From NCBI GenBank assembly GCA_041660065.1, contig JBAZXC010000005.1, positions 292-64,291 on the forward strand: a stretch of DNA of 64,000 nucleotides, given 5' to 3'. Positions 1 through 64,000 of this stretch are shown here, piece after piece. The notes under the pieces are model-generated. The model worked only from the letters and a program-made list of their open reading frames with translations, was not told where the DNA came from and ran no database searches. The position numbers and the translations under genes are program-made. The first letter of the stretch is position 1. Each line of letters starts with the position of its first letter. This DNA comes from Parcubacteria group bacterium. Its GTDB lineage: Bacteria; Patescibacteriota; Minisyncoccia; Moranbacterales; GCA-2747515.

Positions 1-271
1 ACCGGATGGGACGACGTCTGTGGGGTTGCGGGTGGTACGATCAATAGCAAAAAAAGATCGCAAAGCATTGCGTGGGGCATTTGGCATCTCACAAGAAGAA
101 TCCATTCCCACAACCTTCTCCTCCTCCGTCCAGATCGTCATTGATCAAGATTCTATCGTACAAAACAAAGGTATCACGGGTTTCTTTGCCTCGATCTCAT
201 ACAATACGCCATTTTATCTTCTCTTTATTCTCAAAATGGCACTCATCATGTCCATTATGCTTTTTGTCCCG

Positions 272-1516
272 TCACTTGTTCTGGGTGCGGGAAAAACTCG
301 ATAAAATATACTGCTTTTCAGTGCAGTGTGAAATTGCAAGAGCAATAAAAATCCAAAAAAGAAGCGAGAGGTCGTTTTTCCAGTAGGGTGTATCGCCGAT
401 ACCGGAAAAAATGATCAGAAGAAGAGATGCTGTGTAAAGTACACTCAGAGTATCTTTGTGTACGGAATAGTGCATATATAAAAGGAAGAGTATGCGTGCA
501 TAAAAAAGCACGAAGAAAAATAATGAGAAAAAGCCTCCCGCATAAAGCAGTGTGAAAAAAAGATTGTGTGGTGTTGGCACTGCCCAATCGGGATATGGAG
601 AAAACCATTTTTGTGCATTGAGGTAATGCGATTGAAAGTTGTCGATCTCATGACCGGTTAAAGGAGATTCTTGGATAAAAAACAGTGTCACATCCCAGAT
701 CATAATACGGGATGCTAGTGATCCGTGAGAAAAGTCACTATTGCTGGTAATCATTTTTTGATATCCGATACTGCAAAGGAGGAGAAAAAGAACTCCAATA
801 ATTAAAAATGAAAACAATCTTTTCTTGAAAATAAAAACAGTAACTGTGGTAATCGTGAGACATAATGCCAAAATGGTATTAAAGGAATGTGTATAAAAAA
901 TGATCAAAAGAGATGCACCTAAAATAATCCAAGAGAGAAGATGACAATAGAGCGTCTTATAACAGTGAATTATAAAGGGGATAAAAATAAGAGGAGCAAT
1001 GTACAACGCAAGGTGGTTTGGTGAGAGATAAAAAGCGGATAGGCGTCCGTCAAATGTGGTGTTGCCAGTAATAAGATAAAAAAGAGCAATGCTGACAACG
1101 AATATGAGAGAAAGAAGCAATCCATAGTGAAGCACTGAACGATTAGTGTTATTTTGTGCCAGGTGTACGGCGAGCAGAAGACCTGTACAGGCGGGGATGC
1201 AGATCCACTCAATATAGACGCCAAGAGCATGAATAGATGGGTGCATGATAAGCGAGGGAAGGAACGATAATATCAGCAAAATTACACATAACCACAAAAA
1301 AGAATTTTTTTGTAAAAAATATCGTATCGTGGTGCGATGTGTAAAAAAGAGGATAATATTTAAAACAATGCACGATAGAGAAAGGATGCTTAATGACGCA
1401 AAAAACAACGAAATACGCAAAGGGTATGCGGGAATGATCACAACAACAAAAGCAATGAAAAAATCAAGAAAAAATAGTTGCAGTTTATTAAATTGATTTA
1501 TTGTTGGTAATTTCAT
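272..1516 (-). CDS. O-antigen ligase-like (Wzy_C/WaaL family) polytopic membrane protein
   Basis: Minus-strand ORF of about 415-440 aa with many hydrophobic helices. A loop carries 'TPHNLFFTLLYAGG', resembling the AHNxxL..E.G motif of O-antigen ligases. The start was trimmed to internal Met (MKLPTIN) to limit overlap with the upstream gene; the start is uncertain. Confidence 0.5.
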   Translation of the reverse strand: MKLPTINQFNKLQLFFLDFFIAFVVVIIPAYPLRISLFFASLSILSLSCIVLNIILFFTHRTTIRYFLQKNSFLWLCVILLILSFLPSLIMHPSIHALGVYIEWICIPACTGLLLAVHLAQNNTNRSVLHYGLLLSLIFVVSIALFYLITGNTTFDGRLSAFYLSPNHLALYIAPLIFIPFIIHCYKTLYCHLLSWIILGASLLIIFYTHSFNTILALCLTITTVTVFIFKKRLFSFLIIGVLFLLLCSIGYQKMITSNSDFSHGSLASRIMIWDVTLFFIQESPLTGHEIDNFQSHYLNAQKWFSPYPDWAVPTPHNLFFTLLYAGGFFSLFFFVLFYARILFLLYMHYSVHKDTLSVLYTASLLLIIFSGIGDTPYWKNDLSLLFWIFIALAISHCTEKQYILSSFSRTQNK

Positions 1517-2762
1517 AATATGCCGCAAGAGAAAGAATAAAAAGAAATATGGGGAGAACGTGTACAGAAAATAATGGTGTATCAAATAACGCATGTGTGA
1601 AAAAGACGATCAAACTTATTATAGCAAAAAAAGCAAGAGATTGTTTTCTATTGCGGTAAAAAATGATGACGGTATATGTAATAAGACATAAAAATAAAAA
1701 TAATCCAATCAAACCAAGTTCTACTGCAATATCAAGAAAAAGATTGTGTGCATAGATTGGTGTGCGATATGTTGCCGTCGGATCAACGATAGATGGATAT
1801 GCACCAAGTCCAACACCAAAGAATGGTCGTTGCGCAATTTCATCGCAAGCTTGTTTCCACAAAACGATTCGGTGTGTGCTCGAGGTGTCAGTTGCGTCGA
1901 ATGAGGAAAAAAATCTTTGTGTGAATGGATTATGGGGAGCCATAAAAAAAAGAATGAAGCAAAAAAGAATCGCAATAAAAATATGTTTTAGCGTGGTGTG
2001 CAATGAATGCCATAAAAAAATAACACTAAAAAAAAGACCGCTAAGTAGAGCAACGTAGCCACCGCGCGAAAATGTGAGAAGGTCGGCAACGATAAGAATA
2101 AAGGAGAGGATGATCCATTTTTTGTTGCGAGAGGTGATATATAGACCAAATGCGATAGGAATAATAAGTCCGAGATAAAAAGAAAATATGTGAGGGTCGG
2201 GGAAAAAACCTACTGCACGCATGATGTCATGTGAGCCGACATGCACTAGCCAACTATTGTATGTGCTGACTGATGCGGAAAAAGTTCCACCGAGGAAAAA
2301 TGGTGTAAATAGTGACCAAAAAGTTAAAAGTGTGGAGAGTGTGACAATAAACTGCATAATAAACTGAATGATCCCAATAATTCCGGCAAGCGTTGCTCCA
2401 TACACAATGGCACGGCATAACAACACATGAGCATTGGTTTGTGCGATAAAAAGTGTGATCAAGATATAATATAAGGGAGCAAATGAAAGTAAAAATAAAA
2501 TTTTACGCAATGTCCACAATTGTTCCGGAGAATAAAAGAGGGAGAATACAATATACATTGAAAAGAATGCAAAAAATACCACATGCCACCCTGTTGGTAT
2601 GTAAAGTGATTTTTTAAATAAGGAAATCGCTATGACACAGAAAAAGAGGAATAATATAATGATGCGCACAATGGCAAGATCGACGCCAGCAAAAGGGCTG
2701 AGGGCAAATTGTAGTGGCAGAAACAAAAATGTTAATGCTAAAATGTATTGAATGATATTCAT
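1488..2762 (-). CDS. O-antigen ligase family membrane protein
   Basis: 424-aa polytopic membrane ORF with 'SRGGYVALL' and 'YAHNLFLDIAVELGLIGL' motifs typical of the Wzy_C/WaaL family. The ATG at 2762 overlaps the stop of the upstream GT2 gene (operon packing). Confidence 0.55.
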   Translation of the reverse strand: MNIIQYILALTFLFLPLQFALSPFAGVDLAIVRIIILFLFFCVIAISLFKKSLYIPTGWHVVFFAFFSMYIVFSLFYSPEQLWTLRKILFLLSFAPLYYILITLFIAQTNAHVLLCRAIVYGATLAGIIGIIQFIMQFIVTLSTLLTFWSLFTPFFLGGTFSASVSTYNSWLVHVGSHDIMRAVGFFPDPHIFSFYLGLIIPIAFGLYITSRNKKWIILSFILIVADLLTFSRGGYVALLSGLFFSVIFLWHSLHTTLKHIFIAILFCFILFFMAPHNPFTQRFFSSFDATDTSSTHRIVLWKQACDEIAQRPFFGVGLGAYPSIVDPTATYRTPIYAHNLFLDIAVELGLIGLFLFLCLITYTVIIFYRNRKQSLAFFAIISLIVFFTHALFDTPLFSVHVLPIFLFILSLAAYYEITNNKSI

Positions 2763-3538
2763 TTAATGTAAAACAAGCGAAATATACGTAATAGTAGCAC
2801 ATGACATGCGCCAAAATGTTTTTTAAAAAAGGTATCTTGAGAAGCATAATACCATTTTTTCTGGATTTTTCCAGTGTTTTTGCTGCTCTGTCCACTTGTG
2901 TGAATGAGCGAAATTGTCGGGATATAATAAACAAAGCCATCATTATGATGCGCGCGTTCGCACAAATCCACGTCTTCAAAATACAAAAAAAACGATTCAT
3001 CAAATCCACCGATATCCCGTATAAATTGTGTGCGTGCACACATGGCAGCACCACTCACCCATCGTACAGGTGTTTTTTTTGTAAATTTCCATGGTTTTTT
3101 GTGTATGCCGATATGATTTTTGATTAGATGCAAAAGAGTGATTTTTTCTCCGACAGACCACTGCTGCGGGAGAAGATCTTCTGTGTTAACACGCGGAGAG
3201 ACAATCGTTTTCTCATCAATATGGAACACAATATCAAAGAAGTTTTTACAAAAAGAATGCGTATCAGGGTTGAGAAAACACACAAAGGGAAATTTCGCAT
3301 GCGTGAGGCCAATGTTATTTGCCGCGCCATAGCCGATATTTTTACCGATCTCAATGCATTTTTGATGCAAAAAACCAAAATTTTGAAGAGAGAGTGCTGT
3401 AGAATCATTATTGACAATAATTATTTCGTGGATGTGCGCATTTGGTACGTGTGCGAGGTCAAAAAGACACTTGTGCAATTCTATTGCACTGTGATAATTA
3501 ACGATAATAAAAGATATGGGTTTATGTGAGGGATTCAT
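2759..3538 (-). CDS. family 2 glycosyltransferase
   Basis: N-terminal 'FIIVNYHS' and 'IIIVNNDS' (DxD-type region) plus 'GYGAANNIG' are typical of the GT2 fold. ATG at 3538 chosen; the track ORF begins with a TTG at 3547. Confidence 0.7.
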   Translation of the reverse strand: MNPSHKPISFIIVNYHSAIELHKCLFDLAHVPNAHIHEIIIVNNDSTALSLQNFGFLHQKCIEIGKNIGYGAANNIGLTHAKFPFVCFLNPDTHSFCKNFFDIVFHIDEKTIVSPRVNTEDLLPQQWSVGEKITLLHLIKNHIGIHKKPWKFTKKTPVRWVSGAAMCARTQFIRDIGGFDESFFLYFEDVDLCERAHHNDGFVYYIPTISLIHTSGQSSKNTGKIQKKWYYASQDTFFKKHFGACHVLLLRIFRLFYIK

Positions 3539-4376
3539 AATCAACAAATGCCTTGTGAACAGATGACGCGTATGGGTGAAATTTTTTTTGTGCGTAATAA
3601 TTTTTTATTTTGCGAAGAAAGAAGTGGATATGAAACCATATCCTTGCAAGTCCGTGAGCATGCTTGTCAAAAAACAATAAACCGGAAAGCACGAGAAAAT
3701 ACGTCTTTATTTCCTTGTGGTTCTCGCTGACTTCATCATGAAATGCTTTGGCATGTGGCAGAAGACCGAGGGAGAATCCTTCTTTTTTTGCACGTAAACA
3801 AAAATCAGCGTCTTCATAATAGAGGAAAAAACGTTCATCAAATAGACCAATTTTCTTGTAAACGGAAGCATGTACTGTCATGACGCAGCCAGAAATGTAT
3901 TCTGAAGAAACGACTTTTTGCGTGAGATCTTTTATAGGCTCCGCGTGGGTGTTCTGACATGTAAAAAAATTGATTTTTCCACCAGAAAACCATTGTTTTT
4001 TTCTTGTTGTATCAAAGATCAAAGGAGAGGCGATTGCAACTATATTATCAGTCACAGCTGTGGTCAATAAAGAAGCACAATCTTTGGATAGGGTGGCATC
4101 AGGATTGCAATAGGTGATTGTTGTGGCATTTCGCTCCAAAGCATAGCGTGTGCCGATATTTGCCGCTGTGGCAAAGCCAACATTTTGCGTATTATAAATA
4201 TAAATAAGATTGGGATATTTGAGTTTGCAAAGCTCCAATGATTGATCCGATGATGCATTGTCAACAACAACAATCAGTGGATGGACGTGTTGTGACTGCA
4301 GGATACTATGAAGGCAACGAATGATCGAATCACCGCTATTATAATTCACGACGACAAAAAAATGTCTTTCATCCAT
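3522..4376 (-). CDS. family 2 glycosyltransferase
   Basis: 'FFVVVNYNSGD', 'VVVDNASSD' and 'NVGFATAANIG' GT2 signatures; ATG at 4376. Confidence 0.7.
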   Translation of the reverse strand: MDERHFFVVVNYNSGDSIIRCLHSILQSQHVHPLIVVVDNASSDQSLELCKLKYPNLIYIYNTQNVGFATAANIGTRYALERNATTITYCNPDATLSKDCASLLTTAVTDNIVAIASPLIFDTTRKKQWFSGGKINFFTCQNTHAEPIKDLTQKVVSSEYISGCVMTVHASVYKKIGLFDERFFLYYEDADFCLRAKKEGFSLGLLPHAKAFHDEVSENHKEIKTYFLVLSGLLFFDKHAHGLARIWFHIHFFLRKIKNYYAQKKFHPYASSVHKAFVDYESLT

Positions 4377-4383
4377 AAGATAG

Positions 4384-5796
4384 TTATGACCGTTTTGGTA
4401 ATATGTGCATTATATCATTGTGTGTGACAATGCGGAAGAAAAAAAGAAGAAAAAGATAAACGACGATGGCAATGCATGTACTAAAAACATGTGGCAGAGG
4501 AAGGAAAAAGAGCAAAATTGCCATAAGTTCGCCAGAAAGAATGATAAAAGGGAGTCTGATGTCTCCGCAAACAAATGGTGTGAGACGCTTTGTCATAATG
4601 ATCGCCACAAAAGCAACAAAAAATTCCGTAATCACAGAAACGATTGCTGCGCCGGTATAGGAATACAAATAGATAAAAATGCCATTCGCAACGATGTTAA
4701 GGAGTGCTGCAAAAAAAAGAGCATACATAAGTACTTTTTGATGTGCGCCAGCGATGAGAATGTTGGTAAAGAGTTGTCCAAAAAATACGCATGCAAGTGC
4801 AAAGATGAGTATTTGCAATACAGGGGCTGCATCATGAAAATCCGGTCCACCGACAATAGCGATAATCTCCGGCGCAAGATAGACCGTGCAAATGACAAGG
4901 GGTATGAGAATAATTGTGAAAAGTTTGATAATGATCGTTGTGATCTTATTGAAAATTAAAATATCCGAAATAATATAGCGGGACAGGAGAGGAAAAATCA
5001 GTCCGACAATCATTGCAGGAAAAAAAATAAGCGTTTCAATGATCTTATAAGCAGCGCCGTAGATGCCAACATCGCTTTGAGATTGCATAAAAGAAAGCAT
5101 GATTGCATCAAATTTAAAATAAAGAAAGGTGATGATAGCACTGATGCCCATAGGAGCGGATTCTTTGAGGAATTTTTTCCAGTAGACGCTATCAGGGATA
5201 AAAGATATTGTGACATAAGAACGAGTAACAAAGAAAAGAATGATAAAATTCCAGAACATTGTGGCTAAAAGAGAAATGGCCACAGCGGTGAAGCGCAGAT
5301 GTAGTGTGAGAACAAGTACGATTGTAAAAACCTGAATGATTTTCCCGGATAATTCAACGAGGGCAACGCGATCCATGGCGATATGTTTTTGAAAAACACC
5401 ATTAAGAAGTCCATAACCAGAGGAGAAAATGAAAGCGGCACAAGCAATGAGAATGCTCGTTTTTACATCCGTAGTATAGGGCAAAAACCATACAAAAAAT
5501 GTGCTGAGGAGAAAAATTACGCACGAAATGATCATGCGCAGCGTGAACACTCTGCTCATAATCCATGATTCATCAGCACCGTCCCGAGAAATGTCTCGTG
5601 TTGCGATTGGATAAAGGCCAAAATCACCAATTGCGGAGAAAAAGGCAAAAAAGGCAAGCATGGTCGTGTATTTACCAAAGCCTTCTGTGCCAAGGTATCG
5701 CGCTAACATGCCGATGGCAAAAAGTGCCAGTGCAATGGATATCACTTTTGTTATGACATTGAAAATGATATTATAGGAAATCTTTTGTGCGATCAT
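4384..5796 (-). CDS. Wzx-like polysaccharide/oligosaccharide flippase (MOP superfamily, Polysacc_synt)
   Basis: 470-aa protein with about 12-14 TM helices, organised like the Wzx/RfbX/SpoVB family. ATG at 5796 overlaps the jag stop. Confidence 0.6.
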   Translation of the reverse strand: MIAQKISYNIIFNVITKVISIALALFAIGMLARYLGTEGFGKYTTMLAFFAFFSAIGDFGLYPIATRDISRDGADESWIMSRVFTLRMIISCVIFLLSTFFVWFLPYTTDVKTSILIACAAFIFSSGYGLLNGVFQKHIAMDRVALVELSGKIIQVFTIVLVLTLHLRFTAVAISLLATMFWNFIILFFVTRSYVTISFIPDSVYWKKFLKESAPMGISAIITFLYFKFDAIMLSFMQSQSDVGIYGAAYKIIETLIFFPAMIVGLIFPLLSRYIISDILIFNKITTIIIKLFTIILIPLVICTVYLAPEIIAIVGGPDFHDAAPVLQILIFALACVFFGQLFTNILIAGAHQKVLMYALFFAALLNIVANGIFIYLYSYTGAAIVSVITEFFVAFVAIIMTKRLTPFVCGDIRLPFIILSGELMAILLFFLPLPHVFSTCIAIVVYLFLLFFFRIVTHNDIMHILPKRS

Positions 5797-6281
5797 AAAG
5801 ACTGCATAATGCCACGTGGTTTAACAATAACTTTTCGATCATCTTTCTCGCCAATGCTTTCAGTCTCTACGCGCATATCACCGCTGATGGTCGTGTGGAC
5901 AATGCGTCGTTCATAGGCATTCATCGGTCGAAGAATGATCGGCTTTTTTTCACGATGTGCTTGATCGGCCGCATCTTTGGCAATATGCGTGATCATGCGA
6001 TCCTTATCTTCCTTATAACCATTGATATCCAGATTGATGCGCTCCAAAAAGCCATCTTTGTTGAGGATCGATCGAATGATGTGTTCAAGTGCATAAAGAT
6101 TTGATCCATGTTGTCCAATGAGAAATCGTGAGTCTTTCTGCGTTTTAAGAGAGCATAAAAATGTTTTTACATCTGTTTTTGAGTCGATCTCTTCTTTGAT
6201 TGATATTGTGGCGTCAGAAAAGTCCATGAGATGGAGAATTTTTTCTATGCTAGCCTCAATGATTTCGTGGGGATTACTCAT
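5793..6281 (-). CDS. khpB: Jag/KhpB RNA-binding protein (KH + R3H domains)
   Basis: 162 aa with a C-terminal R3H motif 'NAYERRIVHTTIS'. Lies immediately downstream of yidC, as in the canonical rpmH-rnpA-yidC-jag operon. Confidence 0.7.
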   Translation of the reverse strand: MSNPHEIIEASIEKILHLMDFSDATISIKEEIDSKTDVKTFLCSLKTQKDSRFLIGQHGSNLYALEHIIRSILNKDGFLERINLDINGYKEDKDRMITHIAKDAADQAHREKKPIILRPMNAYERRIVHTTISGDMRVETESIGEKDDRKVIVKPRGIMQSL

Positions 6282-6296
6282 AATGTTTGTTGATAA

Positions 6297-7058
6297 TTAC
6301 GTGTTATCTTTTGTGGAGGACAGCCGTTTTTCTTTGTGTATAACAACCCATTGTTGTGCGATCATAAATGCGGTTGATGTAAGCCAATAAATTGCCAGTC
6401 CGGAGGGAAATTTCAATCCGATAAATAATGTCATGATTGGCACAATAAAAAGCATTTGTTTTTGCATGATTGTTGCAAAATCTGGAGTAACGTCTTTTTC
6501 ATCTTGTTTTTTTACAGCGGCGACTTGTAGCGCTTGTTTTGTTTGCATCATTTTTAGCTGATAAAATTGTGCCAATGCGGTTATGACAGCTATTGGAATG
6601 AATGGTTCGGTAATATTCATAAAACCGAGAAACATTTTGTTAAGGTCTTGAGGGAGGAAAACAAAAGAGGAATACAAATTTTCTGCATGAATTGCGAGGT
6701 CGGGGCTACTGGAGAGATTGACGATCACGCGATACATAGTGATAAAAATGATCATCTGGACAATAAGAGGGAGACATCCTGCTGCAGGATTGACTTTATG
6801 CTCACGGTAGAGAGCCATTGTTTCTTTGGAGAGCTTCTCCTTGTCATCCTTATATTTTTTTTGTAGTTCCTTGATTTTTGGCTGAAGATCCTGCATCTCC
6901 TTTTGAGACTCGATTTGTTTGCGAGAGAGGGGTATAAGTGCAAATTTTACAGCCAATGTTAAAACAATGATTGCAACACCAAAATCTCCAAAAATGTTAT
7001 AGAGAATAATAAGTATGTTATAAATCGGTTGATAGATGAGTACAAAAAAAATGTGCAT
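6297..7058 (-). CDS. yidC: membrane protein insertase YidC (short form)
   Basis: 253-aa membrane protein in the conserved position between rnpA and jag, with a YidC-like C-terminal TM region. The short form lacks the large periplasmic domain. Confidence 0.75.
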   Translation of the reverse strand: MHIFFVLIYQPIYNILIILYNIFGDFGVAIIVLTLAVKFALIPLSRKQIESQKEMQDLQPKIKELQKKYKDDKEKLSKETMALYREHKVNPAAGCLPLIVQMIIFITMYRVIVNLSSSPDLAIHAENLYSSFVFLPQDLNKMFLGFMNITEPFIPIAVITALAQFYQLKMMQTKQALQVAAVKKQDEKDVTPDFATIMQKQMLFIVPIMTLFIGLKFPSGLAIYWLTSTAFMIAQQWVVIHKEKRLSSTKDNT

Positions 7059-7077
7059 AATGATGTAATCTTATATA

Positions 7078-7413
7078 TTAAATGAGTTTTGCTTGAGAAA
7101 AAAGCGCTGAAAGTGTAGCGCAGGCTTCCCTATATGGTAACACTTTACCACGATTTGTATAGGAGATCACGATATCGTATCCGGGAGCAAGATTGAGAAG
7201 ATGTGTATGCAGTGCTGCATAAAGAACGCGCCTTTGTCTATTGCGTTTCACTGCGCTGGGGGAATATTTTTTCCCCACAACATATGCGATGTGTGAGTGT
7301 GGACTATTATTGGGTAAAAAAAATAGCAATGCACCACCAAAATAGTGGCGCTTGCCTTGTGAATATAGAGAAGAAAATCGATATGTGTGCAGTCGATGTG
7401 GTTTTGTAATCAT
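7078..7413 (-). CDS. rnpA: ribonuclease P protein component
   Basis: 'HRLHTYRF' and RNR-type basic motif 'VKRNRQRRVLYAAL'. Directly downstream of rpmH. ATG at 7413 chosen; a TTG at 7437 is also possible. Confidence 0.7.
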   Translation of the reverse strand: MITKPHRLHTYRFSSLYSQGKRHYFGGALLFFLPNNSPHSHIAYVVGKKYSPSAVKRNRQRRVLYAALHTHLLNLAPGYDIVISYTNRGKVLPYREACATLSALFSQAKLI

Positions 7414-7445
7414 AAACAAAAAAATAAAGACTTGCAACGAATCTG

Positions 7446-7580
7446 TTATACGGCAGCACGCACACGACCTTTTTGGCGTCGTCTCTTGAGAACAAGTTGT
7501 CCCGTGCGCGTTTGCATTCTTTTGAGAAATCCATGGACGGACTTTCGCTTTCCTTTTTTTGGTTGGTATGTTCTTTTCAT
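7446..7580 (-). CDS. rpmH: 50S ribosomal protein L34
   Basis: 44-aa translation [44 protein letters not shown] matches the L34 consensus. It is absent from the ORF track because it is shorter than 60 aa. Confidence 0.85.
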
Positions 7581-7639
7581 ATTATAATTATGTAACAATA
7601 ATCACTAGTAAATAGCTCAATTATCCTAACATGGCACGT

Positions 7640-7860
7640 GTTTAAAGTCAATAAATATCTTTGGGGCAGCGAGGGATGAATAAAAGTTATCCACAAGTTG
7701 TTCACAAACTGTGGATAAGTTGATATATTTTGTTTTATTGTGGATAAATGTTATAATTTTTCTATTGAAAATAGAATCAAGATATGCATGGCTGTGGACA
7801 TTTTGTGGATAACATAGTAATTCACCCGAAACGTGTGTTATTTAAAGGATTACTGGGGAT
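7640..7860. promoter_or_regulatory. oriC-type DnaA box cluster and dnaA promoter region
   Basis: Four perfect TTATCCACA boxes at 7687-7695 (+), 7710-7718 (-), 7739-7747 (-) and 7804-7812 (-), plus a near-match at 7794-7801. An AT-rich stretch lies between them, and the cluster sits between rpmH and dnaA. Confidence 0.7.
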
Positions 7861-7914
7861 AATTCTTTCATATTACGGATATATTAAGTGTAATTAGTGA
7901 ATTGAATTAAAAAA

Positions 7915-9342
7915 ATGGATACTATAGATCTGTGGAAATCAGTATTGGGAAGCATTGAATTATCAATTTCAAAGGCAAATTTTAGTACGTGGTTCAAAAA
8001 TACGAGAATTCTTTCTATAGAAAACAAGCATGTTATTGTTGGTGTGCCAAATGGATTTGCAAAAGAATGGTTGGAAAACAAATATCAGTCATATATTTTA
8101 CAAGCATTGCGTGTTGAAATGCCGGATGTTGTGAGTATGAGTTGTGCTGTGTATAATCCACAAAACATTGAACAAAACGTCTCTGTAAACAAAGAGCCTG
8201 AAAAACAAAAATTATCGGAAAAGTCTATTGGGGAAAAGAAGCGGGTATTTGAAGAAGAAAAAAAGCCCTATGTACAGCAAAAAACAGGCTTTTCCCAATC
8301 GCTTTTATCCGCAAATAACATTAGTCTCAATAGCCGTTACACATTTGATAATTTTATTGTCGGAGAACACAACGAGCTTGCAAAAGCGGCATGTCATGCT
8401 GTGTGTGAAAATTTGGGAAGAATTTATAATCCGCTCTTCATTTATGGTAAAGTTGGTTTAGGTAAGACGCATTTATTGCAAGCAATTGGGAATTATGTGC
8501 GATCGAGCGATGCAGCAAAAAAAATTGTTTATACAACATCTGAACGTTTTACAACGGAATTGGTTAATGCCATCAAAAATAATAAAGCGGATAAATTCAA
8601 GGAAGATTATCAACTTGTTGATTTGCTCATTATCGATGATGTGCAGTTTTTGGCAGGAAAAGAAAAAACACAGCAGGAATTCTTTCATATTTTTAATGTG
8701 CTCTACAATCTCAATAAGCAGATTGTAATTTCCAGTGATCGTCCTCCAAAATCAATTAGTACACTTGAGGAGCGATTGCGATCGCGGTTTGAGGGCGGTA
8801 TGATTGTGGATGTCAGTCAACCGGATTTGGAAACACGTATTGCAATTTTACGCACGAAAGCAATGGAAAAAGGATTTTATCTCAGTGACGATGTTTTGCG
8901 GTTTATGTCAGAAAATATCAAAAACAACGTGCGTGAGCTGGAGGGTGCATTGAATCGGGTAATCGCGATCTGTGATCTGCATAAGAAAGAGCCAACGCAA
9001 CAATTGGTGGAGCAGGCATTGGGGGAGATCATTCAAAGCAGCAAAAAGAAGTGTGTACAAAATAAAAATATCATTGATGTCATTTCTGAATTTTATGAAA
9101 TTGATAAGGAGGAACTGATCAAAAAAGGACGAAAGAAAGAAGTTGTGTATCCACGACAAGTGGCAATGTATCTTTTGCGAAAAGAATTAAACATGTCATA
9201 TCCGGGTATCGGAAAATATTTCAGCGGAAGGGACCACACAACTGCGCTTCATGCATATGAAAAGATCAATAGGGAAATTAAGGAAAATGATCGTTTGAGA
9301 GAAGAAATTGGGTTTCTGCGTGAGAAATTGTACTCCGTGTAA
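7915..9342 (+). CDS. dnaA: chromosomal replication initiator protein DnaA
   Basis: 475 aa with Walker A 'GKVGLGKTHL', AAA+ motifs and a C-terminal DNA-binding domain ('VAMYLLRKEL'). Confidence 0.95.
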   Translation: MDTIDLWKSVLGSIELSISKANFSTWFKNTRILSIENKHVIVGVPNGFAKEWLENKYQSYILQALRVEMPDVVSMSCAVYNPQNIEQNVSVNKEPEKQKLSEKSIGEKKRVFEEEKKPYVQQKTGFSQSLLSANNISLNSRYTFDNFIVGEHNELAKAACHAVCENLGRIYNPLFIYGKVGLGKTHLLQAIGNYVRSSDAAKKIVYTTSERFTTELVNAIKNNKADKFKEDYQLVDLLIIDDVQFLAGKEKTQQEFFHIFNVLYNLNKQIVISSDRPPKSISTLEERLRSRFEGGMIVDVSQPDLETRIAILRTKAMEKGFYLSDDVLRFMSENIKNNVRELEGALNRVIAICDLHKKEPTQQLVEQALGEIIQSSKKKCVQNKNIIDVISEFYEIDKEELIKKGRKKEVVYPRQVAMYLLRKELNMSYPGIGKYFSGRDHTTALHAYEKINREIKENDRLREEIGFLREKLYSV

Positions 9343-9390
9343 TTTTTTAGGATATTTATTATTCAAATAATCCATTTATTGTAGCGTATT

Positions 9391-10533
9391 ATGAAAGCAA
9401 CATGTACATACGAAAACCTTAAAAGCGCTCTACATGCAACAGAGTTTGCTACGAGCAAGAGTGCCACATTATCCATATTAAATAACATCCTCATTGAAAC
9501 GGATGGTGCACAGTTGTGTTTCTCGGCGACAAATTTGGAAATTGGGATCATCAAAAGAATTCAAGCAAAAATTGATGCTCCGGGAAAAATTGTTGTTTCC
9601 GCCGGTTTGCTGGGGAGTTTTTTGACAGCGTTGCGTGGTACGGATCATATCACCATGAGTGTTGATGGGCAGATCTTGCTGTTGCAGAGCGGTGCGCACA
9701 AAGCGCGTATCAATGGGTATAATGTGGATGAATTTCCCATTATTCCACAAAGCAGTGCACAAAACATGGTAGAATTTTCTCTGATATATCTCAAAGAATG
9801 CATTGCAAAAGTTTTGCATTTTACATCAAAAAGTGAAACACGCATTGAACTGACAGGTGTGTTTATGTCTTTTGGTTCTGATGAGGTATGTAGTGTAGCG
9901 ACTGACAGTTTTCGTTTGGGAGAAGTCAAGATTCCGGTCAGTGAATTGGCAGTAAACATAAAAGAATATCATACTGTTACAGAAAACAATAAAAACATCA
10001 TCCTTCCACAACAGCTTTGTGCATATATCAATAAGCTTTCTGATGATCATGATATTGTACAATGCAACATTGAAGAAAATCATTTATTCTTTGCATGTGG
10101 TGATCTTTCCATTACTGCACGGTTGATTGATGGTTCTTATCCTGATTATAAACAAATTATTCCCAAAGATGCGTTAACACATGTCGTAATTAAAAAGGAT
10201 GCTCTCATGGAGGCGATGAAAATCACAACTGTTTTTACAGGGCGAGAAAGTGGTGAGATCCATTTTGACATTGATGGACAAATACTTAAAATTACGACAC
10301 GACAGCAGGACGTTGGGGAAAATACAACAGAGCTCCCTGTACTTACTGAGGGAGAGCCACAAAATATCGTGCTTAATCCACGATTTGTCATTGATGGTAT
10401 TGGACGCATTGATGAAGAGGATGTGCGTATTTCAATCAACGGTAATACGTCACCGGTGATGTTTCGTGGATATAAAAACGGAGAAGTAAGTGAACGATAT
10501 ACATATATCGTCATGCCTGTAAAAAGTGCGTAA
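9391..10533 (+). CDS. dnaN: DNA polymerase III beta subunit (sliding clamp)
   Basis: 380 aa immediately after dnaA, with three-domain beta-clamp length and organisation. Confidence 0.9.
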   Translation: MKATCTYENLKSALHATEFATSKSATLSILNNILIETDGAQLCFSATNLEIGIIKRIQAKIDAPGKIVVSAGLLGSFLTALRGTDHITMSVDGQILLLQSGAHKARINGYNVDEFPIIPQSSAQNMVEFSLIYLKECIAKVLHFTSKSETRIELTGVFMSFGSDEVCSVATDSFRLGEVKIPVSELAVNIKEYHTVTENNKNIILPQQLCAYINKLSDDHDIVQCNIEENHLFFACGDLSITARLIDGSYPDYKQIIPKDALTHVVIKKDALMEAMKITTVFTGRESGEIHFDIDGQILKITTRQQDVGENTTELPVLTEGEPQNIVLNPRFVIDGIGRIDEEDVRISINGNTSPVMFRGYKNGEVSERYTYIVMPVKSA

Positions 10534-10535
10534 AA

Positions 10536-10838
10536 ATGAAAGGGATCAAATCATACATTCAAAAAAAGAAAAAAAATGCGCAGGCAATCCGCAAAGAAAA
10601 TATTTCCGTCGATGATCAAACGATCATGCATCTTTTTTCACGTGCAGTACGAGAAGAATATGGCAGACAAGGTGAAAAAAATATTGTACCAAAATTATAT
10701 AAAAATGGACTGATTTTTATCAGTATTCATAACGCGATCTGGGCGCAGGAAATATGGTTGCGTCGGGATTTTTTTGTCGAAGCTCTTAACGAAAAAATCG
10801 GACGCAAGGTTGTGAGAGGAATAAAAATCGCCACATAA
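10536..10838 (+). CDS. DUF721/DciA-like protein (possible helicase-loading factor)
   Basis: Basic 100-aa protein translationally coupled to dnaN. Its position and size match the DUF721/DciA genes found next to dnaN in many bacteria. Family assignment from memory only. Confidence 0.4.
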   Translation: MKGIKSYIQKKKKNAQAIRKENISVDDQTIMHLFSRAVREEYGRQGEKNIVPKLYKNGLIFISIHNAIWAQEIWLRRDFFVEALNEKIGRKVVRGIKIAT

Positions 10839-10852
10839 ATGGCGATTTTTTT
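10824..10852. terminator. bidirectional intrinsic terminator
   Basis: Hairpin AAATCGCCA-cataaa-TGGCGATTT with an A tract before and a T tract after. Lies between the convergent DUF721 and PBP1A genes. Confidence 0.5.
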
Positions 10853-10879
10853 GTACAATGCACAACAACAGGCTTGGTG

Positions 10880-13507
10880 TTAATAGGCTACAGAAACAGA
10901 TTTTTTTGCAGAAGCGGTGTTGCCAGCTGTGTCAGTCAAGCGTACCTCAATCGTGATCGATGAATTATTTTGGCTAGAGGGAATCGAATAGGTGTAACTT
11001 TTATCTTTTGTCTCAACTTTTTTTTCACCCTCTACAAAATATTCGATTTTTTCAACGTCGTAATCTGTTTTTGGGCTAACTTTTATGGTAAGTTTGTCAG
11101 AATTTACAGAATCCGGAACAGAGAGGGAAACTTCTGCTTTTAGATCCTCAAAATCTTCTTTTTTGCAGTCTTCCGGCACATCGTCAAAAACAGCATTTTT
11201 GTCCTTCTCTGTGTAATATTTTTTTACACCCTTTTCCCAATTTTTGTATTGAGGATCGGATTTTGGATCCTTTGGCTCATCGCCACGAGGATCGTCTTTG
11301 ATCACATAATGGAGAATATTGTGGATATTGGCAAATAAAATCTTATCTTTTTTGCTGTTGGGACAGTATTTGTTGGCAAGACAAAATGCATCATCTTTGC
11401 CGGGAATCTCACATACCTCAACTTTTTTTGTTTCAGGAAGCTCCCCGTCAAGAATGTCTTTTCCAGTCTTATTTTCGTCTTTATCATATTTTGGAAATTC
11501 TTTGCCGGATGGCTCGGAATATGCTTGTAAGATGAAATCACGAAAGATCGGCCCGGAGGCGCTGACGCCTGCGCCATAACTACTCATTGGCGAATTATCA
11601 TTATTGCCACTCCATATGCCTACGGCGACATCTGGTGTGTATCCCATAACCCATGCATCGCGGTTTTGATTTGTTGTACCAGTCTTTGCTGCAACGGGAC
11701 GATCATCAAAGCGCAAAACGTTATTTTCACCAAATGTTGGTGCGCGATATTTATTCGTTGAGATAATGTGGGAGAGCATTGCAACATATTTTTCGTCAAT
11801 TACGCGCTCTCCCTCGGTGGTTTGTGCTGTATAGATATTTGCACCGCCTTTGTCAGTAATGCTTAATACGGCGCGCTTTTCTTGCTTTATGCCGTTATTG
11901 GCAAAAACGGCATATGCGGCTGTGTGATCAAGGAGTTTGACTTCACCGCCTCCAAGTACAAGGGAGAGGCCATAGCGCTTTGGATCCTGTAAGCTTGTGA
12001 TGCCAAGTTGTTTTGCAAAAACAATTACTTCTTCAGGGTTTGCGAGATAGAGTGTCTTTACTGCGGGAATATTGAGCGACATGCCAAGGGCATCTTTCAT
12101 TTTGACGGGGCCACGAAATGTACCATCATAATTTTGTGGAATGTAATCCTCTGCCCCATCAACAGCAAAGTTTGTTTCGACGTCAAAGAGTATGGTTTCC
12201 GGTGTGTACCCTTTTTTAAAAGCGTAAAGGTACGCATAAGGCTTGAATGATGAGCCCGGTTGTCTATCGCGGATGGCAACATTGACTTGACCGTCGATCT
12301 TTTCATCAAAATAGTCGCGAGAGCCGACCATGGTGAGAATATCGCCGTTTTGCGGGTCAATGGCAACCAGAGCGGCATTTTCAGCTTTATATTTTTGTTC
12401 ATTTTCCAGAGCTTTGTCATGGACAATTTTTTCTGCAATTTGTTGTTTGTTCCAATCAAGTGTTGTGATCACCTTCAAGCCTTCTTTCTCGAGGAAGTCG
12501 GTGCCATACTGTTCTTCGAGGTAATCACGGACATACATGACAAAATGAGGTGCCTTGATATTTTCTGTATTTTTGGCAAGTTTTGCAAAAACGTCAGTTT
12601 CCTTTGCAGCTTTTGCCGCATCAGGACTGACGTAGCCCAGTTCCACCATTTGATCAAGGGCATATTCCTGCCGCACCTTTAGGCGATCTGTATAGGATCC
12701 ATAAGGCGAGTAACGGGATGGCGCTTGTGGAAGCGAGGCAAGGATCGTTGCTTCATCCAACGTGAGATCTTTTGCATGCTTGTTGAAAAATGTTTGCGAG
12801 GCGGCTTCAATGCCATAGGCGTTTGAACCATAAGGAATTTCATTGAGATACATGCCGAGAATTTCATCTTTGGAAAAACGTAATTCAATCTCAACGGCGA
12901 GAATGAGCTCTTTGATCTTACGTGTCATGCTACGCTCATCCGTAAGGATGGAATTTTTGACGAATTGTTGTGTGATCGTTGAACCGCCACGTCCCGCGCC
13001 AATGTGAAAAATATTGGAAATGACAGCATTGAGCACACCTTTGACGTCAAATCCCGGATGATGATAAAAATTACGATCTTCAAGTGCGATCGTCGCTTGT
13101 TTGACAACGAGAGGGATTTCTTCTTGAGGAATCAATGTGCGTTTTTCTTCGCCGTGAATGTCATAAAGAAGTATGGTGCCCGTACGATCATAGATTTTTG
13201 TGCTTTCATTGATCGTTCTGGCATTGATCTTGCCCGGCTCCGGGAGATCTTTGGCAAAATAGGCAAAAACACCCATTACAAACAAAAGGCCAATTGCACA
13301 AAGAATGCCAAAAAATTTCAAAAAAACAATCATTTTTTTACGAAAATCACGGTGTGGTTTTTTTTGCAGAGAAGATGGTCGGCGGGAAGTAAAAACGTTG
13401 CCAATCTTGTTCCATAGGCGTGTAAGTATATTTTTTTTGCGTGAACGGGAAAGGTCTCTGCGATACGGTTGTGTGCGCATTGTGTAGCGCGAAAACGTGT
13501 TTTTCAT
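10880..13507 (-). CDS. penicillin-binding protein 1A (bifunctional glycosyltransferase/transpeptidase) with C-terminal Ig-like extension
   Basis: 875 aa with GT51 motifs ('EDRNFYHH', 'GGSTITQQ') and a transpeptidase domain (SxxK, KTGT 'AAKTGTT'). The N-terminal cytoplasmic tail is basic. Confidence 0.85.
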   Translation of the reverse strand: MKNTFSRYTMRTQPYRRDLSRSRKKNILTRLWNKIGNVFTSRRPSSLQKKPHRDFRKKMIVFLKFFGILCAIGLLFVMGVFAYFAKDLPEPGKINARTINESTKIYDRTGTILLYDIHGEEKRTLIPQEEIPLVVKQATIALEDRNFYHHPGFDVKGVLNAVISNIFHIGAGRGGSTITQQFVKNSILTDERSMTRKIKELILAVEIELRFSKDEILGMYLNEIPYGSNAYGIEAASQTFFNKHAKDLTLDEATILASLPQAPSRYSPYGSYTDRLKVRQEYALDQMVELGYVSPDAAKAAKETDVFAKLAKNTENIKAPHFVMYVRDYLEEQYGTDFLEKEGLKVITTLDWNKQQIAEKIVHDKALENEQKYKAENAALVAIDPQNGDILTMVGSRDYFDEKIDGQVNVAIRDRQPGSSFKPYAYLYAFKKGYTPETILFDVETNFAVDGAEDYIPQNYDGTFRGPVKMKDALGMSLNIPAVKTLYLANPEEVIVFAKQLGITSLQDPKRYGLSLVLGGGEVKLLDHTAAYAVFANNGIKQEKRAVLSITDKGGANIYTAQTTEGERVIDEKYVAMLSHIISTNKYRAPTFGENNVLRFDDRPVAAKTGTTNQNRDAWVMGYTPDVAVGIWSGNNDNSPMSSYGAGVSASGPIFRDFILQAYSEPSGKEFPKYDKDENKTGKDILDGELPETKKVEVCEIPGKDDAFCLANKYCPNSKKDKILFANIHNILHYVIKDDPRGDEPKDPKSDPQYKNWEKGVKKYYTEKDKNAVFDDVPEDCKKEDFEDLKAEVSLSVPDSVNSDKLTIKVSPKTDYDVEKIEYFVEGEKKVETKDKSYTYSIPSSQNNSSITIEVRLTDTAGNTASAKKSVSVAY

Positions 13508-13601
13508 ATGTTTATATCATACACTCTTTGCGATGTTTTGAAAATTAAGAGTGGATACAGTATAAAGAATAAACACTTTTTTGTAAAGCGTTTATTTCTT
13601 C

Positions 13602-14906
13602 CTATTTTTCCAAAAAATCCAGATCTTTCTCGGTGATGTTTAATTGGTCAAGGATCCATATGTGTCGCTGATTTGTCGGATCGTATTTACCAACCAAAAA
13701 ACGCGCTTGCTCTGGATCATCATTTTTAATCAGTGTATGGATGCCGATATTTCCTTCTCTGTAGGCAATATCCTTTGTAAAACAGGTGCCTGGAGTAGAG
13801 CATGTTGTGCCACGAAATGTTCGTACGCACAGATTCCATGCGAGAGATTCGGATTTTTTGGCATCCTTTCCATTGGCTATATAATAATTTTTCAAAATAT
13901 CAAAAACTGCTCTAAAATCTCGTTTTTTCCCGTCCAATCCTTTTGCAAGAGCGGCGGTAAAATGTCCGCCAAATCCCGCATAATCCTCTTCTCCCATAAT
14001 TTGTCCTTCTTGATACGTTGCAATACCCTCCTCGCCTTTTGTGTAACGATCAAGACCAAGTCCCAACAAATGGATTTTGGTTCGATCACCAGCAGCACGT
14101 CTTTGGGCATGTATAAAGATCTCATGCGCGATCAAGCCTTGTAATTTTAGTCCGGAAACAGTGCGCTTTTGGGGTATTTTGATTTTTTTATCATCCTGAG
14201 AGACAGAAATTGCTTTTACATGATCATCAATTGCAACGTGCCATCCACTGATATTTTGTGACAATAAGGCATTTTCAAATGCTTCCTGGATGTTCTCGGC
14301 AGTATATTGCTCCTGAGAGGAAATAAAGCGAATGGGCTCAACCTTTTCATGTGGTGGAATTGTTGTTTCTGTTTCTGTATCACATAGATCCAGGATTTTT
14401 TGTGCAGAATCTTTCTGTTCATCCGTGCTTTTTTCAGAAGAGATTGTATCGCACATTTTTTTTGCGGTTTGCCACAGCGTATAATTGTGAATGTTTTGTT
14501 CTGGAACGCCGTAGACAAAAGATGAGTAATGATCAAATTTTTTATCATCACCGTCTAAGGTTGCGCGCATCATGCGTACTTCCGCGATTTTTTCATTGAT
14601 CTTCCATCGATACATTTGCCGTACAACGTCATTTTTTTCCTCATGCAGAATATCCCTTTTGAGTTCCACGAGTTCTTTTTCGCGATAGTCAAGCTCATTG
14701 GGATTGATCTTTGGATAGTCGAGATGCGGATTTTCAATTTCTCCACGAAGGAAAAGGTTTTTTTGATCCTCTCTCTTTTGTGGATCGTCATCAAAATATG
14801 TGTACGGCTGAAAACCGCCAACAAATTCAAGGCGGTCATACCATTTTTCGTCCACATATATTCCTCCTTGTTTTTCCGGGTAAAAAGTGCTTTCGGGTGA
14901 TGACAT
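13602..14906 (-). CDS. DUF1704/MATCAP-like putative metallopeptidase (HExxxH)
   Basis: 434 aa with 'AHEIFIH' (HExxxH) and downstream 'YQEGQ' resembling the QEGLA motif of the DUF1704 family. Last gene of the ATP-grasp operon. Confidence 0.45.
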   Translation of the reverse strand: MSSPESTFYPEKQGGIYVDEKWYDRLEFVGGFQPYTYFDDDPQKREDQKNLFLRGEIENPHLDYPKINPNELDYREKELVELKRDILHEEKNDVVRQMYRWKINEKIAEVRMMRATLDGDDKKFDHYSSFVYGVPEQNIHNYTLWQTAKKMCDTISSEKSTDEQKDSAQKILDLCDTETETTIPPHEKVEPIRFISSQEQYTAENIQEAFENALLSQNISGWHVAIDDHVKAISVSQDDKKIKIPQKRTVSGLKLQGLIAHEIFIHAQRRAAGDRTKIHLLGLGLDRYTKGEEGIATYQEGQIMGEEDYAGFGGHFTAALAKGLDGKKRDFRAVFDILKNYYIANGKDAKKSESLAWNLCVRTFRGTTCSTPGTCFTKDIAYREGNIGIHTLIKNDDPEQARFLVGKYDPTNQRHIWILDQLNITEKDLDFLEK

Positions 14907-14908
14907 AG

Positions 14909-16135
14909 CTATATGGTGATCACATGCATATGATCACGAATAAATGTAAAATCTTGTAAAAATTGATCTTTGTGTGCATTTTTTATTATTATAACACATG
15001 CCGTGCGATATCCGTTTTTTGCCAAACCGACTTTTTGAGAAGGAATGGCTTTTATGGAGTGATAGTGATAACTTGAAAGTTTTTTTAATACCTGTAGATG
15101 CGTGATTTTCTTGAAACCCCCATCATTTTTTGGGAAAAGTTCTATAACAGCAGTATAAATACACTTTTTATTTTTTTGAAAAATCTTTTTACCTTGCGCA
15201 TTTGCAATGAGTGCAGCATTGAGATCCAATCCTTGAGACATGTGATATAGTCGTGTGCGATAGCCGCCGACGCGTGGACCGATTTCCACTACCATAGGAC
15301 CCTTTTTTGTATAAATTAATTCAACATGACCGGGTGTATTTGTAAATGCTAACGCACGCGTTGCTTTTTTTGCAACATGATTTAACTTTGCTATTTTTTT
15401 GATCGAAAGGATTGATGGGGAGATCCGTGCAAAAATATGATGATCTTCAATGTCGCGATCCTTTGCGACAAATAGATCAACAGGATCGCCAAAAACGGTC
15501 ACATGCCCGTTTTTTTGCGCAAATGTTTGAACGGAATGCATGGATCCGCGCAAAAACTCTTCCATGAGGATGCGCGGTTTTTGTGTGCGATGCTCTTTGT
15601 TATAAATTGATGTAATGGTCTTTTTTATGAAATTGTAACTTGCAACCAGGTGATCATTTGACAGCACTTTTGTGACGAGAAGACTTTTTTGCAGATTTGC
15701 CGGTTTGATCATGAGAGGAAATCCAATTTTTTTTGCAAAACGTTTTACATCATTGATGTTATTGATGATTTTATATTTTGGGGTCATTGTTGGATCATAT
15801 GCGGTGAGTGCTTTGCGCATAAGGATCTTATCAATTGCCATTTTTGCGCTCGTGATTGTAATTGTGGGAATACCCAAGAAGTTACCGAGCCAGGATCGTG
15901 CAATCACATATCTTTCATAAAATGTTATGATTGCCACCGGTTGTGCGGAAAAATTTATAGTGCGCAGGGTATGAAGAAACTGATTTTTTGATCGTATGTC
16001 AACAAGAAAAATATTTTGGTACAGTGACATTTTCTCACGCTCCTTTTCGGTCGTGACGCAAATAATATAAGGGATTGATCTTGTAGAAAGATATTCCATA
16101 AAATCGTGAGAAGCAATTCCCAAAATAATGATCAT
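14909..16135 (-). CDS. ATP-grasp domain ligase
   Basis: 408 aa with 'PLMIKPANLQ', 'MEEFLRGSMHSVQ' and 'VELIYTKKGPMVVEIGPRVGG', typical of carboxylate-amine ATP-grasp ligases. Confidence 0.65.
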   Translation of the reverse strand: MIIILGIASHDFMEYLSTRSIPYIICVTTEKEREKMSLYQNIFLVDIRSKNQFLHTLRTINFSAQPVAIITFYERYVIARSWLGNFLGIPTITITSAKMAIDKILMRKALTAYDPTMTPKYKIINNINDVKRFAKKIGFPLMIKPANLQKSLLVTKVLSNDHLVASYNFIKKTITSIYNKEHRTQKPRILMEEFLRGSMHSVQTFAQKNGHVTVFGDPVDLFVAKDRDIEDHHIFARISPSILSIKKIAKLNHVAKKATRALAFTNTPGHVELIYTKKGPMVVEIGPRVGGYRTRLYHMSQGLDLNAALIANAQGKKIFQKNKKCIYTAVIELFPKNDGGFKKITHLQVLKKLSSYHYHSIKAIPSQKVGLAKNGYRTACVIIIKNAHKDQFLQDFTFIRDHMHVITI

Positions 16136-16173
16136 ATATAAAAAAATAATTAATTAAAAACCTCTCTGATTTT

Positions 16174-17223
16174 TCAGATTGACGGTTTCTTAAGGATTCT
16201 ATTGTAAAGGGCAATATATTGTGTGGCCATAAGAGAACGATCAAAATATTTCTCGGCAAATTTGCGACAGGCATCTCTTTCAAAGCGATCAATATTTTTT
16301 GTGGCCGCGAGCAAATCAGCAGGATCATTTGAAAAACAACCGATTTTTTCCATCTCAAAATACATTTTTTTCGGTAAGGCATTGATGAATGAACCGATGA
16401 CTGGTGTGCCACACGCCAATGCTTCCATTGCAACCAGAGGAAAAACAGAAAGTGGTGTGCGAATAGGGCACAAAAGCGCCTCAGCATTTTTTACATATGC
16501 AAACACATCTTTGCGAGAAGCTTCTCCTTTATAAATGATATTTTTATCAAGATGCGGTTTGATATTTTTATCAAAATAGTTTTGTCGCTCCAAAGAGTTA
16601 CCGATTCTTCCAAAAATGAGCAGTTTTTTGTCACTTTTTTTTGCGAGGTGAATGGCTGTATCAAATCCCTTGTGTTTATTTATGCGACCAAGCGTCATCA
16701 GATATGAGCCATTTTTTGAGGAATATTTAACGGTATTGATCGGAATGCCATTGGAAATAATGTCCGCATACCCAGTCAGTGTATTCATTCTGCCTTTGGA
16801 AAGCGCTACAGGATACGCGCCACTGCGCTTTAGTTGGTAACTGTCCCTTTTTTGTATTGGATTGTGTAATGTTATGACACAAGGTGTGTGTGATAATTTT
16901 GCAACTGATGCTGCGTATCTCTGATTGTGGAGGTGAATAATATCGAAGTCATTTTGATATTGTAAAACCATGCATTGGCTGATGATGATCAAATTCCTTC
17001 TCTCCTTATCCGTTTGTTGTGAAAAGTCCTTCATGTTCCACAAGCTTTTCGGTAATGTGTGAATGTGTTTTGCTTTTGTTTTCCAATCTCCGGGTGCAAA
17101 AAGAGTTACATCGACTCCTTTTTCCAAAAGAGCATCTGTTAAATTTTTTACGACGACTTCCGGTCCGCCAGTGGCACCAAAGGGAGGTGCAACCATTGCA
17201 ATTTTTAGCACAGATTTTTTCAT
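16174..17223 (-). CDS. GT4-family (GT-B fold) glycosyltransferase
   Basis: 349 aa with a C-terminal 'EALACGTPVIGS' (E-x7-E type motif) and GT-B organisation. Confidence 0.7.
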   Translation of the reverse strand: MKKSVLKIAMVAPPFGATGGPEVVVKNLTDALLEKGVDVTLFAPGDWKTKAKHIHTLPKSLWNMKDFSQQTDKERRNLIIISQCMVLQYQNDFDIIHLHNQRYAASVAKLSHTPCVITLHNPIQKRDSYQLKRSGAYPVALSKGRMNTLTGYADIISNGIPINTVKYSSKNGSYLMTLGRINKHKGFDTAIHLAKKSDKKLLIFGRIGNSLERQNYFDKNIKPHLDKNIIYKGEASRKDVFAYVKNAEALLCPIRTPLSVFPLVAMEALACGTPVIGSFINALPKKMYFEMEKIGCFSNDPADLLAATKNIDRFERDACRKFAEKYFDRSLMATQYIALYNRILKKPSI

Positions 17224-18183
17224 TTAAACAATCGTTTTAATAAATTCTTGAAAGTGTTTTTCTTTTGTCTTTTCATCTCCAACGAGATGTAGCAGATCAA
17301 ATCCCGGCGTAGTATTCATTTCGACAAGAAGCGGTTTTCCTGTATTTGTAAAGATAAAATCTAAAGAATAATTGGCTTCAGGATAAAGGGACAATTTTTT
17401 GACGATCTTTTTGACGATCTTTTGAATAGACGGCGGAATATTTTTGCGTGGAACAAAAACGGCTGAGGCGCCCTGATGAAAGTTGGTAAAAAGGGAACCT
17501 CTTTTGGCGATCCTGGAGAGGGCATAGACTAATTTGTGATTGATAAATATTAACCTCAGATCTGCCACCTCATCTTTTTTTGAAAAGTGGGGAATGCCTT
17601 TCTCACTCTTGATGAATTCTTGGATTAATGCTGGAAAAACAATTTTATTTTTTGGAATTTTATTTTTTTCATCAATGATTATACCAAAACCACCAGAGCC
17701 ATATAATGGTTTTATAACGACTTTTGAGGAGGAAATTTTTGCAAGTGCTTCCGTCATTTCTTTTTTATTTGTCGCCAAGAATGATCGTGGCATAAATTCG
17801 CCAAAGATCAAGTATTGGGAAAGCTTGTTGTCCAATAATGTTCTAAAAAGAGGGTGATTGAAAATCTTTGTTTTTTGAGAAAGAAGCATTTTAAAATCAA
17901 AGAGCGCATAATCATATTTTCCGGAAATTTTGTCAAAGACAAGATCCGGTGTGATTGGTGTTTTTATTTTGATCCATTTTTTATTGCGAAATGCCCATGA
18001 TTTTTTAAAGGCGTTGGTTTTTCCATCATACCAATCAATACTTGCTCGGTACATTTCTACGCCATTTAACAAGCCCCTCTCATGCCAATCTTCAAAAGAT
18101 TCTCTTGTGGTATCGCTTGCAATTGGTATTTTTTTATGCCAATCATTACTGGTGTAAATGACCATCATTTTTTTGTTTGCCAT
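17224..18183 (-). CDS. ATP-grasp ligase (RimK/TTL/YheCD-like)
   Basis: 319 aa with 'VVIKPLYGSGGFGI' and 'LVEMNTTPGF', characteristic of RimK/tubulin-tyrosine-ligase-like ATP-grasp enzymes. Confidence 0.6.
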   Translation of the reverse strand: MANKKMMVIYTSNDWHKKIPIASDTTRESFEDWHERGLLNGVEMYRASIDWYDGKTNAFKKSWAFRNKKWIKIKTPITPDLVFDKISGKYDYALFDFKMLLSQKTKIFNHPLFRTLLDNKLSQYLIFGEFMPRSFLATNKKEMTEALAKISSSKVVIKPLYGSGGFGIIIDEKNKIPKNKIVFPALIQEFIKSEKGIPHFSKKDEVADLRLIFINHKLVYALSRIAKRGSLFTNFHQGASAVFVPRKNIPPSIQKIVKKIVKKLSLYPEANYSLDFIFTNTGKPLLVEMNTTPGFDLLHLVGDEKTKEKHFQEFIKTIV

Positions 18184-18189
18184 AATGTT

Positions 18190-19599
18190 TTATTTGCTTA
18201 CATCAATTAAAAATTTTCCGAGATTTCGTTTTCCGATGATCATATCATATGTGAGATTTTCACGATCGATGATGTTCATACTAACAGTCATGCGTCTTTT
18301 GTCCAAAGTAATTTCTGCTTTTACTACAGGTCGGATCGATGCACCACTGGAAGAAAAAACAACCGCAATATCTGTGATGTGAGGAATATTCTTTTTATAT
18401 TTTCGCATGAAATCGTCTTTGATGACCTGCTCATTTTGAGGAACAAGGTCGTATCCTGCAAGATCAATTTTCGAAAAAGCATCAATAGTTGAACCAAAGC
18501 CAAGTTTGCGCGCAAGTTCTGTATCTATGGATGTAGAATAGGCTCCGGTATCAATTTTTGCTTTCGTTGTGATTTTTGCATCATTTGTGCCGATAATTTC
18601 CACATTTTCTACTGAGCCGATCACGCTTTTTCCGGAAACGCTCTCAAGCTCTTCCTCGATTTCACCGCCAAAGAGATTTTTGCCCACAGCAATACCGCGA
18701 GCGATAGAATTGATCTTGAGGCCTTCTACGCGCTCAAGGCGACGCTTGAGTCCTGCGAGGTTTGCAACTTGAATGGAGAGTCCCGGGCGTGCGTTGAGTT
18801 CCAGGATCACGGGACCATTATCGCGATCAATTGCAATGTCAGCACCGAGATAACCGAGTCCGGACGCAATTTGTGATTTGATCGCTAAATGGAGAATTTC
18901 ATCCCAATGGGGGATTTTGATGCCGGAAAGTAGGAGGCGTGTATTTGGCACATACTCCACAATGCGAGATTTACCTTGTACTGCTGTTGTTGTTACACCG
19001 CGTGCCATATCGATCCCAACGCCAATGCCACCTTGCTGGAGATTTGCTTTGCCGTCGGATTCTTCGGTTGGAAGGCGCAGCATCGCCATAACAGGCACTT
19101 TATTGTAAACAATGACGCGGATATCAGGGATGCCCTTATATGCATATGGACGGAATTCTTTTGATAGTTTGAGACGTTCTTCAAAAAAAGCAATATCCGG
19201 CGTACCGGAAAGAGAAAACTCACCATCCAAGATATGTCCAATATGCATTTTGAGATCGGCAATTGAGACGGGTCTGCCATTTGACCGTACCCATGTATCC
19301 AATGATCCTTTTTTTCTGCCATAGATCACAATGATACCTTCACCGCCCAGGCCACGATTTGGTTTGAGTACAAAACTTGATGGTAAGATGCTCCAATCAA
19401 AATTTTCCAGTGTACGGCGTGACGAAATCTGCGCGATCAATCGTGGCACGGGAACCCCGGCTTTTCGGAGTAATTTTTTTGATGTGATTTTTTCATCAGC
19501 AAGTCGTTTGGCTTTTTTGCGATTATTTGGACGAATGTATGTAAGGTTGCGCGCATTCATCCCAAGGATCTTCTTGCTTGCGGAAAACAAAGTAAACAT
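18190..19599 (-). CDS. RimK-like ATP-grasp ligase fused to C-terminal retropepsin-like (PF05618-type) domain
   Basis: N-terminal 'ILGMNARNLTYI' as in alpha-L-glutamate-ligase-related proteins. ATP-grasp core 'VILELNARPGL'. The C-terminal roughly 140 aa carry 'AKIDTGAYSTSID' (a D-T-G-A aspartic protease signature). Confidence 0.6.
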   Translation of the reverse strand: MFTLFSASKKILGMNARNLTYIRPNNRKKAKRLADEKITSKKLLRKAGVPVPRLIAQISSRRTLENFDWSILPSSFVLKPNRGLGGEGIIVIYGRKKGSLDTWVRSNGRPVSIADLKMHIGHILDGEFSLSGTPDIAFFEERLKLSKEFRPYAYKGIPDIRVIVYNKVPVMAMLRLPTEESDGKANLQQGGIGVGIDMARGVTTTAVQGKSRIVEYVPNTRLLLSGIKIPHWDEILHLAIKSQIASGLGYLGADIAIDRDNGPVILELNARPGLSIQVANLAGLKRRLERVEGLKINSIARGIAVGKNLFGGEIEEELESVSGKSVIGSVENVEIIGTNDAKITTKAKIDTGAYSTSIDTELARKLGFGSTIDAFSKIDLAGYDLVPQNEQVIKDDFMRKYKKNIPHITDIAVVFSSSGASIRPVVKAEITLDKRRMTVSMNIIDRENLTYDMIIGKRNLGKFLIDVSK

Positions 19600-19610
19600 G
19601 AGCAGAGATA

Positions 19611-20303
19611 TTATTGAATTTTTTTGATCACATCGCGAAAGCGGAGATATTCACTCAAGCGCAATCCAGTCCATTTTCCGATGAAGAGATTAATTGGGAT
19701 AATGAGGAGCACGACCCATGTGTGGATGAGTGTAAAACGGATGATCGTTTGTCCGATGATTGTTGTCGGAGAAAGGATCGTATATCCGACAAGAGCAATA
19801 AAAAGAGTTTCAACGGCAAGGAGGAGTGCAGTGCGAGAACCTTTTTCAATTTGCACGGTTACAAATTTTTCCACAAGCATAATGATGATAAGAATGGGAA
19901 AAACCGGCGCAGAAGAGAACCCTGTGCGACCTGTGCTACCACCAAATGCTAAAATTGCCAAAACGGCGAAAGAGACAACGGTGAGCGTGATGGCAACGCG
20001 AGGCAGGTAGAGAAGACGAAATTTTTTCAAAACATACCGCATCATCATGCCGACAAAAATGACGGTCACATAAACCATGATGGCGTATTTGATATCCGAC
20101 CAACGCTGTTGACCGATAAAGACGAATGCGAGTGTGATAATGGATGGCGTATAAATACCAAACGCTTGGATGCCAACAATTTGACGTAGTACAACAACGA
20201 CAGTAACGATCACAGGAAAAAGCAAGAGAAGTGTGATCGTTGAGATCTCAACATGCTGTGCCAATAAAAAATGGATCAGAGGATTATAATATGGTTCATA
20301 CAT
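19611..20303 (-). CDS. 7-TM membrane protein (partner of the RimK-like ligase)
   Basis: Seven hydrophobic helices. The start was moved to internal ATG 20303 (MYEPYYNPL), because the longest ORF would overlap ruvC by 89 nt. Confidence 0.5.
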   Translation of the reverse strand: MYEPYYNPLIHFLLAQHVEISTITLLLLFPVIVTVVVVLRQIVGIQAFGIYTPSIITLAFVFIGQQRWSDIKYAIMVYVTVIFVGMMMRYVLKKFRLLYLPRVAITLTVVSFAVLAILAFGGSTGRTGFSSAPVFPILIIIMLVEKFVTVQIEKGSRTALLLAVETLFIALVGYTILSPTTIIGQTIIRFTLIHTWVVLLIIPINLFIGKWTGLRLSEYLRFRDVIKKIQ

Positions 20304-20808
20304 AAGTGTGGAAATTAATTGTTTGTAAATATTTGCGTGAGTTACTGTGGCAAAGAGCAACGGCAAGGGCATCGGCCGTATCATCCGGTGTGGGAACTTT
20401 TTTTAATTTTAACACGTTTCTGATCATTTCTTGCATTTGGCTTTTATTTGCGCGGCCGTATCCCGTCAATGATTGTTTGATTTGTAGCGGCGTGTATTCA
20501 CCAATCACGAGTTTATGAGAAAAACATGTGTGTAGGATCACGCCACGCGCTTGCGCAACAGTGATGATCGTTTTTGCATTTTTGAAATAAAACAATGTTT
20601 CGAGTCCAGCCTCATGTGGTTTGTATGTATTGATCAGATCAGTGATTCCTGAAACGATTTCCGCAAGTCGTGTAGCATCGGACAGTGTCGAAAGTGTTTC
20701 AATGTGTCCATAGGCAACAACCTTGTTGGAAAGTTTTTGCGGATCATGATCGATCACGCCCCATCCTACAATTGCTGTGCCGGGATCTATGCCTAGTATA
20801 CGCACCAT
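20296..20808 (-). CDS. ruvC: Holliday junction resolvase RuvC
   Basis: 'ILGIDPGTAIVGWGVI' N-terminus and RuvC length. ATG at 20808 chosen; the TTG at 20829 is the track start. Confidence 0.85.
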   Translation of the reverse strand: MVRILGIDPGTAIVGWGVIDHDPQKLSNKVVAYGHIETLSTLSDATRLAEIVSGITDLINTYKPHEAGLETLFYFKNAKTIITVAQARGVILHTCFSHKLVIGEYTPLQIKQSLTGYGRANKSQMQEMIRNVLKLKKVPTPDDTADALAVALCHSNSRKYLQTINFHTYV

Positions 20809-20840
20809 AATTTTATTTTTAACATTCAACTATAGCACAT

Positions 20841-21539
20841 TTAAGCAACGTTGTCAAAGATTTCCACCACATCGTCAAGGTTGTCAATGAGGTCATACAG
20901 TTTTTTGTATGCACCTTTATCATTTTCACTTAATTGTATTGTTTGCGTAGGATTATAGACAAGTTTTGCTTCGGTAACATCATCTGTAATGTGTGAAAGT
21001 ACGGCATGTAATTCTTGTGGTTTGGTAATAATGATTACAGAATGATCCTCAACAAAAACGTCATCAGCACCAGCATCAATTGCCGTCATTTCTGCCGTGT
21101 CAACATCTTGTGATGCAGTGACAATGTACCCAACGTAATCAAATTGAAAGGCGACGCTTCCGCTTGGTACAAATTTTCCATTGTTTTTTTTGAGAATAGT
21201 TTTGATTTCTGTGAGCGTGCGATTGGTGTTGTCCGTGGCGCAGGCAATCATCATTGCAACGCCACCCGGACCCATGGCCTCATACACAACCTCCTCAATG
21301 CGCGCACTATCTGTGCCACTGCCACGCTTGATCGCACGGTCGATATTATCTTTTGGCATATTTGTCTTGCGCGCTTGATCGATTGCGATGCGTAGAGCAT
21401 TGTTTGTAATCACATCTGATCCGCCGTTTTGTACAGCAACGGCAATGATCTTGGCAATGCGTGTAAACACTTTTGATCGTTTGGTATCTTGTGCTTCTTT
21501 GCGATGTTTAATACCCGACCATTTATTATGTCCTGACAT
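20841..21539 (-). CDS. yebC: YebC/PmpR family transcriptional regulator
   Basis: 232 aa beginning 'MSGHNKWSGIKHRK'; the classic yebC-ruvC pairing. Confidence 0.85.
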   Translation of the reverse strand: MSGHNKWSGIKHRKEAQDTKRSKVFTRIAKIIAVAVQNGGSDVITNNALRIAIDQARKTNMPKDNIDRAIKRGSGTDSARIEEVVYEAMGPGGVAMMIACATDNTNRTLTEIKTILKKNNGKFVPSGSVAFQFDYVGYIVTASQDVDTAEMTAIDAGADDVFVEDHSVIIITKPQELHAVLSHITDDVTEAKLVYNPTQTIQLSENDKGAYKKLYDLIDNLDDVVEIFDNVA

Positions 21540-21622
21540 AGAGAAGTTTTTCTAAGAGTTTAATAGTGAAATTGATTGAGTGTTTTTATATTCTCATTTT
21601 TTTATTTTTTGCGCAAGATTTT

Positions 21623-23134
21623 TTATTGTACGTCATGTTTTGGGGTACCTGTGCAGAAATTATATACAGATGCGTCAGATGGCACAATGGAGGGAATATC
21701 GCATCGATTTGTATCTTGTGTGAGTGTGTATGATGGAAACAAATACTGTTGTTTGTAAAACGAGGGGACAAATTCTGCAATTTTTTTATCAACGCCAGAG
21801 AGAGTATGTGTGATCAATGCATTTATTTTTTCAAAAAGAACAACAAAAAAAGATAATTGTGAGCGCGCGAAAGAGGTGTGCATGTGAGGGTTGTAAATAG
21901 CATCGTAGGCAATGGTTTGCTCGGCAGTTTGTTGTGTGAGCAATTGTTCATTGGCGATGGCGCGCATGATAATTGCAAGAGTTTGCTGCTGTTTTGCGCG
22001 ATCTTTTGGGATGGTCCACTGCCATGTGTTGCCGATTAGCTCATAGGTAGCATTATCGGAAATAGTATCTGTTGTGTCTCCATAAGATATGTGATCGGAC
22101 ACGGATCCATCCGGTCGGCGCAATTCGATCACGCCGGTTTTGTTGGGGAGGGTAATGGCGGCATATGTATGTGTGATCATTTTTGTGGCGCCTTTTTTGA
22201 TCGTAATATGTTGACTGATTGGATGATTGACCAGCGTCTTTTTTGTTGAGCCGGTCGCGATGCTCCATCCATAAAGATCGAGAGAATCTTTTTCTGCATT
22301 GTGCAATAAAAGATACTCATTGCCCGTATCTTTGCCGGCAGGATTTGGGACAATTTTTGTAATTTTCAATTTATATTTTGGATATTTTGTGACAACAACG
22401 GTAAAATTCTGCACAATGTCCTCGCTGTCATCTTGCACGCGCACAGAGCCGTAGTATGTTCCTGCAGTTTCATATTTGTGGCGCGTTTCCCATACATAGC
22501 TTCGGTGGCCATCGCCAAAGTCCCAGCGTACTTTTAATTTTTCACCATCGATATCTGTTGCACGTATTGAAAAATCCGCGTAGACATTTGTGTAGGCAAT
22601 TTTTTGTATGACGGTTTTTGTAAGGATAGGAAGATTATTAAAGACGTTTGGCTTTTGTGGCGTGAGAAATTTGCTCCAGCGCCATGATTGGTTTGTGAGA
22701 TCAAAATTAAAAGAAAGGTTTTCTCGAGAGGATTGATATGAAGTGGTGCTGACGATTTTTTCGTTCGGTGCGATAAGGGATATTGTTTCATTGCTGTTAT
22801 TGAGTGCAAAGATGAATTGTGTGCGGAAGATCACAATGTAAGTGTGTGCTTCAATAATAGTACTGTGTGTAAATGTATAGGATCCGGTAGAAGAGGCATC
22901 ATGCAATGTCCAATTTTTGAGATCAGCAGAAATATCATTGGGGTTGTAAATCTCAATAAACTCGTTGGTTTCCTCGTCATTAAGCGGATTTGGCAATATC
23001 TCACTCAATAATAGTTGCGGATATGATTGTGTTCGCGGATCTGGCGTATTGGATGTATCCGGAGTCATTTCTGCCCAATACCAATCAGGAGCGTTATTCA
23101 GCGATAATCCCTCGTGCGCTTGTGTGTACGACAC
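21623..23134 (-). CDS. lamin-tail-domain (LTD) repeat surface protein, 3' portion of a frameshifted gene
   Basis: Contains two LTD units ('LLSEILPNPLNDEETNEFIEIYNP', 'KIVPNPAGKDTGNEYLLLHN'). Reading frame continues from ORF 23190..24146 after a 1-nt frameshift near 23225. Confidence 0.6.
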   Translation of the reverse strand: MSYTQAHEGLSLNNAPDWYWAEMTPDTSNTPDPRTQSYPQLLLSEILPNPLNDEETNEFIEIYNPNDISADLKNWTLHDASSTGSYTFTHSTIIEAHTYIVIFRTQFIFALNNSNETISLIAPNEKIVSTTSYQSSRENLSFNFDLTNQSWRWSKFLTPQKPNVFNNLPILTKTVIQKIAYTNVYADFSIRATDIDGEKLKVRWDFGDGHRSYVWETRHKYETAGTYYGSVRVQDDSEDIVQNFTVVVTKYPKYKLKITKIVPNPAGKDTGNEYLLLHNAEKDSLDLYGWSIATGSTKKTLVNHPISQHITIKKGATKMITHTYAAITLPNKTGVIELRRPDGSVSDHISYGDTTDTISDNATYELIGNTWQWTIPKDRAKQQQTLAIIMRAIANEQLLTQQTAEQTIAYDAIYNPHMHTSFARSQLSFFVVLFEKINALITHTLSGVDKKIAEFVPSFYKQQYLFPSYTLTQDTNRCDIPSIVPSDASVYNFCTGTPKHDVQ

Positions 23135-23189
23135 AGTAGAGATTGTTTTACCGTTTGGTGCGATGAGTGAGACTGTTTCGTCACCACTG

Positions 23190-24146
23190 TTATTGAGCGC
23201 AAATCCGAATGTGCTGCGATATACGATCTAAATATGCATGTGCATCGATTGTCGCATCACCAAAAAGATATGTTCCAGTTGCCGTTGCATCTTTGATCAT
23301 CCAATTTTCTAGTGATGCAGATGTATCAAAAGGATTGTAGATCTCAATGAATTCATCAGTTTCTTCATTGTCGATCGGGTCAGGGAGAAGCTCGTTAAGC
23401 ATGAGCGCGGGATAATCTTTTGTGAGGGGATTTTCCATATTTTCTGCATGTGGCGTCGGAGATTCTTCATACCACTGCGAATCGTCATAATTCCACGACA
23501 ATCCCTCGTGAGATGTTGTATATGCATAGTGTGCGATGCGGATGTGGTCCGCGTTATCCACAAAGATTTCTTCGTCGCTGTTGTTGAGCACAAAAGAAAA
23601 ATCTCGTTGATTGTACAGTGTGAGATAGTCGTGTGGCGCTAGTATGATATTGCCAAATGTGAAACGCTTCGATGGACTTGCGATGCCGGTTTTATCATAG
23701 ATTTCCCAATCTTTTAAATCGACAGTGCTATCGCTGTCATTGTATAATTCGATAAATTCATTGCCTGTGTCCGATCCGGACGGGTTTGCTAAAATTTCAT
23801 TGATGCGGATAGCGTCTGCAGTCAAAGATCTTGCAGTTTTTTCTGTAAGAATTTTTTGTGGTTCATTGGGTGTTGGCGGTGTTGGCGTTTCTGTGGGATC
23901 GAGGATTGTATCAAGCGGTGATGAAGGGGCGCCTTCTTCCAATGGGATTGAGGGCAGCTGTTCAGAAGGGGACACTTCTTCTCTCTCTTCCATTGTGAGA
24001 GGAAGATCATTTTTTGGTGTTGGTGTCTCTTGAATAGGAGGAACTGAAACGGGCGGATCGGTTGATGTGGGCGTGTCAGCACATGTATAGAATGGCGGTA
24101 TGCCAATGAGCAAAACAAACAAAATGACACGAAAGACTATGCGCAT
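23190..24146 (-). CDS. secreted lamin-tail-domain repeat protein, 5' portion of a frameshifted gene
   Basis: Signal peptide (MRIVFRVILFVLLIG), a Pro/Thr-rich linker, then LTD units ('INEILANPSGSDTGNEFIELYND', 'LNELLPDPIDNEETDEFIEIYNP'). The last LTD is truncated by the frameshift. Confidence 0.6.
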   Translation of the reverse strand: MRIVFRVILFVLLIGIPPFYTCADTPTSTDPPVSVPPIQETPTPKNDLPLTMEEREEVSPSEQLPSIPLEEGAPSSPLDTILDPTETPTPPTPNEPQKILTEKTARSLTADAIRINEILANPSGSDTGNEFIELYNDSDSTVDLKDWEIYDKTGIASPSKRFTFGNIILAPHDYLTLYNQRDFSFVLNNSDEEIFVDNADHIRIAHYAYTTSHEGLSWNYDDSQWYEESPTPHAENMENPLTKDYPALMLNELLPDPIDNEETDEFIEIYNPFDTSASLENWMIKDATATGTYLFGDATIDAHAYLDRISQHIRICAQ

Positions 24147-24220
24147 AAAAAAAATTATAAACAGGAAACATCTTTTTGTTTTTGCATGGTTTTTTATCTT
24201 AGCAAAAATAATATAATTGT

Positions 24221-24247
24221 CAAAAAAAGCCGTATTTACGGCTTTTG
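24221..24247 (-). terminator. intrinsic terminator
   Basis: AAAGCCGTA-tt-TACGGCTTT hairpin followed by a T7 tract on the minus strand, after the 24271..24822 gene. Confidence 0.5.
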
Positions 24248-24270
24248 ATGTGCAGTGTCAATAAAAGATC

Positions 24271-24822
24271 TCACATGCCACTACCGGTAATTTGCTCCAA
24301 GCTCTTTTTGCGTTGTTGTGTAACAATTTGCGATTTGATTTCATAAGGGTTGCCGACAGAACGGAATATAAAACGGGATTGTTCAGCAGCAGTTTGCACA
24401 GTCAAATCGCCAAAATTAAAAATTGTGGGGAAAAAGCCTTTGACTTCTGTGGACACATCTTGGATCGAACGATATTTAAGCTCGCTCACTTGTCGAGAAA
24501 AGAGACCTTTTTGTTCGACGTTGACGATGCGTTCTGTGGTCATGATCCAAATGTCGAGATAATAATCAAACCAAATGACAAAACCGTAAATCCACATAAG
24601 AAGCGCAAAGAATGTTTGGAGAAAATAAAAAAGTGTTTTGGCGCCTTCATCGATGAATTCTGTAAAAATATAGGGATATAATATGATACTAAGAAACATT
24701 GTTCCCAAAAGCGCATAAATGGGCATGAATTGGATCACGATGTTGAACCAGTGTCTATGAATGATGCGAATGATCTGTTCATTCGGATTTTGCGATGTGA
24801 AATAATAATCCAATGGTTTCAT
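24271..24822 (-). CDS. membrane protein with bacterial PH-like (YdbT/bPH_2-type) domain
   Basis: Two N-terminal TM helices followed by a roughly 90-aa soluble domain; family assignment tentative. Confidence 0.4.
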   Translation of the reverse strand: MKPLDYYFTSQNPNEQIIRIIHRHWFNIVIQFMPIYALLGTMFLSIILYPYIFTEFIDEGAKTLFYFLQTFFALLMWIYGFVIWFDYYLDIWIMTTERIVNVEQKGLFSRQVSELKYRSIQDVSTEVKGFFPTIFNFGDLTVQTAAEQSRFIFRSVGNPYEIKSQIVTQQRKKSLEQITGSGM

Positions 24823-24827
24823 ATTTT

Positions 24828-25052
24828 TTAATATAAATTACTGCTAGAAAAGATCTCATCAAAAGGAATAGAAACAAAAAGAGAAAAATTGACGATCACA
24901 AGGGCAATCGTTGTCACAATAAAAAAGATGATGAGTGGCTTGGTAAAGGATGGGTTGATGGAGTATTCTTGTAGTCGCGTAACAATAAAAAAACTTGCGA
25001 GCATAATTGTGAGAACAAAGAGGATATAGATGATGGCAAAAAGGAGTAGCAT
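24828..25052 (-). CDS. small 2-TM membrane protein
   Basis: 74-aa hydrophobic ORF between ruvB and the bPH gene, on the same strand. Confidence 0.35.
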   Translation of the reverse strand: MLLLFAIIYILFVLTIMLASFFIVTRLQEYSINPSFTKPLIIFFIVTTIALVIVNFSLFVSIPFDEIFSSSNLY

Positions 25053-25068
25053 AAGATTTTATGATGAG

Positions 25069-26085
25069 TTAGCGTTTTAATTGGGCATAGCCATGATCGG
25101 TCACGATGCGTCCGCGCGGAGAACGTTCAAGAAAGCCTCTTTGCATGAGATATGGCTCATAAACATCCTCAATGGTTTGAACTTCCTCTGAAAGTGCATT
25201 GGCGATTGTCTGGATGCCAACGGGACCGCCGTTGAATTTGTCGATAATAAGTGTCAAAAACTCCCGATCAGTCGGCTCAAGACCATTGTCATCGATATCA
25301 AGCATCTCGAGCGCTTGTTGGGCGACATGGGCATTGATCACATCATGTTCATGCACTTCTGCCCAGTCGCGGGCACGCTTTAAGAGGCGATTGGCGATGC
25401 GCGGTGTCTGGCGTGCGGCACGCGCAAGACAGAGAGCGCCGGCATCATCGATCGCACATGTGAGAATCGATGCACTGCGTGCAATGATCCTCTCAATATC
25501 CTCTTGTTTATAGAATTCCAAGCGATGGATCACGCCAAAACGATCGCGAAGCGGTCCTGTGAGATTGCCCATGCGCGTTGTTGCACCAATGAGGGTGAAT
25601 TTTGGCAGATCGATCTGCAATGCCTGTGCACTGGGTCCTTTGCCTACGATGAGATCGAGTTTGTGATCTTCCATTGCCGGATAGAGCACCTCCTCAACTA
25701 CTTTGTTGAGGCGGTGGATCTCATCGATAAAAAGTACATCGCCATCTTGCATGTTGGTGAGAATCGATCCGAGATCGCCGACGCGTTCGATTGCCGGTCC
25801 GGATGTCGTTTTGATATTGACATTCATCTCGCGCGCAATGATGTTGGCAAGTGTCGTTTTGCCCAGCCCCGGCGGTCCGTAGAGGAGGATGTGTTCTAGC
25901 GGTTCTTTGCGCTTTTTTGCGGCGTCGAGGAAGATGCGGAGTTGTTTTTTGATCTTTTCTTGTCCGACGTATTCACTAAGTTTTTGTGGACGAAGTGTAT
26001 AATCAATGGTGAATTCACTCGGAATTGCCGGTTCTTGTGGTTGCGTGTCGCTCTCTGCGCTGTGATCATGCGTAATAAGTGTCAT
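25069..26085 (-). CDS. ruvB: Holliday junction branch migration ATPase RuvB
   Basis: '[14 protein letters not shown]', '[11 protein letters not shown]' and a RuvB C-terminal winged helix. Confidence 0.95.
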
Positions 26086-26147
26086 AGCCGTTTTTGCTTT
26101 TTAAGAAAGGAAAAGTAAGGGTTCTACGTAGTATATTGTAGCACCTC

Positions 26148-26176
26148 TTGACAGGATTTCAAAGGTATGCTAAGAT
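26148..26176 (+). promoter_or_regulatory. sigma70-type promoter (TTGACA-17-TAAGAT)
   Basis: TTGACA at 26148-26153, a 17-bp spacer, and TAAGAT at 26171-26176. Confidence 0.45.
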
Positions 26177-26182
26177 AGTAAG

Positions 26183-26456
26183 TCCTGTTAGGATGTGTTT
26201 AAAAATTGATGTTTTTGTATCTGTAGGCACAACTATGGGCTTTTCTATCTTTGAAGCTCATATCGGAAGATGTTCGTCCAGATCGGGTTCTTGTGGTTTC
26301 GGCTGCGGCTCTCCTCGATGCTTCTTCTCCCCGCATGCGTCATCGACCATGCGGGTATGCTGCCTACGGTTTCAACTAAGGAGGTAGCAACTGTCTACAG
26401 ATACAAAAACAGCAACAAACAGCAAATAAACCCCGCCACTTTGGCGGGGTTTTTTA
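26183..26456 (+). ncRNA. candidate structured small RNA or 5' leader of unknown class
   Basis: A roughly 275-nt transcript is predicted from the consensus promoter to the intrinsic terminator CCCCGCCActtTGGCGGGG+T6 at 26431-26455. It contains an 8-bp hairpin (CCCGCATG...CATGCGGG) and an AAGGAGGT element with no following start codon. No tmRNA, RNase P or SRP signature is recognisable. Confidence 0.3.
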
Positions 26457-26509
26457 CATGACATTTATACAGCATGATATAATTAAGAATATTTTTAAAA
26501 ACAATATGT

Positions 26510-27313
26510 ATGAATAATTCAGGTGAAAATGGAGAAAAGATCCCGCATAATTTTGTGGAACAAAACATTCAAGAGGGTCAAATGGATATCCCGTATGTTA
26601 CACCAGAAGATCGACGTAATGCAAAGAAACAGTTGGAAAAACCGCTAGCGGTGGAAGAGGGTGAGGATGGTGAAACAAAACTGTCTGCGGAAAATGCAAA
26701 GATCACGATACAAAAAACGAACTTGGATCAGAGAGAGGCGGATGAACTTGCCGAGTTTAAACGCAAAAATGAACATGGTCTTGGCAACAGTAAGAATGAT
26801 GTAAGCGTGCGGGAATTGCCAAATGCTGAAGAATGGCAACGGTTGGATCGTTTTGTTGTGAATAATGGACAAGAGGAAAAAGATTTCACCAAGATCATGC
26901 CGGAAATGCGTCATTACAAAATATTTTTTTGTCCTTCGCTTGCACAAGACAAGCACTCCGTGGCAACGGACGAGGCAAATAAAAATATTTATGTTATGGG
27001 TAACATGACGTCACTTCTCGACATTGTGGAATTGTTGCACAAAATTGGACATGTGTGGGAAAGTAGCGGTATGGATAGTAATGTGGAAAATATGGATTCT
27101 CAGGATGCTATGCTCAAAAAAGAATATAACGCAACACACTTTACTATGAAAATGTTGAAGCCGTTTTTGGTCGGTCAAAATGGTAAAAATATCGAAAATG
27201 TCGTGTATGGCAATTACCATGAATATGTAGAAGAAATGAATGGATCTGTGCAAGATCCTCATCACAAAAATGTGCGCGACGGGCAAATCGATCGTCCGGA
27301 GCTGGAGAAGTAA
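26510..27313 (+). CDS. hypothetical acidic protein
   Basis: 267-aa ORF with good coding character and no recognisable motif. Confidence 0.5.
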   Translation: MNNSGENGEKIPHNFVEQNIQEGQMDIPYVTPEDRRNAKKQLEKPLAVEEGEDGETKLSAENAKITIQKTNLDQREADELAEFKRKNEHGLGNSKNDVSVRELPNAEEWQRLDRFVVNNGQEEKDFTKIMPEMRHYKIFFCPSLAQDKHSVATDEANKNIYVMGNMTSLLDIVELLHKIGHVWESSGMDSNVENMDSQDAMLKKEYNATHFTMKMLKPFLVGQNGKNIENVVYGNYHEYVEEMNGSVQDPHHKNVRDGQIDRPELEK

Positions 27314-27357
27314 ACAATAAAAAACTGATTACATAAGGTAATCAGTTTTTGTTTTGT

Positions 27358-30300
27358 TTACAGCGTTGTAACGCGTTTGGCTTCCTCAAGGGTTGTGGCG
27401 CCTTCAAGGACTTTGAGGAGAGCGTCTTGCTCCATGGTGAGCATGCCTTTTTCGATCGCTTTTTTCTTGAGATCTGCCATCATTGCGCCGTGAGCGATCA
27501 GTTCGCGCAAATCGTCGTCCATGATAAATACTTCCGATACGACGGTACGGCCTTTATACCCGATGCCATTACACTTTGGACATCCGCCCGGGATGAAGAT
27601 TTTTTCTGTCTGGGGGCGTGGAATTGCGACAACCGGTGAAATGCCTTCAAGTGTTTTTGTGATCATGATTTTTTCTTCTTCCGTTACCGGACGATCTTTT
27701 TTACATTCACAGAGCGTACGTACGAGACGCTGGGCGATAAAGGCATTGACGGCGGTAGTGAGGTCGTCAGTGCCAATGCCGAGGCGGATGAGGCGCTGTA
27801 CAGCACCAACGGCATCGTTGGTGTGAAGCGAAGAGATGAGGAGATGACCTGTAAGTGCGGCATTGACTGCTGTTTCCGCCGTTTCTTCATCGCGGATTTC
27901 ACCAACCAACATCACATCGGGATCTTGACGGAGGAGGGCGCGAAGTGCAGAAGCAAATGTATAGCCGGCCTTTTTATCGATCTGTGTTTGCAAAATACCA
28001 TCGAGCTGATATTCGATCGGATCTTCGATGGTGATGATCTTGATGTCAGGGTTGCTGATCTCACGCAAGACGCTGTACAGTGTTGTGGTTTTACCGGAGC
28101 CTGTCGGACCTGTGTTGAGGATGATGCCGTATGGTTTATGTGCTTGTGACATGATGCGGTCGAGATTGTAATCACGGATGCCAATTGTATGCAAGTCGAT
28201 GTTGACAGTTTCTCTGTTGAGGAGGCGCAACACAACTGTCTCGCCATAACCGCCGACGATGATCGAAACACGCACATCCACATGATTTTCCGTTGCATCT
28301 TCCTTTTCATAAAGAATGCGGAAACGACTGTCGGAAACACCTTGGCGAATTGTCGTAGGGATGTTGCTGATGACCTTGATCTTGCTGAGAAGAAGGGGGT
28401 AACTGATGATCGGCATATGGGCGATGGATTGCAATACGCCATCGACACGCATACGGATATCGACAAAATCTTCCTGCGGCTCAATGTGGATATCACTTGA
28501 TTTGAGCGTTGATCCATAGGCGAGGATCACGGGGAGAACATCATTGTCATCAGCTTTGTTGACACAGGCGTCGATGGCAGTAAAATTTTGCGCATTGGCG
28601 CCGGCAAGATTTTGGATCTCATTTTTGACAAAAATGCCATGTGCAAGAGATTGCGACATGAGGTCTTCATAAAGTTTTTCGATGAGTTCTCCTTCAGTCG
28701 TGACTCGCATAATCTCCTCGATCGTTGTTTGTCCTTTTAATGCTTTCAAAACACCATCTTGTGTCATCGTGACCAAACCGTCTTCAATTGCTGATTTCAT
28801 GATCTCAGTCTCACTTGCGAGATCAAGGATCATTTGTTCAATTGTGCTGGTCATGGTAAGAACCTCAAAAATGCCGATGCGACCCTTATAGCCTGTGTTA
28901 TGGCATTGATCACATCCGACAGCGCGATATATGGAAGTGATTTGTTTTGGGATTTCCAACTTTGCTTTTGGCGAAATGAGAGCTACCATTTTCATGAACA
29001 TCTCGATGGTCTCTTGCGCCGGCACGTATTGTTCTTTGCAGTTTTCGCACAGGGTACGCACAAGACGTTGTGCCATAAAGACATTTGTTGCAGATGGGAT
29101 GAGCGTTGGTTTGACACCGAGCTCCATGAGACGAGGGATCGTTGCAATGGCGTTATTGGTGTGTAGTGTGGAAAGCACGAGATGACCGGTGAGAGCGGCG
29201 TTCACAGCAACGTCAGCTGTTTCATCATCGCGGATCTCACCGACGAGAATGACATCAGGGTCTTGCCTCACAATTGCGCGCAATCCTCTGGCAAAAGTAT
29301 AGCCATGCTCTTTCGAAATTTGCGTCTGGGAGATGCCTTCGATCTGATACTCGATCGGATCCTCGATCGTGATGATCTTTGTCTCTGCCGTTTTGATGTG
29401 GTTGATAAGCGTATAAAGTGTTGTCGTCTTGCCGGATCCTGTTGGACCTGTTGTGAGAATCATGCCGGCATTTTTGGCGATATTTTTTTGGATATCCTCA
29501 AAGGCTTTTCCTGCGAGGCCGAGAGTATTGATGTCTACGGTAATGCTATCACTGCGCAAAAGACGAAGTACGATACCCTCAAATTCCTTACCCGGAATTG
29601 TGGATACACGGACATCAATTTGCGTCGTGCCATCAAGCTCAGAAGTAAAGTGACCATCTTGCGCCTCATCGCGGATATTGATCCGCATTTTGCTCATGAG
29701 TTTGATACGGTTGGTCAATAGTTTGTGCGTGTGATGTGGGATGGTGGTAATGTCTTGCAGTACACCATCGATGCGATAACGCATGTGCACAGATTCCTTT
29801 TGTGGTTCAAGATGAATGTCGCTTGCAAGAAGCTTGACTGCGCCGGAAAAAATAATATTGAGCACCTCGGTTGTGGGTAATTCGTCAATATTTTCTTTGA
29901 GTCGCAATAATTGTCCGAGACCTTGTTCAAATTCCTCGAGATCTTTTCCTGTAAGCGTTAGACGCATTGTGTCGATTGCGTCAATAAAATACGCATTTTT
30001 GTATTGACGCAGTAATTTTTCAAAAGAATCATGAGAGATCACAAACAGCTCCACGTCCCATCCTTTTGTGTCACGCAAATCTGCAATGAGTTGGTGAAGC
30101 TCGGGGTTTTCCGGATTAGGGCTGCCGAGTTTGAGAAATTTTCCTGATGAGTGGAACGCTGCAACCTGATATTGTTTGGCGACATCTTCTTTGATCGTGG
30201 AAACATCATCACTAGAGATTGGGGTGATGTTGAGATCGATATAAGGGAGGCCGAGTCTTTTTGCGGTGTAGGAAGCAAATTCTTCCTGACTTTTTGATTG

Positions 30301-30378
30301 GAGATGTTGCAGGGTGCGTTCGGTTTCTCTTGCGTGAAGTTTCTCGGCTTGCTCGTCAGGGTGTGTGATGATGACCAT
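27358..30378 (-). CDS. tandem-duplicated PilB/GspE-family secretion ATPase (two complete ATPase modules in one polypeptide)
   Basis: N-terminal T2SSE_N-like domain, then two full N2+CTD modules. Each has a Walker A ('LTTGPTGSGKTTT' / 'LNTGPTGSGKTTT'), Asp/His boxes, a tetracysteine zinc motif ('CENCKEQ...CDQCHNTGYKGR' / 'CECKKDR...CPKCNGIGYKGR') and a C-terminal 'EEIMRVT'-type tail. Confidence 0.85.
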   Translation of the reverse strand: MVIITHPDEQAEKLHARETERTLQHLQSKSQEEFASYTAKRLGLPYIDLNITPISSDDVSTIKEDVAKQYQVAAFHSSGKFLKLGSPNPENPELHQLIADLRDTKGWDVELFVISHDSFEKLLRQYKNAYFIDAIDTMRLTLTGKDLEEFEQGLGQLLRLKENIDELPTTEVLNIIFSGAVKLLASDIHLEPQKESVHMRYRIDGVLQDITTIPHHTHKLLTNRIKLMSKMRINIRDEAQDGHFTSELDGTTQIDVRVSTIPGKEFEGIVLRLLRSDSITVDINTLGLAGKAFEDIQKNIAKNAGMILTTGPTGSGKTTTLYTLINHIKTAETKIITIEDPIEYQIEGISQTQISKEHGYTFARGLRAIVRQDPDVILVGEIRDDETADVAVNAALTGHLVLSTLHTNNAIATIPRLMELGVKPTLIPSATNVFMAQRLVRTLCENCKEQYVPAQETIEMFMKMVALISPKAKLEIPKQITSIYRAVGCDQCHNTGYKGRIGIFEVLTMTSTIEQMILDLASETEIMKSAIEDGLVTMTQDGVLKALKGQTTIEEIMRVTTEGELIEKLYEDLMSQSLAHGIFVKNEIQNLAGANAQNFTAIDACVNKADDNDVLPVILAYGSTLKSSDIHIEPQEDFVDIRMRVDGVLQSIAHMPIISYPLLLSKIKVISNIPTTIRQGVSDSRFRILYEKEDATENHVDVRVSIIVGGYGETVVLRLLNRETVNIDLHTIGIRDYNLDRIMSQAHKPYGIILNTGPTGSGKTTTLYSVLREISNPDIKIITIEDPIEYQLDGILQTQIDKKAGYTFASALRALLRQDPDVMLVGEIRDEETAETAVNAALTGHLLISSLHTNDAVGAVQRLIRLGIGTDDLTTAVNAFIAQRLVRTLCECKKDRPVTEEEKIMITKTLEGISPVVAIPRPQTEKIFIPGGCPKCNGIGYKGRTVVSEVFIMDDDLRELIAHGAMMADLKKKAIEKGMLTMEQDALLKVLEGATTLEEAKRVTTL

Positions 30379-30523
30379 ATTTTTTGATTTTTTTATTTAC
30401 GAACAAAAAGGGATATAGCAATGATGAAAATCTGCAAAAATTACAAGAGACCATCATTATGTCACAGAATAAGATGTCCTTATTTTAGCAGTTTTTTTTG
30501 AGAAGTGAAAGCGATGAGGATGT

Positions 30524-31678
30524 TTAATTAAGAAGGGAGATATATGGCATAAGGAGATCACACATATCTGTATGGATTTCTTCTGTTGAATGTGCTGCAA
30601 GGGGTAGCTCGTAGTTATACTCTTCGAGAACCGTGATACCATCGAGCGTTTCTTCCAATGCAAGGTTTGCATTTTTTGTGTCGATCAACGCACAAAATGT
30701 GTGATCGTCATTTTCATACACGAGAAGAAATATTTTGCCTGATGGGTAATTTTGTTTCATTTTTTTCAAGATCGCGTGCAATTGGTGTTTTTCTGCTTTT
30801 GTCTGTATACGATCTTGATGTGTGATCGTTGAGATGACGATTTGTTTATGACAGGGCAGTGTGGTGAGATTTTTCATCGTGCGTCCCCACAATTGTAAGA
30901 GAGAGAAAGTCTGATTGCGATAGAGGTTGTGAATGATAATCTGCTGATCTGCGCCAAGCTCGATCAGGTGACTTGCTAGCGTCAATGCATGCGGTGTGGT
31001 GTTGTGATTTTGAAAACTGTTTGTTTCACTGATGATGCCGGCAAGGAGGCATTGCGCACAGGTTTTGGGAATTTTTGTGCTGGGTAATTTCTCGAGGACA
31101 TCACCGACAACTTCTGATACAGAGGATGCGACAGCATTGACGATATTCACTTGGCCATATTGTTCATTGGCACTTTTGTTGTCGATATTGATGATTGGAA
31201 TTTCATAAAAAATATCCGGCATATCATCATAGATCTTTCCCATGGATTCTTTTTCAATAGCACCAATGGCGATGATGATGTCATAGGGAAACTTGCCAGG
31301 GAGAAATGAAAAATCGCGAGAATCAACCATGCCATGCTCTGGTGTGATGCGAATATTGAGCGTGTCCTCACCCGGTTCTGTTTGTACATTGAGGATTTTG
31401 TTGTATTTTGTATTAAAAGAAAGGATGAGATCACGAGAGCCGGAGATAGAATGAACGATCGAAGAGTTTTTTGCACGGGGAAGAAAGTTGAGTGACGCAG
31501 TTTCTTCAAATGGATCGGAATAGGCAATTGTTGTGGTGATACTTTTTACCTCACAAAAATGCGTCAAAGCCAGGGCGCAACAAAACAAGTCATGCTTTGG
31601 GCTTTCCGGCAAAAGAATGAGGACGTGAGAACTGTTATTTAACAGTTTATCAAATTGTTTGACAACATCTTTGGACAT
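30524..31678 (-). CDS. DHH/DHHA1-family protein with degenerate catalytic motifs (NrnA-like, possibly inactive)
   Basis: Length and architecture resemble NrnA. Motif III reads 'INIDNKSAN' instead of IDHH, and the N-terminal DxD region reads 'PKHDL'. Confidence 0.5.
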   Translation of the reverse strand: MSKDVVKQFDKLLNNSSHVLILLPESPKHDLFCCALALTHFCEVKSITTTIAYSDPFEETASLNFLPRAKNSSIVHSISGSRDLILSFNTKYNKILNVQTEPGEDTLNIRITPEHGMVDSRDFSFLPGKFPYDIIIAIGAIEKESMGKIYDDMPDIFYEIPIINIDNKSANEQYGQVNIVNAVASSVSEVVGDVLEKLPSTKIPKTCAQCLLAGIISETNSFQNHNTTPHALTLASHLIELGADQQIIIHNLYRNQTFSLLQLWGRTMKNLTTLPCHKQIVISTITHQDRIQTKAEKHQLHAILKKMKQNYPSGKIFLLVYENDDHTFCALIDTKNANLALEETLDGITVLEEYNYELPLAAHSTEEIHTDMCDLLMPYISLLN

Positions 31679-31778
31679 GGCTGTTTGTCGTTTATTTAGG
31701 TGATATTACAGAGTATCAACGGATGATTGCTTTGTCAAACAATTGATTCTCCGGTCAAAATGTCGTATTCTATGAAGT

Positions 31779-32201
31779 ATGAAAACGATTATTTCAACGT
31801 CAATTGCGCAAACGCATGCATTTGCGCGAGATATTATTGAAAATTTGCCTGATAAAACCACCATAATTTGTTTGCAGGGTGAGCTTGGTAGTGGCAAAAC
31901 GACTTTAGCACAGGGGATTTTGGAGTATTGTGGTGCAGAGGGTCCGTATACCAGTCCGACATTTACGATCATAAAACAGTATGATATCGATGCATACGGC
32001 AAGAAGCGCGTATATCATATTGATACATATCGCATCGGCAGTCATGATATGATAGAATTGGGATGGCAAGAGATGATCAGCGATCGTCAAAATCTCATAA
32101 TTGTCGAATGGCCAGAGCGCATTGCCGATATTTTGCCGGCTGACGCGATAAAAATCTCGTGTGAATGGATCGATGAAAAAACGCGTAGGTATATTATGTA
32201 A
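31779..32201 (+). CDS. tsaE: tRNA threonylcarbamoyladenosine biosynthesis protein TsaE
   Basis: 'LQGELGSGKTTLAQG' P-loop, about 140 aa. Confidence 0.8.
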   Translation: MKTIISTSIAQTHAFARDIIENLPDKTTIICLQGELGSGKTTLAQGILEYCGAEGPYTSPTFTIIKQYDIDAYGKKRVYHIDTYRIGSHDMIELGWQEMISDRQNLIIVEWPERIADILPADAIKISCEWIDEKTRRYIM

Positions 32202-32240
32202 TCAGTAAATGAAAAAATGATAAATCACTAAGTAACATAT

Positions 32241-32987
32241 ATGAAAAGAACCATAGCGGCAGTTGTTTTGCTCGGTGGGTGTATGATCCTCACCGGATGT
32301 AAACAACAGGAAGCAACAACAGATCAATCACAACAAGAAACGCAGAAGGCTAAGGGATATATTGATACAATGGCAGCTGTCAATAAGTCGTCGCGCGAAA
32401 AGATTGCAAGTGCGACCGAAGCAGAAAACAAGAGGTTAAATGAAACATTATCAGCAGACAATAATTCACAAACAACTATGCAAAACGTTCCATCGCAGAT
32501 CAATATGGATCTCGCGCAAACATGTAAAAGCGCAACGATCAAAACAAGCAAAGGGGATATTACCGTGTCATTTCATAATGCAGATGCGCCGGTTACCGTG
32601 GCAAATTTTTGTACACTTGCGCAAAAAGGGTTTTATGACGGTGTAATTTTTCATCGTGTGATCAAAGATTTCATGATCCAAGGAGGTGACCCGACAGGCA
32701 CGGGTACAGGCGGTCCTGGGTACAAATTTGCTGATGAACTTCCACAAGCCGGTGCATACAAGATCGGCTCACTCGCAATGGCAAACGCCGGACCAAATAC
32801 CAACGGTAGTCAATTCTTTATCGTGACAGGGGACGCTGGTGTGGGCTTGCCACCACTTTATACGCTGTTTGGGGAAGTGACGAGTGGACTGGATGTTGCT
32901 CTAGCGATTCAAGGGGTACCAACCGGCGCACAAGACAAACCAGTCGATGATGTGGTGATCACAAGTGTTGATGTGAGTGTGCAATAA
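32241..32987 (+). CDS. cyclophilin-type peptidyl-prolyl cis-trans isomerase, lipoprotein
   Basis: Lipobox 'LTGC', a linker, then the cyclophilin core 'FHRVIKDFMIQGGDPTGTG...GSLAMANAGPNTNGSQFFI'. Confidence 0.85.
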   Translation: MKRTIAAVVLLGGCMILTGCKQQEATTDQSQQETQKAKGYIDTMAAVNKSSREKIASATEAENKRLNETLSADNNSQTTMQNVPSQINMDLAQTCKSATIKTSKGDITVSFHNADAPVTVANFCTLAQKGFYDGVIFHRVIKDFMIQGGDPTGTGTGGPGYKFADELPQAGAYKIGSLAMANAGPNTNGSQFFIVTGDAGVGLPPLYTLFGEVTSGLDVALAIQGVPTGAQDKPVDDVVITSVDVSVQ

Positions 32988-33030
32988 GTGAAATTGTAAG
33001 AATATAAAAACGACGTGTAGTGATTTTGCA

Positions 33031-33062
33031 GGAGCAGGTTTATAACCTGCTCCTTTCATTTT
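33031..33062 (+). terminator. intrinsic terminator, member of the GGAGCAGGTT-AACCTGCTCC hairpin family
   Basis: GGAGCAGGTT-tat-AACCTGCTCC followed by TTTCATTTT, downstream of the isomerase gene. Confidence 0.55.
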
Positions 33063-33169
33063 AGCGGTGAGTATTTATAAAAAGAATCTTGGTAAGTACT
33101 AAGAAAACTTATTAGAAAATAAAAACGACGCACAGTGATGCACGTCGCTCTTTTTTTTGAAAGTCAATA

Positions 33170-33925
33170 TTAATATTCTTGGCCGATCGACCACATGGTT
33201 TCAAAAATACTTTTCAGACTGGCATGGATCTTTCGACTCTCAATGATCAGTGCGAATTTTTCTTCAAAGGATAAAATGCTTACTTTGTCACTGCCATAGA
33301 TCATGATCTCTATCTCAATATTGAAAATGTCAGTAGACAGGCATCGTGATTTTTGTAAGAATTCTGAATTTGTTTTATCAAATGGACTTAATTTTTCACT
33401 TTGTGGCAATAGTTTTCTTACAGAAATCCTTTTTTTAATCCTCTCGGGAATAAAATATTCAGAGAAAAAATCTTCGTCAAAATTAGACGTATACGCATCA
33501 TAATACATGACGCAAATTTCTTTTTTGGGATAGTTGAGTGCATCTTTCAAGACCTCCTTTATCCCAGCGGTTTCTTCAAAATAGCGAATGGTCGGCTTTT
33601 TGTCGATGAAATTGGCAAAGGAGAGAAGTTGGGGCATGAGATCGGAAATATGTTTTTTTCTTTCGTCCATCACGCGTTCCAGATTGCGAGGGTCTTCAGA
33701 AAAATAATGGATTTTGCCACCTTTTTTGATGGCACTCATAAGGCCTTTTTTCATCAGGTTTTCCAATGAGAGATAGACCGTGGTTCTCTTGATGTCTGAT
33801 TTGGTAGCGATCCTGCTCACCGAGGCCTCGCCCAACTCCAAAGCGGCCAAATAGATTTTGGCCTCTGTTTCAGTGAGTCCGGCGTCTGATAGTTGTTTGT
33901 AAAGCATAGATGTAAATAGTGTCAT
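33170..33925 (-). CDS. TrmB-family transcriptional regulator
   Basis: N-terminal HTH 'LTETEAKIYLAALELGEASVSRIATKSDIKRTTVYLSLENLMKKGL' plus a TrmB-type C-terminal domain. Start ambiguous (GTG 33940, ATG 33925 or ATG 33907). Confidence 0.65.
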   Translation of the reverse strand: MTLFTSMLYKQLSDAGLTETEAKIYLAALELGEASVSRIATKSDIKRTTVYLSLENLMKKGLMSAIKKGGKIHYFSEDPRNLERVMDERKKHISDLMPQLLSFANFIDKKPTIRYFEETAGIKEVLKDALNYPKKEICVMYYDAYTSNFDEDFFSEYFIPERIKKRISVRKLLPQSEKLSPFDKTNSEFLQKSRCLSTDIFNIEIEIMIYGSDKVSILSFEEKFALIIESRKIHASLKSIFETMWSIGQEY

Positions 33926-34139
33926 CGGAAATGACAACACATTTATTATATCATATATACAAAAAAAGTCAATAAATAAGGTATTTTTATGATATTCTAA
34001 ATTATAATTTTGTCACACCAGGCATTTATAATGACAAAAGTCAATTTTTATGTTATACTACACAGTCAAGTTAAGAAAGAGTTTTGAGACTTGAGGATCT
34101 TTAAAAACTGAATGAAAATAATTCCCAAGGAGGAATAAA

Positions 34140-34514
34140 ATGGAAAGAATAGATCTGATTTATATGGAAGAAGAAGTACACGTTGTGTTCTCCCGCAACG
34201 GAAAGTATGAAATCACCTGCATGGGTGATTGTTGCGGGAGGAGAGAGCTCTTCTTTGAAGCAGTTAATAGACTGTTGAAAGGAGAGGAAAGGAAGTTGCT
34301 CATAATATGGGCAGCATATGTTCATGAGGATCTTGTGAAAAAACTCTTCTTGAAATTCAATGTTATAAAATCAGGTCAGTTCCACACCTGTAGAATTGGT
34401 GAAAAAGGTACATGCTATGCATGCAACATAGAGTTGGAAAAACGTATTGAAGCATCCTCGACAGAGGATATCAGAAATACACTTTTCAAAATAAAGTCCC
34501 TAGGACTTTATTAA
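34140..34514 (+). CDS. hypothetical Cys-rich protein
   Basis: 124 aa with 'CMGDCCGRR' and 'HTCRIGEKGTCYAC' cysteine clusters. Strong SD sequence AAGGAGGAATAAAATG. Confidence 0.5.
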   Translation: MERIDLIYMEEEVHVVFSRNGKYEITCMGDCCGRRELFFEAVNRLLKGEERKLLIIWAAYVHEDLVKKLFLKFNVIKSGQFHTCRIGEKGTCYACNIELEKRIEASSTEDIRNTLFKIKSLGLY

Positions 34515-34538
34515 ATCTCTGTAATGTTTACGTTCACA

Positions 34539-34573
34539 CCCCGCTGATGCAAATGCATCGGCGGGGTTTAATT
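34539..34573 (+). terminator. intrinsic terminator (copy 1 of a duplicated terminator)
   Basis: CCCCGCTGATGCA-aat-GCATCGGCGGGG hairpin followed by TTTAATT, preceded by 'acgttcacac'. Confidence 0.5.
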
Positions 34574-34581
34574 ATAAAAAT

Positions 34582-35235
34582 ATGGAATTAAAAATGGAAA
34601 ATTCAAAAAATAGAATAAATTGGTCGGAGATACTGAAGAAATATGGAGTACCAACAGTTTTGAAAGATAAATTGCTGAGACCGTATTTTGAAAAAGTTGA
34701 TGTGAAAGAGTCTATTTTAGATGTTGGTTGCGGTACGGGATATTTCTCGGGAATTCTATGTGCGAGGGGCTATAAAGTATCAGGAGTTGATCTGAATAGC
34801 CAATTGGAAAGCACTGATCGATTCGATTTTGATCAAGCGGATTTTGTCTCATTTGAAACGAACAAAAAGTTTCAAACCATCTTGTTGATCAACATCTTAA
34901 CCACCGTTCCTTTTTCAGATAGGATAAAAATCCTCGAAAAGATAAAAGAAATAAAAACTGAAGAAGGAATTGCTTATGTGGTCAACACCAATGCTGATTT
35001 GGTGGGAACTGATTTTAACTCAGAATCTCTTTCTAGCTATAGGCTGGCGGATGATAAAGTGAGACTTAAGGCCAAATTGGTCAATGGGAGGTCTATTGAG
35101 TTTGATGATTATGTAATCGGGAGAGAAGAAATGAAAGAAATGTGTGCAATGGTTGGTCTATATATTGTGGAGATAAAAGATTTCCAATCTGAAGAGATAG
35201 ACAAACCGATTTATGAGATGTATGTATTGAAATAA
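34582..35235 (+). CDS. class I SAM-dependent methyltransferase
   Basis: Motif I 'ILDVGCGTGYFSGILCARGYKVSGVDL'. Confidence 0.7.
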   Translation: MELKMENSKNRINWSEILKKYGVPTVLKDKLLRPYFEKVDVKESILDVGCGTGYFSGILCARGYKVSGVDLNSQLESTDRFDFDQADFVSFETNKKFQTILLINILTTVPFSDRIKILEKIKEIKTEEGIAYVVNTNADLVGTDFNSESLSSYRLADDKVRLKAKLVNGRSIEFDDYVIGREEMKEMCAMVGLYIVEIKDFQSEEIDKPIYEMYVLK

Positions 35236-35245
35236 TACGTTCACA

Positions 35246-35280
35246 CCCCGTTGATGCAATGCATCAGCGGGGCTTTTATT
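35246..35280 (+). terminator. intrinsic terminator (copy 2 of the duplicated terminator)
   Basis: CCCCGTTGATGCA-a-TGCATCAGCGGGG followed by CTTTTATTTTT, again preceded by 'acgttcacac'. Confidence 0.55.
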
Positions 35281-35367
35281 TTTAAAAGATGCAAAAAATT
35301 GCGAAGACTTTTTTGCACAATTGGTATAAGCACGCTATCATAAAAGTGTGCTTTTATAATATCTTCT

Positions 35368-38064
35368 ATGACAAAAAATAAACATTCCTCCTCCGCTAAA
35401 GCTACGGCGGGACGTAGTAAAACACTTTTACTTCTTGATGGAAATGCGATTCTGCATAGGGCGTATCATGCGATCCCGCCGCTTTCGACCGATGATGGCG
35501 TGCAGACCAATGCGGTGTATGGATTTGTATCCACACTTTTTACTGTATTGGAAAAATTCCAGCCGGAATATATCGTGGCGTCGTTTGATGTGCCGGGGAA
35601 GAATTTTCGTCATGAGATGTTTCCTGAATACAAAACAAAGCGCAAAGAAACGCCGGAAGACCTTACGCCACAATTTGATCTCGTTAAGGATGTGGTGCGA
35701 TCGTTGGGGATCACGATTGTGGAGAAAGAAGGCTTTGAGGCAGATGATGTGATCGGGACGATCTCTACACATATTACTGATGATGTGGATGTGGTGATCG
35801 TGACAGGGGATAAAGATACATTGCAACTGGTCAACGATCATGTACGCGTATTTACAATGTCGCGCGGTATCCATGACATGGTGCTCTATGACAGGGAATT
35901 GGTCAAAGATAAAATGGGTGTAGAGGTGGAGCAAATCGTGGACTATAAGGGCTTGCGCGGGGATCCAAGTGATAACATCCCCGGCGTGAAGGGCATCGGA
36001 GAAAAGACGGCTGTCGAACTTTTGACAACATATCATGATCTGGACCACATTTACAGTCATATCGATGAGATCAAGGACAGCGTGCGCAAAAAATTGGAAG
36101 CAAATAAAGAAAAAGCCTATCTCTCACGAACACTTGGCATCATTCGTACGGATGTGCCTGTTGCCCTCATCAATCTCGGTGCGGCACAAACAGCGGATAT
36201 CACATTTGATCGCGCACGCACGATGTTTCACAAACTGGGGTTCAATAGTTTGATCAGGCGATTTCCCACTTCTGCAGGGGCGCAGGAAAAAACACAATCG
36301 CAAAAAAACGCAATGCACATTACAGTTGTCGCGGAACGTGATGTGGCGATGGTATGCAAAAAATGCGCATCATCTGTGGTAAGTGTTGCGATTGACGCTT
36401 CGCAGACGCAAATGTATGGTATGGCGCTGTTTGTGGGTGATCAAGTACAGTATATGCCATATACACAAAAAACAGCGGAAATCCTTGGGCATTTTATGAA
36501 GGACAGTACGATCAAAAAAGTGATTTATGATGTAAAATCATTTTTGCATGATGTGGAGCGGTGGCATATGACAGTTGACGGCGTAGTGGATGATGTGTTG
36601 CTTCAAGCATATGTGGTCCAACAAAACAAAAAATTCGATCTCGATGCGCTTGCCTTTGATGTGCTAGGTGTTTTGTCAGAGGGAAAAAAGACAAGCAATC
36701 AAATGGCGCTTATGTTACGCGATCATGATGAACAGGTCAATGTCGTATGCACACGCGCATATCATACGGCAATGTTGCATGCACATTTTTGTGCAAAGAT
36801 CGATGAGATCATCAAAACGCAAAAAGAAAAAGCGAATATCAAAACCGTTTTGGATACGATTGAGATGCCACTCATCGATGTGCTTTTTCACATGGAAAAG
36901 AGAGGCATTGGCATTGACAAAGGTCGTCTCAAAGAAATTGCCACAGTGATCAATGCGGAGATTGATACACTTACGCAGACGATTTACGGTCATGCGGGAG
37001 AAGTTTTCAATATCAACTCTACACAACAATTGCGCGTGATCCTCTTTGATAAATTACAGATCTCGACGCAAAATATCAAAAAAACCAAAACAGGATTTTC
37101 TACGGCATCTGATGAGTTGGGAAAAATTCGTGACGTGCATCCGATCGTTGCGGAGATCGAGCGATATCGTGAGCTTTTCAAGCTCAAGACAACGTATGTG
37201 GATGTACTGCCAACTTTGACCGATGCGGAAGATCGTATCCACACAACATTCAATCAAGCGGTGGCAACGACGGGACGATTGTCATCATCAGACCCAAATC
37301 TGCAAAACATCCCGATCCGCACAGAGGATGGACGGCGTTTGCGCGAAGGCTTCAAAGCAAAAAAAGGATATACATTTGTCAGCGTGGATTATTCGCAGAT
37401 CGATCTGCGGTGTGTGGCGCATGTTAGTGGTGATCCGGCATTGATCAAAGCGTTCAATGACGGTATGGACATTCACACATATACGGCGGCACAGGTGTTG
37501 GGTATTGCACCGGAGGAGATTACCAAGGAACAGCGTAGAAGTGCCAAGGAATTGAATTTTGGGCTCATCTATGGCATGGGACAGTTTGGGTTTGCACGAG
37601 CGGCTGGCATTGATACCAAAGAGGCCAAGAAATTCATTACGGCATATTTTGAAAAGTTTGCCGGTGTGAAGGTATATATCGAAAATACCAAAAAACAAGC
37701 GATGAAGAGCGGGTATGTGGAAACGCTTTTCGGTCGCAGACGCTATGTCAAAGAGATCCAATCAAAGAATTTTCAATTACACGCGGCAGGGGAGCGTGCG
37801 GCGATCAACATGCCGATCCAAGGACTTGCGGCAGACATTATGAAACTGGCGATGATCGCGGCAGATCGTCATATCGCAAAGAAGTATGGCACAGATGATG
37901 CATATGCCGTATTGCAAATTCACGATGAGATCATTTTTGAAGTGTGTGAAGAATTGGCAGGAGAGTTTGCAGAGCAGATGACACATGTAATGGAGAATGT
38001 CTGCACGTTGAAAGTTCCACTAGCTGTCGATGTGTCACAAGGCGAGCGGTGGAGTGAGCTGTAG
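35368..38064 (+). CDS. polA: DNA polymerase I
   Basis: 898 aa with a 5'-3' exonuclease domain, a central 3'-5' exo-like domain and polymerase motifs A ('DYSQIDLR'), B ('RRSAKELNFGLIYG') and C ('QIHDEI'). Confidence 0.95.
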   Translation: MTKNKHSSSAKATAGRSKTLLLLDGNAILHRAYHAIPPLSTDDGVQTNAVYGFVSTLFTVLEKFQPEYIVASFDVPGKNFRHEMFPEYKTKRKETPEDLTPQFDLVKDVVRSLGITIVEKEGFEADDVIGTISTHITDDVDVVIVTGDKDTLQLVNDHVRVFTMSRGIHDMVLYDRELVKDKMGVEVEQIVDYKGLRGDPSDNIPGVKGIGEKTAVELLTTYHDLDHIYSHIDEIKDSVRKKLEANKEKAYLSRTLGIIRTDVPVALINLGAAQTADITFDRARTMFHKLGFNSLIRRFPTSAGAQEKTQSQKNAMHITVVAERDVAMVCKKCASSVVSVAIDASQTQMYGMALFVGDQVQYMPYTQKTAEILGHFMKDSTIKKVIYDVKSFLHDVERWHMTVDGVVDDVLLQAYVVQQNKKFDLDALAFDVLGVLSEGKKTSNQMALMLRDHDEQVNVVCTRAYHTAMLHAHFCAKIDEIIKTQKEKANIKTVLDTIEMPLIDVLFHMEKRGIGIDKGRLKEIATVINAEIDTLTQTIYGHAGEVFNINSTQQLRVILFDKLQISTQNIKKTKTGFSTASDELGKIRDVHPIVAEIERYRELFKLKTTYVDVLPTLTDAEDRIHTTFNQAVATTGRLSSSDPNLQNIPIRTEDGRRLREGFKAKKGYTFVSVDYSQIDLRCVAHVSGDPALIKAFNDGMDIHTYTAAQVLGIAPEEITKEQRRSAKELNFGLIYGMGQFGFARAAGIDTKEAKKFITAYFEKFAGVKVYIENTKKQAMKSGYVETLFGRRRYVKEIQSKNFQLHAAGERAAINMPIQGLAADIMKLAMIAADRHIAKKYGTDDAYAVLQIHDEIIFEVCEELAGEFAEQMTHVMENVCTLKVPLAVDVSQGERWSEL

Positions 38065-38103
38065 GATTATTACATTTCTTTATGCTTTGTATCAAAAATA
38101 AAA

Positions 38104-38140
38104 AAGGCGGAAAATTGTGTTAAGCTTTTCTGCCTTTTTG
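38104..38140 (+). terminator. intrinsic terminator after polA
   Basis: GGCGGAAAA...TTTTCTGCC hairpin followed by TTTTTG. Confidence 0.45.
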
Positions 38141-38171
38141 ATCAATTCATCAATTTTTTTAAAACATCTCA

Positions 38172-38210
38172 TAAAAAAAGTAGCTTTATGTTTTTAGCAC
38201 AAAGCTACTT
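38172..38210 (-). terminator. intrinsic terminator after the 38233..38796 gene
   Basis: AGTAGCTTT...AAAGCTACT hairpin followed by T7 on the minus strand. Confidence 0.45.
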
Positions 38211-38232
38211 AGCGTTGATTTTTTGGAGAAAT

Positions 38233-38796
38233 TTATCTCGGAATAGGGTATGGCGGAGTTAAAGTTCCTTCTGGAATATGGATAATATATTTACCTGTAA
38301 AATTTGGTTGTAAATTTTCGTAAAGCATTTTTGGTAAGAAATAATGCATTAGGGGTTGTTGAACCGTGTTTTTTTCTACTTCAAATGCAATATATGCATC
38401 TTCTCTATTTTTATCCTGGAGTATCTTCACTTTACGGCATGAAAGCATTGTAAAGGCAACTTTACGGCGATCGTTTTTGTCTAGATCTTGTTGATGAAAT
38501 GCGTAATAACAGTTGTTATCAATTCGCACTTCAGAAACATAACTATTTTCTGAGATTGGAGCTATAGACATTTTGTAATCCTCAACTAATTGCGTCGTGG
38601 AAAAAATCCGGATTAAAAAGCCTATGATAATAAATCCAATTACAGTGCCAAGTCCTGCCCCAATAACAGATGATATAATTGTATTAGTGCGAGTAATTTT
38701 TTGGCCTTTTTTCTCCGCATGAATTTCATTTGCTTTTACAACAAATCTCCCAAAAAATAATGCCAAACAAATCAATGCTATTAATGATGTAATCAT
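38233..38796 (-). CDS. hypothetical membrane-anchored protein
   Basis: 187 aa with an N-terminal TM helix, a second TM near residue 50, and a soluble domain. Confidence 0.45.
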   Translation of the reverse strand: MITSLIALICLALFFGRFVVKANEIHAEKKGQKITRTNTIISSVIGAGLGTVIGFIIIGFLIRIFSTTQLVEDYKMSIAPISENSYVSEVRIDNNCYYAFHQQDLDKNDRRKVAFTMLSCRKVKILQDKNREDAYIAFEVEKNTVQQPLMHYFLPKMLYENLQPNFTGKYIIHIPEGTLTPPYPIPR

Positions 38797-39036
38797 GAAT
38801 AGTTTCTCCTTTTAAGGTACAATATGATGGCAAAATGCCACGAAATATATTTATCCAAATTTCAATTAAAATTAGCTCATTTTGCAAAAAAAGTCAATGA
38901 TCAATCTCATCTCCTCTTTATATGGGAAAAACATGGAAAAACAAAATATTGACAATCTTACTATTTTGGAGTACATTGCAAAGCTGTAATGTCGAGGTGG
39001 CTTATTGCAGAATCATACATATAAAGGGAGGTAATC

Positions 39037-39294
39037 ATGCAGAGTAAATTTACAAGTGCAATTCCAAAAGTTGGACAAATTGTAGAAATTACAGTTAAAG
39101 ATTTTGTTATGGAGGCTCGCGTTAAATATCGATACGCAAATCCAGTAAGCCAAGAAATAGTTCTCGATGTAACTGATGCTCCCAAGTCGACCATACCGGT
39201 CGTACTCGTCTATCAAGACGGCAATTGGAAGGTCACATCGCCGGAGAGATGCCCGTTTTATAACAGAGAAGTCTTCGTTAATGTTTTGGAGTGA
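39037..39294 (+). CDS. hypothetical small protein
   Basis: 85 aa with a good SD (AAAGGGAGGTAATCATG) and a family-type terminator downstream. Confidence 0.45.
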   Translation: MQSKFTSAIPKVGQIVEITVKDFVMEARVKYRYANPVSQEIVLDVTDAPKSTIPVVLVYQDGNWKVTSPERCPFYNREVFVNVLE

Positions 39295-39359
39295 CGATCG
39301 ACAAAGGAAAGCCATTTTTTTGAGAGTCAATGATTCCTCACGGATGATTTAACCTTGCA

Positions 39360-39390
39360 GGAGCATGTTTGCAACATGCTCCTTTTATTT
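39360..39390 (+). terminator. intrinsic terminator, hairpin-family variant
   Basis: GGAGCATGTT-tgc-AACATGCTCC followed by TTTTATTT. Confidence 0.5.
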
Positions 39391-39525
39391 CGTTCAAGCA
39401 CACGGAATTTATTACATGGTTTTACTCTTGTTTAAAACGATTGTGTGCATTATAATACACAATTGGCACGTAGTATAAAATGTGTGATATACTAACAAAT
39501 GAACATTAACTAAATATCATAATAT

Positions 39526-40797
39526 ATGAAAAAAGGATATATATATGCAGTCAGCGCCGGATGTCTTGCGGTGATCGCATTGTCTGGATGCGGATGTAAA
39601 CGAAATGCAGAGGAGATTTCTACTGAGGAAAAAACGCCCGGAAACGTTGTTGTGCCATATGAAAAACCGGCAAATGCCAGTCCGATCACCGGGCTTGCAT
39701 GTGATAATTATGACAAACGTCCTTTTGGCGTGATGTATAGTGGTGATGTGGAGACACGACCGTATTTTTCCAATATTACCAAGGCGGATATGGTGGTGGA
39801 GATGCCACACCGCGCGATCCATGATGGGACGCGTGTGATGGGTGTTTTCGGGTGTAATGCGCCGACACAAATTGGTCCGATGCGATCAGCACGAGTGGAT
39901 TTTATGAATGTGGCAGGCTCGATCGATGCAGTGTTCGTGTTGTGGGGCGGGGATAGCGTGACCAAAAATCTCTTGGATAACAAAGTGATGAACAGTCTGA
40001 CATGCGCTGATGGTGGTGTAAATGCGGGTGATGCGGCATGCTATCGCTTGGACAAGGGCGTTGTGCCATTGGATATGGAAGACCGCGCGTTTACATCGAT
40101 GCCGGAACTCATCAAATCAGCGAGCGGATATGGCTATTCCAACCAAAATACATTTGCCGGATTTGAACATCAAGGAGAAATTTCCAGAGACCAGCGTCCG
40201 GAATATGGCCAAATCTCAGTGGGCTATGACAATCCATTTCGTGTGAACTACGAATACAATCCTGAGACAAACTCTTATGATCGTCTTTTCAACAAAAAGG
40301 AGGAATATGATTTTGTGACCAAGGAACGGGTATCGCCAAAGAATGTGATCGTGATCCAGACAAAAAAAGATGCTTTTTATATCGACACAGACTATGTGTC
40401 GCAGGGACTTCGTGATCCATGGGCTGGTATAGATGAAACGCACAAAAAGAACGACAATGGACAATATCCGAACTTTCAGCTCGGTGATCCGTGGTTTGAT
40501 ACGAGATTTGAGGGAGAAGCATATTTCTATATGAACGGACAAGAGATCGTTGGCACATGGAAGAAAGAACGAGGAGACAAAAAACCATTCAAATTTTATG
40601 ATGCAAATGGACAGGATGTTCACTTTGTGCCAGGACAAATTTGGTTGCAGGTTGTGTCTAATGGCAAGACGGTAAAATGGAATCCCGGTACGGCAGAGGA
40701 TCGTGCAGAAAATAAGACAAAGCGCGAACAGGCGGCTCTTGCGCCGGCGACGACCGCAACGGATGCTACGGCTACCACAGAAACAACAGCAGAGTAA
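39526..40797 (+). CDS. lipoprotein (possibly DUF3048/YerB-like)
   Basis: Lipobox 'LSGCGC'; 423 aa; C-terminal Ala/Thr-rich tail; family assignment tentative. Confidence 0.45.
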   Translation: MKKGYIYAVSAGCLAVIALSGCGCKRNAEEISTEEKTPGNVVVPYEKPANASPITGLACDNYDKRPFGVMYSGDVETRPYFSNITKADMVVEMPHRAIHDGTRVMGVFGCNAPTQIGPMRSARVDFMNVAGSIDAVFVLWGGDSVTKNLLDNKVMNSLTCADGGVNAGDAACYRLDKGVVPLDMEDRAFTSMPELIKSASGYGYSNQNTFAGFEHQGEISRDQRPEYGQISVGYDNPFRVNYEYNPETNSYDRLFNKKEEYDFVTKERVSPKNVIVIQTKKDAFYIDTDYVSQGLRDPWAGIDETHKKNDNGQYPNFQLGDPWFDTRFEGEAYFYMNGQEIVGTWKKERGDKKPFKFYDANGQDVHFVPGQIWLQVVSNGKTVKWNPGTAEDRAENKTKREQAALAPATTATDATATTETTAE

Positions 40798-40875
40798 TTG
40801 ACCCAAAAAGGATCAAATAAAGAGCGTCCAACGTATGCTATAATGTGCAAATGGGCGCTTTTTTAATGGAAAATT

Positions 40876-41817
40876 ATGCTTATCTACATATGTGGTGAAG
40901 AAACATATACAACACATCATAAAGTTGAAGAATTGAAGTCTGCATACATACAAAAAAATGTTGGAGGAGGGAATTGCGTGGTTTTTGACTGTGATGAAAA
41001 GTGTGATGTGTATGAGATCTGTCGCACGATCGGAGCACAGGACCTTTTTGCGTCAGAAAAAATGATCATTATCAAAAATTTTATCCAGTCCACAAAAGCC
41101 GAAGAGCAAAAGATCATGCAAAAAGCAATTTCCGGCACAGATATAATCGTTTTTTGGGAAACGGGTCTGCCACGCAAGAATGCATTTTTAGTGGGTTGGC
41201 TCAACAAAAATGCTGATGAAGTTCTCGAAGGGAAAAAACTCGTTGGTCATGATTTGACCATGTGGATCACACAATATGCCAAAAAATGTAATGCGAAAAT
41301 TGACAGAGAGACGGTCGATGAGCTCGTTCTCTATGTAGGCAATGATCTATGGCGATTGGCACAAGAGATTGATAAATTGTCAGCATATGTGTCCGGACGT
41401 GTCATTGCAGTTGAAGATGTACACGTTTTGGTGCATGGGCAGATTGATGCGGATATGTTTGCAACGATTGAGGCAATCGTTGCACGAGACAAGGGACATG
41501 CACTGACATTGCTCAAAAAACAGCTTGCCAAAGGTGATGATCCCTTCCATATTTTTAGCATGTATACATATCAGATCCGCACGTTGCTTCTCGTTGGTGG
41601 TGCATCACAATGGGGCGTGGTTCAGGATAGAAATGTTGTTGCAAAGCTTGCGGGGGTGCACCCGTTTGTCGCACAAAAAGCACTTCTCCTTGTCAAAAAA
41701 GTCTCACAAAAAGTACTAACAAACGCACATAAGCACCTAACGGTTCTGGACAGAGAGATCAAAACCGGTAAACGGGATGTGCAGAGTGCATTGGATCTTT
41801 TTGTCATGGGGATATAG
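40876..41817 (+). CDS. holA: DNA polymerase III delta subunit
   Basis: 313 aa; starts 'MLIYICGEETY'; delta-subunit length and helical C-terminal domain. Confidence 0.7.
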   Translation: MLIYICGEETYTTHHKVEELKSAYIQKNVGGGNCVVFDCDEKCDVYEICRTIGAQDLFASEKMIIIKNFIQSTKAEEQKIMQKAISGTDIIVFWETGLPRKNAFLVGWLNKNADEVLEGKKLVGHDLTMWITQYAKKCNAKIDRETVDELVLYVGNDLWRLAQEIDKLSAYVSGRVIAVEDVHVLVHGQIDADMFATIEAIVARDKGHALTLLKKQLAKGDDPFHIFSMYTYQIRTLLLVGGASQWGVVQDRNVVAKLAGVHPFVAQKALLLVKKVSQKVLTNAHKHLTVLDREIKTGKRDVQSALDLFVMGI

Positions 41818-41877
41818 AAAATGTAAAACAATTATTCACCTTTTTCTACATATTATAAAATTATCTGACAAATGTAC

Positions 41878-41972
41878 GTCTTTGCGAGGAGGAACGACGA
41901 AGCAATCTTAAATATTGAAAAAAATACAGTATATCCAAACAAGTTTGCTTCGTCGTTCCTCCTCGCAAAGAC
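41878..41972. repeat. 28-bp perfect inverted repeat with 39-nt spacer (large hairpin)
   Basis: GTCTTTGCGAGGAGGAACGACGAAGCAA at 41878-41905 pairs perfectly with TTGCTTCGTCGTTCCTCCTCGCAAAGAC at 41945-41972. Confidence 0.7.
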
Positions 41973-42135
41973 AAGAGTTTTAGAGATATTTTCTTGGGAA
42001 AAGGTGAATAGGGACAATGTAAAAAATTGCCAAAATATTCTTTGTGTGGCACTATAATGGAATAAAAGGCATATCACATGTGGTATTGCCGTTTGTTCTT
42101 TTATCAATACATGGAGATAAAAAGGAGAGGAGAAA

Positions 42136-43086
42136 ATGTCGTGGATCATATTTCAACCAATTTACAAGGAGGCGATATGGGGCGGTCTCAATTTAGCAAC
42201 GCTCTTTAGAAGAAAGTTGCCACAGAAATCTTCGCACATTGCAGAAAGCTGGGAAATTGTTGATCGACCCAATAATCAATCTTGCGTAAGGTATAAACAA
42301 CAAAAGACAACATTGAGAGAGGTTATATTATCCGATGGTGCTTACGTGATGGGTCCGAGATGGGACGCACAAGATCGATTTCCGATACTTGTGAAATTAT
42401 TGGATTGCAATGATCGCTTGAGTCTGCAAGTACATCCGCCACATGAAATAGCAAAAAAATTTGGTGGTGATGCTAAGGATGAATTTTGGTATGTGATAGA
42501 AACCACAAAGGAGGAAGCCCAAATTTTTGCCGGTTTGAAAAAAGGTGTGACGCGAGAAATTTTCATACAAGCATTGGATCAAAGGAACCTGGAGTCGTGT
42601 TTGCACGCGGAGAAATGTGAGAAAGGGAAGTCGATCTTTATCCCAAGTGGACGGTTGCATGCGATCGATACAGGGAATGTCATATTGGAAATTCAAAAGA
42701 ATTCCACGACAACATTTCGTGTGTATGATTGGGATCGTCCCGGTCTCGATGGCAAACCGCGCCAATTGCATATTAAGGAGTCACTGTCTAGTACCAATTT
42801 CAGTGATTATGAACCGCATATGCATAAAAATCTCTCAAATGCGATTCTGGCGACGAATTCTTCATTTACTGTGACTGCAACAACGATCGAGCACGCTGGT
42901 AAGCCGCTAGCACTGAGAGCAAACCACTGTCCACGACTATTACATGTTGTGGAAGGCACAGTATTTGACCAGAACACTGGTGCAATTTTGCACATTGGGT
43001 CAACGGCTCTTCTGCCATATGCAGAAAGTTTCTCAATTTCCACAAGTGATGTTGCAAAAGTTCTTGTGACACGTATCCATGTGTGA
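42136..43086 (+). CDS. manA: type I mannose-6-phosphate isomerase (cupin)
   Basis: 'LSLQVHPPHE' and 'SIFIPSGRLHAI' cupin motifs, as in Bacillus-type Pmi. Confidence 0.75.
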   Translation: MSWIIFQPIYKEAIWGGLNLATLFRRKLPQKSSHIAESWEIVDRPNNQSCVRYKQQKTTLREVILSDGAYVMGPRWDAQDRFPILVKLLDCNDRLSLQVHPPHEIAKKFGGDAKDEFWYVIETTKEEAQIFAGLKKGVTREIFIQALDQRNLESCLHAEKCEKGKSIFIPSGRLHAIDTGNVILEIQKNSTTTFRVYDWDRPGLDGKPRQLHIKESLSSTNFSDYEPHMHKNLSNAILATNSSFTVTATTIEHAGKPLALRANHCPRLLHVVEGTVFDQNTGAILHIGSTALLPYAESFSISTSDVAKVLVTRIHV

Positions 43087-43194
43087 TGCGTCAAAAATGT
43101 GACAAAAAAATGAAACCCACATACTTGGAGCTACAGTATGTGGGTTTTTCTTCATACAAAAAACATCCCCATAGTGAGGATGCTTTTTGAAAGG

Positions 43195-43464
43195 TTATTT
43201 TTTCTTCATCGCAACAACTTTTTTGTTGAGGCGTGATTTTTTGCGTGCGGCGGTATTTTTTTTGATGACATTCTTTTGCACGGCTTTGTCGAGTGCTTTT
43301 TGTGAAAGTTTCAAATATGTGTCAACCTCCTTTGTGTTATTGGTTGCAATTGCTTTTTCGAGTTTTTTGATTGCTGTACGATATGCACCGCGGGTTTTGC
43401 GATTTGCCTCGGTTTTTTTTGCAGTGACTTTTACATACTTCTTTGCAGCATCGATGATTGGCAT
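43195..43464 (-). CDS. rpsT: 30S ribosomal protein S20
   Basis: 'MPIIDAAKKYVKVTAKKTEANRKTRGAYRTAIKK...' S20 consensus; internal ATG at 43464 used. Confidence 0.8.
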   Translation of the reverse strand: MPIIDAAKKYVKVTAKKTEANRKTRGAYRTAIKKLEKAIATNNTKEVDTYLKLSQKALDKAVQKNVIKKNTAARKKSRLNKKVVAMKKK

Positions 43465-43641
43465 AGTGTTATTGAGATAATTGAATTTAAATTCGTCCTG
43501 TCGCTCACGAGCGACTGGATACATCCTGCCACTTGCGAGTGACGGGATAAGCATTAGATACCGATCACATCCGCAAAACTGAGAAATTCACGAAAACGAT
43601 CGTTTCTTATTTTTAGCACAGAACTTTGATTTTGGCAAGAT

Positions 43642-43681
43642 TAGATTGGTAGACATTTAGACAGGTAGATTAGTAGACCAG
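43642..43681. repeat. array of five 8-bp-phased TAGAC/TAGAT pentamers (left member of an inverted array pair)
   Basis: Five consecutive 8-bp units: tagattgg, tagacatt, tagacagg, tagattag, tagaccag. Lies just upstream of the rpsT promoter (TTGCCA-17-TAAAAAT on the minus strand). Confidence 0.6.
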
Positions 43682-43751
43682 TGAAAGGGTGTATTGTAAA
43701 TATTTTTTTGCGTATATCCATAATGTAGTGGTACACTTGTGATAGAAAGCA

Positions 43752-43780
43752 TTGCCGTTTTAATGATAATTTTGTATACT
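43752..43780 (+). promoter_or_regulatory. putative ruvA promoter (TTGCCG-17-TATACT)
   Basis: -35 at 43752-43757, -10 at 43775-43780; this would place the right array in the 5' UTR. Confidence 0.35.
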
Positions 43781-43784
43781 TTTT

Positions 43785-43824
43785 GTCTACATTTCTACTA
43801 GTCTAAATGTCTAACAGTCTAAAA
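43785..43824. repeat. array of five 8-bp-phased GTCTA pentamers ending 1 nt before the ruvA ATG (right member, inverted relative to 43642..43681)
   Basis: Five consecutive 8-bp units: gtctacat, ttctacta, gtctaaat, gtctaaca, gtctaaaa, then the ATG at 43826. No Shine-Dalgarno sequence. Confidence 0.6.
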
Positions 43825-43825
43825 A

Positions 43826-44389
43826 ATGATCGGTTATCTCAAAGGTTCTATTATCGCCAAGACCAAAGATGCTATTATTGTGGATGTTCATGATGTGGGA
43901 TATGAGGTTTTTATGTCTGGTTTTGCTGTGGAAAAAGTTGATGGGGATGTATCTCTTCATATTCATACACATGTGCGCGAACAAGAAATTTCTCTCTATG
44001 GATTTTTGACAAAAGAGGAATTGCGGATGTTCGAGATGCTCATCAGCATTTCCGGTATCGGGCCAAAGGCGGCACTCAATATTCTTTCAATTGCCGACGT
44101 GCCGACATTGTCAACAGCGATCGCGCACAAAGACACAAGCATCCTCACAAGGGTATCCGGCATTGGCAAAAAAACAGCAGAAAAAGTCATCCTGGAACTT
44201 TCCGGAAAAGTTGTCGCACCAATCGATGCGGCAATCGGTAATGCGATGACACACGCTGATGCGATCGATGCATTACGCTCTCTCGGTTATAGCGCATCCG
44301 AAGCGCGCGATGCCTTGAGCAATGTGCCAAAGGACGTGAAAGATGTGGGCGAGTGTGTGCGATTGGCGCTTAAATATTTGGGCAAATAA
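43826..44389 (+). CDS. ruvA: Holliday junction DNA helicase RuvA
   Basis: 'MIGYLKGSI...DVGYEVFMS' and 'ISGIGPKAALNIL' HhH motifs. Confidence 0.9.
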   Translation: MIGYLKGSIIAKTKDAIIVDVHDVGYEVFMSGFAVEKVDGDVSLHIHTHVREQEISLYGFLTKEELRMFEMLISISGIGPKAALNILSIADVPTLSTAIAHKDTSILTRVSGIGKKTAEKVILELSGKVVAPIDAAIGNAMTHADAIDALRSLGYSASEARDALSNVPKDVKDVGECVRLALKYLGK

Positions 44390-44393
44390 AAAT

Positions 44394-45077
44394 ATGGAAA
44401 AAACATGCGGTGTATTATATGCAGTGGCAACGCCAATCGGTAATCTGGGCGATATGACCATGCGTGCGATCGAGACACTAAAGACTGTTGATCTGATCGT
44501 GTGCGAGGATACGCGTGTGACAGTAAAATTGTTGCGTCACTATGAGATCAACACCAAAACGGTTTCATATCATCAACATACAACGGATGACAAAGCACAG
44601 CGCATTATCGATGAGATCATCGAGGGAAAAAATGTTGCTGTCGTGACGGATGCCGGTACACCGGGCATCAGTGATCCGGGCAATAAACTTGTCGCATTGG
44701 CAGTTGAGAACGGTATTCGCGTTGAGCCGATTCCCGGTCCGTCGGCACTTGGCGCGATTGTTTCCGTTGCCGGCATTGATCTGCAGAAATTTCTCTTTTT
44801 GGCATATCCGCCACACAAAAAAGGACGACAAACATTCTTTCATCAGGTGATCGCATCTGATGTGCCGGTAATTTATTATGACAGCGTGCATCGTGTGATC
44901 AAAAATCTCCACCTCCTCCAAGAATTATCAGAAGAAGAACCACACGTGATCGTCGGACGCGAATTGACCAAAATGCATGAAGAGATCGTGCGTGGCGCAG
45001 TGGCGGAAGTGCTGGCGTATTTTGCAGAACATCCGGATAAAGTGCGTGGCGAATTTGTGGTTATTGTGTGCAAATAA
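44394..45077 (+). CDS. rsmI: 16S rRNA (cytidine1402-2'-O)-methyltransferase RsmI
   Basis: 'LYAVATPIGNLGDMTMRAIETLK...DLIVCEDTR' tetrapyrrole-methylase-fold RsmI signature; ATG at 44394 chosen. Confidence 0.8.
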   Translation: MEKTCGVLYAVATPIGNLGDMTMRAIETLKTVDLIVCEDTRVTVKLLRHYEINTKTVSYHQHTTDDKAQRIIDEIIEGKNVAVVTDAGTPGISDPGNKLVALAVENGIRVEPIPGPSALGAIVSVAGIDLQKFLFLAYPPHKKGRQTFFHQVIASDVPVIYYDSVHRVIKNLHLLQELSEEEPHVIVGRELTKMHEEIVRGAVAEVLAYFAEHPDKVRGEFVVIVCK

Positions 45078-45130
45078 GATCAAAGTGTCATTGCGAGTTC
45101 GCCTATGGTGGACGAAGGTAATTTCAGACA

Positions 45131-45238
45131 GCATTATTGAAAGCAAAATGCTGTCATCCTGAACTTGTTTCAGGATCTCACATGTATGGCTTATATAGAT
45201 CTTGAAACAAGTTCAGGATGACATGGAAATTAAATGAG
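45131..45238. repeat. copy 1 of a ~110-bp repeat element with internal 26-bp inverted repeat
   Basis: TGTCATCCTGAACTTGTTTCAGGATC at 45152-45177 and GATCTTGAAACAAGTTCAGGATGACA at 45198-45223 (1 mismatch). The whole element is about 90% identical to the reverse complement of 59133..59250. Confidence 0.65.
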
Positions 45239-45258
45239 CTCATAAAAAATTCAAAAAT

Positions 45259-45295
45259 AAAAAACTCCCTTCGTCAGTCGACGGGGGAGTTTTTG
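45259..45295. terminator. bidirectional intrinsic terminator
   Basis: ACTCCCTTCGTC-agtc-GACGGGGGAGT hairpin flanked by an A tract and a T tract. Confidence 0.5.
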
Positions 45296-45307
45296 AATTT
45301 CAAAAAA

Positions 45308-45643
45308 TTATTTCTTGCGGATAAGCCCAACAACAAGAGAAACGATAAAAAGGAGGATGCCGACAACAAGCAATCCAAACCATGCACCGAGATGTGAAAT
45401 GGATCCGAGCCAGAGCGAAAATCCTGTGAGGACAAATACACCACCGATGATACCGACAAATACGATCGTGAATGTCACAACGGCATTGTGTGTGATGCGA
45501 TTTGCTGTCTCCTCTACGCGTTCAGCGATACGATCTTGTGCGAGCTTGAGAAGCGATCCTGCAAGCTCGGAGATCGCGGACACAACCGGCGAGGAGAGGG
45601 CACTTTCTATTGGTGAGGATTCTTCTTTGTGAGATGGGGTCAT
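45308..45643 (-). CDS. small 2-TM membrane protein (holin-like)
   Basis: 111 aa with an amphipathic N-terminus, two TM helices and a basic C-terminus (RKK), resembling phage-holin-family proteins. Speculative. Confidence 0.35.
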   Translation of the reverse strand: MTPSHKEESSPIESALSSPVVSAISELAGSLLKLAQDRIAERVEETANRITHNAVVTFTIVFVGIIGGVFVLTGFSLWLGSISHLGAWFGLLVVGILLFIVSLVVGLIRKK

Positions 45644-45749
45644 AAATTTTTTCTAAGTGATTACTGTACGTTTACTATACCATGTTTGGCAGGAGAAAAA
45701 AAGAAATCGGCACAGTCAATATAATGATTGTGCCGATCGGACGTTGGTA

Positions 45750-46100
45750 TTAATGAAACACTCCGGAGGGACGTACTTCTGCACGCCGTTCCTCCAGGAG
45801 CTTTGAGAATTGCTCGTCATCATACGCATACTCGGCGGCTTCGCAGAGATACGAGTTAAAACTGAACACGCGCAAGAATCTACAGGCAACTTCCTTTTTG
45901 AGGATCGTCGATCGGATCACAGCTTCCACCACCTTGATGTTTGAGTGATAGTAACTGACGATGTTCCAGATGTCAGTCTCACACAGGCGTTCTGCATGTG
46001 TTGTGATCTGATCGTACATGTCCTTTCCAAGGTTTTTTGAGTTCATTACTGCCTCGATGATGGATTGTGCGTTAGGGGATACGGGAGTTCTAGTAGCCAT
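45750..46100 (-). CDS. hypothetical protein, paralog of 46299..46775
   Basis: Shares 'F(S/R)FN(S/Y)(Y/T)LCE(A/S)A...DD(E/Q)(Q/D)F' with the neighbouring gene. ATG 46100 chosen because of the GGAGGT SD and the consensus promoter. Confidence 0.5.
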   Translation of the reverse strand: MATRTPVSPNAQSIIEAVMNSKNLGKDMYDQITTHAERLCETDIWNIVSYYHSNIKVVEAVIRSTILKKEVACRFLRVFSFNSYLCEAAEYAYDDEQFSKLLEERRAEVRPSGVFH

Positions 46101-46161
46101 TGAAATACCTCCATTCATGGGGTTTATTGTTAAATTTACTTCACTAAAAAACCAACTGACT

Positions 46162-46190
46162 ATTATATCACCAAATTGACAATTTGTCAA
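46162..46190 (-). promoter_or_regulatory. consensus sigma70 promoter TTGACA-17-TATAAT whose -35 lies inside the palindrome TTGACAATTTGTCAA
   Basis: Minus-strand -35 at 46190-46185 and -10 at 46167-46162. Perfect palindrome TTGACAAtTTGTCAA at 46176-46190. Confidence 0.5.
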
Positions 46191-46233
46191 TATTTAGTGA
46201 TAAAAAGTGCCATAAATAAAGGGTTTTTGGCAA

Positions 46234-46277
46234 AATAAAAACCCGATATGCACAAACGCAGTTGTGCGATATCGGGT
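46234..46277 (-). terminator. intrinsic terminator after 46299..46775
   Basis: CCCGATAT...ATATCGGG stem with an inner stem GCACAA/TTGTGC, followed by T tracts on the minus strand. Confidence 0.5.
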
Positions 46278-46298
46278 GTGGAGGTTCTGGGGCAGTTT

Positions 46299-46775
46299 TC
46301 AGGCGGCGAGAGGTAAAGTGGCGTGGCGTTTGTCCATCACTGGAGTTAAAATGGCCGCTATTTTAGGGTCATTGGTAGCCGCGTCGATCAACCAGAGATT
46401 ATCTGTGGACAGATGCATAATGACTCGCGAAAACAAACGTCGAGCATCCGGAGAATTTCTTTTGTGCATGCTCGCAATGAGCCACACAATGAAATCCTGA
46501 TCATCTTTATGGATTTTTGCAGCAGACTCACAGAGTGTGTAGTTAAACCTGAACGTTTGCGAAAGTTCAGCCTGTAGTGTTTCTGCGGTTGCGATGCCCA
46601 TGCTGATCACTTTCGCGATCAAGCGGACATCATCTTTAAAGGTGATAAAAAAATTCTTCAGATCACTCTGAAAGGTTAATCGATCGGCGATCTGACGAAG
46701 TTCAAATTCTGCAGTAGCAAGATGATTGCCACCACCACGCCTGATTGCCTGAGTACGTTGGATCACTTTGTTCAT
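46299..46775 (-). CDS. hypothetical protein, paralog of 45750..46100
   Basis: 158 aa; own promoter TTGACA-17-TAGGAT; SD AGGAGGAGG. Confidence 0.5.
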   Translation of the reverse strand: MNKVIQRTQAIRRGGGNHLATAEFELRQIADRLTFQSDLKNFFITFKDDVRLIAKVISMGIATAETLQAELSQTFRFNYTLCESAAKIHKDDQDFIVWLIASMHKRNSPDARRLFSRVIMHLSTDNLWLIDAATNDPKIAAILTPVMDKRHATLPLAA

Positions 46776-46941
46776 GGGGAGACCTCCTCCTAGGGTTTGT
46801 TGTTGAGGGTAATTGTTAAGGTAAACAGAGTATCCTAGCAGAAAAAGGCGACTTTGTCAACTGCATGCATCATTTTTTCTTGATTTTATAAGGTTTTTCC
46901 TTTATACTTGCTATAGATAATCCTTCTTTTTTATGCATGTT

Positions 46942-48363
46942 ATGACAAAAAATTTTTACATCACGACGACTTTGCCTTATGTTAATGCTGCGCCACATGT
47001 TGGTTTTGCCAGTGAGATCGTGTACGCAGATGCACGTGCACGCTTTGAACGACTCTCAGGCAAGGATGTGGTATTCAATACCGGTACAGATGAACATGGT
47101 AGTAAGATCTGGCAAAAGGCCACAGAAGCAGGAAAGGATCCGCAAACATATGTGGATGAATATGCGACAAAATTTGATGAGCTCAAAAATCTTTTGAATT
47201 TGAGTTACACACATTTCATCCGCACGACAGACGCGCATCACATATCTGCGGCACAGGAAATGTGGCGACGCGTGGATGCCAATGGCTTTATTTACAAAAA
47301 ACAATACAGTGTGAAATATTGCGTCGGCTGTGAATTGGAAAAGACGGATAGTGAGTTGGTGGATGGAGAGTGTCCGCTACACCCTGGGAAAGAATTGGAA
47401 CTTATCGATGAAGAAAACTATTTCTTTAAGTTCAGTGCATTTGGAGAAAAATTGCTTGCACTCTATAAAAACAACCCGGAGTTTGTTATGCCACACAAGA
47501 GACTGAACGAAATCGCATCTTTTGTAGAAGGGGGGTTGCAGGATTTCTCGATCTCGCGACTCAAAGAAAAAATGCCATGGGGTGTTGCGGTGCCGGGCGA
47601 TGACGATCATGTGATGTATGTGTGGTTTGATGCGCTGACAAATTATATCTCCACTATCGGGTGGTTTGATGATGAGAAAAATTTTGAAAAATTCTGGGGT
47701 ACGACTGATGCGCCAAACGCGATTCAAATTGCAGGAAAAGACAATCTGCGCCAGCAAAGCGCAATGTGGCAAGCGATGCTTATGGCGGCAGAATTGCCAA
47801 CAAGCAAACAAATATTTATCAATGGGTTTATCGGTGTGGACGGACAAAAGATGAGCAAATCATTGGGCAATGTGATTGCACCAAAAGAAATGGTAGAAAA
47901 ATACGGGGTAGACGGTACACGCTATCTCCTCCTCACCAAGAGCAACTTCGGCGAGGACAGGGACATTTCATGGGACAAAATGACGGCAAAATATAATGCT
48001 GATCTGGCAAACGGTCTGGGCAATCTCACGGCGCGCATCATCACGCTTGCAGGAGATTTGCAGTATGATGCAGAAAAGATCGAGCACATCGACCTCGCGG
48101 AAGATGTGAATGCAATGCAGATGAATCACGCATTGGAAAAAGTGTGGGAAAGGGTAACACGTGCCAACAAATTCATCGAGGACAACAAACCATGGGAATT
48201 GCGCAAAAACGATGAAGCAAAATTTACCGAAGTGATGGTCACACTATTGCAAGACCTGCATACGATCGCAGTTGCACTGCAACCATTTATGCCGGAATCA
48301 TCAGAAAAGATCGTGAGCGCGCTCAAAACCCGCGAACGCGTAATCCTTTTTGGAAGGATATAA
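46942..48363 (+). CDS. metG: methionine--tRNA ligase (short form)
   Basis: 'TTTLPYVNAAPHVGFA' (HIGH region), 'KMSKSLGN' (KMSKS motif) and a zinc knuckle 'CVGCEL...GECPLH'. Confidence 0.9.
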   Translation: MTKNFYITTTLPYVNAAPHVGFASEIVYADARARFERLSGKDVVFNTGTDEHGSKIWQKATEAGKDPQTYVDEYATKFDELKNLLNLSYTHFIRTTDAHHISAAQEMWRRVDANGFIYKKQYSVKYCVGCELEKTDSELVDGECPLHPGKELELIDEENYFFKFSAFGEKLLALYKNNPEFVMPHKRLNEIASFVEGGLQDFSISRLKEKMPWGVAVPGDDDHVMYVWFDALTNYISTIGWFDDEKNFEKFWGTTDAPNAIQIAGKDNLRQQSAMWQAMLMAAELPTSKQIFINGFIGVDGQKMSKSLGNVIAPKEMVEKYGVDGTRYLLLTKSNFGEDRDISWDKMTAKYNADLANGLGNLTARIITLAGDLQYDAEKIEHIDLAEDVNAMQMNHALEKVWERVTRANKFIEDNKPWELRKNDEAKFTEVMVTLLQDLHTIAVALQPFMPESSEKIVSALKTRERVILFGRI

Positions 48364-48376
48364 AATCAATTATGCA

Positions 48377-48400
48377 GGAGCAGATTTATAATCTGTTTCT
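48377..48400 (+). terminator. degenerate member of the GGAGCAG hairpin family after metG
   Basis: GGAGCAGATT-tata-AATCTGTTTC is an imperfect stem with no clean U tract. Confidence 0.25.
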
Positions 48401-48408
48401 GTATCAGA

Positions 48409-49041
48409 TCACAAGTTCTTTGATGTTAAAATATCCTTGGCTTGTGTGAGTCTATCCTCGAAGTTGTCCTCAGTATTTATACACATGAGTCCATGTTTTT
48501 TCGCTTCCTCACTAAAATATTTCCCATATACAATCAATGATTTCGCAGCAAACTTGATTGTTTCCTCATTTTTGGTATTACCCATCAACCAATCGTGATA
48601 CTGGCTGGTATTTTGATATAATCCTTTGAGAATCTCTTCTTTATGTATTTTAACTAAATACATAATTTTAATGTTTGTATTATCTTTGTATTTTTTTACC
48701 AAATGTGGTAGTAGGTGAGTGCCTTCGATAATATAATCCATTTTGCATAACAAGAGATGGTCAATTAGAGATTCCACACCTGGCCACACAGACGTGATCT
48801 CTGTCATGTCAGCGTCAAAGATCTCTTGATCTGTGTAATTTCTAAAAAAATCATCAATCTTATCGGCGTTGAACATTTTCATAAAGGGAAATTTTTTTTC
48901 TCGCTCGTCAGCTTTAAAATAAGGCATAATAATAGGACGGATATTATCGACGGAAAGATAGGGAATTTTGAGTTTGTCACCTAACTCTCTGGACAGAGTG
49001 CTTTTGCCTGCGCGTGGCGAACCACTGATCAAATAGATCAT
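48409..49041 (-). CDS. P-loop NTPase / small-molecule kinase-like protein
   Basis: 'ISGSPRAGKSTL' Walker A; 210 aa. Confidence 0.5.
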   Translation of the reverse strand: MIYLISGSPRAGKSTLSRELGDKLKIPYLSVDNIRPIIMPYFKADEREKKFPFMKMFNADKIDDFFRNYTDQEIFDADMTEITSVWPGVESLIDHLLLCKMDYIIEGTHLLPHLVKKYKDNTNIKIMYLVKIHKEEILKGLYQNTSQYHDWLMGNTKNEETIKFAAKSLIVYGKYFSEEAKKHGLMCINTEDNFEDRLTQAKDILTSKNL

Positions 49042-49152
49042 AAAATTAATTTATATTTAGTATTTATAATAGTACTCTAAATAAAATATATTCACAAAAA
49101 CCAAAAACAGAAAATCCCCAATGACGATGCAGAGGGGATTTTTGATGAGTGA

Positions 49153-49467
49153 TTATTCAACGTGATCGATAAATGTGATTATGCGTTCATAAATGGACTG
49201 GAGCATTTCCAGCGTAAATAGCGTATCACCTTCTAAAAATTCGCGATTTTCTGCGACAAATGACAATAGTTTTATACCTAATCGTGAAGTGACACACTGA
49301 ACAAGTAATTGTGTCAGTAACTCTATGGGTTGTTCAGCATTCTTTTCTAAATAGCTTTGAGAGAATTGTTTTTGATAGGCGATAAATGTTTGCTTAAGTT
49401 GTTCTTGTTGCAAGGCATCTCGTCTTTCAATTTCCTTCAAAGCATTCATTATTGTGGCAGTGTCCAT
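49153..49467 (-). CDS. hypothetical protein
   Basis: 104-aa helical ORF. Confidence 0.4.
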   Translation of the reverse strand: MDTATIMNALKEIERRDALQQEQLKQTFIAYQKQFSQSYLEKNAEQPIELLTQLLVQCVTSRLGIKLLSFVAENREFLEGDTLFTLEMLQSIYERIITFIDHVE

Positions 49468-49511
49468 GTATTTCTCCTAAAATTTGAGGTTAATATGAGT
49501 AGATGCAGTTT

Positions 49512-49922
49512 TTACCAGCGCTCACCATGGATGTAAGCGCCTTCAGATTCCGGAACCTCCGAAAGTATTTCTGATAGAAACCATCCGGCAATAATTCCTT
49601 TTTCTCCCATGTTGAAATGGCTGTTGTGTAGAATTGTATCAAAAAGGAGTATGTGAAGATGTTTTTCTGATTCAGATATTTGAGCATCCTTCCATTTCCA
49701 CTGTTCGAAAGTGAAAAATATTCCAGAAAAGATCCCTCGCCCACGCGCATGGGATTCCTCACTGAAAATACTTGATACATAGTTAACCCACGGGTTATTG
49801 AATTTTGTAAATTCATCCGGACACAGCTCCTTGTTCACGATAAAACGAACGATTTTTCCATTTAACATTTCTCTGGCAAAACCTTCCACCATAAATTTTT
49901 CTACAGTTTTTTGAGTTGGCAT
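49512..49922 (-). CDS. hypothetical protein
   Basis: 136-aa ORF; the overlapping alternate-frame ORF 49490..49816 is disfavoured. Confidence 0.4.
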   Translation of the reverse strand: MPTQKTVEKFMVEGFAREMLNGKIVRFIVNKELCPDEFTKFNNPWVNYVSSIFSEESHARGRGIFSGIFFTFEQWKWKDAQISESEKHLHILLFDTILHNSHFNMGEKGIIAGWFLSEILSEVPESEGAYIHGERW

Positions 49923-50073
49923 GGCACGATCTCCTTAGTTGGTGGTTTGTTTGGCGCATCTTCATTGTGAAAGAACGATTGACAGTCAAGCATATGGCAC
50001 TATCTGCAATATGTCAATTAAAGTTCAACAAATGTTGACAATATATTGACAACAGTATAGGATGAGGATATAT

Positions 50074-50862
50074 ATGTCAGTCAATCTAACACTCAAAAAA
50101 TTGGGGCTTAATGAAAAAGAAGTGCGAGTATATCTCGCTTTGCTTCGGCGTGGAAAAACTAAACCTGCAGAATTGGCAAAACTGACCAAGCTCAACAGGG
50201 CAACGCTCTATCATATTGCCAAAGGCCTGGTTTCTTCAGGTATCATTGCCGAAGACTTGAGCGGTAAAACTTTGCAATATGTATCTTTGCCGATCAACGA
50301 TCTGAAAAATATTTTAGAATCTGACAAAAGGGCATTAAAAGAGAAAGAGGATTTGGTCAAGCGGGCAGTTGGTGAGCTTCGACTTATTAGTTCAGAAAAA
50401 TCATATCCCGTCCCCAAGATCAGATTTATAGAAGAGAAAGATCTGGAAAAGTTCTTGTTTGATAATTTGGTGAAGTGGCAAAAAAATGTCATTGCATCAG
50501 ACGGTTTTTGGTGGGGTTTTCAAGACCACACGTTTGTTGAAAATTATCCCGCTTGGATCGCGGAGAGTTGGAAAACAAAGGAAAGTCAGCATAAAAATTA
50601 TTTACCGCAAGTGTTTACAAATGATTCGGCTCCTGAGCGGAGATTAAAAGGGAAATACCAGCCAAAAAGACATGTCAAATTTTTGGCGGATACAAATTTT
50701 ACAGCAACCACGTGGGTGTGTGGAAATTATATTGTCATGATCCATACGCGCCACACCCCTTTTTATCTCATTGAAATTCATGATGAAATGATGGCGCTTA
50801 ATATGCGAGAAATATTTCGAAAGTTATGGGAAATTCCGACAAAAGAGGCGAATAAATTATAA
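50074..50862 (+). CDS. TrmB-family transcriptional regulator (paralog of 33170..33925)
   Basis: HTH 'LNEKEVRVYLALLRRGKTKPAELAKLTKLNRATLYHIAKGLVSSGI'; ATG 50074 has the SD AGGATGAGGA. Confidence 0.6.
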   Translation: MSVNLTLKKLGLNEKEVRVYLALLRRGKTKPAELAKLTKLNRATLYHIAKGLVSSGIIAEDLSGKTLQYVSLPINDLKNILESDKRALKEKEDLVKRAVGELRLISSEKSYPVPKIRFIEEKDLEKFLFDNLVKWQKNVIASDGFWWGFQDHTFVENYPAWIAESWKTKESQHKNYLPQVFTNDSAPERRLKGKYQPKRHVKFLADTNFTATTWVCGNYIVMIHTRHTPFYLIEIHDEMMALNMREIFRKLWEIPTKEANKL

Positions 50863-50870
50863 AACAAAAT

Positions 50871-51359
50871 ATGAAATGGATCTATCAAAAAAATGATGTG
50901 CCGGTGCGGGATGCTGGTAAAAAGGTGCGTTATAAAGTGACGCCTGCAGCATATGTGATCCCTGTGTGGCAGGGGAAAATCTTGCTTGCGCGGCGATTTC
51001 AGACAGGGTATGAAGATGGCAATTATAGTCTGGTGGCGGGGCATGTGGAGCGGGGAGAAACGTTTGTACAATGCATTGTGCGGGAAACAAGGGAGGAGAT
51101 CGGGATCATCGTGCAACCAGATGATTTGGAAATGGTGCATACAATGCATAGGAAAATAGGAAAAGATAGTGAGCGTGTGGATCTGTTTTTTGTGACAACG
51201 CGGTGGCAGGGCGAGATCACAAATTGTGAGCCTCATAAATGTGACGATCTTTTGTGGTGTGATGGTGAAAATTTGCCTCAAAACACCATTCCCTATATCG
51301 CGCAAGCGGTTCAAATGATCATCAATGATGTGCCATACAGTGAGCATGGGTGGCGTTGA
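50871..51359 (+). CDS. NUDIX hydrolase
   Basis: Nudix box 'GHVERGETFVQCIVRETREEIGI'. Confidence 0.75.
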   Translation: MKWIYQKNDVPVRDAGKKVRYKVTPAAYVIPVWQGKILLARRFQTGYEDGNYSLVAGHVERGETFVQCIVRETREEIGIIVQPDDLEMVHTMHRKIGKDSERVDLFFVTTRWQGEITNCEPHKCDDLLWCDGENLPQNTIPYIAQAVQMIINDVPYSEHGWR

Positions 51360-51376
51360 GTTTTTTGTGTGATGAA

Positions 51377-51405
51377 TTGACGTAAGGCGTGATTTCTGCT
51401 ATACT
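51377..51405 (+). promoter_or_regulatory. sigma70-type promoter TTGACG-17-TATACT with a ~135-nt leader
   Basis: -35 at 51377-51382 and -10 at 51400-51405. No SD before the ATG at 51542. Confidence 0.45.
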
Positions 51406-51541
51406 TTTTGGACGGTCTTATCAAAGGTGATCCTTGCAAAAAAGGCACTTTTGATCTGACTTTAGTCAGTGCTAGAGAGGCATACTGGCGCAGTAAAGGT
51501 CGACATTAACAATTGCATAAATCGCCTAACGTAAAAACCAT

Positions 51542-51817
51542 ATGGTACTATTTTTTGTTGGGGTTTTGGAGATGATTATTGTCACATTGTGGACCAAAAT
51601 GGTTGTCGAAACCAGAGTGATCGCCAGTGGGGCGGTAACGATGGTAAATATCCTGATCTGGTACTATGTACTACAAAAGATCGTGGATGATATCAGCAAC
51701 TGGCAACTGGTTCTCTTGTATGCCGTGGGGTGTGCTGTGGGAACTGTGATCAGTACATACTATTTCCACATGGACGAGGGAGCCAAAGCTCGCTTGATAG
51801 AACAAAATAATTCGTAA
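51542..51817 (+). CDS. small 3-TM membrane protein
   Basis: 91 aa and hydrophobic; followed by a strong terminator. Confidence 0.4.
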   Translation: MVLFFVGVLEMIIVTLWTKMVVETRVIASGAVTMVNILIWYYVLQKIVDDISNWQLVLLYAVGCAVGTVISTYYFHMDEGAKARLIEQNNS

Positions 51818-51873
51818 TTATAAACAGATGAAAGACGATGTCCCTTTAGGGAAAGCGCAAATCGAAAGAACAT

Positions 51874-51917
51874 AAACCGCTCTTATGAAAGTGATAAAGA
51901 GCGGTTTTTGTTTTTTA
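51874..51917 (+). terminator. intrinsic terminator
   Basis: AAACCGCTCTT...AAGAGCGGTTT hairpin followed by TTTGTTTTTT. Confidence 0.55.
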
Positions 51918-52139
51918 TTTATAGAGGACGTGTGCATTTGTTAGCATCTTTGTTATTTCTACACCATCTACCGGCAACAAAGCGAAAAATTTGTATTGCG
52001 TAGATAAGTCATTAATTTGTAGCTCTGGTTGTGTCGCCTTGCCTATTTTATTGACATAATTTAAAAAATAGTATATTGTATAGAGTCAGTTTTTTAAAAG
52101 GCAAATAATTTAAATCAACCATCCAGAGGAGGATGAATC

Positions 52140-52787
52140 ATGAATATTCTTAAAGATCTAACTAAAGAAGATGCAAACATTCCGGTTTTTCAGATTTCTA
52201 ACTTTAGTTTTTTCCCGCATGTATTTGTGGAATCTTTGCCGTCATGTCCTAATTGTGCAGTTTTCAGCATTAAAGACGATGCCCGGCAAGAGACAACGTA
52301 CATGGCTATCTCTGCTAATGTGCATGTTTCGCCTTTTGGGAATACATGGCGAGAAGTTTTTGATGACTTTCTCGCTTTTGCCAGGGCGAATTCATTATTC
52401 TTGAAGGACTGTATCGGAATGAATTTTTTCAAGAATAGTCCTGAAAATTATACGTCGGAATCAATGGGATCCATCCCAGAATTAAAAGCATATAAAAAAG
52501 GTGGAGAAGTTAATGTCATTCATGAAAAACCTTTTTCAAACGATCGACATCCAGAGCTTGAACCTGGGGAAATGTTTCTTTGCAATACTTCAGAAGAGAG
52601 TTTCATTGCTTTCTTATGGAAAACAAAGAGACGGGGAAAGATAGCATATTCTATCTTTGGTGATTTGGTCAATGATAAAAGGAGGAAAAATGACGAAGAT
52701 CTTTACTATCCCGTTTTCATTCAAATGGCTGAGGTCAAGTGTAGAGGAATAGGTAACCTTAACGGCATGCAGCCTGCTGATTCTTGA
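52140..52787 (+). CDS. hypothetical protein
   Basis: 215 aa; strong SD GAGGAGGATGAATCATG. Confidence 0.45.
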   Translation: MNILKDLTKEDANIPVFQISNFSFFPHVFVESLPSCPNCAVFSIKDDARQETTYMAISANVHVSPFGNTWREVFDDFLAFARANSLFLKDCIGMNFFKNSPENYTSESMGSIPELKAYKKGGEVNVIHEKPFSNDRHPELEPGEMFLCNTSEESFIAFLWKTKRRGKIAYSIFGDLVNDKRRKNDEDLYYPVFIQMAEVKCRGIGNLNGMQPADS

Positions 52788-53087
52788 GTATCTTCTGAAT
52801 TATTCAATAAAATCCTACATACCATATGACGATCCGTTACTTATCGCAGAGCGGGTCGTTTTTTAATTCCTAAAACAAAACTTTTATTCATAAATCCAGT
52901 TCCCATCGTATTAACCAGTCTGCAGGTGAAGTGGAGAAATCTGATAAAAACAATATATTCTTACACTCTTTGATTTTAAGATTTCTCGACTTTTCTCAAG
53001 AAGATAAAGAGGCATATAGTTTTGGTATATTTGTCTATATAATGGGAATTGTGAGATGATGTATTTGAAATATATAATTTAATTCTA

Positions 53088-53121
53088 CTCTCCCGCAGGG
53101 AGAGGGTTGGGGTAAGGGTAA
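53088..53121 (+). repeat. hairpin plus G-tract element, copy 1 (CTCTCCC-gca-GGGAGAGGGTTGGGGTAAGGG)
   Basis: About 85% identical to 53387..53420. Four G tracts follow the hairpin; 19 nt upstream of the DUF1653 ATG. Confidence 0.45.
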
Positions 53122-53139
53122 TTTGATTCCCATAAAAAT

Positions 53140-53367
53140 ATGGAAAATTTAAAAAATGGTATTTATCAGCACTATAAGGGGAAGCGGTACGAAGTGATCG
53201 GCGTGGCGCGCCATAGTGAGACATTGGAGGAGTTGGTGGTATATCGTGCGCTGTATCACTCGGAAGAATGTGGGGACAATGCGATGTGGGTACGGCCAAA
53301 GAGCATGTTTTGTGAGATGGTAGAGATCGGCGGAGTAAAAAAACCACGGTTTCAGTTTATTAAATAA
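53140..53367 (+). CDS. DUF1653-like small protein
   Basis: 'GIYQHYKGKRYEV' N-terminal motif; 75 aa. Confidence 0.5.
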   Translation: MENLKNGIYQHYKGKRYEVIGVARHSETLEELVVYRALYHSEECGDNAMWVRPKSMFCEMVEIGGVKKPRFQFIK

Positions 53368-53386
53368 ATTTTTATACGTAATTTAA

Positions 53387-53420
53387 CCCCCTCTCCCTTA
53401 GGGAGAGGGCGGGGTGAGGG
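53387..53420 (+). repeat. hairpin plus G-tract element, copy 2 (CCCTCTCCC-tta-GGGAGAGGGCGGGGTGAGGG)
   Basis: 7 nt upstream of the ATG at 53428. Confidence 0.45.
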
Positions 53421-53427
53421 CAAAAAT

Positions 53428-54147
53428 ATGGCACAAAAAAATATTCTCGGAGACTTGCGCAAGGAATTGCGCAAAAATGCTGACAAAGACGTCAAAAAAA
53501 GTGGAGAGCGATTTTTTAAGGAGGATGTAAAGTTTTATGGTATCAAAACGGCGACAGTGGCAAAAATCGCAAAAAAATATTTTTCTTTGATCAAAGATCT
53601 GCAGAAAAAGGAAATCTTTGATCTTTGCGAAGAGTTGTGGCAATCAGGATATATGGAGGAGTCATTTATCGCATGCAATTGGTCATATTCCCTACGAAAG
53701 AATTATGAGAAGAAAGATCTCAGAGTTTTTGAAAAATGGGTAAAAAATTATGTATCAAACTGGGCATCATGTGACACATTGTGCAATCATACGATCGGCA
53801 CGACCGTGGAAATGTATCCGGAGCATATCGCAGATCTCAAAAAGTGGGCACGATCCAAAAATCGTTGGGTGCGCCGAGCGTCGGCGGTGACGCTCATTGT
53901 GCCGGCAAAGAAAGGGAAATTTCTTTCGGATATTTTTGCAATTGCGGATATATTGCTTACAGACAGTGATGATATGGTGCAAAAAGGCTATGGATGGATG
54001 CTCAAAGTGGCAAGTCAGGCACATCAAAAAGAGGTCTTTGATTACGTGATGCAAAACAAATCTGTGATGCCACGCACAGCACTGCGTTATGCGATCGAAA
54101 AAATGCCCAAAGAGCTAAAAGAGCAGGCGATGATGAGGTCTGTATAG
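53428..54147 (+). CDS. DNA alkylation repair protein (AlkD-like HEAT-repeat glycosylase family)
   Basis: 239 aa with 'WASCDTLC', 'WVRRASAVTLIVPAKKG' and 'GYGWMLKV' motifs of the DNA_alkylation family. Confidence 0.65.
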   Translation: MAQKNILGDLRKELRKNADKDVKKSGERFFKEDVKFYGIKTATVAKIAKKYFSLIKDLQKKEIFDLCEELWQSGYMEESFIACNWSYSLRKNYEKKDLRVFEKWVKNYVSNWASCDTLCNHTIGTTVEMYPEHIADLKKWARSKNRWVRRASAVTLIVPAKKGKFLSDIFAIADILLTDSDDMVQKGYGWMLKVASQAHQKEVFDYVMQNKSVMPRTALRYAIEKMPKELKEQAMMRSV

Positions 54148-54254
54148 GATTTTATGTGGGTAAGCCTAAAAATTGCACGAAAACAAGAGATGTTGACTAA
54201 TTCACCCAAATAGTATATATTAAGGATAGTTAATTCACCTAAATATTAAAGATT

Positions 54255-55382
54255 ATGATAATCAAAAGGATCATCCAAGAACCCATTGAAAAAGATCTTT
54301 TTGGTGGGAAAGCAATCATTATTTATGGGGCGAGACAAGTGGGAAAAACCACTTTAGTAAAGCAAATCCAAAAAAAATATCTCAATGAATCACTGTATAT
54401 CAACTGTGATGAGCCTGATGTGCAGCAATCTTTGACCGGTAAGACATCCACTGAACTCTTTCACTTTTTTCAGGGAAAGAGGCTGATTATCATTGATGAA
54501 GCGCAAAGGGTGGAAAATATTGGCATGACGCTGAAGTTGATCGTGGATAATTATCCAGGAATTCAAGTGGTGGCTACCGGGTCTTCGTCTTTTGAATTAT
54601 CAAACAAGATCGTAGAACCGCTTACGGGGCGGGCTATAGAATATACGTTATATCCTTTTTCTGTGGAAGAACTTCAAACAATATATGATCCAATAGAAAT
54701 GAAGAGGCTTTTAGAGACACGCATGTTGTTTGGAAGTTATCCGGCGATGGTAATGGGTGAAAAAAATAGAGAAAGAACACTGATCACATTGGCAAATAAT
54801 TATACGCATAAGGACATCTTGCAATATCACAACATCAAAAATCCGGAGGTTCTGATCAAGTTGTTGCAAGCGCTGGCCTTGCAAATAGGCAATGAGGTTT
54901 CATATAATGAATTGGCGAGCTTGGTAGGCATAGATAAAGTTACCGTTGCCAGCTATATCCAGCTATTAGAAAAAGCTTTTATCATCTTTCGTCTCAATCC
55001 ATTCAGTCGGAATCTGCGAAATGAGTTGAAAAAAATGAGAAAGATTTACTTTTATGATACAGGCATAAGGAATGCGCTCATCAATAATTTTAATACGCTG
55101 GATATTCGCCAAGATGTGGGAGCGCTGTGGGAAAATTATGTGATCAGCGAAAGAATAAAAAGCAACAACAATCATTTTCAAAACAAAAATATGTATTTTT
55201 GGCGTACCTGGGATCAAAAAGAAATTGACTTGGTGGAAGAACGGGGTGGTGTTCTTAGTGCCTTTGAAGTCAAATGGAAGGTTAAGAAATCAAAAGTGCC
55301 TAAAGATTTTTTGGATGCTTATCAAAATTCAAATTTTATTTTGATCAATAGGGATAATTTTTTGGATATATTTCACAATTAA
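54255..55382 (+). CDS. AAA+ superfamily ATPase with C-terminal DUF4143-like domain
   Basis: 'IIIYGARQVGKTTL' Walker A and 'LIIIDEAQ' Walker B; COG1373-type architecture. Confidence 0.65.
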   Translation: MIIKRIIQEPIEKDLFGGKAIIIYGARQVGKTTLVKQIQKKYLNESLYINCDEPDVQQSLTGKTSTELFHFFQGKRLIIIDEAQRVENIGMTLKLIVDNYPGIQVVATGSSSFELSNKIVEPLTGRAIEYTLYPFSVEELQTIYDPIEMKRLLETRMLFGSYPAMVMGEKNRERTLITLANNYTHKDILQYHNIKNPEVLIKLLQALALQIGNEVSYNELASLVGIDKVTVASYIQLLEKAFIIFRLNPFSRNLRNELKKMRKIYFYDTGIRNALINNFNTLDIRQDVGALWENYVISERIKSNNNHFQNKNMYFWRTWDQKEIDLVEERGGVLSAFEVKWKVKKSKVPKDFLDAYQNSNFILINRDNFLDIFHN

Positions 55383-55396
55383 TTTTTTTTTGAGCT

Positions 55397-57541
55397 ATGA
55401 GAACTATTCTAAAAAAATACTTTGGCTTTGAGGAGTTTCGACCATTGCAAAAAGAGATCATAGAAAATGTTTTGGCGGGGAAAGATACATTTGTTTTGAT
55501 GCCGACCGGTGGAGGAAAGTCATTGTGCTATCAGTTGCCTGCATTGAAGTTTCCGGGGATCACGCTCGTCATTTCACCGCTGATCGCTCTCATGAAAGAT
55601 CAGGTGGATGCACTGCGTGCCAATGGTGTGTCTGCGGAATTCTTGAATTCCTCGCTGTCTCTTGATGAGATCCAGAGGATCCAAAAAGATGCACTTGCCG
55701 GGCATATCAAGATTCTCTATATCGCACCGGAGCGGATGTCGTTGGCAGGGTTTGAGAATTTTTTGAAAAAATTACAACCAAGCCTCATCGCCGTGGATGA
55801 AGCGCATTGTATCTCCGAATGGGGACATGATTTCCGTCCGGAATACCGCAATCTCAAAAGATTAAAGGACATTTTCCCCGGTGTGCCGGTTATCGCTCTT
55901 ACGGCAACCGCAACAGAAAAGGTGCGTCAGGATATTTTGGACCAACTCGGGTTTGATGATTCCAATGTTTTTATTTCCAGTTTTGATCGGGCAAATCTTT
56001 TTTTCCGTGTGGTAGAAAAAAAGAATGCGTTTGACAAGCTCTTGCAACTGCTCAAGGATCGCAAAAACGAATCGATCATTATTTATTGCTTTTCACGTAA
56101 AGATACGGAAAATATCGCCCAAAATCTCCGTGCGGAAGGATTCTCTGCGCTGGCATATCATGCGGGATTGGATGCAGAAAGCAGGAAAAAAACACAAGAG
56201 GCGTTTATCAGAGATGAAACAAATATTATTGTTGCAACGATTGCATTTGGGATGGGCATTGATAAGCCAAACGTGCGACTCGTTGTGCATTATACATTTC
56301 CCAAGTCTCTTGAGGGGTATTATCAAGAAATTGGTCGTGCCGGTCGTGATGGGTTGCCGGGGGAGTGTGTGATGTTCTATACATATGCGGATGCGCGCAA
56401 ACATCAATATTTTTTGAATGACATTGCAGATGAAAATATCAAAAAGCAAACCGAACAAAAGTTGCGTGAAGTGATGGAATATGCGGATCTCAATTCTTGC
56501 AGAAGGCGTCATCTCCTCTCATATTTTGGCGAGAAATACGAGGAAGAAAACTGTGGCGGATGCGATGAATGTCTTTCGGAAAAAGAAGTTTTTGATGCAA
56601 CAACTGTTACGCAAAAAATTCTTTCAGCAGTCATTCGTACGGGTTCGCGTTTTGGTGCGGGGTATATCGCTGATGTTCTCGTGGGCAAAAACATCAAACA
56701 GATACGGGATCGCGGGCATGACACGCTTTCTGTCTATGGCATTGTCAAAGACTTTTCCGCAGGACAGTTGCGTGAGATCATGCGATCGCTCGTTGGCGCG
56801 GGTATTTTACAAAAAGCACAAGGGGATTATCCGATAGTGGAGATCACAAATAAAGGGAAAAAGTTTCTCAATGACACAGAAAAAATATTTCTCCCAAAAC
56901 CGAAAGAAGAGGTTTTGACAAAGAGAATAAAAGATCAAGGCAATTTTGCGTATGATGAAGTGTTGTTTGATCAATTACGAGCATTGCGCAAGAGCATTGC
57001 AAACGATATGAATGTGCCGCCGTTTGTGGTGTTCTCCGATGTATCACTTCGTGAGATGGCGCACGATTTCCCCGTAGATGAGAAAAGCTTCTTGCAGATT
57101 ACCGGCGTGGGTGAGCAGAAATTGAAGAATTTTGGTCAGACATTTTTGCAAGAAATACGGACATATGTGGATAAAAATGATGTACAATCAAAAGATCTCA
57201 ATAAGAATTCTCAACAAAGAAAAATCAAAAAAACACGCACAGTGAATGTAAAGGGTGGAACATATCACATCACCAAAGATCTGCTAAAACAAAAAATGTC
57301 GATTGCAGACATCGCACAGGAGCGCGGACTCGCGGAAAGTACGATCATTGCGCATATCGAAAAATTGATCGCTTCTGATGAGCGTGTGGACATCGCATAT
57401 CTCAAACCGTCAAAAAAGGTCTTTGATGAAATGCAAAAGGCTTTCGTGCAATGTAAAACAGAAGCATTGAGCCCCGTATTTGAACATTTGAATAAAAAAT
57501 ATCCATATGATCTGTTGCGATTGGTGAGATTATTTTTATAA
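55397..57541 (+). CDS. recQ: ATP-dependent DNA helicase RecQ
   Basis: Helicase motifs ('[13 protein letters not shown]', '[14 protein letters not shown]'), an RQC zinc motif ('[12 protein letters not shown]...CGGCDEC') and a C-terminal HRDC domain. Confidence 0.9.
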
Positions 57542-57652
57542 GTGGGGGAATGAGGAAAAAACGGACAATACTTTCAGTCATGCATGATATTTTTTATAAA
57601 ATACATGTTTCTGTTATGATATACTCAGGTAAAATTATAAACAATCAGATCT

Positions 57653-58303
57653 ATGATCAAGGCAATTATTTTTGACATGAATGGAGTGATTATTGATGAT
57701 GAACATGCGCATGAGATGGCGTTTCGAGATACGGTTAAAGAATATAAAATTGATCTTACACACGATGATTATCTTGCGTGTTGCGCAGGAAAAACGGATC
57801 GACGCGGATATGAGGATATTGCAAAAAAATTTCAGCAAGATCTGCCCGTTGATACTTTACTTGATCGTAAATGGAAGATTTATCCGCAACTATTTGAAAA
57901 ACACAAAAAAGCCTTTGAGGGTGTTGTGGAGCTCATTCGTGATCTTTCACAAAAATATACAATTGCACTTGCGTCCAGCGCTTCGCGTGATGAGGTTATT
58001 CTGATCACCAAAGAATTTGACGTGGAAAAATATTTTTCTGTGATGATTTCTGCAAATGATGTAGTCAACGGAAAACCACATCCGGAACCATATCTCAAAA
58101 CCGCAGAGCTGTTGCATGTTTCTCCCGTATCATGTGCGGTCATAGAAGATTCTCCGAGTGGTGTGCGTGCGGCAAAATCTGCAGGCTGTTATTGCATTGC
58201 AATCACAACGACACATACAAAAGAAGATTTGCGAGAGGCGGATGTGATCGTCGGATCTTTCGCAGATATTGATGATGTTCTAATCAATAAATTGGGAGTA
58301 TAA
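57653..58303 (+). CDS. HAD-family hydrolase (beta-phosphoglucomutase-like)
   Basis: 'IIFDMNGVIID' motif I; 'EDSPSGVRAAKSAG' motif IV region. Confidence 0.75.
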   Translation: MIKAIIFDMNGVIIDDEHAHEMAFRDTVKEYKIDLTHDDYLACCAGKTDRRGYEDIAKKFQQDLPVDTLLDRKWKIYPQLFEKHKKAFEGVVELIRDLSQKYTIALASSASRDEVILITKEFDVEKYFSVMISANDVVNGKPHPEPYLKTAELLHVSPVSCAVIEDSPSGVRAAKSAGCYCIAITTTHTKEDLREADVIVGSFADIDDVLINKLGV

Positions 58304-58306
58304 AAT

Positions 58307-58963
58307 ATGTTGGATCAAAAAGAAATAATCCAAAAAACCGTTGCATATGTCCAAAGTGCGCTTTTGCAGGCGGATGGGGCACATGACTGGTGGCATGTGT
58401 ATCGTGTGTGGCAATTGGCAAAGCATATCGCGAAAGAAGAGGGTGCGGACACGTTTGTGATCGAATTAAGCGCATTATTGCATGATGTCGCAGATGCAAA
58501 ACTGTATGGAGGCGATGAAGAGATCGGAGTGAGAAGGATCAGAGAATTTTTGTCGTCAGTTGATATTTCCACTGATGTGATCGAGCGTGTAATAAATATC
58601 ATTATACACCTCTCATTTCGCGAAACTTTTCACGAGAAAGAATATAAGTCTGTAGAACTTTTTGTTGTACAAGACGCCGATCGATTGGATGCATTGGGCG
58701 CTATTGGCATTGCACGAGCATTTAGCTATGGAGAACGTAAGGGATGCAAAATACACGATCCGCAGATCAAGCCAAATTTACAAATGACGAAAGAACAATA
58801 TGTAAAAAGGGAGTCAACGACGATCAACCACTTCTACGAGAAATTGCTTTTATTAAAAGATCAAATGAACACAAAAACAGGCAAAGTCATTGCACAAGAA
58901 AGGCATGCGTTTATGGAACAATATCTCGCAGAATTTTATAAAGAGTGGGAAGGTAAAAAATAA
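58307..58963 (+). CDS. HD-domain phosphohydrolase
   Basis: 'WWHVYRVWQLA...LLHDVAD' H...HD motif. Confidence 0.7.
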   Translation: MLDQKEIIQKTVAYVQSALLQADGAHDWWHVYRVWQLAKHIAKEEGADTFVIELSALLHDVADAKLYGGDEEIGVRRIREFLSSVDISTDVIERVINIIIHLSFRETFHEKEYKSVELFVVQDADRLDALGAIGIARAFSYGERKGCKIHDPQIKPNLQMTKEQYVKRESTTINHFYEKLLLLKDQMNTKTGKVIAQERHAFMEQYLAEFYKEWEGKK

Positions 58964-58981
58964 TAATAAAAATAATTTTTT

Positions 58982-59143
58982 ATGAAAATATATTTTGCGG
59001 GGTCAATTCGTGGCGGGAGAGGTGATAAAGAATTGTATTTGCAGCTCATTCGGTATATCAGTAAATATTTGGGCAAGAGCAGGTTTGTAACCTGCTCCTT
59101 TCATTTTTTTTGTGCTACAATATTTTTAGTTGAGATCATTTAA
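58982..59143 (+). pseudogene. remnant of a nucleoside 2-deoxyribosyltransferase/DNPH1(Rcl)-like gene, truncated after ~31 codons by repeat insertion
   Basis: Opening 'MKIYFAGSIRGGRGDKELYLQLIRYISKYLG' matches the conserved N-terminus of the DNPH1/Rcl family. The frame then reads through the terminator hairpin (59077-59098) and stops at 59143. Confidence 0.35.
59077..59110 (+). terminator. intrinsic terminator, hairpin-family member
   Basis: AGAGCAGGTT-tgt-AACCTGCTCC followed by TTTCATTTTTTTT. Confidence 0.5.
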
Positions 59144-59250
59144 TTTCCATGTCATGCTGAACTTGTTTCAGCATCTATATAAGCCATAGATGTGAGATCC
59201 TGAAACAAGTTCAGGATGACAGAAGTTTGCTTTTAATAATCGCTTATATA
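59133..59250. repeat. copy 2 (inverted orientation) of the ~110-bp repeat element with internal 26-bp inverted repeat
   Basis: TGTCATGCTGAACTTGTTTCAGCATC at 59150-59175 and GATCCTGAAACAAGTTCAGGATGACA at 59196-59221. The loop and flanks are the reverse complement of copy 1 at 45131..45238. Confidence 0.65.
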
Positions 59251-59374
59251 AAAGAAAAAATGACATTTATATTAAACTAATCAGTTGAAAAGAATCAGAA
59301 AAAGCACTGTGATGAAACCAGATGATCGGCAAATGATTTATGTGAGTTAGAAATTGGTGAAATGTAAAATGTGT

Positions 59375-59397
59375 GGAGCAGGTTGCAAACCTGCTCC
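59375..59397 (+). repeat. hairpin-family member without U tract, upstream of tatD
   Basis: GGAGCAGGTT-gca-AACCTGCTCC. Confidence 0.3.
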
Positions 59398-59426
59398 TGC
59401 TCGATTATCTTAATATGTGGCAAATT

Positions 59427-60251
59427 ATGAATGAACAAAAAATTCCGATGATCGATTCACATATGCATCTTCATGATGTGAAGTTTGATCATGATCGCGT
59501 GGATGTGATCGCACGCGCGCATGATGCGGGCATGGTGCAGATGATCACTGTGGGGACAAATCAAGAGTCATCACAACGTGCTGTGGATCTCGCGCATGCG
59601 GAGAAAGACGTTTTTGCGACAATCGGGTTGCACCCGCTTCATCTTTTTTCTGCGAGCAATTGTGATCCGGAAGAGCAGTTCATCGAAGAATTTGATCATG
59701 ATTTTTATTATTCACTTGCGCAAGATGATCGCGTGGTGGCGATTGGGGAAGTTGGTTTGGATTATCACCATTTTGGAGAGGGAGATGATATAGAGATGAT
59801 CAAGGAAAAGCAACGAGAGGTTTTCAAAGAATGTATTGTAATGTGCAATGACGTCCGCAAGCCGATCGTGGTGCACTGCTGGGATGGGTATGAAGAACTT
59901 GTCGATATTTTGACACAATTTCCGGTAGAAAAACGTGGTGTGATCCACAGTTATATCGGCAGTTGGAAAAATGCGGAGAAATTCATTGCACTGGGCTACA
60001 AGATCGGGGTGAATGGAATCGTGACATATGGGGACTCTTACGATAAATTATTGCGTAATATTGATTTGAAAGATCTCCTTATCGAGACAGATTGCCCTTA
60101 TCTACCACCGCGCCCATTGCCACGCGAAAACCGCTGTGAACCACGCGATGTGTATTATGTTGCACAAAAGATCGCCGATGTAAAAGACCTGTCAACAGAA
60201 GAAATATTGCAGACAACAACAAAAAATGCCAAAGAAGTTTTCCATATTTAG
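59427..60251 (+). CDS. tatD: TatD-family metal-dependent DNase/hydrolase
   Basis: 'MIDSHMHLHD' N-terminal His motif. ATG 59427 chosen because the longer ORF would read through the upstream hairpin. Confidence 0.8.
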   Translation: MNEQKIPMIDSHMHLHDVKFDHDRVDVIARAHDAGMVQMITVGTNQESSQRAVDLAHAEKDVFATIGLHPLHLFSASNCDPEEQFIEEFDHDFYYSLAQDDRVVAIGEVGLDYHHFGEGDDIEMIKEKQREVFKECIVMCNDVRKPIVVHCWDGYEELVDILTQFPVEKRGVIHSYIGSWKNAEKFIALGYKIGVNGIVTYGDSYDKLLRNIDLKDLLIETDCPYLPPRPLPRENRCEPRDVYYVAQKIADVKDLSTEEILQTTTKNAKEVFHI

Positions 60252-60313
60252 ACAGGTCTTTCCTTGATTTTGTAAATTTGTTGTATAATGAGAGCACAGA
60301 GAATAATTTAGGC

Positions 60314-61168
60314 ATGACAAAATTTTTTATGGAAGGAAATAGGGAATTTAATAGTCCACAACCAGATAATGATTCTCAGAAAGAGCAATTGCAACAGGAA
60401 AAGGAATCGATGAGAAAAAGAGTGGAGGCTTTGCGAGAGACTGACAGTCCGTATGATGACTCCGTCTATAATATTGCAGAAAAGGAAGGAGACTACAGAA
60501 AAGTATTATCTCGTGGGAATATACCAAGCGTGACAGCTGAGGAGTTGGCGAATCTCTATTCCAATGAAACATTGGAAAAGATCGAAGCGGAAAAAGCTAA
60601 ATGGATCGATGATCTGACGGGATTGCAAAATCGAACGGCATTTGTACATGAAGTGAAAAAATATCTTACGCTTGAAAAGCGAACGGAAAGTGAAGTTGCT
60701 TTTCTTATGATCGACTTCGATCATTTTAAAAGAGTGAATGATGAGCAAGGTCATGATGCGGGCGATGTTGCATTAGAGAAAATTGCACGAATTATTGATA
60801 GGACAGTGCGTGATTCCGATATCGTATATCGTTATGGAGGAGAAGAATTTATGGTGCTTTTGCCAAATACGGATTCACGATCAGCTCTCATATTGGCTGA
60901 ACGTATACGATCTTCAGTAGAAAATTCAGATATTACAGTTACTGATAATGAAGGAAAAGAAGTGACTTTAAAAAAGACGGTGAGCATAGGTTGTGTGGGC
61001 ACAGATCAAATTGCAGATTGGCAGGATTTGAGTAAAAAAGATATGGAACAACTGTTGAATAAGATCACAAACTTTGCGGATCGAGCGATGTACACCTCAA
61101 AGATTTGTGGAAGGAATCGTGTGACGCTGTTTGATGAAACGTTGGTTGATGTCGCAAAAAAGAAATAA
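60314..61168 (+). CDS. GGDEF-domain diguanylate cyclase with ~130-aa N-terminal coiled-coil region
   Basis: 'RYGGEEFMVLLPN' active-site motif. The track start at 60278 sits inside a TATAAT -10 element at 60283-60288, so ATG 60314 is preferred. Confidence 0.75.
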   Translation: MTKFFMEGNREFNSPQPDNDSQKEQLQQEKESMRKRVEALRETDSPYDDSVYNIAEKEGDYRKVLSRGNIPSVTAEELANLYSNETLEKIEAEKAKWIDDLTGLQNRTAFVHEVKKYLTLEKRTESEVAFLMIDFDHFKRVNDEQGHDAGDVALEKIARIIDRTVRDSDIVYRYGGEEFMVLLPNTDSRSALILAERIRSSVENSDITVTDNEGKEVTLKKTVSIGCVGTDQIADWQDLSKKDMEQLLNKITNFADRAMYTSKICGRNRVTLFDETLVDVAKKK

Positions 61169-61221
61169 AGGCGCAAAAAACACCTTCCTCGCACGGCGAG
61201 AGAAGGTGTTTCGTATTGTGA

Positions 61222-61569
61222 TCAGTGCGTCAGTTCTTTTTCATTGAGAATTCTCTCAATAGTGTCGGCAGAGGAAAAGATCCTCTCGACAGTTGCACGA
61301 AATCGCCCAAGTGAGCAATGATTGATGCGGAGCACACAATAAGGACGTTGATCCATGTGATCTTTTGCATCTGTGAGATGGATGAATATAAATCCCTCAT
61401 ACGGTCGCGCGGATTTTTTGTAAAGCCGCTGCGGATCCTTGATCTTTCGGCAGTAGACCTTCAATGCAATGTGGGTAAATCCACAAAAATTTGCGAGAAG
61501 ATCAGTAGGAATTGCAGCTTTTTTCCTTTTGATAACTTGGGCGCGACGTAGCATTTTGGGTTCAGGCAT
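61222..61569 (-). CDS. hypothetical protein, paralog of 61693..62031
   Basis: Shares 'IPT(D/E)...W/FTH..I...Y.RK' and 'GF(I/V)FI(H/F)L' blocks with its neighbour; ATG 61569 chosen. Confidence 0.45.
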   Translation of the reverse strand: MPEPKMLRRAQVIKRKKAAIPTDLLANFCGFTHIALKVYCRKIKDPQRLYKKSARPYEGFIFIHLTDAKDHMDQRPYCVLRINHCSLGRFRATVERIFSSADTIERILNEKELTH

Positions 61570-61692
61570 ACAGAGCTCCTTTGTTGGAATGATGGTAAAA
61601 AACGGGTTTTTATGATATGAGCATAATGCCAATCACTTTCTGTGTCAATAAAGTAAAACCCGTATCGTGTTCGATGCGGGTTTTGTAGGGGT

Positions 61693-62031
61693 TTAATTGA
61701 ATGCGCGTACAAGAGAATTATCCATATTTGTCGTGAGGCCGCGCACGTAACTTGCAAAATTTCTCCGTGTCATGCGTTTGATCTCGATCGTTCGTACAGG
61801 TTTTGCGTGTACGATGCCATTTTCTCTAGCGAGAAAGATGAATACAAAACCGAGAACTCTGCGAGATGTAATGAGCTTTCCTTTTGTGCTTTGTTTCTTC
61901 ACGCGTTTGTGATATGCGCAGATCTGGAAATGCGTCCATTTGGGAAAGCGTGAAACTATTTCAGTGGGAATAATGGGACATTCCGCATACACACACGCTT
62001 TTTCCAGAGCTTCCTTTCGAAGTAATGTCAT
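61693..62031 (-). CDS. hypothetical protein, paralog of 61222..61569
   Basis: 112-aa ORF immediately downstream (3' side) of tRNA-Leu on the same strand. Confidence 0.45.
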   Translation of the reverse strand: MTLLRKEALEKACVYAECPIIPTEIVSRFPKWTHFQICAYHKRVKKQSTKGKLITSRRVLGFVFIFLARENGIVHAKPVRTIEIKRMTRRNFASYVRGLTTNMDNSLVRAFN

Positions 62032-62234
62032 CGGTTACTCCTCATGTTTTGTGCATTATTGCATTTGTAAATGAACCGGATAATAAAAAAATCGCACGAC
62101 GCGAATTTTTTGTGTTGTATATTTTTATAAACACAAAAACCTCAAAAAGAGATTTTTATGTTTATTGTGCTGGAGACCCTCCTTCGCCGAAGGCTTCGGC
62201 AGGGCGAGGGATGATTTATGTATTTTTGTATTTG

Positions 62235-62318
62235 TGCTGGAGAGAGGACTTGAACCTCCACAGGATTGCTCCCGCCAGGGCCTAAACCTGGTGCGTCTAC
62301 CAATTCCGCCACCCCAGC
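62235..62318 (-). tRNA. tRNA-Leu(UAG), class II with long variable arm; 3' CCA not encoded
   Basis: Reverse complement reads GCTGGGGTGGCGGAATTGGTAGACGCACCAGGTTTAGGCCCTGGCGGGAGCAATCCTGTGGAGGTTCAAGTCCTCTCTCCAGCA. It has a 7-bp acceptor stem, a Leu-type D loop, anticodon loop UUUAGGC (anticodon UAG), and T loop GGTTCAAGTCC. Confidence 0.85.
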
Positions 62319-62424
62319 ATGGTGCTTCTGGAGAACAAAACAATCATATCAAAAAATGATGGCTGTGTCTAGTATAAAACGGTACTATTTCAAAAAAGAC
62401 GCAGGACAAAGCATCTTTGGGATA

Positions 62425-62721
62425 CTAGTGTATAAGTCCCTTCACGCGAGTCGCTTCTTGTTCCAGAGCGGGAGACTCTTCATATTCGCCGTGATGGCGG
62501 GTATCGTCACCGTAGGTGTATTTTTTGTGGTCAATGTGAAAACTGATATTGAGATCGCGTCCGGTGAGTGTCACATACATGTGGAATCGTGGAAAACCAC
62601 TACTGCCCATGATACGGACAAAGCTCATCTCGTTGTCTGCTGTATAGTGTTGAAATGTATATCCGGCACGTCGCAATGCCACGGCAGGATTTGTGGAAAT
62701 GTTTGGAATTGTGAAACGCAT
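62425..62721 (-). CDS. hypothetical 98-aa protein (start abuts the phased pentamer array, no SD)
   Basis: Protein-like composition (MRFTIPNIS...). The overlapping plus-strand ORF 62266..62745 runs through the tRNA and is low-complexity, so the minus-strand ORF is preferred. Confidence 0.35.
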   Translation of the reverse strand: MRFTIPNISTNPAVALRRAGYTFQHYTADNEMSFVRIMGSSGFPRFHMYVTLTGRDLNISFHIDHKKYTYGDDTRHHGEYEESPALEQEATRVKGLIH

Positions 62722-62726
62722 AAAAT

Positions 62727-62766
62727 TAGTATGTTAGTATATTAGACTTGTAGTATTGTAGTATAT
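62727..62766. repeat. array of five 8-bp-phased TAGTA/TAGAC pentamers (left member, locus 2)
   Basis: Five consecutive 8-bp units: tagtatgt, tagtatat, tagacttg, tagtattg, tagtatat. On the minus strand the array ends 5 nt before the ATG of the 98-aa gene. Confidence 0.6.
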
Positions 62767-62790
62767 GAATTTTTAAATTTATTTTTTTTA

Positions 62791-62830
62791 GTCTACTTTT
62801 CTAAAAGTCTATTCGTCTACCCATCTAGCT
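62791..62830. repeat. array of five 8-bp-phased GTCTA/TTCTA pentamers (right member, locus 2), overlapping the cca stop codon
   Basis: Five consecutive 8-bp units: gtctactt, ttctaaaa, gtctattc, gtctaccc, atctagct. Separated from the left array by a 24-bp A/T spacer. Confidence 0.6.
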
Positions 62831-64000
62831 GACCCAATGTTTTTTCTTGATGTCTTGATCTTCTTCACATCTTTTTTCCTCGATCTTATCCTTTGCAAGA
62901 TTTACCAGTGTAGCAAGGTTTTCATCTTTTAACAAGAGTGCGCGCGCAGAAAGTTGCTCCAGTGTGTTCTTTGCAGGGTTATCGATCACTTCAGCGAGAA
63001 GTACGTTCAGAATTGCACCAATCTGGGGTCCGGGAGTGAATTTGAGGTCTTTGATCATGATATCACCGTTGAGCTTGAGCATTTTGACGCTGACGGGGTC
63101 ATGGGATACTTTGTCGATCATGTATTCAAAATGGCGCAATTTATAGGGTTTTGCCTTTTTTGTGCCCGAACCGAGTCTGTCTCCGATGCGTACGTCCATG
63201 AGATCTTTCATATTTTCCAATCCGACTTTGGTGATGATACGGCGTACTGCTGTTTCCGTCACTTCGTCCACACTGTAGTAGAACATGTGGTTGCGCACCA
63301 GCAGAACTGTTTTATCGATTACTTTTTTAGGGAATTTCAAACGATGAAGAATTGTTTTGGTCATGCGAGCACTGATGTATTCATGGTTATAGAAAGTGCA
63401 ATCGCGTCCGGTACCTTGTTTGGCTTCCGGCTTGCCGATGTCGTGAAAAAGAGTTGCGAGACGCACCTCCAATTTTTTGCTCGGGCATGTTTGCACTGCT
63501 TGGAGACTGTGCTCCCATACAGTCAGTGTATGGTGGTGATTTTGCTCGACGTCGACCCCATGTATGAGTTCGGGGAGAAAATGCGTGAGGAGGCCAGTGT
63601 CATAGAGCATTTGTATGCCGTGTGCCACATGATCGCTCATGACGATCTTGGTGAATTCATCTCGGATGCGTTCCATAGAAACGTGCATAAGCAAAGCATC
63701 TTTTTCTTTGATTGCGTTGAAAGTGTTTTCTTCAATAGTGAAATTCAACCGTGCGGCAAATCGTACGGCACGGATCATGCGCAGGGCATCCTCTTCAAAG
63801 CGTTCTTGCGGATCGCCGACACAGCGGATGATGTGATCACGCGTGTCTTTTTGCCCGTCAAATGGGTCGATGAGGTTGTTGTTGATATCAAGTGCGAGTG
63901 CATTCATCGTAAAGTCTCTACGAGAAAGATCTTCCATGAGCGTCTTGGCAAATTGCACATCATCCGGTCGTCTGCGATCGGAATATGTGGATTCAATGCG
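62825..64000 (-). CDS. cca: CCA-adding enzyme / poly(A) polymerase family tRNA nucleotidyltransferase with C-terminal HD domain (5'-truncated by the window edge)
   Basis: 'DDVQFAKTLMEDLSRRDFTMNALA' head-domain motif and an HD domain ('LFHDIGK'). The reading frame stays open to coordinate 64000, so the N-terminus lies outside the window. Confidence 0.8.
   Translation of the reverse strand, partial: RIESTYSDRRRPDDVQFAKTLMEDLSRRDFTMNALALDINNNLIDPFDGQKDTRDHIIRCVGDPQERFEEDALRMIRAVRFAARLNFTIEENTFNAIKEKDALLMHVSMERIRDEFTKIVMSDHVAHGIQMLYDTGLLTHFLPELIHGVDVEQNHHHTLTVWEHSLQAVQTCPSKKLEVRLATLFHDIGKPEAKQGTGRDCTFYNHEYISARMTKTILHRLKFPKKVIDKTVLLVRNHMFYYSVDEVTETAVRRIITKVGLENMKDLMDVRIGDRLGSGTKKAKPYKLRHFEYMIDKVSHDPVSVKMLKLNGDIMIKDLKFTPGPQIGAILNVLLAEVIDNPAKNTLEQLSARALLLKDENLATLVNLAKDKIEEKRCEEDQDIKKKHWVS

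What the first reader, a model, noticed from the sequence alone, without database searches (positions are those of the whole stretch)
62727..62830. Second locus with the same inverted pair of five 8-bp-phased pentamer arrays, abutting the start of a 98-aa gene and overlapping the cca stop
Seen in sequence:
- 62727-62766 reads tagtatgt|tagtatat|tagacttg|tagtattg|tagtatat.
- 62791-62830 reads gtctactt|ttctaaaa|gtctattc|gtctaccc|atctagct.
- The two arrays are separated by a 24-bp A/T spacer.
- Read on the minus strand (the direction of the cca, 98-aa gene and tRNA-Leu gene string), the order is a TAGAC-type array, the spacer, a GTCTA/TACTA-type array, then 'attttATG' of the 98-aa ORF. This is the same polarity relative to the downstream start codon as at ruvA, and again there is no SD sequence.
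- The right array overlaps the last codons and the stop (ctag) of cca.

Two independent occurrences with identical architecture (5+5 units, inverted, ending 1-5 nt before an ATG) argue against chance.
Basis: seen in the sequence. Interest (0 to 1): 0.68.

Follow-up and report, generated by a model that had tools for sequence, protein, structure and literature searches.

The report
Gene-less intervening-sequence-like repeat arms
The two mirror-image repeat arrays between the cca gene and a 98-aa gene are real and most likely the two arms of a miniature, gene-less copy of the selfish "intervening sequence" elements that normally carry a small ring-forming (S23p) gene, so they are not a special start signal for translation.

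Summary
The 64-kb window holds exactly four runs of TAG/CTA at an 8-nt period, each of exactly five units, in two inverted pairs; shuffled sequence gives 0.08.

The translation-start reading is not supported. Only 12 of 65 window genes have a Shine-Dalgarno-like motif. Relatives with the same 98-aa gene and ATG have no arrays. Each arm can occur without the other.

The decisive lead came from relatives. At this same site one relative carries a TIGR02436/PF05635 "S23p / 23S-rRNA intervening-sequence protein" gene after a (TAG-N4)x8 array. Another has such a gene between nrdA and nrdB, flanked by the same 7-nt arrays.

In a sample of 13 S23p genes not chosen by repeat content, 12 have 7- or 8-nt periodic repeats on both flanks. 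These flanks are usually complementary and purine-rich on the 5' side.

I therefore read window 62727-62830, and 43642-43824, as ORF-less arms of an S23p-type intervening-sequence-like element. The upstream arm supplies the cca stop codon.

What the arms do here is inferred, not shown. Candidates are a decaying RNase III stem or a docking site for the pentameric S23p ring.

The general link between S23p genes and 7-8-nt arrays did not turn up in the held literature beyond the Coxiella heptamers.

The parts
62791..62830 (-). Upstream (5') arm in gene orientation. The minus strand reads agcTAGAT gggTAGAC gaaTAGAC tttTAGAA aagTAGAC: five purine-rich units at an 8-nt period. The TAG of the first unit (62825-62827) is the cca stop codon.
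   Evidence: Relatives without arrays end cca at the same codon position with TAA.
62767..62790 (-). A 24-nt loop/spacer, 23 of 24 bases A/T. At this position relative L003/L004 carries a 115-aa S23p (TIGR02436) gene.
62727..62766 (-). Downstream (3') arm. The minus strand reads atATACTA caATACTA caaGTCTA atATACTA acATACTA: five pyrimidine-rich, G-poor units at an 8-nt period, followed by 'atttt' and the ATG at 62721.
   Evidence: Kept as CACTA/TACTA x4-5 in L125 and L126 and as (CTA-N4)x4 in L282.
62425..62721 (-). 98-aa gene directly downstream of the element. It is a conserved Patescibacteria protein of unknown function and is not part of the element.
62825..63958 (-). 3' part of cca (CCA-adding enzyme; the gene continues beyond this ORF's first in-window start). 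Its stop codon is supplied by the first array unit.
62234..62318 (-). tRNA-Leu(UAG), the last member of the cca / 98-aa / tRNA gene string. Context only.
43642..43681 (+). Twin locus, arm A: TAGATtgg TAGACatt TAGACagg TAGATtag TAGACcag. It lies 3 bp upstream of the conserved rpsT -35 element (TTGCCA, minus strand). It is absent from L128, L129 and L133.
43682..43784 (.). Twin locus, 103-bp spacer. It holds a box conserved in relatives (gtgaaagNggtacacttgt), the conserved ruvA promoter (TTGCCG-17-TATACT, 43752-43780) and a 41-bp window-specific insert with a minus-strand promoter-like site (43720-43693).
43785..43824 (+). Twin locus, arm B: GTCTAcat TTCTActa GTCTAaat GTCTAaca GTCTAaaa. It starts 4 nt after the -10 element and ends 1 nt before the ruvA ATG, so it makes up essentially the whole ruvA leader. 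It matches the reverse complement of arm A at 23/25 pentamer and 7/12 spacer positions.

Best explanation
The feature is a miniature, ORF-less copy or remnant of an S23p-type 'intervening-sequence-like' (IVS-like) selfish element.

**What full elements look like.** They are known from 23S rRNA genes. They consist of a small gene for a pentameric four-helix-bundle protein (S23p; TIGR02436/PF05635; a relative of the DGR protein Avd) bracketed by two complementary arms. In the transcript the arms pair into a terminal stem, which RNase III cuts in the rRNA cases.

**What I show.**
- The arms of these elements are typically tandem arrays of 7- or 8-nt units, purine-rich on the 5' side and with the complementary pyrimidine-rich array on the 3' side.
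- Such elements also sit in ordinary intergenic spacers of operons, starting at or over the stop codon of the upstream gene and ending just before the next start codon.
- Window 62727-62830 has exactly this anatomy with only a 24-nt loop: (UAGAY-N3)x5, A/U loop, (KWCUA-N3)x5.
- The same site in a relative carries an S23p gene.

**What I infer.**
- On the cca / 98-aa / tRNA-Leu transcript the upstream arm ends cca translation. It carries TAG in all three frames, one of which is the cca stop.
- The downstream arm forms the G-poor, unstructured stretch before the 98-aa start.
- In this copy arm-to-arm pairing has largely decayed, so RNase III processing is doubtful.
- All 20 CTA/TAG triplets stay in perfect 8-nt register while the spacers drift. 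This suggests the units are still under some constraint, possibly recognition by an S23p ring made elsewhere in the genome.

The ruvA/rpsT locus carries two arms of the same type, but they bracket host promoters. It is therefore not a simple single insertion.
For: **1. Same site.** In L003/L004 (77% identical 98-aa protein) the cca stop TAG is the first of eight (L004: seven) TAG-N4 units. A 115-aa TIGR02436 gene then lies between cca and the 98-aa gene.

**2. Same unit type elsewhere.** In L282 a 110-aa TIGR02436 gene is inserted between nrdA and nrdB, which are adjacent in relatives.
- It is flanked by (GTAG-N3)x14 and (CTAC-N3)x9.
- The nrdA stop lies in the second unit and the 3' arm ends 5 nt before the nrdB ATG.
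- The arms pair across the ORF (z = -4.2).

**3. Other phyla.** Among loci found only by a TCTA-N4 x5 pattern, TIGR02436 genes lie directly beside the arrays in a flavobacterium (L011), a gammaproteobacterium (L060), a Desulfobacterales MAG (L056, two genes) and a verrucomicrobium (L062). In L062 the arms pair (z = -4.4).

**4. Sample not chosen by repeats.** This comprised 11 S23p genes from plasmids (one inside a 23S rRNA gene) plus L003 and L282.
- In 12 of 13 the strongest autocorrelation period of both flanks is 7 or 8 nt.
- Flank-to-flank duplex z is below -2 in 9 of 13.
- The 5' flank is more purine-rich than the 3' flank in 11 of 13.
- Several sit between co-directional operon genes (cas6|cas4, cas10|cmr3).

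**5. Literature.**
- The Coxiella 23S IVS is a selfish element whose terminal inverted repeats form a stem cut by RNase III.
- It has the S23p ORF in the loop and 3-4 tandem heptamers, variable in number between strains, before the ORF.
- Xanthomonas S23p is a homopentameric toroid (PMC4990558).

**6. The window arrays share the defining anatomy.** They have an 8-nt period, inverted arms, purine-then-pyrimidine polarity (purine 0.67 vs 0.47), the stop codon inside the first unit, and an end 5 nt before the next ATG.

**7. Another ORF-less example.** L170 shows ileS stop in unit 2, then (TAGAC-N3)x4, a 16-nt spacer, (KWCTA-N3)x4, 9 nt and the rodA/ftsW ATG. Its arms pair (z = -4.1).

**8. Unit number is labile.** L003 and L004 differ by one unit, as reported for Coxiella strains.
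Against: - No S23p/TIGR02436 gene or pseudogene was found in the 64-kb window by tblastn or HMM. The rest of the genome could not be searched.
- The window's locus-2 arms pair poorly. The 121-nt sense RNA folds no better than shuffles (z = -0.2). Arms-only duplex z is -2.8 against mononucleotide shuffles. The defining IVS stem is therefore weak here.
- At the ruvA locus the DNA between the arms contains promoter and box sequences conserved in relatives that lack arm A. The leader array appears to have grown in phase by substitution (L129 to L128 to window) rather than by insertion. A single mobile insertion cannot explain that locus.
- In L003 the (TAG-N4)x8 array lies outside the stem that actually brackets the S23p gene. 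Its link to that gene is by adjacency and unit type only.
- The period differs between orthologous arms (7 nt in L003, L125, L126 and L282; 8 nt in the window). Arm homology is therefore architectural, not alignable.
- The perfect conservation of CTA in 20 of 20 units is not explained by a decaying relic.
- Part of the supporting set (L011, L056, L060, L062) was selected by the repeat pattern itself.
Confidence: 0.55

Rival explanations
1. Operator arrays on double-stranded DNA. A cooperative ribbon-helix-helix-type repressor, working like MetJ on tandem 8-bp met boxes or like omega on 7-bp heptads, binds one unit per dimer. It coats 40 bp on each side of a promoter region and controls ruvA, rpsT and the 98-aa gene.
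For: - The period is strictly 8 bp with five units, a conserved core and free spacers.
- The units read AGAC-nnn-T, matching 5 of 8 positions of the met box AGACGTCT (own knowledge).
- Arm B covers +1 to +40 of the conserved ruvA promoter. Arm A abuts the rpsT -35 element.
- The first GTCTA unit overlaps the predicted transcription start, so it would be incomplete in RNA.
- The motif was gained in phase in the ruvA leader without a length change.
Against: - Orthologous arrays have a different period (7 vs 8), and the two arms of one locus can differ (L126: 7 and 8). That is hard to reconcile with a rigid protein filament on B-DNA.
- The spacers avoid G on one strand only (1 of 60), which a duplex binder would not impose.
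- No RHH or other small DNA-binding protein was found among 22 small window proteins.
- The genes concerned do not form a coherent regulon.
- This idea does not explain the association with S23p genes.
Confidence: 0.1
2. A regulatory RNA site for a ring-shaped RNA-binding protein unrelated to S23p, working like TRAP or HutP. Subunits each bind one UAG or CUA triplet. Binding next to the AUG would control translation of the 98-aa gene and ruvA.
For: - The arrays have a triplet core with variable spacers and a fixed unit number.
- The 7-nt arrays in relatives are literally (UAG-N4)n, the HutP site format (XAG with 4-nt spacers, two sites 12-17 nt apart; PMC2425495).
- The 3' arm ends 1-9 nt before start codons.
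- The ruvA leader alone is unstructured.
Against: - On any one RNA the two arms read UAG and CUA, which one triplet-reading protein would not both bind.
- The spacing in the window is N5, which fits neither HutP (N4) nor TRAP (N2-3).
- Arm A is upstream of the conserved rpsT promoter.
- No HutP or TRAP family protein was seen in the window.
Confidence: 0.08
3. One reading: the GUCUA/UACUA array is an SD-independent translation-initiation enhancer placed directly before the ATG.
For: - The arrays end 1-5 nt before ATGs of genes without SD.
- They are G-poor and unstructured.
- An 8-nt direct-repeat enhancer exists in the TMV omega leader (own knowledge).
Against: - SD-less starts are the rule here, in 53 of 65 genes, without arrays.
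- Orthologous genes start at the same ATG without arrays.
- It explains neither the upstream TAG arm nor arm A nor the S23p association.
Confidence: 0.05
4. Functionless low-complexity DNA. The arrays would be micro/minisatellite-like tandem duplications made by replication slippage and template switching, filling free intergenic space and decaying neutrally.
For: - Turnover between relatives is rapid, with unit-number polymorphism (L003 vs L004). The arrays fill the gaps between functional elements.
- Many plain 8-bp microsatellites with this core exist in other genomes and viruses.
Against: - CTA is invariant in 20 of 20 units while adjacent spacer positions are near-random. Uniform decay cannot give this.
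- There are exactly five units in all four arrays and no shorter runs.
- Arrays are retained at orthologous sites while the loops become unalignable.
- The arrays associate consistently with one gene family.
Confidence: 0.12
5. A MITE-type DNA transposon whose terminal inverted repeats are the arrays.
For: - The element has inverted ends and is present or absent between relatives.
- It begins with TAG and ends with CTA at a position where relatives have a TAA stop.
Against: - No target-site duplication was seen.
- Copies share only the pentamer cores: spacer identity is 4 of 12 between loci.
- At locus 1 host promoter DNA lies between the 'ends'.
- No transposase is associated.
Confidence: 0.04

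Closest known systems
23S rRNA intervening sequences (IVS) with or without an S23p ORF (Coxiella, Leptospira, Salmonella, Alphaproteobacteria)
   Same: - Two complementary terminal arms bracket a loop that may hold an S23p/TIGR02436 gene.
- ORF-less versions exist (own knowledge for Salmonella).
- Coxiella has tandem heptamers with strain-variable copy number in the 5' part (PMC4990558).
- Azospirillum locus L294, inside a 23S rRNA gene, shows the same 7-nt periodic complementary flanks.
   Different: - The window copy is not in rRNA. It lies between protein genes (cca and the 98-aa gene).
- The loop is only 24 nt with no ORF.
- Arm pairing is weak.
- The upstream arm doubles as the host gene's stop codon.
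- RNase III cleavage is untested.
Avd, the pentameric accessory protein of diversity-generating retroelements, and its RNA ligand
   Same: - S23p and Avd are homologous pentameric four-helix-bundle barrels.
- In the bRT-Avd-RNA structure all five protomers contact one RNA element through flipped-out bases in the crevices between protomers. That is a precedent for a five-fold periodic RNA ligand.
   Different: - No reverse transcriptase, template repeat or variable repeat is present here.
- The Avd ligand is an 11-bp stem-loop, not a tandem array.
- Binding of S23p to the arrays is my inference only.
HutP and TRAP binding sites (repeated XAG / (G/U)AG triplets on RNA)
   Same: - Triplet cores sit at a fixed short spacing with free spacers.
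- There are two clusters separated by a short linker.
- The 7-nt arrays of relatives are (UAG-N4)n.
   Different: - The second cluster here is the complement (CUA), not a second XAG cluster.
- The window spacing is N5.
- No HutP or TRAP gene was seen.
MetJ met-box operators and omega-protein heptad arrays
   Same: - Tandem 8-bp (MetJ) or 7-bp (omega) units occur in runs of 2-10. They sit in direct and inverted orientation and overlap promoters (own knowledge).
- Five units of 8 bp give 40 bp, as in the metF operator.
   Different: - Only half of the palindromic met box is conserved.
- The spacer composition is strand-asymmetric.
- The period changes between orthologous arrays.
- These protein families are not known in Patescibacteria, and none was found in the window.
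REP/BIME elements
   Same: - Both are intergenic, hairpin-forming and often placed just after stop codons.
- Both include inverted pairs.
- A GTAG motif recurs in the CPR units.
   Different: - REPs are high-copy with a conserved sequence and a RAYT transposase.
- Here there are two loci per 64 kb that share only a 5-nt core.

Membership tests
S23p-type intervening-sequence (IVS) elements | Two complementary terminal arms that can pair into a stem in the transcript | tested here: inconclusive
   - Locus 2: whole-region fold z = -0.2; arms-only duplex z = -2.8.
- Locus 1: arms identical at 23/25 pentamer and 7/12 spacer positions as an inverted repeat, z = -6.3 and -11, but separated by promoters.
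- ORF-bearing relatives pair well.
S23p-type intervening-sequence (IVS) elements | An S23p (PF05635/TIGR02436) ORF in the loop. This is present in many but not all IVSs. | tested here: not met
   No S23p ORF lies between the arms or anywhere in the window. One is present at the same site in L003/L004 and at another site in L282.
S23p-type intervening-sequence (IVS) elements | Location inside a 23S rRNA helix (25 or 45) | tested here: not met
   The feature lies between cca and a protein gene, and there is no rRNA in the window. S23p genes with the same kind of arms also sit between protein genes in other genomes, so this feature may define only the classical subset.
S23p-type intervening-sequence (IVS) elements | Excision or cleavage of the stem by RNase III | not testable with these tools
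   This needs RNA end mapping or an in-vitro assay, as was done for Coxiella (PMC4990558).
S23p-type intervening-sequence (IVS) elements | Arms built of 7-8-nt tandem units, purine-rich 5' and pyrimidine-rich 3'. I derived this feature here; it is not part of the published definition. | tested here: met
   The window arms have a period of 8, five units each, and purine fractions of 0.67 and 0.47. The reference set gave 12 of 13 S23p genes with this feature.
HutP/TRAP-type RNA operator | Repeated XAG triplets with N4 (HutP) or N2-3 (TRAP) spacers, all in one orientation on the RNA | tested here: not met
   The window spacing is N5, and the second array is CUA, not XAG.
HutP/TRAP-type RNA operator | Cognate HutP or TRAP protein encoded in the genome | not testable with these tools
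   None was found among the window proteins scanned. The rest of the genome is unavailable.
MetJ / omega-type RHH operator arrays | Tandem 8-bp palindromic met boxes (AGACGTCT), or 7-bp heptads, bound cooperatively | tested here: inconclusive
   The 8-bp period and five units are met. Only the AGAC...T half of the box is conserved. Binding could not be tested.
MetJ / omega-type RHH operator arrays | RHH repressor gene present | not testable with these tools
   No RHH domain was found in 22 small window proteins.
MITE / DNA transposon | Terminal inverted repeats plus a target-site duplication, inserted as one contiguous block | tested here: not met
   There is no duplication. Host promoter DNA conserved in array-less relatives lies between the arms at locus 1.
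REP/BIME | Many near-identical copies per genome | tested here: not met
   There are only four arrays in 64 kb, and spacers are 4-8 of 12 identical between arrays.
Any Rfam RNA family | Match to a curated covariance model | tested here: not met
   Only the tRNA reaches its threshold. Nothing overlaps either locus at E<=1.

The most novel reading that the evidence does not exclude
The arrays are the natural ligand of the S23p/TIGR02436 pentamer. Each protomer, or each crevice between protomers, would read one 7-8-nt unit, so a five-unit array fills one ring.

S23p elements would then be a widespread, previously unrecognised class of selfish cassettes. They would invade transcribed spacers in rRNA, CRISPR-cas operons and housekeeping operons. 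They would insulate themselves with arms that stop translation in all three frames from either direction and that fold into a processing stem.

ORF-less copies such as this one would be serviced in trans. They could be co-opted as leaders, as at ruvA, or as trailers.

This would give a first functional handle on a large protein family of unknown function and on the origin of Avd.
Probability: 0.25. Interest if true: 0.8.

Novelty: new variant of a known kind. Interest (0 to 1): 0.6.

Why it matters
- S23p/TIGR02436 proteins are common in Cyanobacteria, Bacteroidota, Patescibacteria and other phyla, and they are the closest relatives of the DGR protein Avd. Their function is unknown, and intervening sequences have been discussed almost only as rRNA oddities.
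- If the 7-8-nt periodic, purine-then-pyrimidine arms are a general signature, three things follow:
  - ORF-less copies can be found by sequence alone.
  - The elements can be traced in operons, including between cas genes.
  - The hypothesis that a five-fold ring reads a five-unit array becomes directly testable.
- For annotation of candidate-phyla-radiation genomes, the result explains conspicuous repeat blocks at gene boundaries. It also warns against reading them as promoters, operators or ribosome-binding substitutes.

Tried and rejected
- **RNA families.** Rfam at gathering and E<=1 thresholds found nothing at either locus.
- **A conserved RNA hairpin as the unit of function.** Rejected because fold z-scores are inconsistent (window locus 2: -0.2; L125: -0.85; L126: -1.9; L170: -4.1; locus 1: -6.3). 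The arms also occur singly and with different periods.
- **Promoter made of -35-like TAGAC and -10-like TATACT units.** The spacing is wrong (27 nt between the nearest pair), and the scan finds no promoter at locus 2.
- **Three-frame stop wall as the sole function.**
  - This would explain a period not divisible by 3, the polarity and the stop falling in unit 1-2.
  - It does not explain strict periodicity, five units, or conservation of CTA on the sense strand of leaders.
  - Arms of other S23p elements lack TAG altogether.
- **Rho loading site, primase CTA sites, DNA uptake sequence, Chi, origin-like iterons.** I considered these from memory. No test supports them, and GTCTA is under-represented genome-wide (27 observed, about 69 expected from my own base-composition estimate).
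- **The 98-aa protein as the binder.** It has no Pfam, NCBIfam or PDB match. The AF2 model (pLDDT 85) finds no significant fold match. The protein occurs widely without arrays.
- **tRNA mimicry.** The array shares GGTAGACG with the tRNA-Leu D-arm. I judged this to be chance.
- **Collection scans.** The viral scan gave only perfect tandem repeats.
- **BLAST.** Searches of the loci against plasmids and phages gave only A/T-rich noise.
- **Literature.** Searches for the motif, for 8-bp repeats in Flavobacterium or Patescibacteria, and for TIGR02436 found no description of these arrays apart from the Coxiella heptamers.
Full report
**1. The observation**

Window 62727-62766 reads tagtatgt tagtatat tagacttg tagtattg tagtatat. 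Then come 24 bases that are 23/24 A/T. Window 62791-62830 reads gtctactt ttctaaaa gtctattc gtctaccc atctagct.

The genes here are all on the minus strand: the 3' part of cca (PolyA_pol, HD and tRNA_NucTran2_2 domains), a 98-aa ORF (62425-62721) and tRNA-Leu(UAG) (62234-62318). In gene orientation the order is as follows:
- the cca last codon AGC and the stop TAG, which is the TAG of the first unit;
- four more TAGAC/TAGAA units;
- the A/U spacer;
- five TACTA/GTCTA units;
- 'atttt' and the ATG.

The twin locus is at 43642-43681 and 43785-43824, between divergent rpsT and ruvA.

A fixed-period run scan finds exactly four runs of at least 3 TAG or CTA in 64 kb. All four have period 8 and exactly five units. 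Shuffles give 0.08 for period 8, and no other period from 4 to 12 gives a run. None of 300 shuffles gave a 4-of-5 array.

Across the 20 units CTA is invariant. The base before it is T (16) or A (4). The three spacer bases vary and carry a single G among 60.

**2. The organism and the translation-start idea**

The 98-aa protein has 495 homologues, all in Patescibacteria/Moranbacteria-type metagenome bins. The RuvA cluster is named 'Parcubacteria group bacterium'.

Only 12 of 65 window genes have an SD-like 4-mer upstream, and most have plain A/T-rich leaders. 'No SD' therefore does not single out these two genes.

**3. Orthologous loci**

At the cca / 98-aa junction:

| Locus | 98-aa identity | State of the junction |
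|---|---|---|
| L127 | same organism | identical to the window |
| L125 | 91% | arrays kept; 5' arm starts at the cca stop as TAG-N4 (7-nt period); 3' arm is CACTA/TACTA at 8 nt and ends 'gttt ATG' |
| L126 | 86% | as L125; 5' arm TAGATTT TAGCAAG TAGTTAG TAGTGAG TAGACAT |
| L003 / L004 | 77% | eight / seven TAG-N4 units at the cca stop, then an extra gene, no CTA array |
| L282 | 77% | TAA stop, no TAG array, but (CTA-N4)x4 before the ATG |
| L001, L283, L284 | 71-74% | TAA stop, 20-106-bp spacer, no arrays |

At the ruvA locus:
- L128 (87%) has three in-phase units (GTCTA, ATCTA, TACTA) in a leader of similar length, after the same -10 element TATACT.
- L129 has vestiges and L133 has none.
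- Arm A and a 41-bp block are specific to the window.
- Between the arms lie a conserved box and the conserved ruvA promoter.
- The conserved rpsT promoter (TTGCCA-18-AAAAAT) lies just outside arm A.

These comparisons give four results:
- The arrays are kept for a while at orthologous sites.
- The arms are separable.
- Period and flavour drift between relatives.
- Locus 1 is not one inserted block.

**4. Hypotheses that did not hold**

- Rfam finds nothing at either locus.
- A conserved hairpin is not supported, because fold z-scores range from -0.2 to -6.3.
- No RHH, HutP or TRAP protein appears among the small window proteins.
- The 98-aa protein has no recognisable family or fold.
- Broad DNA-pattern scans mostly returned microsatellites. 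They did show that Bacteroidota and other phyla have look-alike arrays that start at stop codons and end at start codons. They also returned one more ORF-less candidate-phyla-type example, L170, between ileS and rodA/ftsW.

**5. The lead**

A run scan of all relatives' loci showed three more 7-nt arrays in L282. They flank a 110-aa gene that carries PF05635 '23S_rRNA_IVP'. The gene is inserted between nrdA and nrdB, which are adjacent in the other relatives.

On the sense strand the order is as follows:
- the nrdA stop, in the second unit;
- (GTAG-N3)x14;
- the ORF;
- (CTAC-N3)x9;
- 'aaaaat' and the nrdB ATG.

The extra gene after the (TAG-N4)x8 array in L003/L004 belongs to the same family. 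All of these are TIGR02436 'four helix bundle protein'. Their solved relatives are 2gsc (XCC0516) and 2rld, each deposited with five chains.

A tblastn search and an HMM search over everything fetched found further members directly beside the arrays in L011 (Flavobacteriales), L060 (Gammaproteobacteria), L056 (Desulfobacterales, two genes) and L062 (Verrucomicrobiota). None was found in the window.

The arms pair across the ORF in L282 (z = -4.2) and L062 (z = -4.4). In L003 the stem is made by an inner pair of repeats, and the TAG array lies outside it.

**6. An independent test**

Some of those loci had been selected by the repeat pattern. I therefore collected S23p genes by protein similarity from plasmids: Cyanobacteria, Azospirillum (inside a 23S rRNA gene), Gemmatirosa and Riemerella. 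I added L003 and L282, which had been found through other proteins.

Results:
- In 12 of 13 the strongest autocorrelation period of both the 110-nt upstream and downstream flanks is 7 or 8 nt.
- The flanks are complementary, with duplex z below -2, in 9 of 13.
- The 5' flank is more purine-rich than the 3' flank in 11 of 13.
- The unit sequence differs from element to element (GCTAAAA, GGCAGAA, GGTGACA, GGGAAGA, GAGGACG, CTCCTGCC and others). The TAG core is thus a local flavour, not the general rule.
- Several genes sit between co-directional operon genes (cas6|cas4 twice, cas10|cmr3).

**7. What is known**

- The Coxiella 23S rRNA IVS is described as a selfish element. Its terminal inverted repeats form a stem cut by RNase III, and the S23p ORF lies in the loop.
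- Three or four tandem heptamers (GACAGAT) precede that ORF, and their number varies between strains.
- Xanthomonas S23p is a homopentameric toroid (PMC4990558).
- Avd of diversity-generating retroelements is a homologous pentameric barrel (PMC6182149).
- In the bRT-Avd-RNA structure all five protomers touch one RNA stem-loop through flipped-out bases lodged between protomers (bioRxiv 10.1101/2023.10.23.563531).
- I found no paper that describes 7-8-nt periodic arms as a general property of S23p genes, or such elements in operon spacers. The held library is incomplete, so this is absence of evidence only.

**8. Interpretation**

*Shown:*
- The window arrays have the anatomy of S23p-element arms: period 8, inverted arrangement, purine-then-pyrimidine polarity, the host stop codon inside the first unit, and an end a few bases before the next start.
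- The same site holds an S23p gene in a relative.
- The orthologous 7-nt arrays use the same GTAG-type unit as the arms of the L282 element.

*Inferred:*
- The window copy is an ORF-less derivative or remnant.
- The upstream arm ends cca translation. Relatives without arrays use TAA at the same codon position.
- The downstream arm acts as a G-poor, unstructured leader.

*Open:*
- Is the weakly pairing stem still processed?
- Why do all 20 triplets stay in register while the spacers drift?
- How did the arms at the ruvA locus come to bracket host promoters?

The constancy of five units, set against a pentameric S23p, is suggestive. However, arms next to S23p genes have 3 to more than 20 units, so I keep the ring-ligand idea as the novel reading, not the main claim.

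**9. Verdict**

The feature is real and non-random. It is not a translation-start signal. It is best filed as a new variant of a known kind: an ORF-less, intergenic, S23p-type IVS-like element.

The general arm signature found on the way may be the more valuable result.

Noticed in passing
window 62425-62721 (-): The 98-aa protein belongs to a well-conserved Patescibacteria family with invariant R17 R18 G20 Y21, P44 R45 F46 H47, H62, and T74 R75 H76 H77 G78 E79 Y80. It has no Pfam, NCBIfam or PDB sequence match. A confident AF2 model (pLDDT 85) has no significant fold match in the PDB. The gene is syntenic between cca and, in this window, tRNA-Leu, and its His/Arg/Tyr pattern looks enzymatic.
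   Followed up: partly
window 43682-43710 and 43722-43735; L128, L129, L133 equivalents: A box gtgaaagN...ggtacacttgt is conserved about 20-30 bp upstream of the ruvA -35 element in all relatives. GGTACACTTGTTAC in L128 resembles GTAC-N4-GTWC-type LexA boxes, so this may be a ruvA regulator site.
   Followed up: no
L286, L292 (cas6|cas4) and L288 (cas10|cmr3), cyanobacterial plasmids: S23p/four-helix-bundle genes with periodic arms sit inside CRISPR-cas operons between co-directional cas genes. In L286 both flanks are long 7-nt arrays in the same orientation: (GCTAAAA)x15 upstream and (GCCAAAA)n downstream.
   Followed up: partly
L003 9478-9533 vs L004 3408-3456: Two near-identical contigs from different samples differ by one 7-nt unit in the TAG-N4 array (8 vs 7 units, plus one TAG changed to CAG). 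This is unit-number polymorphism, as reported for the Coxiella IVS heptamers.
   Followed up: partly
window, whole: SD-like motifs precede only 12 of 65 ORFs taken as genes. TAA is the stop in 44, TGA in 12 and TAG in 9. TAG- and CTA-containing pentamers are well below my own base-composition estimate (GTCTA 27 observed, about 69 expected).
   Followed up: partly
window 61222-61632 (-) and 61693-62031 (-): Two adjacent ORFs of 136 and 112 aa have no Pfam match and look paralogous (…YEGFIFIHL… / …VLGFVFIFL…). Genes of similar size are called at the same place in L125.
   Followed up: no
window 62838-62933 (+): A 31-codon antisense ORF (MFFLDVLIFFTSFFLDLILCKIYQCSKVFIF) starts 8 nt after the right array, inside the cca 3' end. 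It is probably just the complement of the Lys/Glu-rich cca tail.
   Followed up: no
window 62234-62318 (-) and 62808-62815: The D-arm of tRNA-Leu(UAG) contains GGTAGACG, the same 8-mer as the second unit of the upstream arm. I judged this a coincidence.
   Followed up: no
window 5793-7437 and 10536-10838: rnpA, a Jag/KhpB-like R3H+KH protein and a DciA homologue lie in the first 11 kb. The chromosomal origin region may therefore be in or near the window.
   Followed up: no
L038, L051/L030, L105/L124, L110, L114, L252, L007 (Bacteroidota genome loci): Many Flavobacteria-type genomes have T(A/G)GAYT 8-nt arrays that begin at or on a stop codon, with the complementary array ending at the next ATG. 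No S23p gene lies within the fetched 8 kb. These may be further ORF-less copies.
   Followed up: partly
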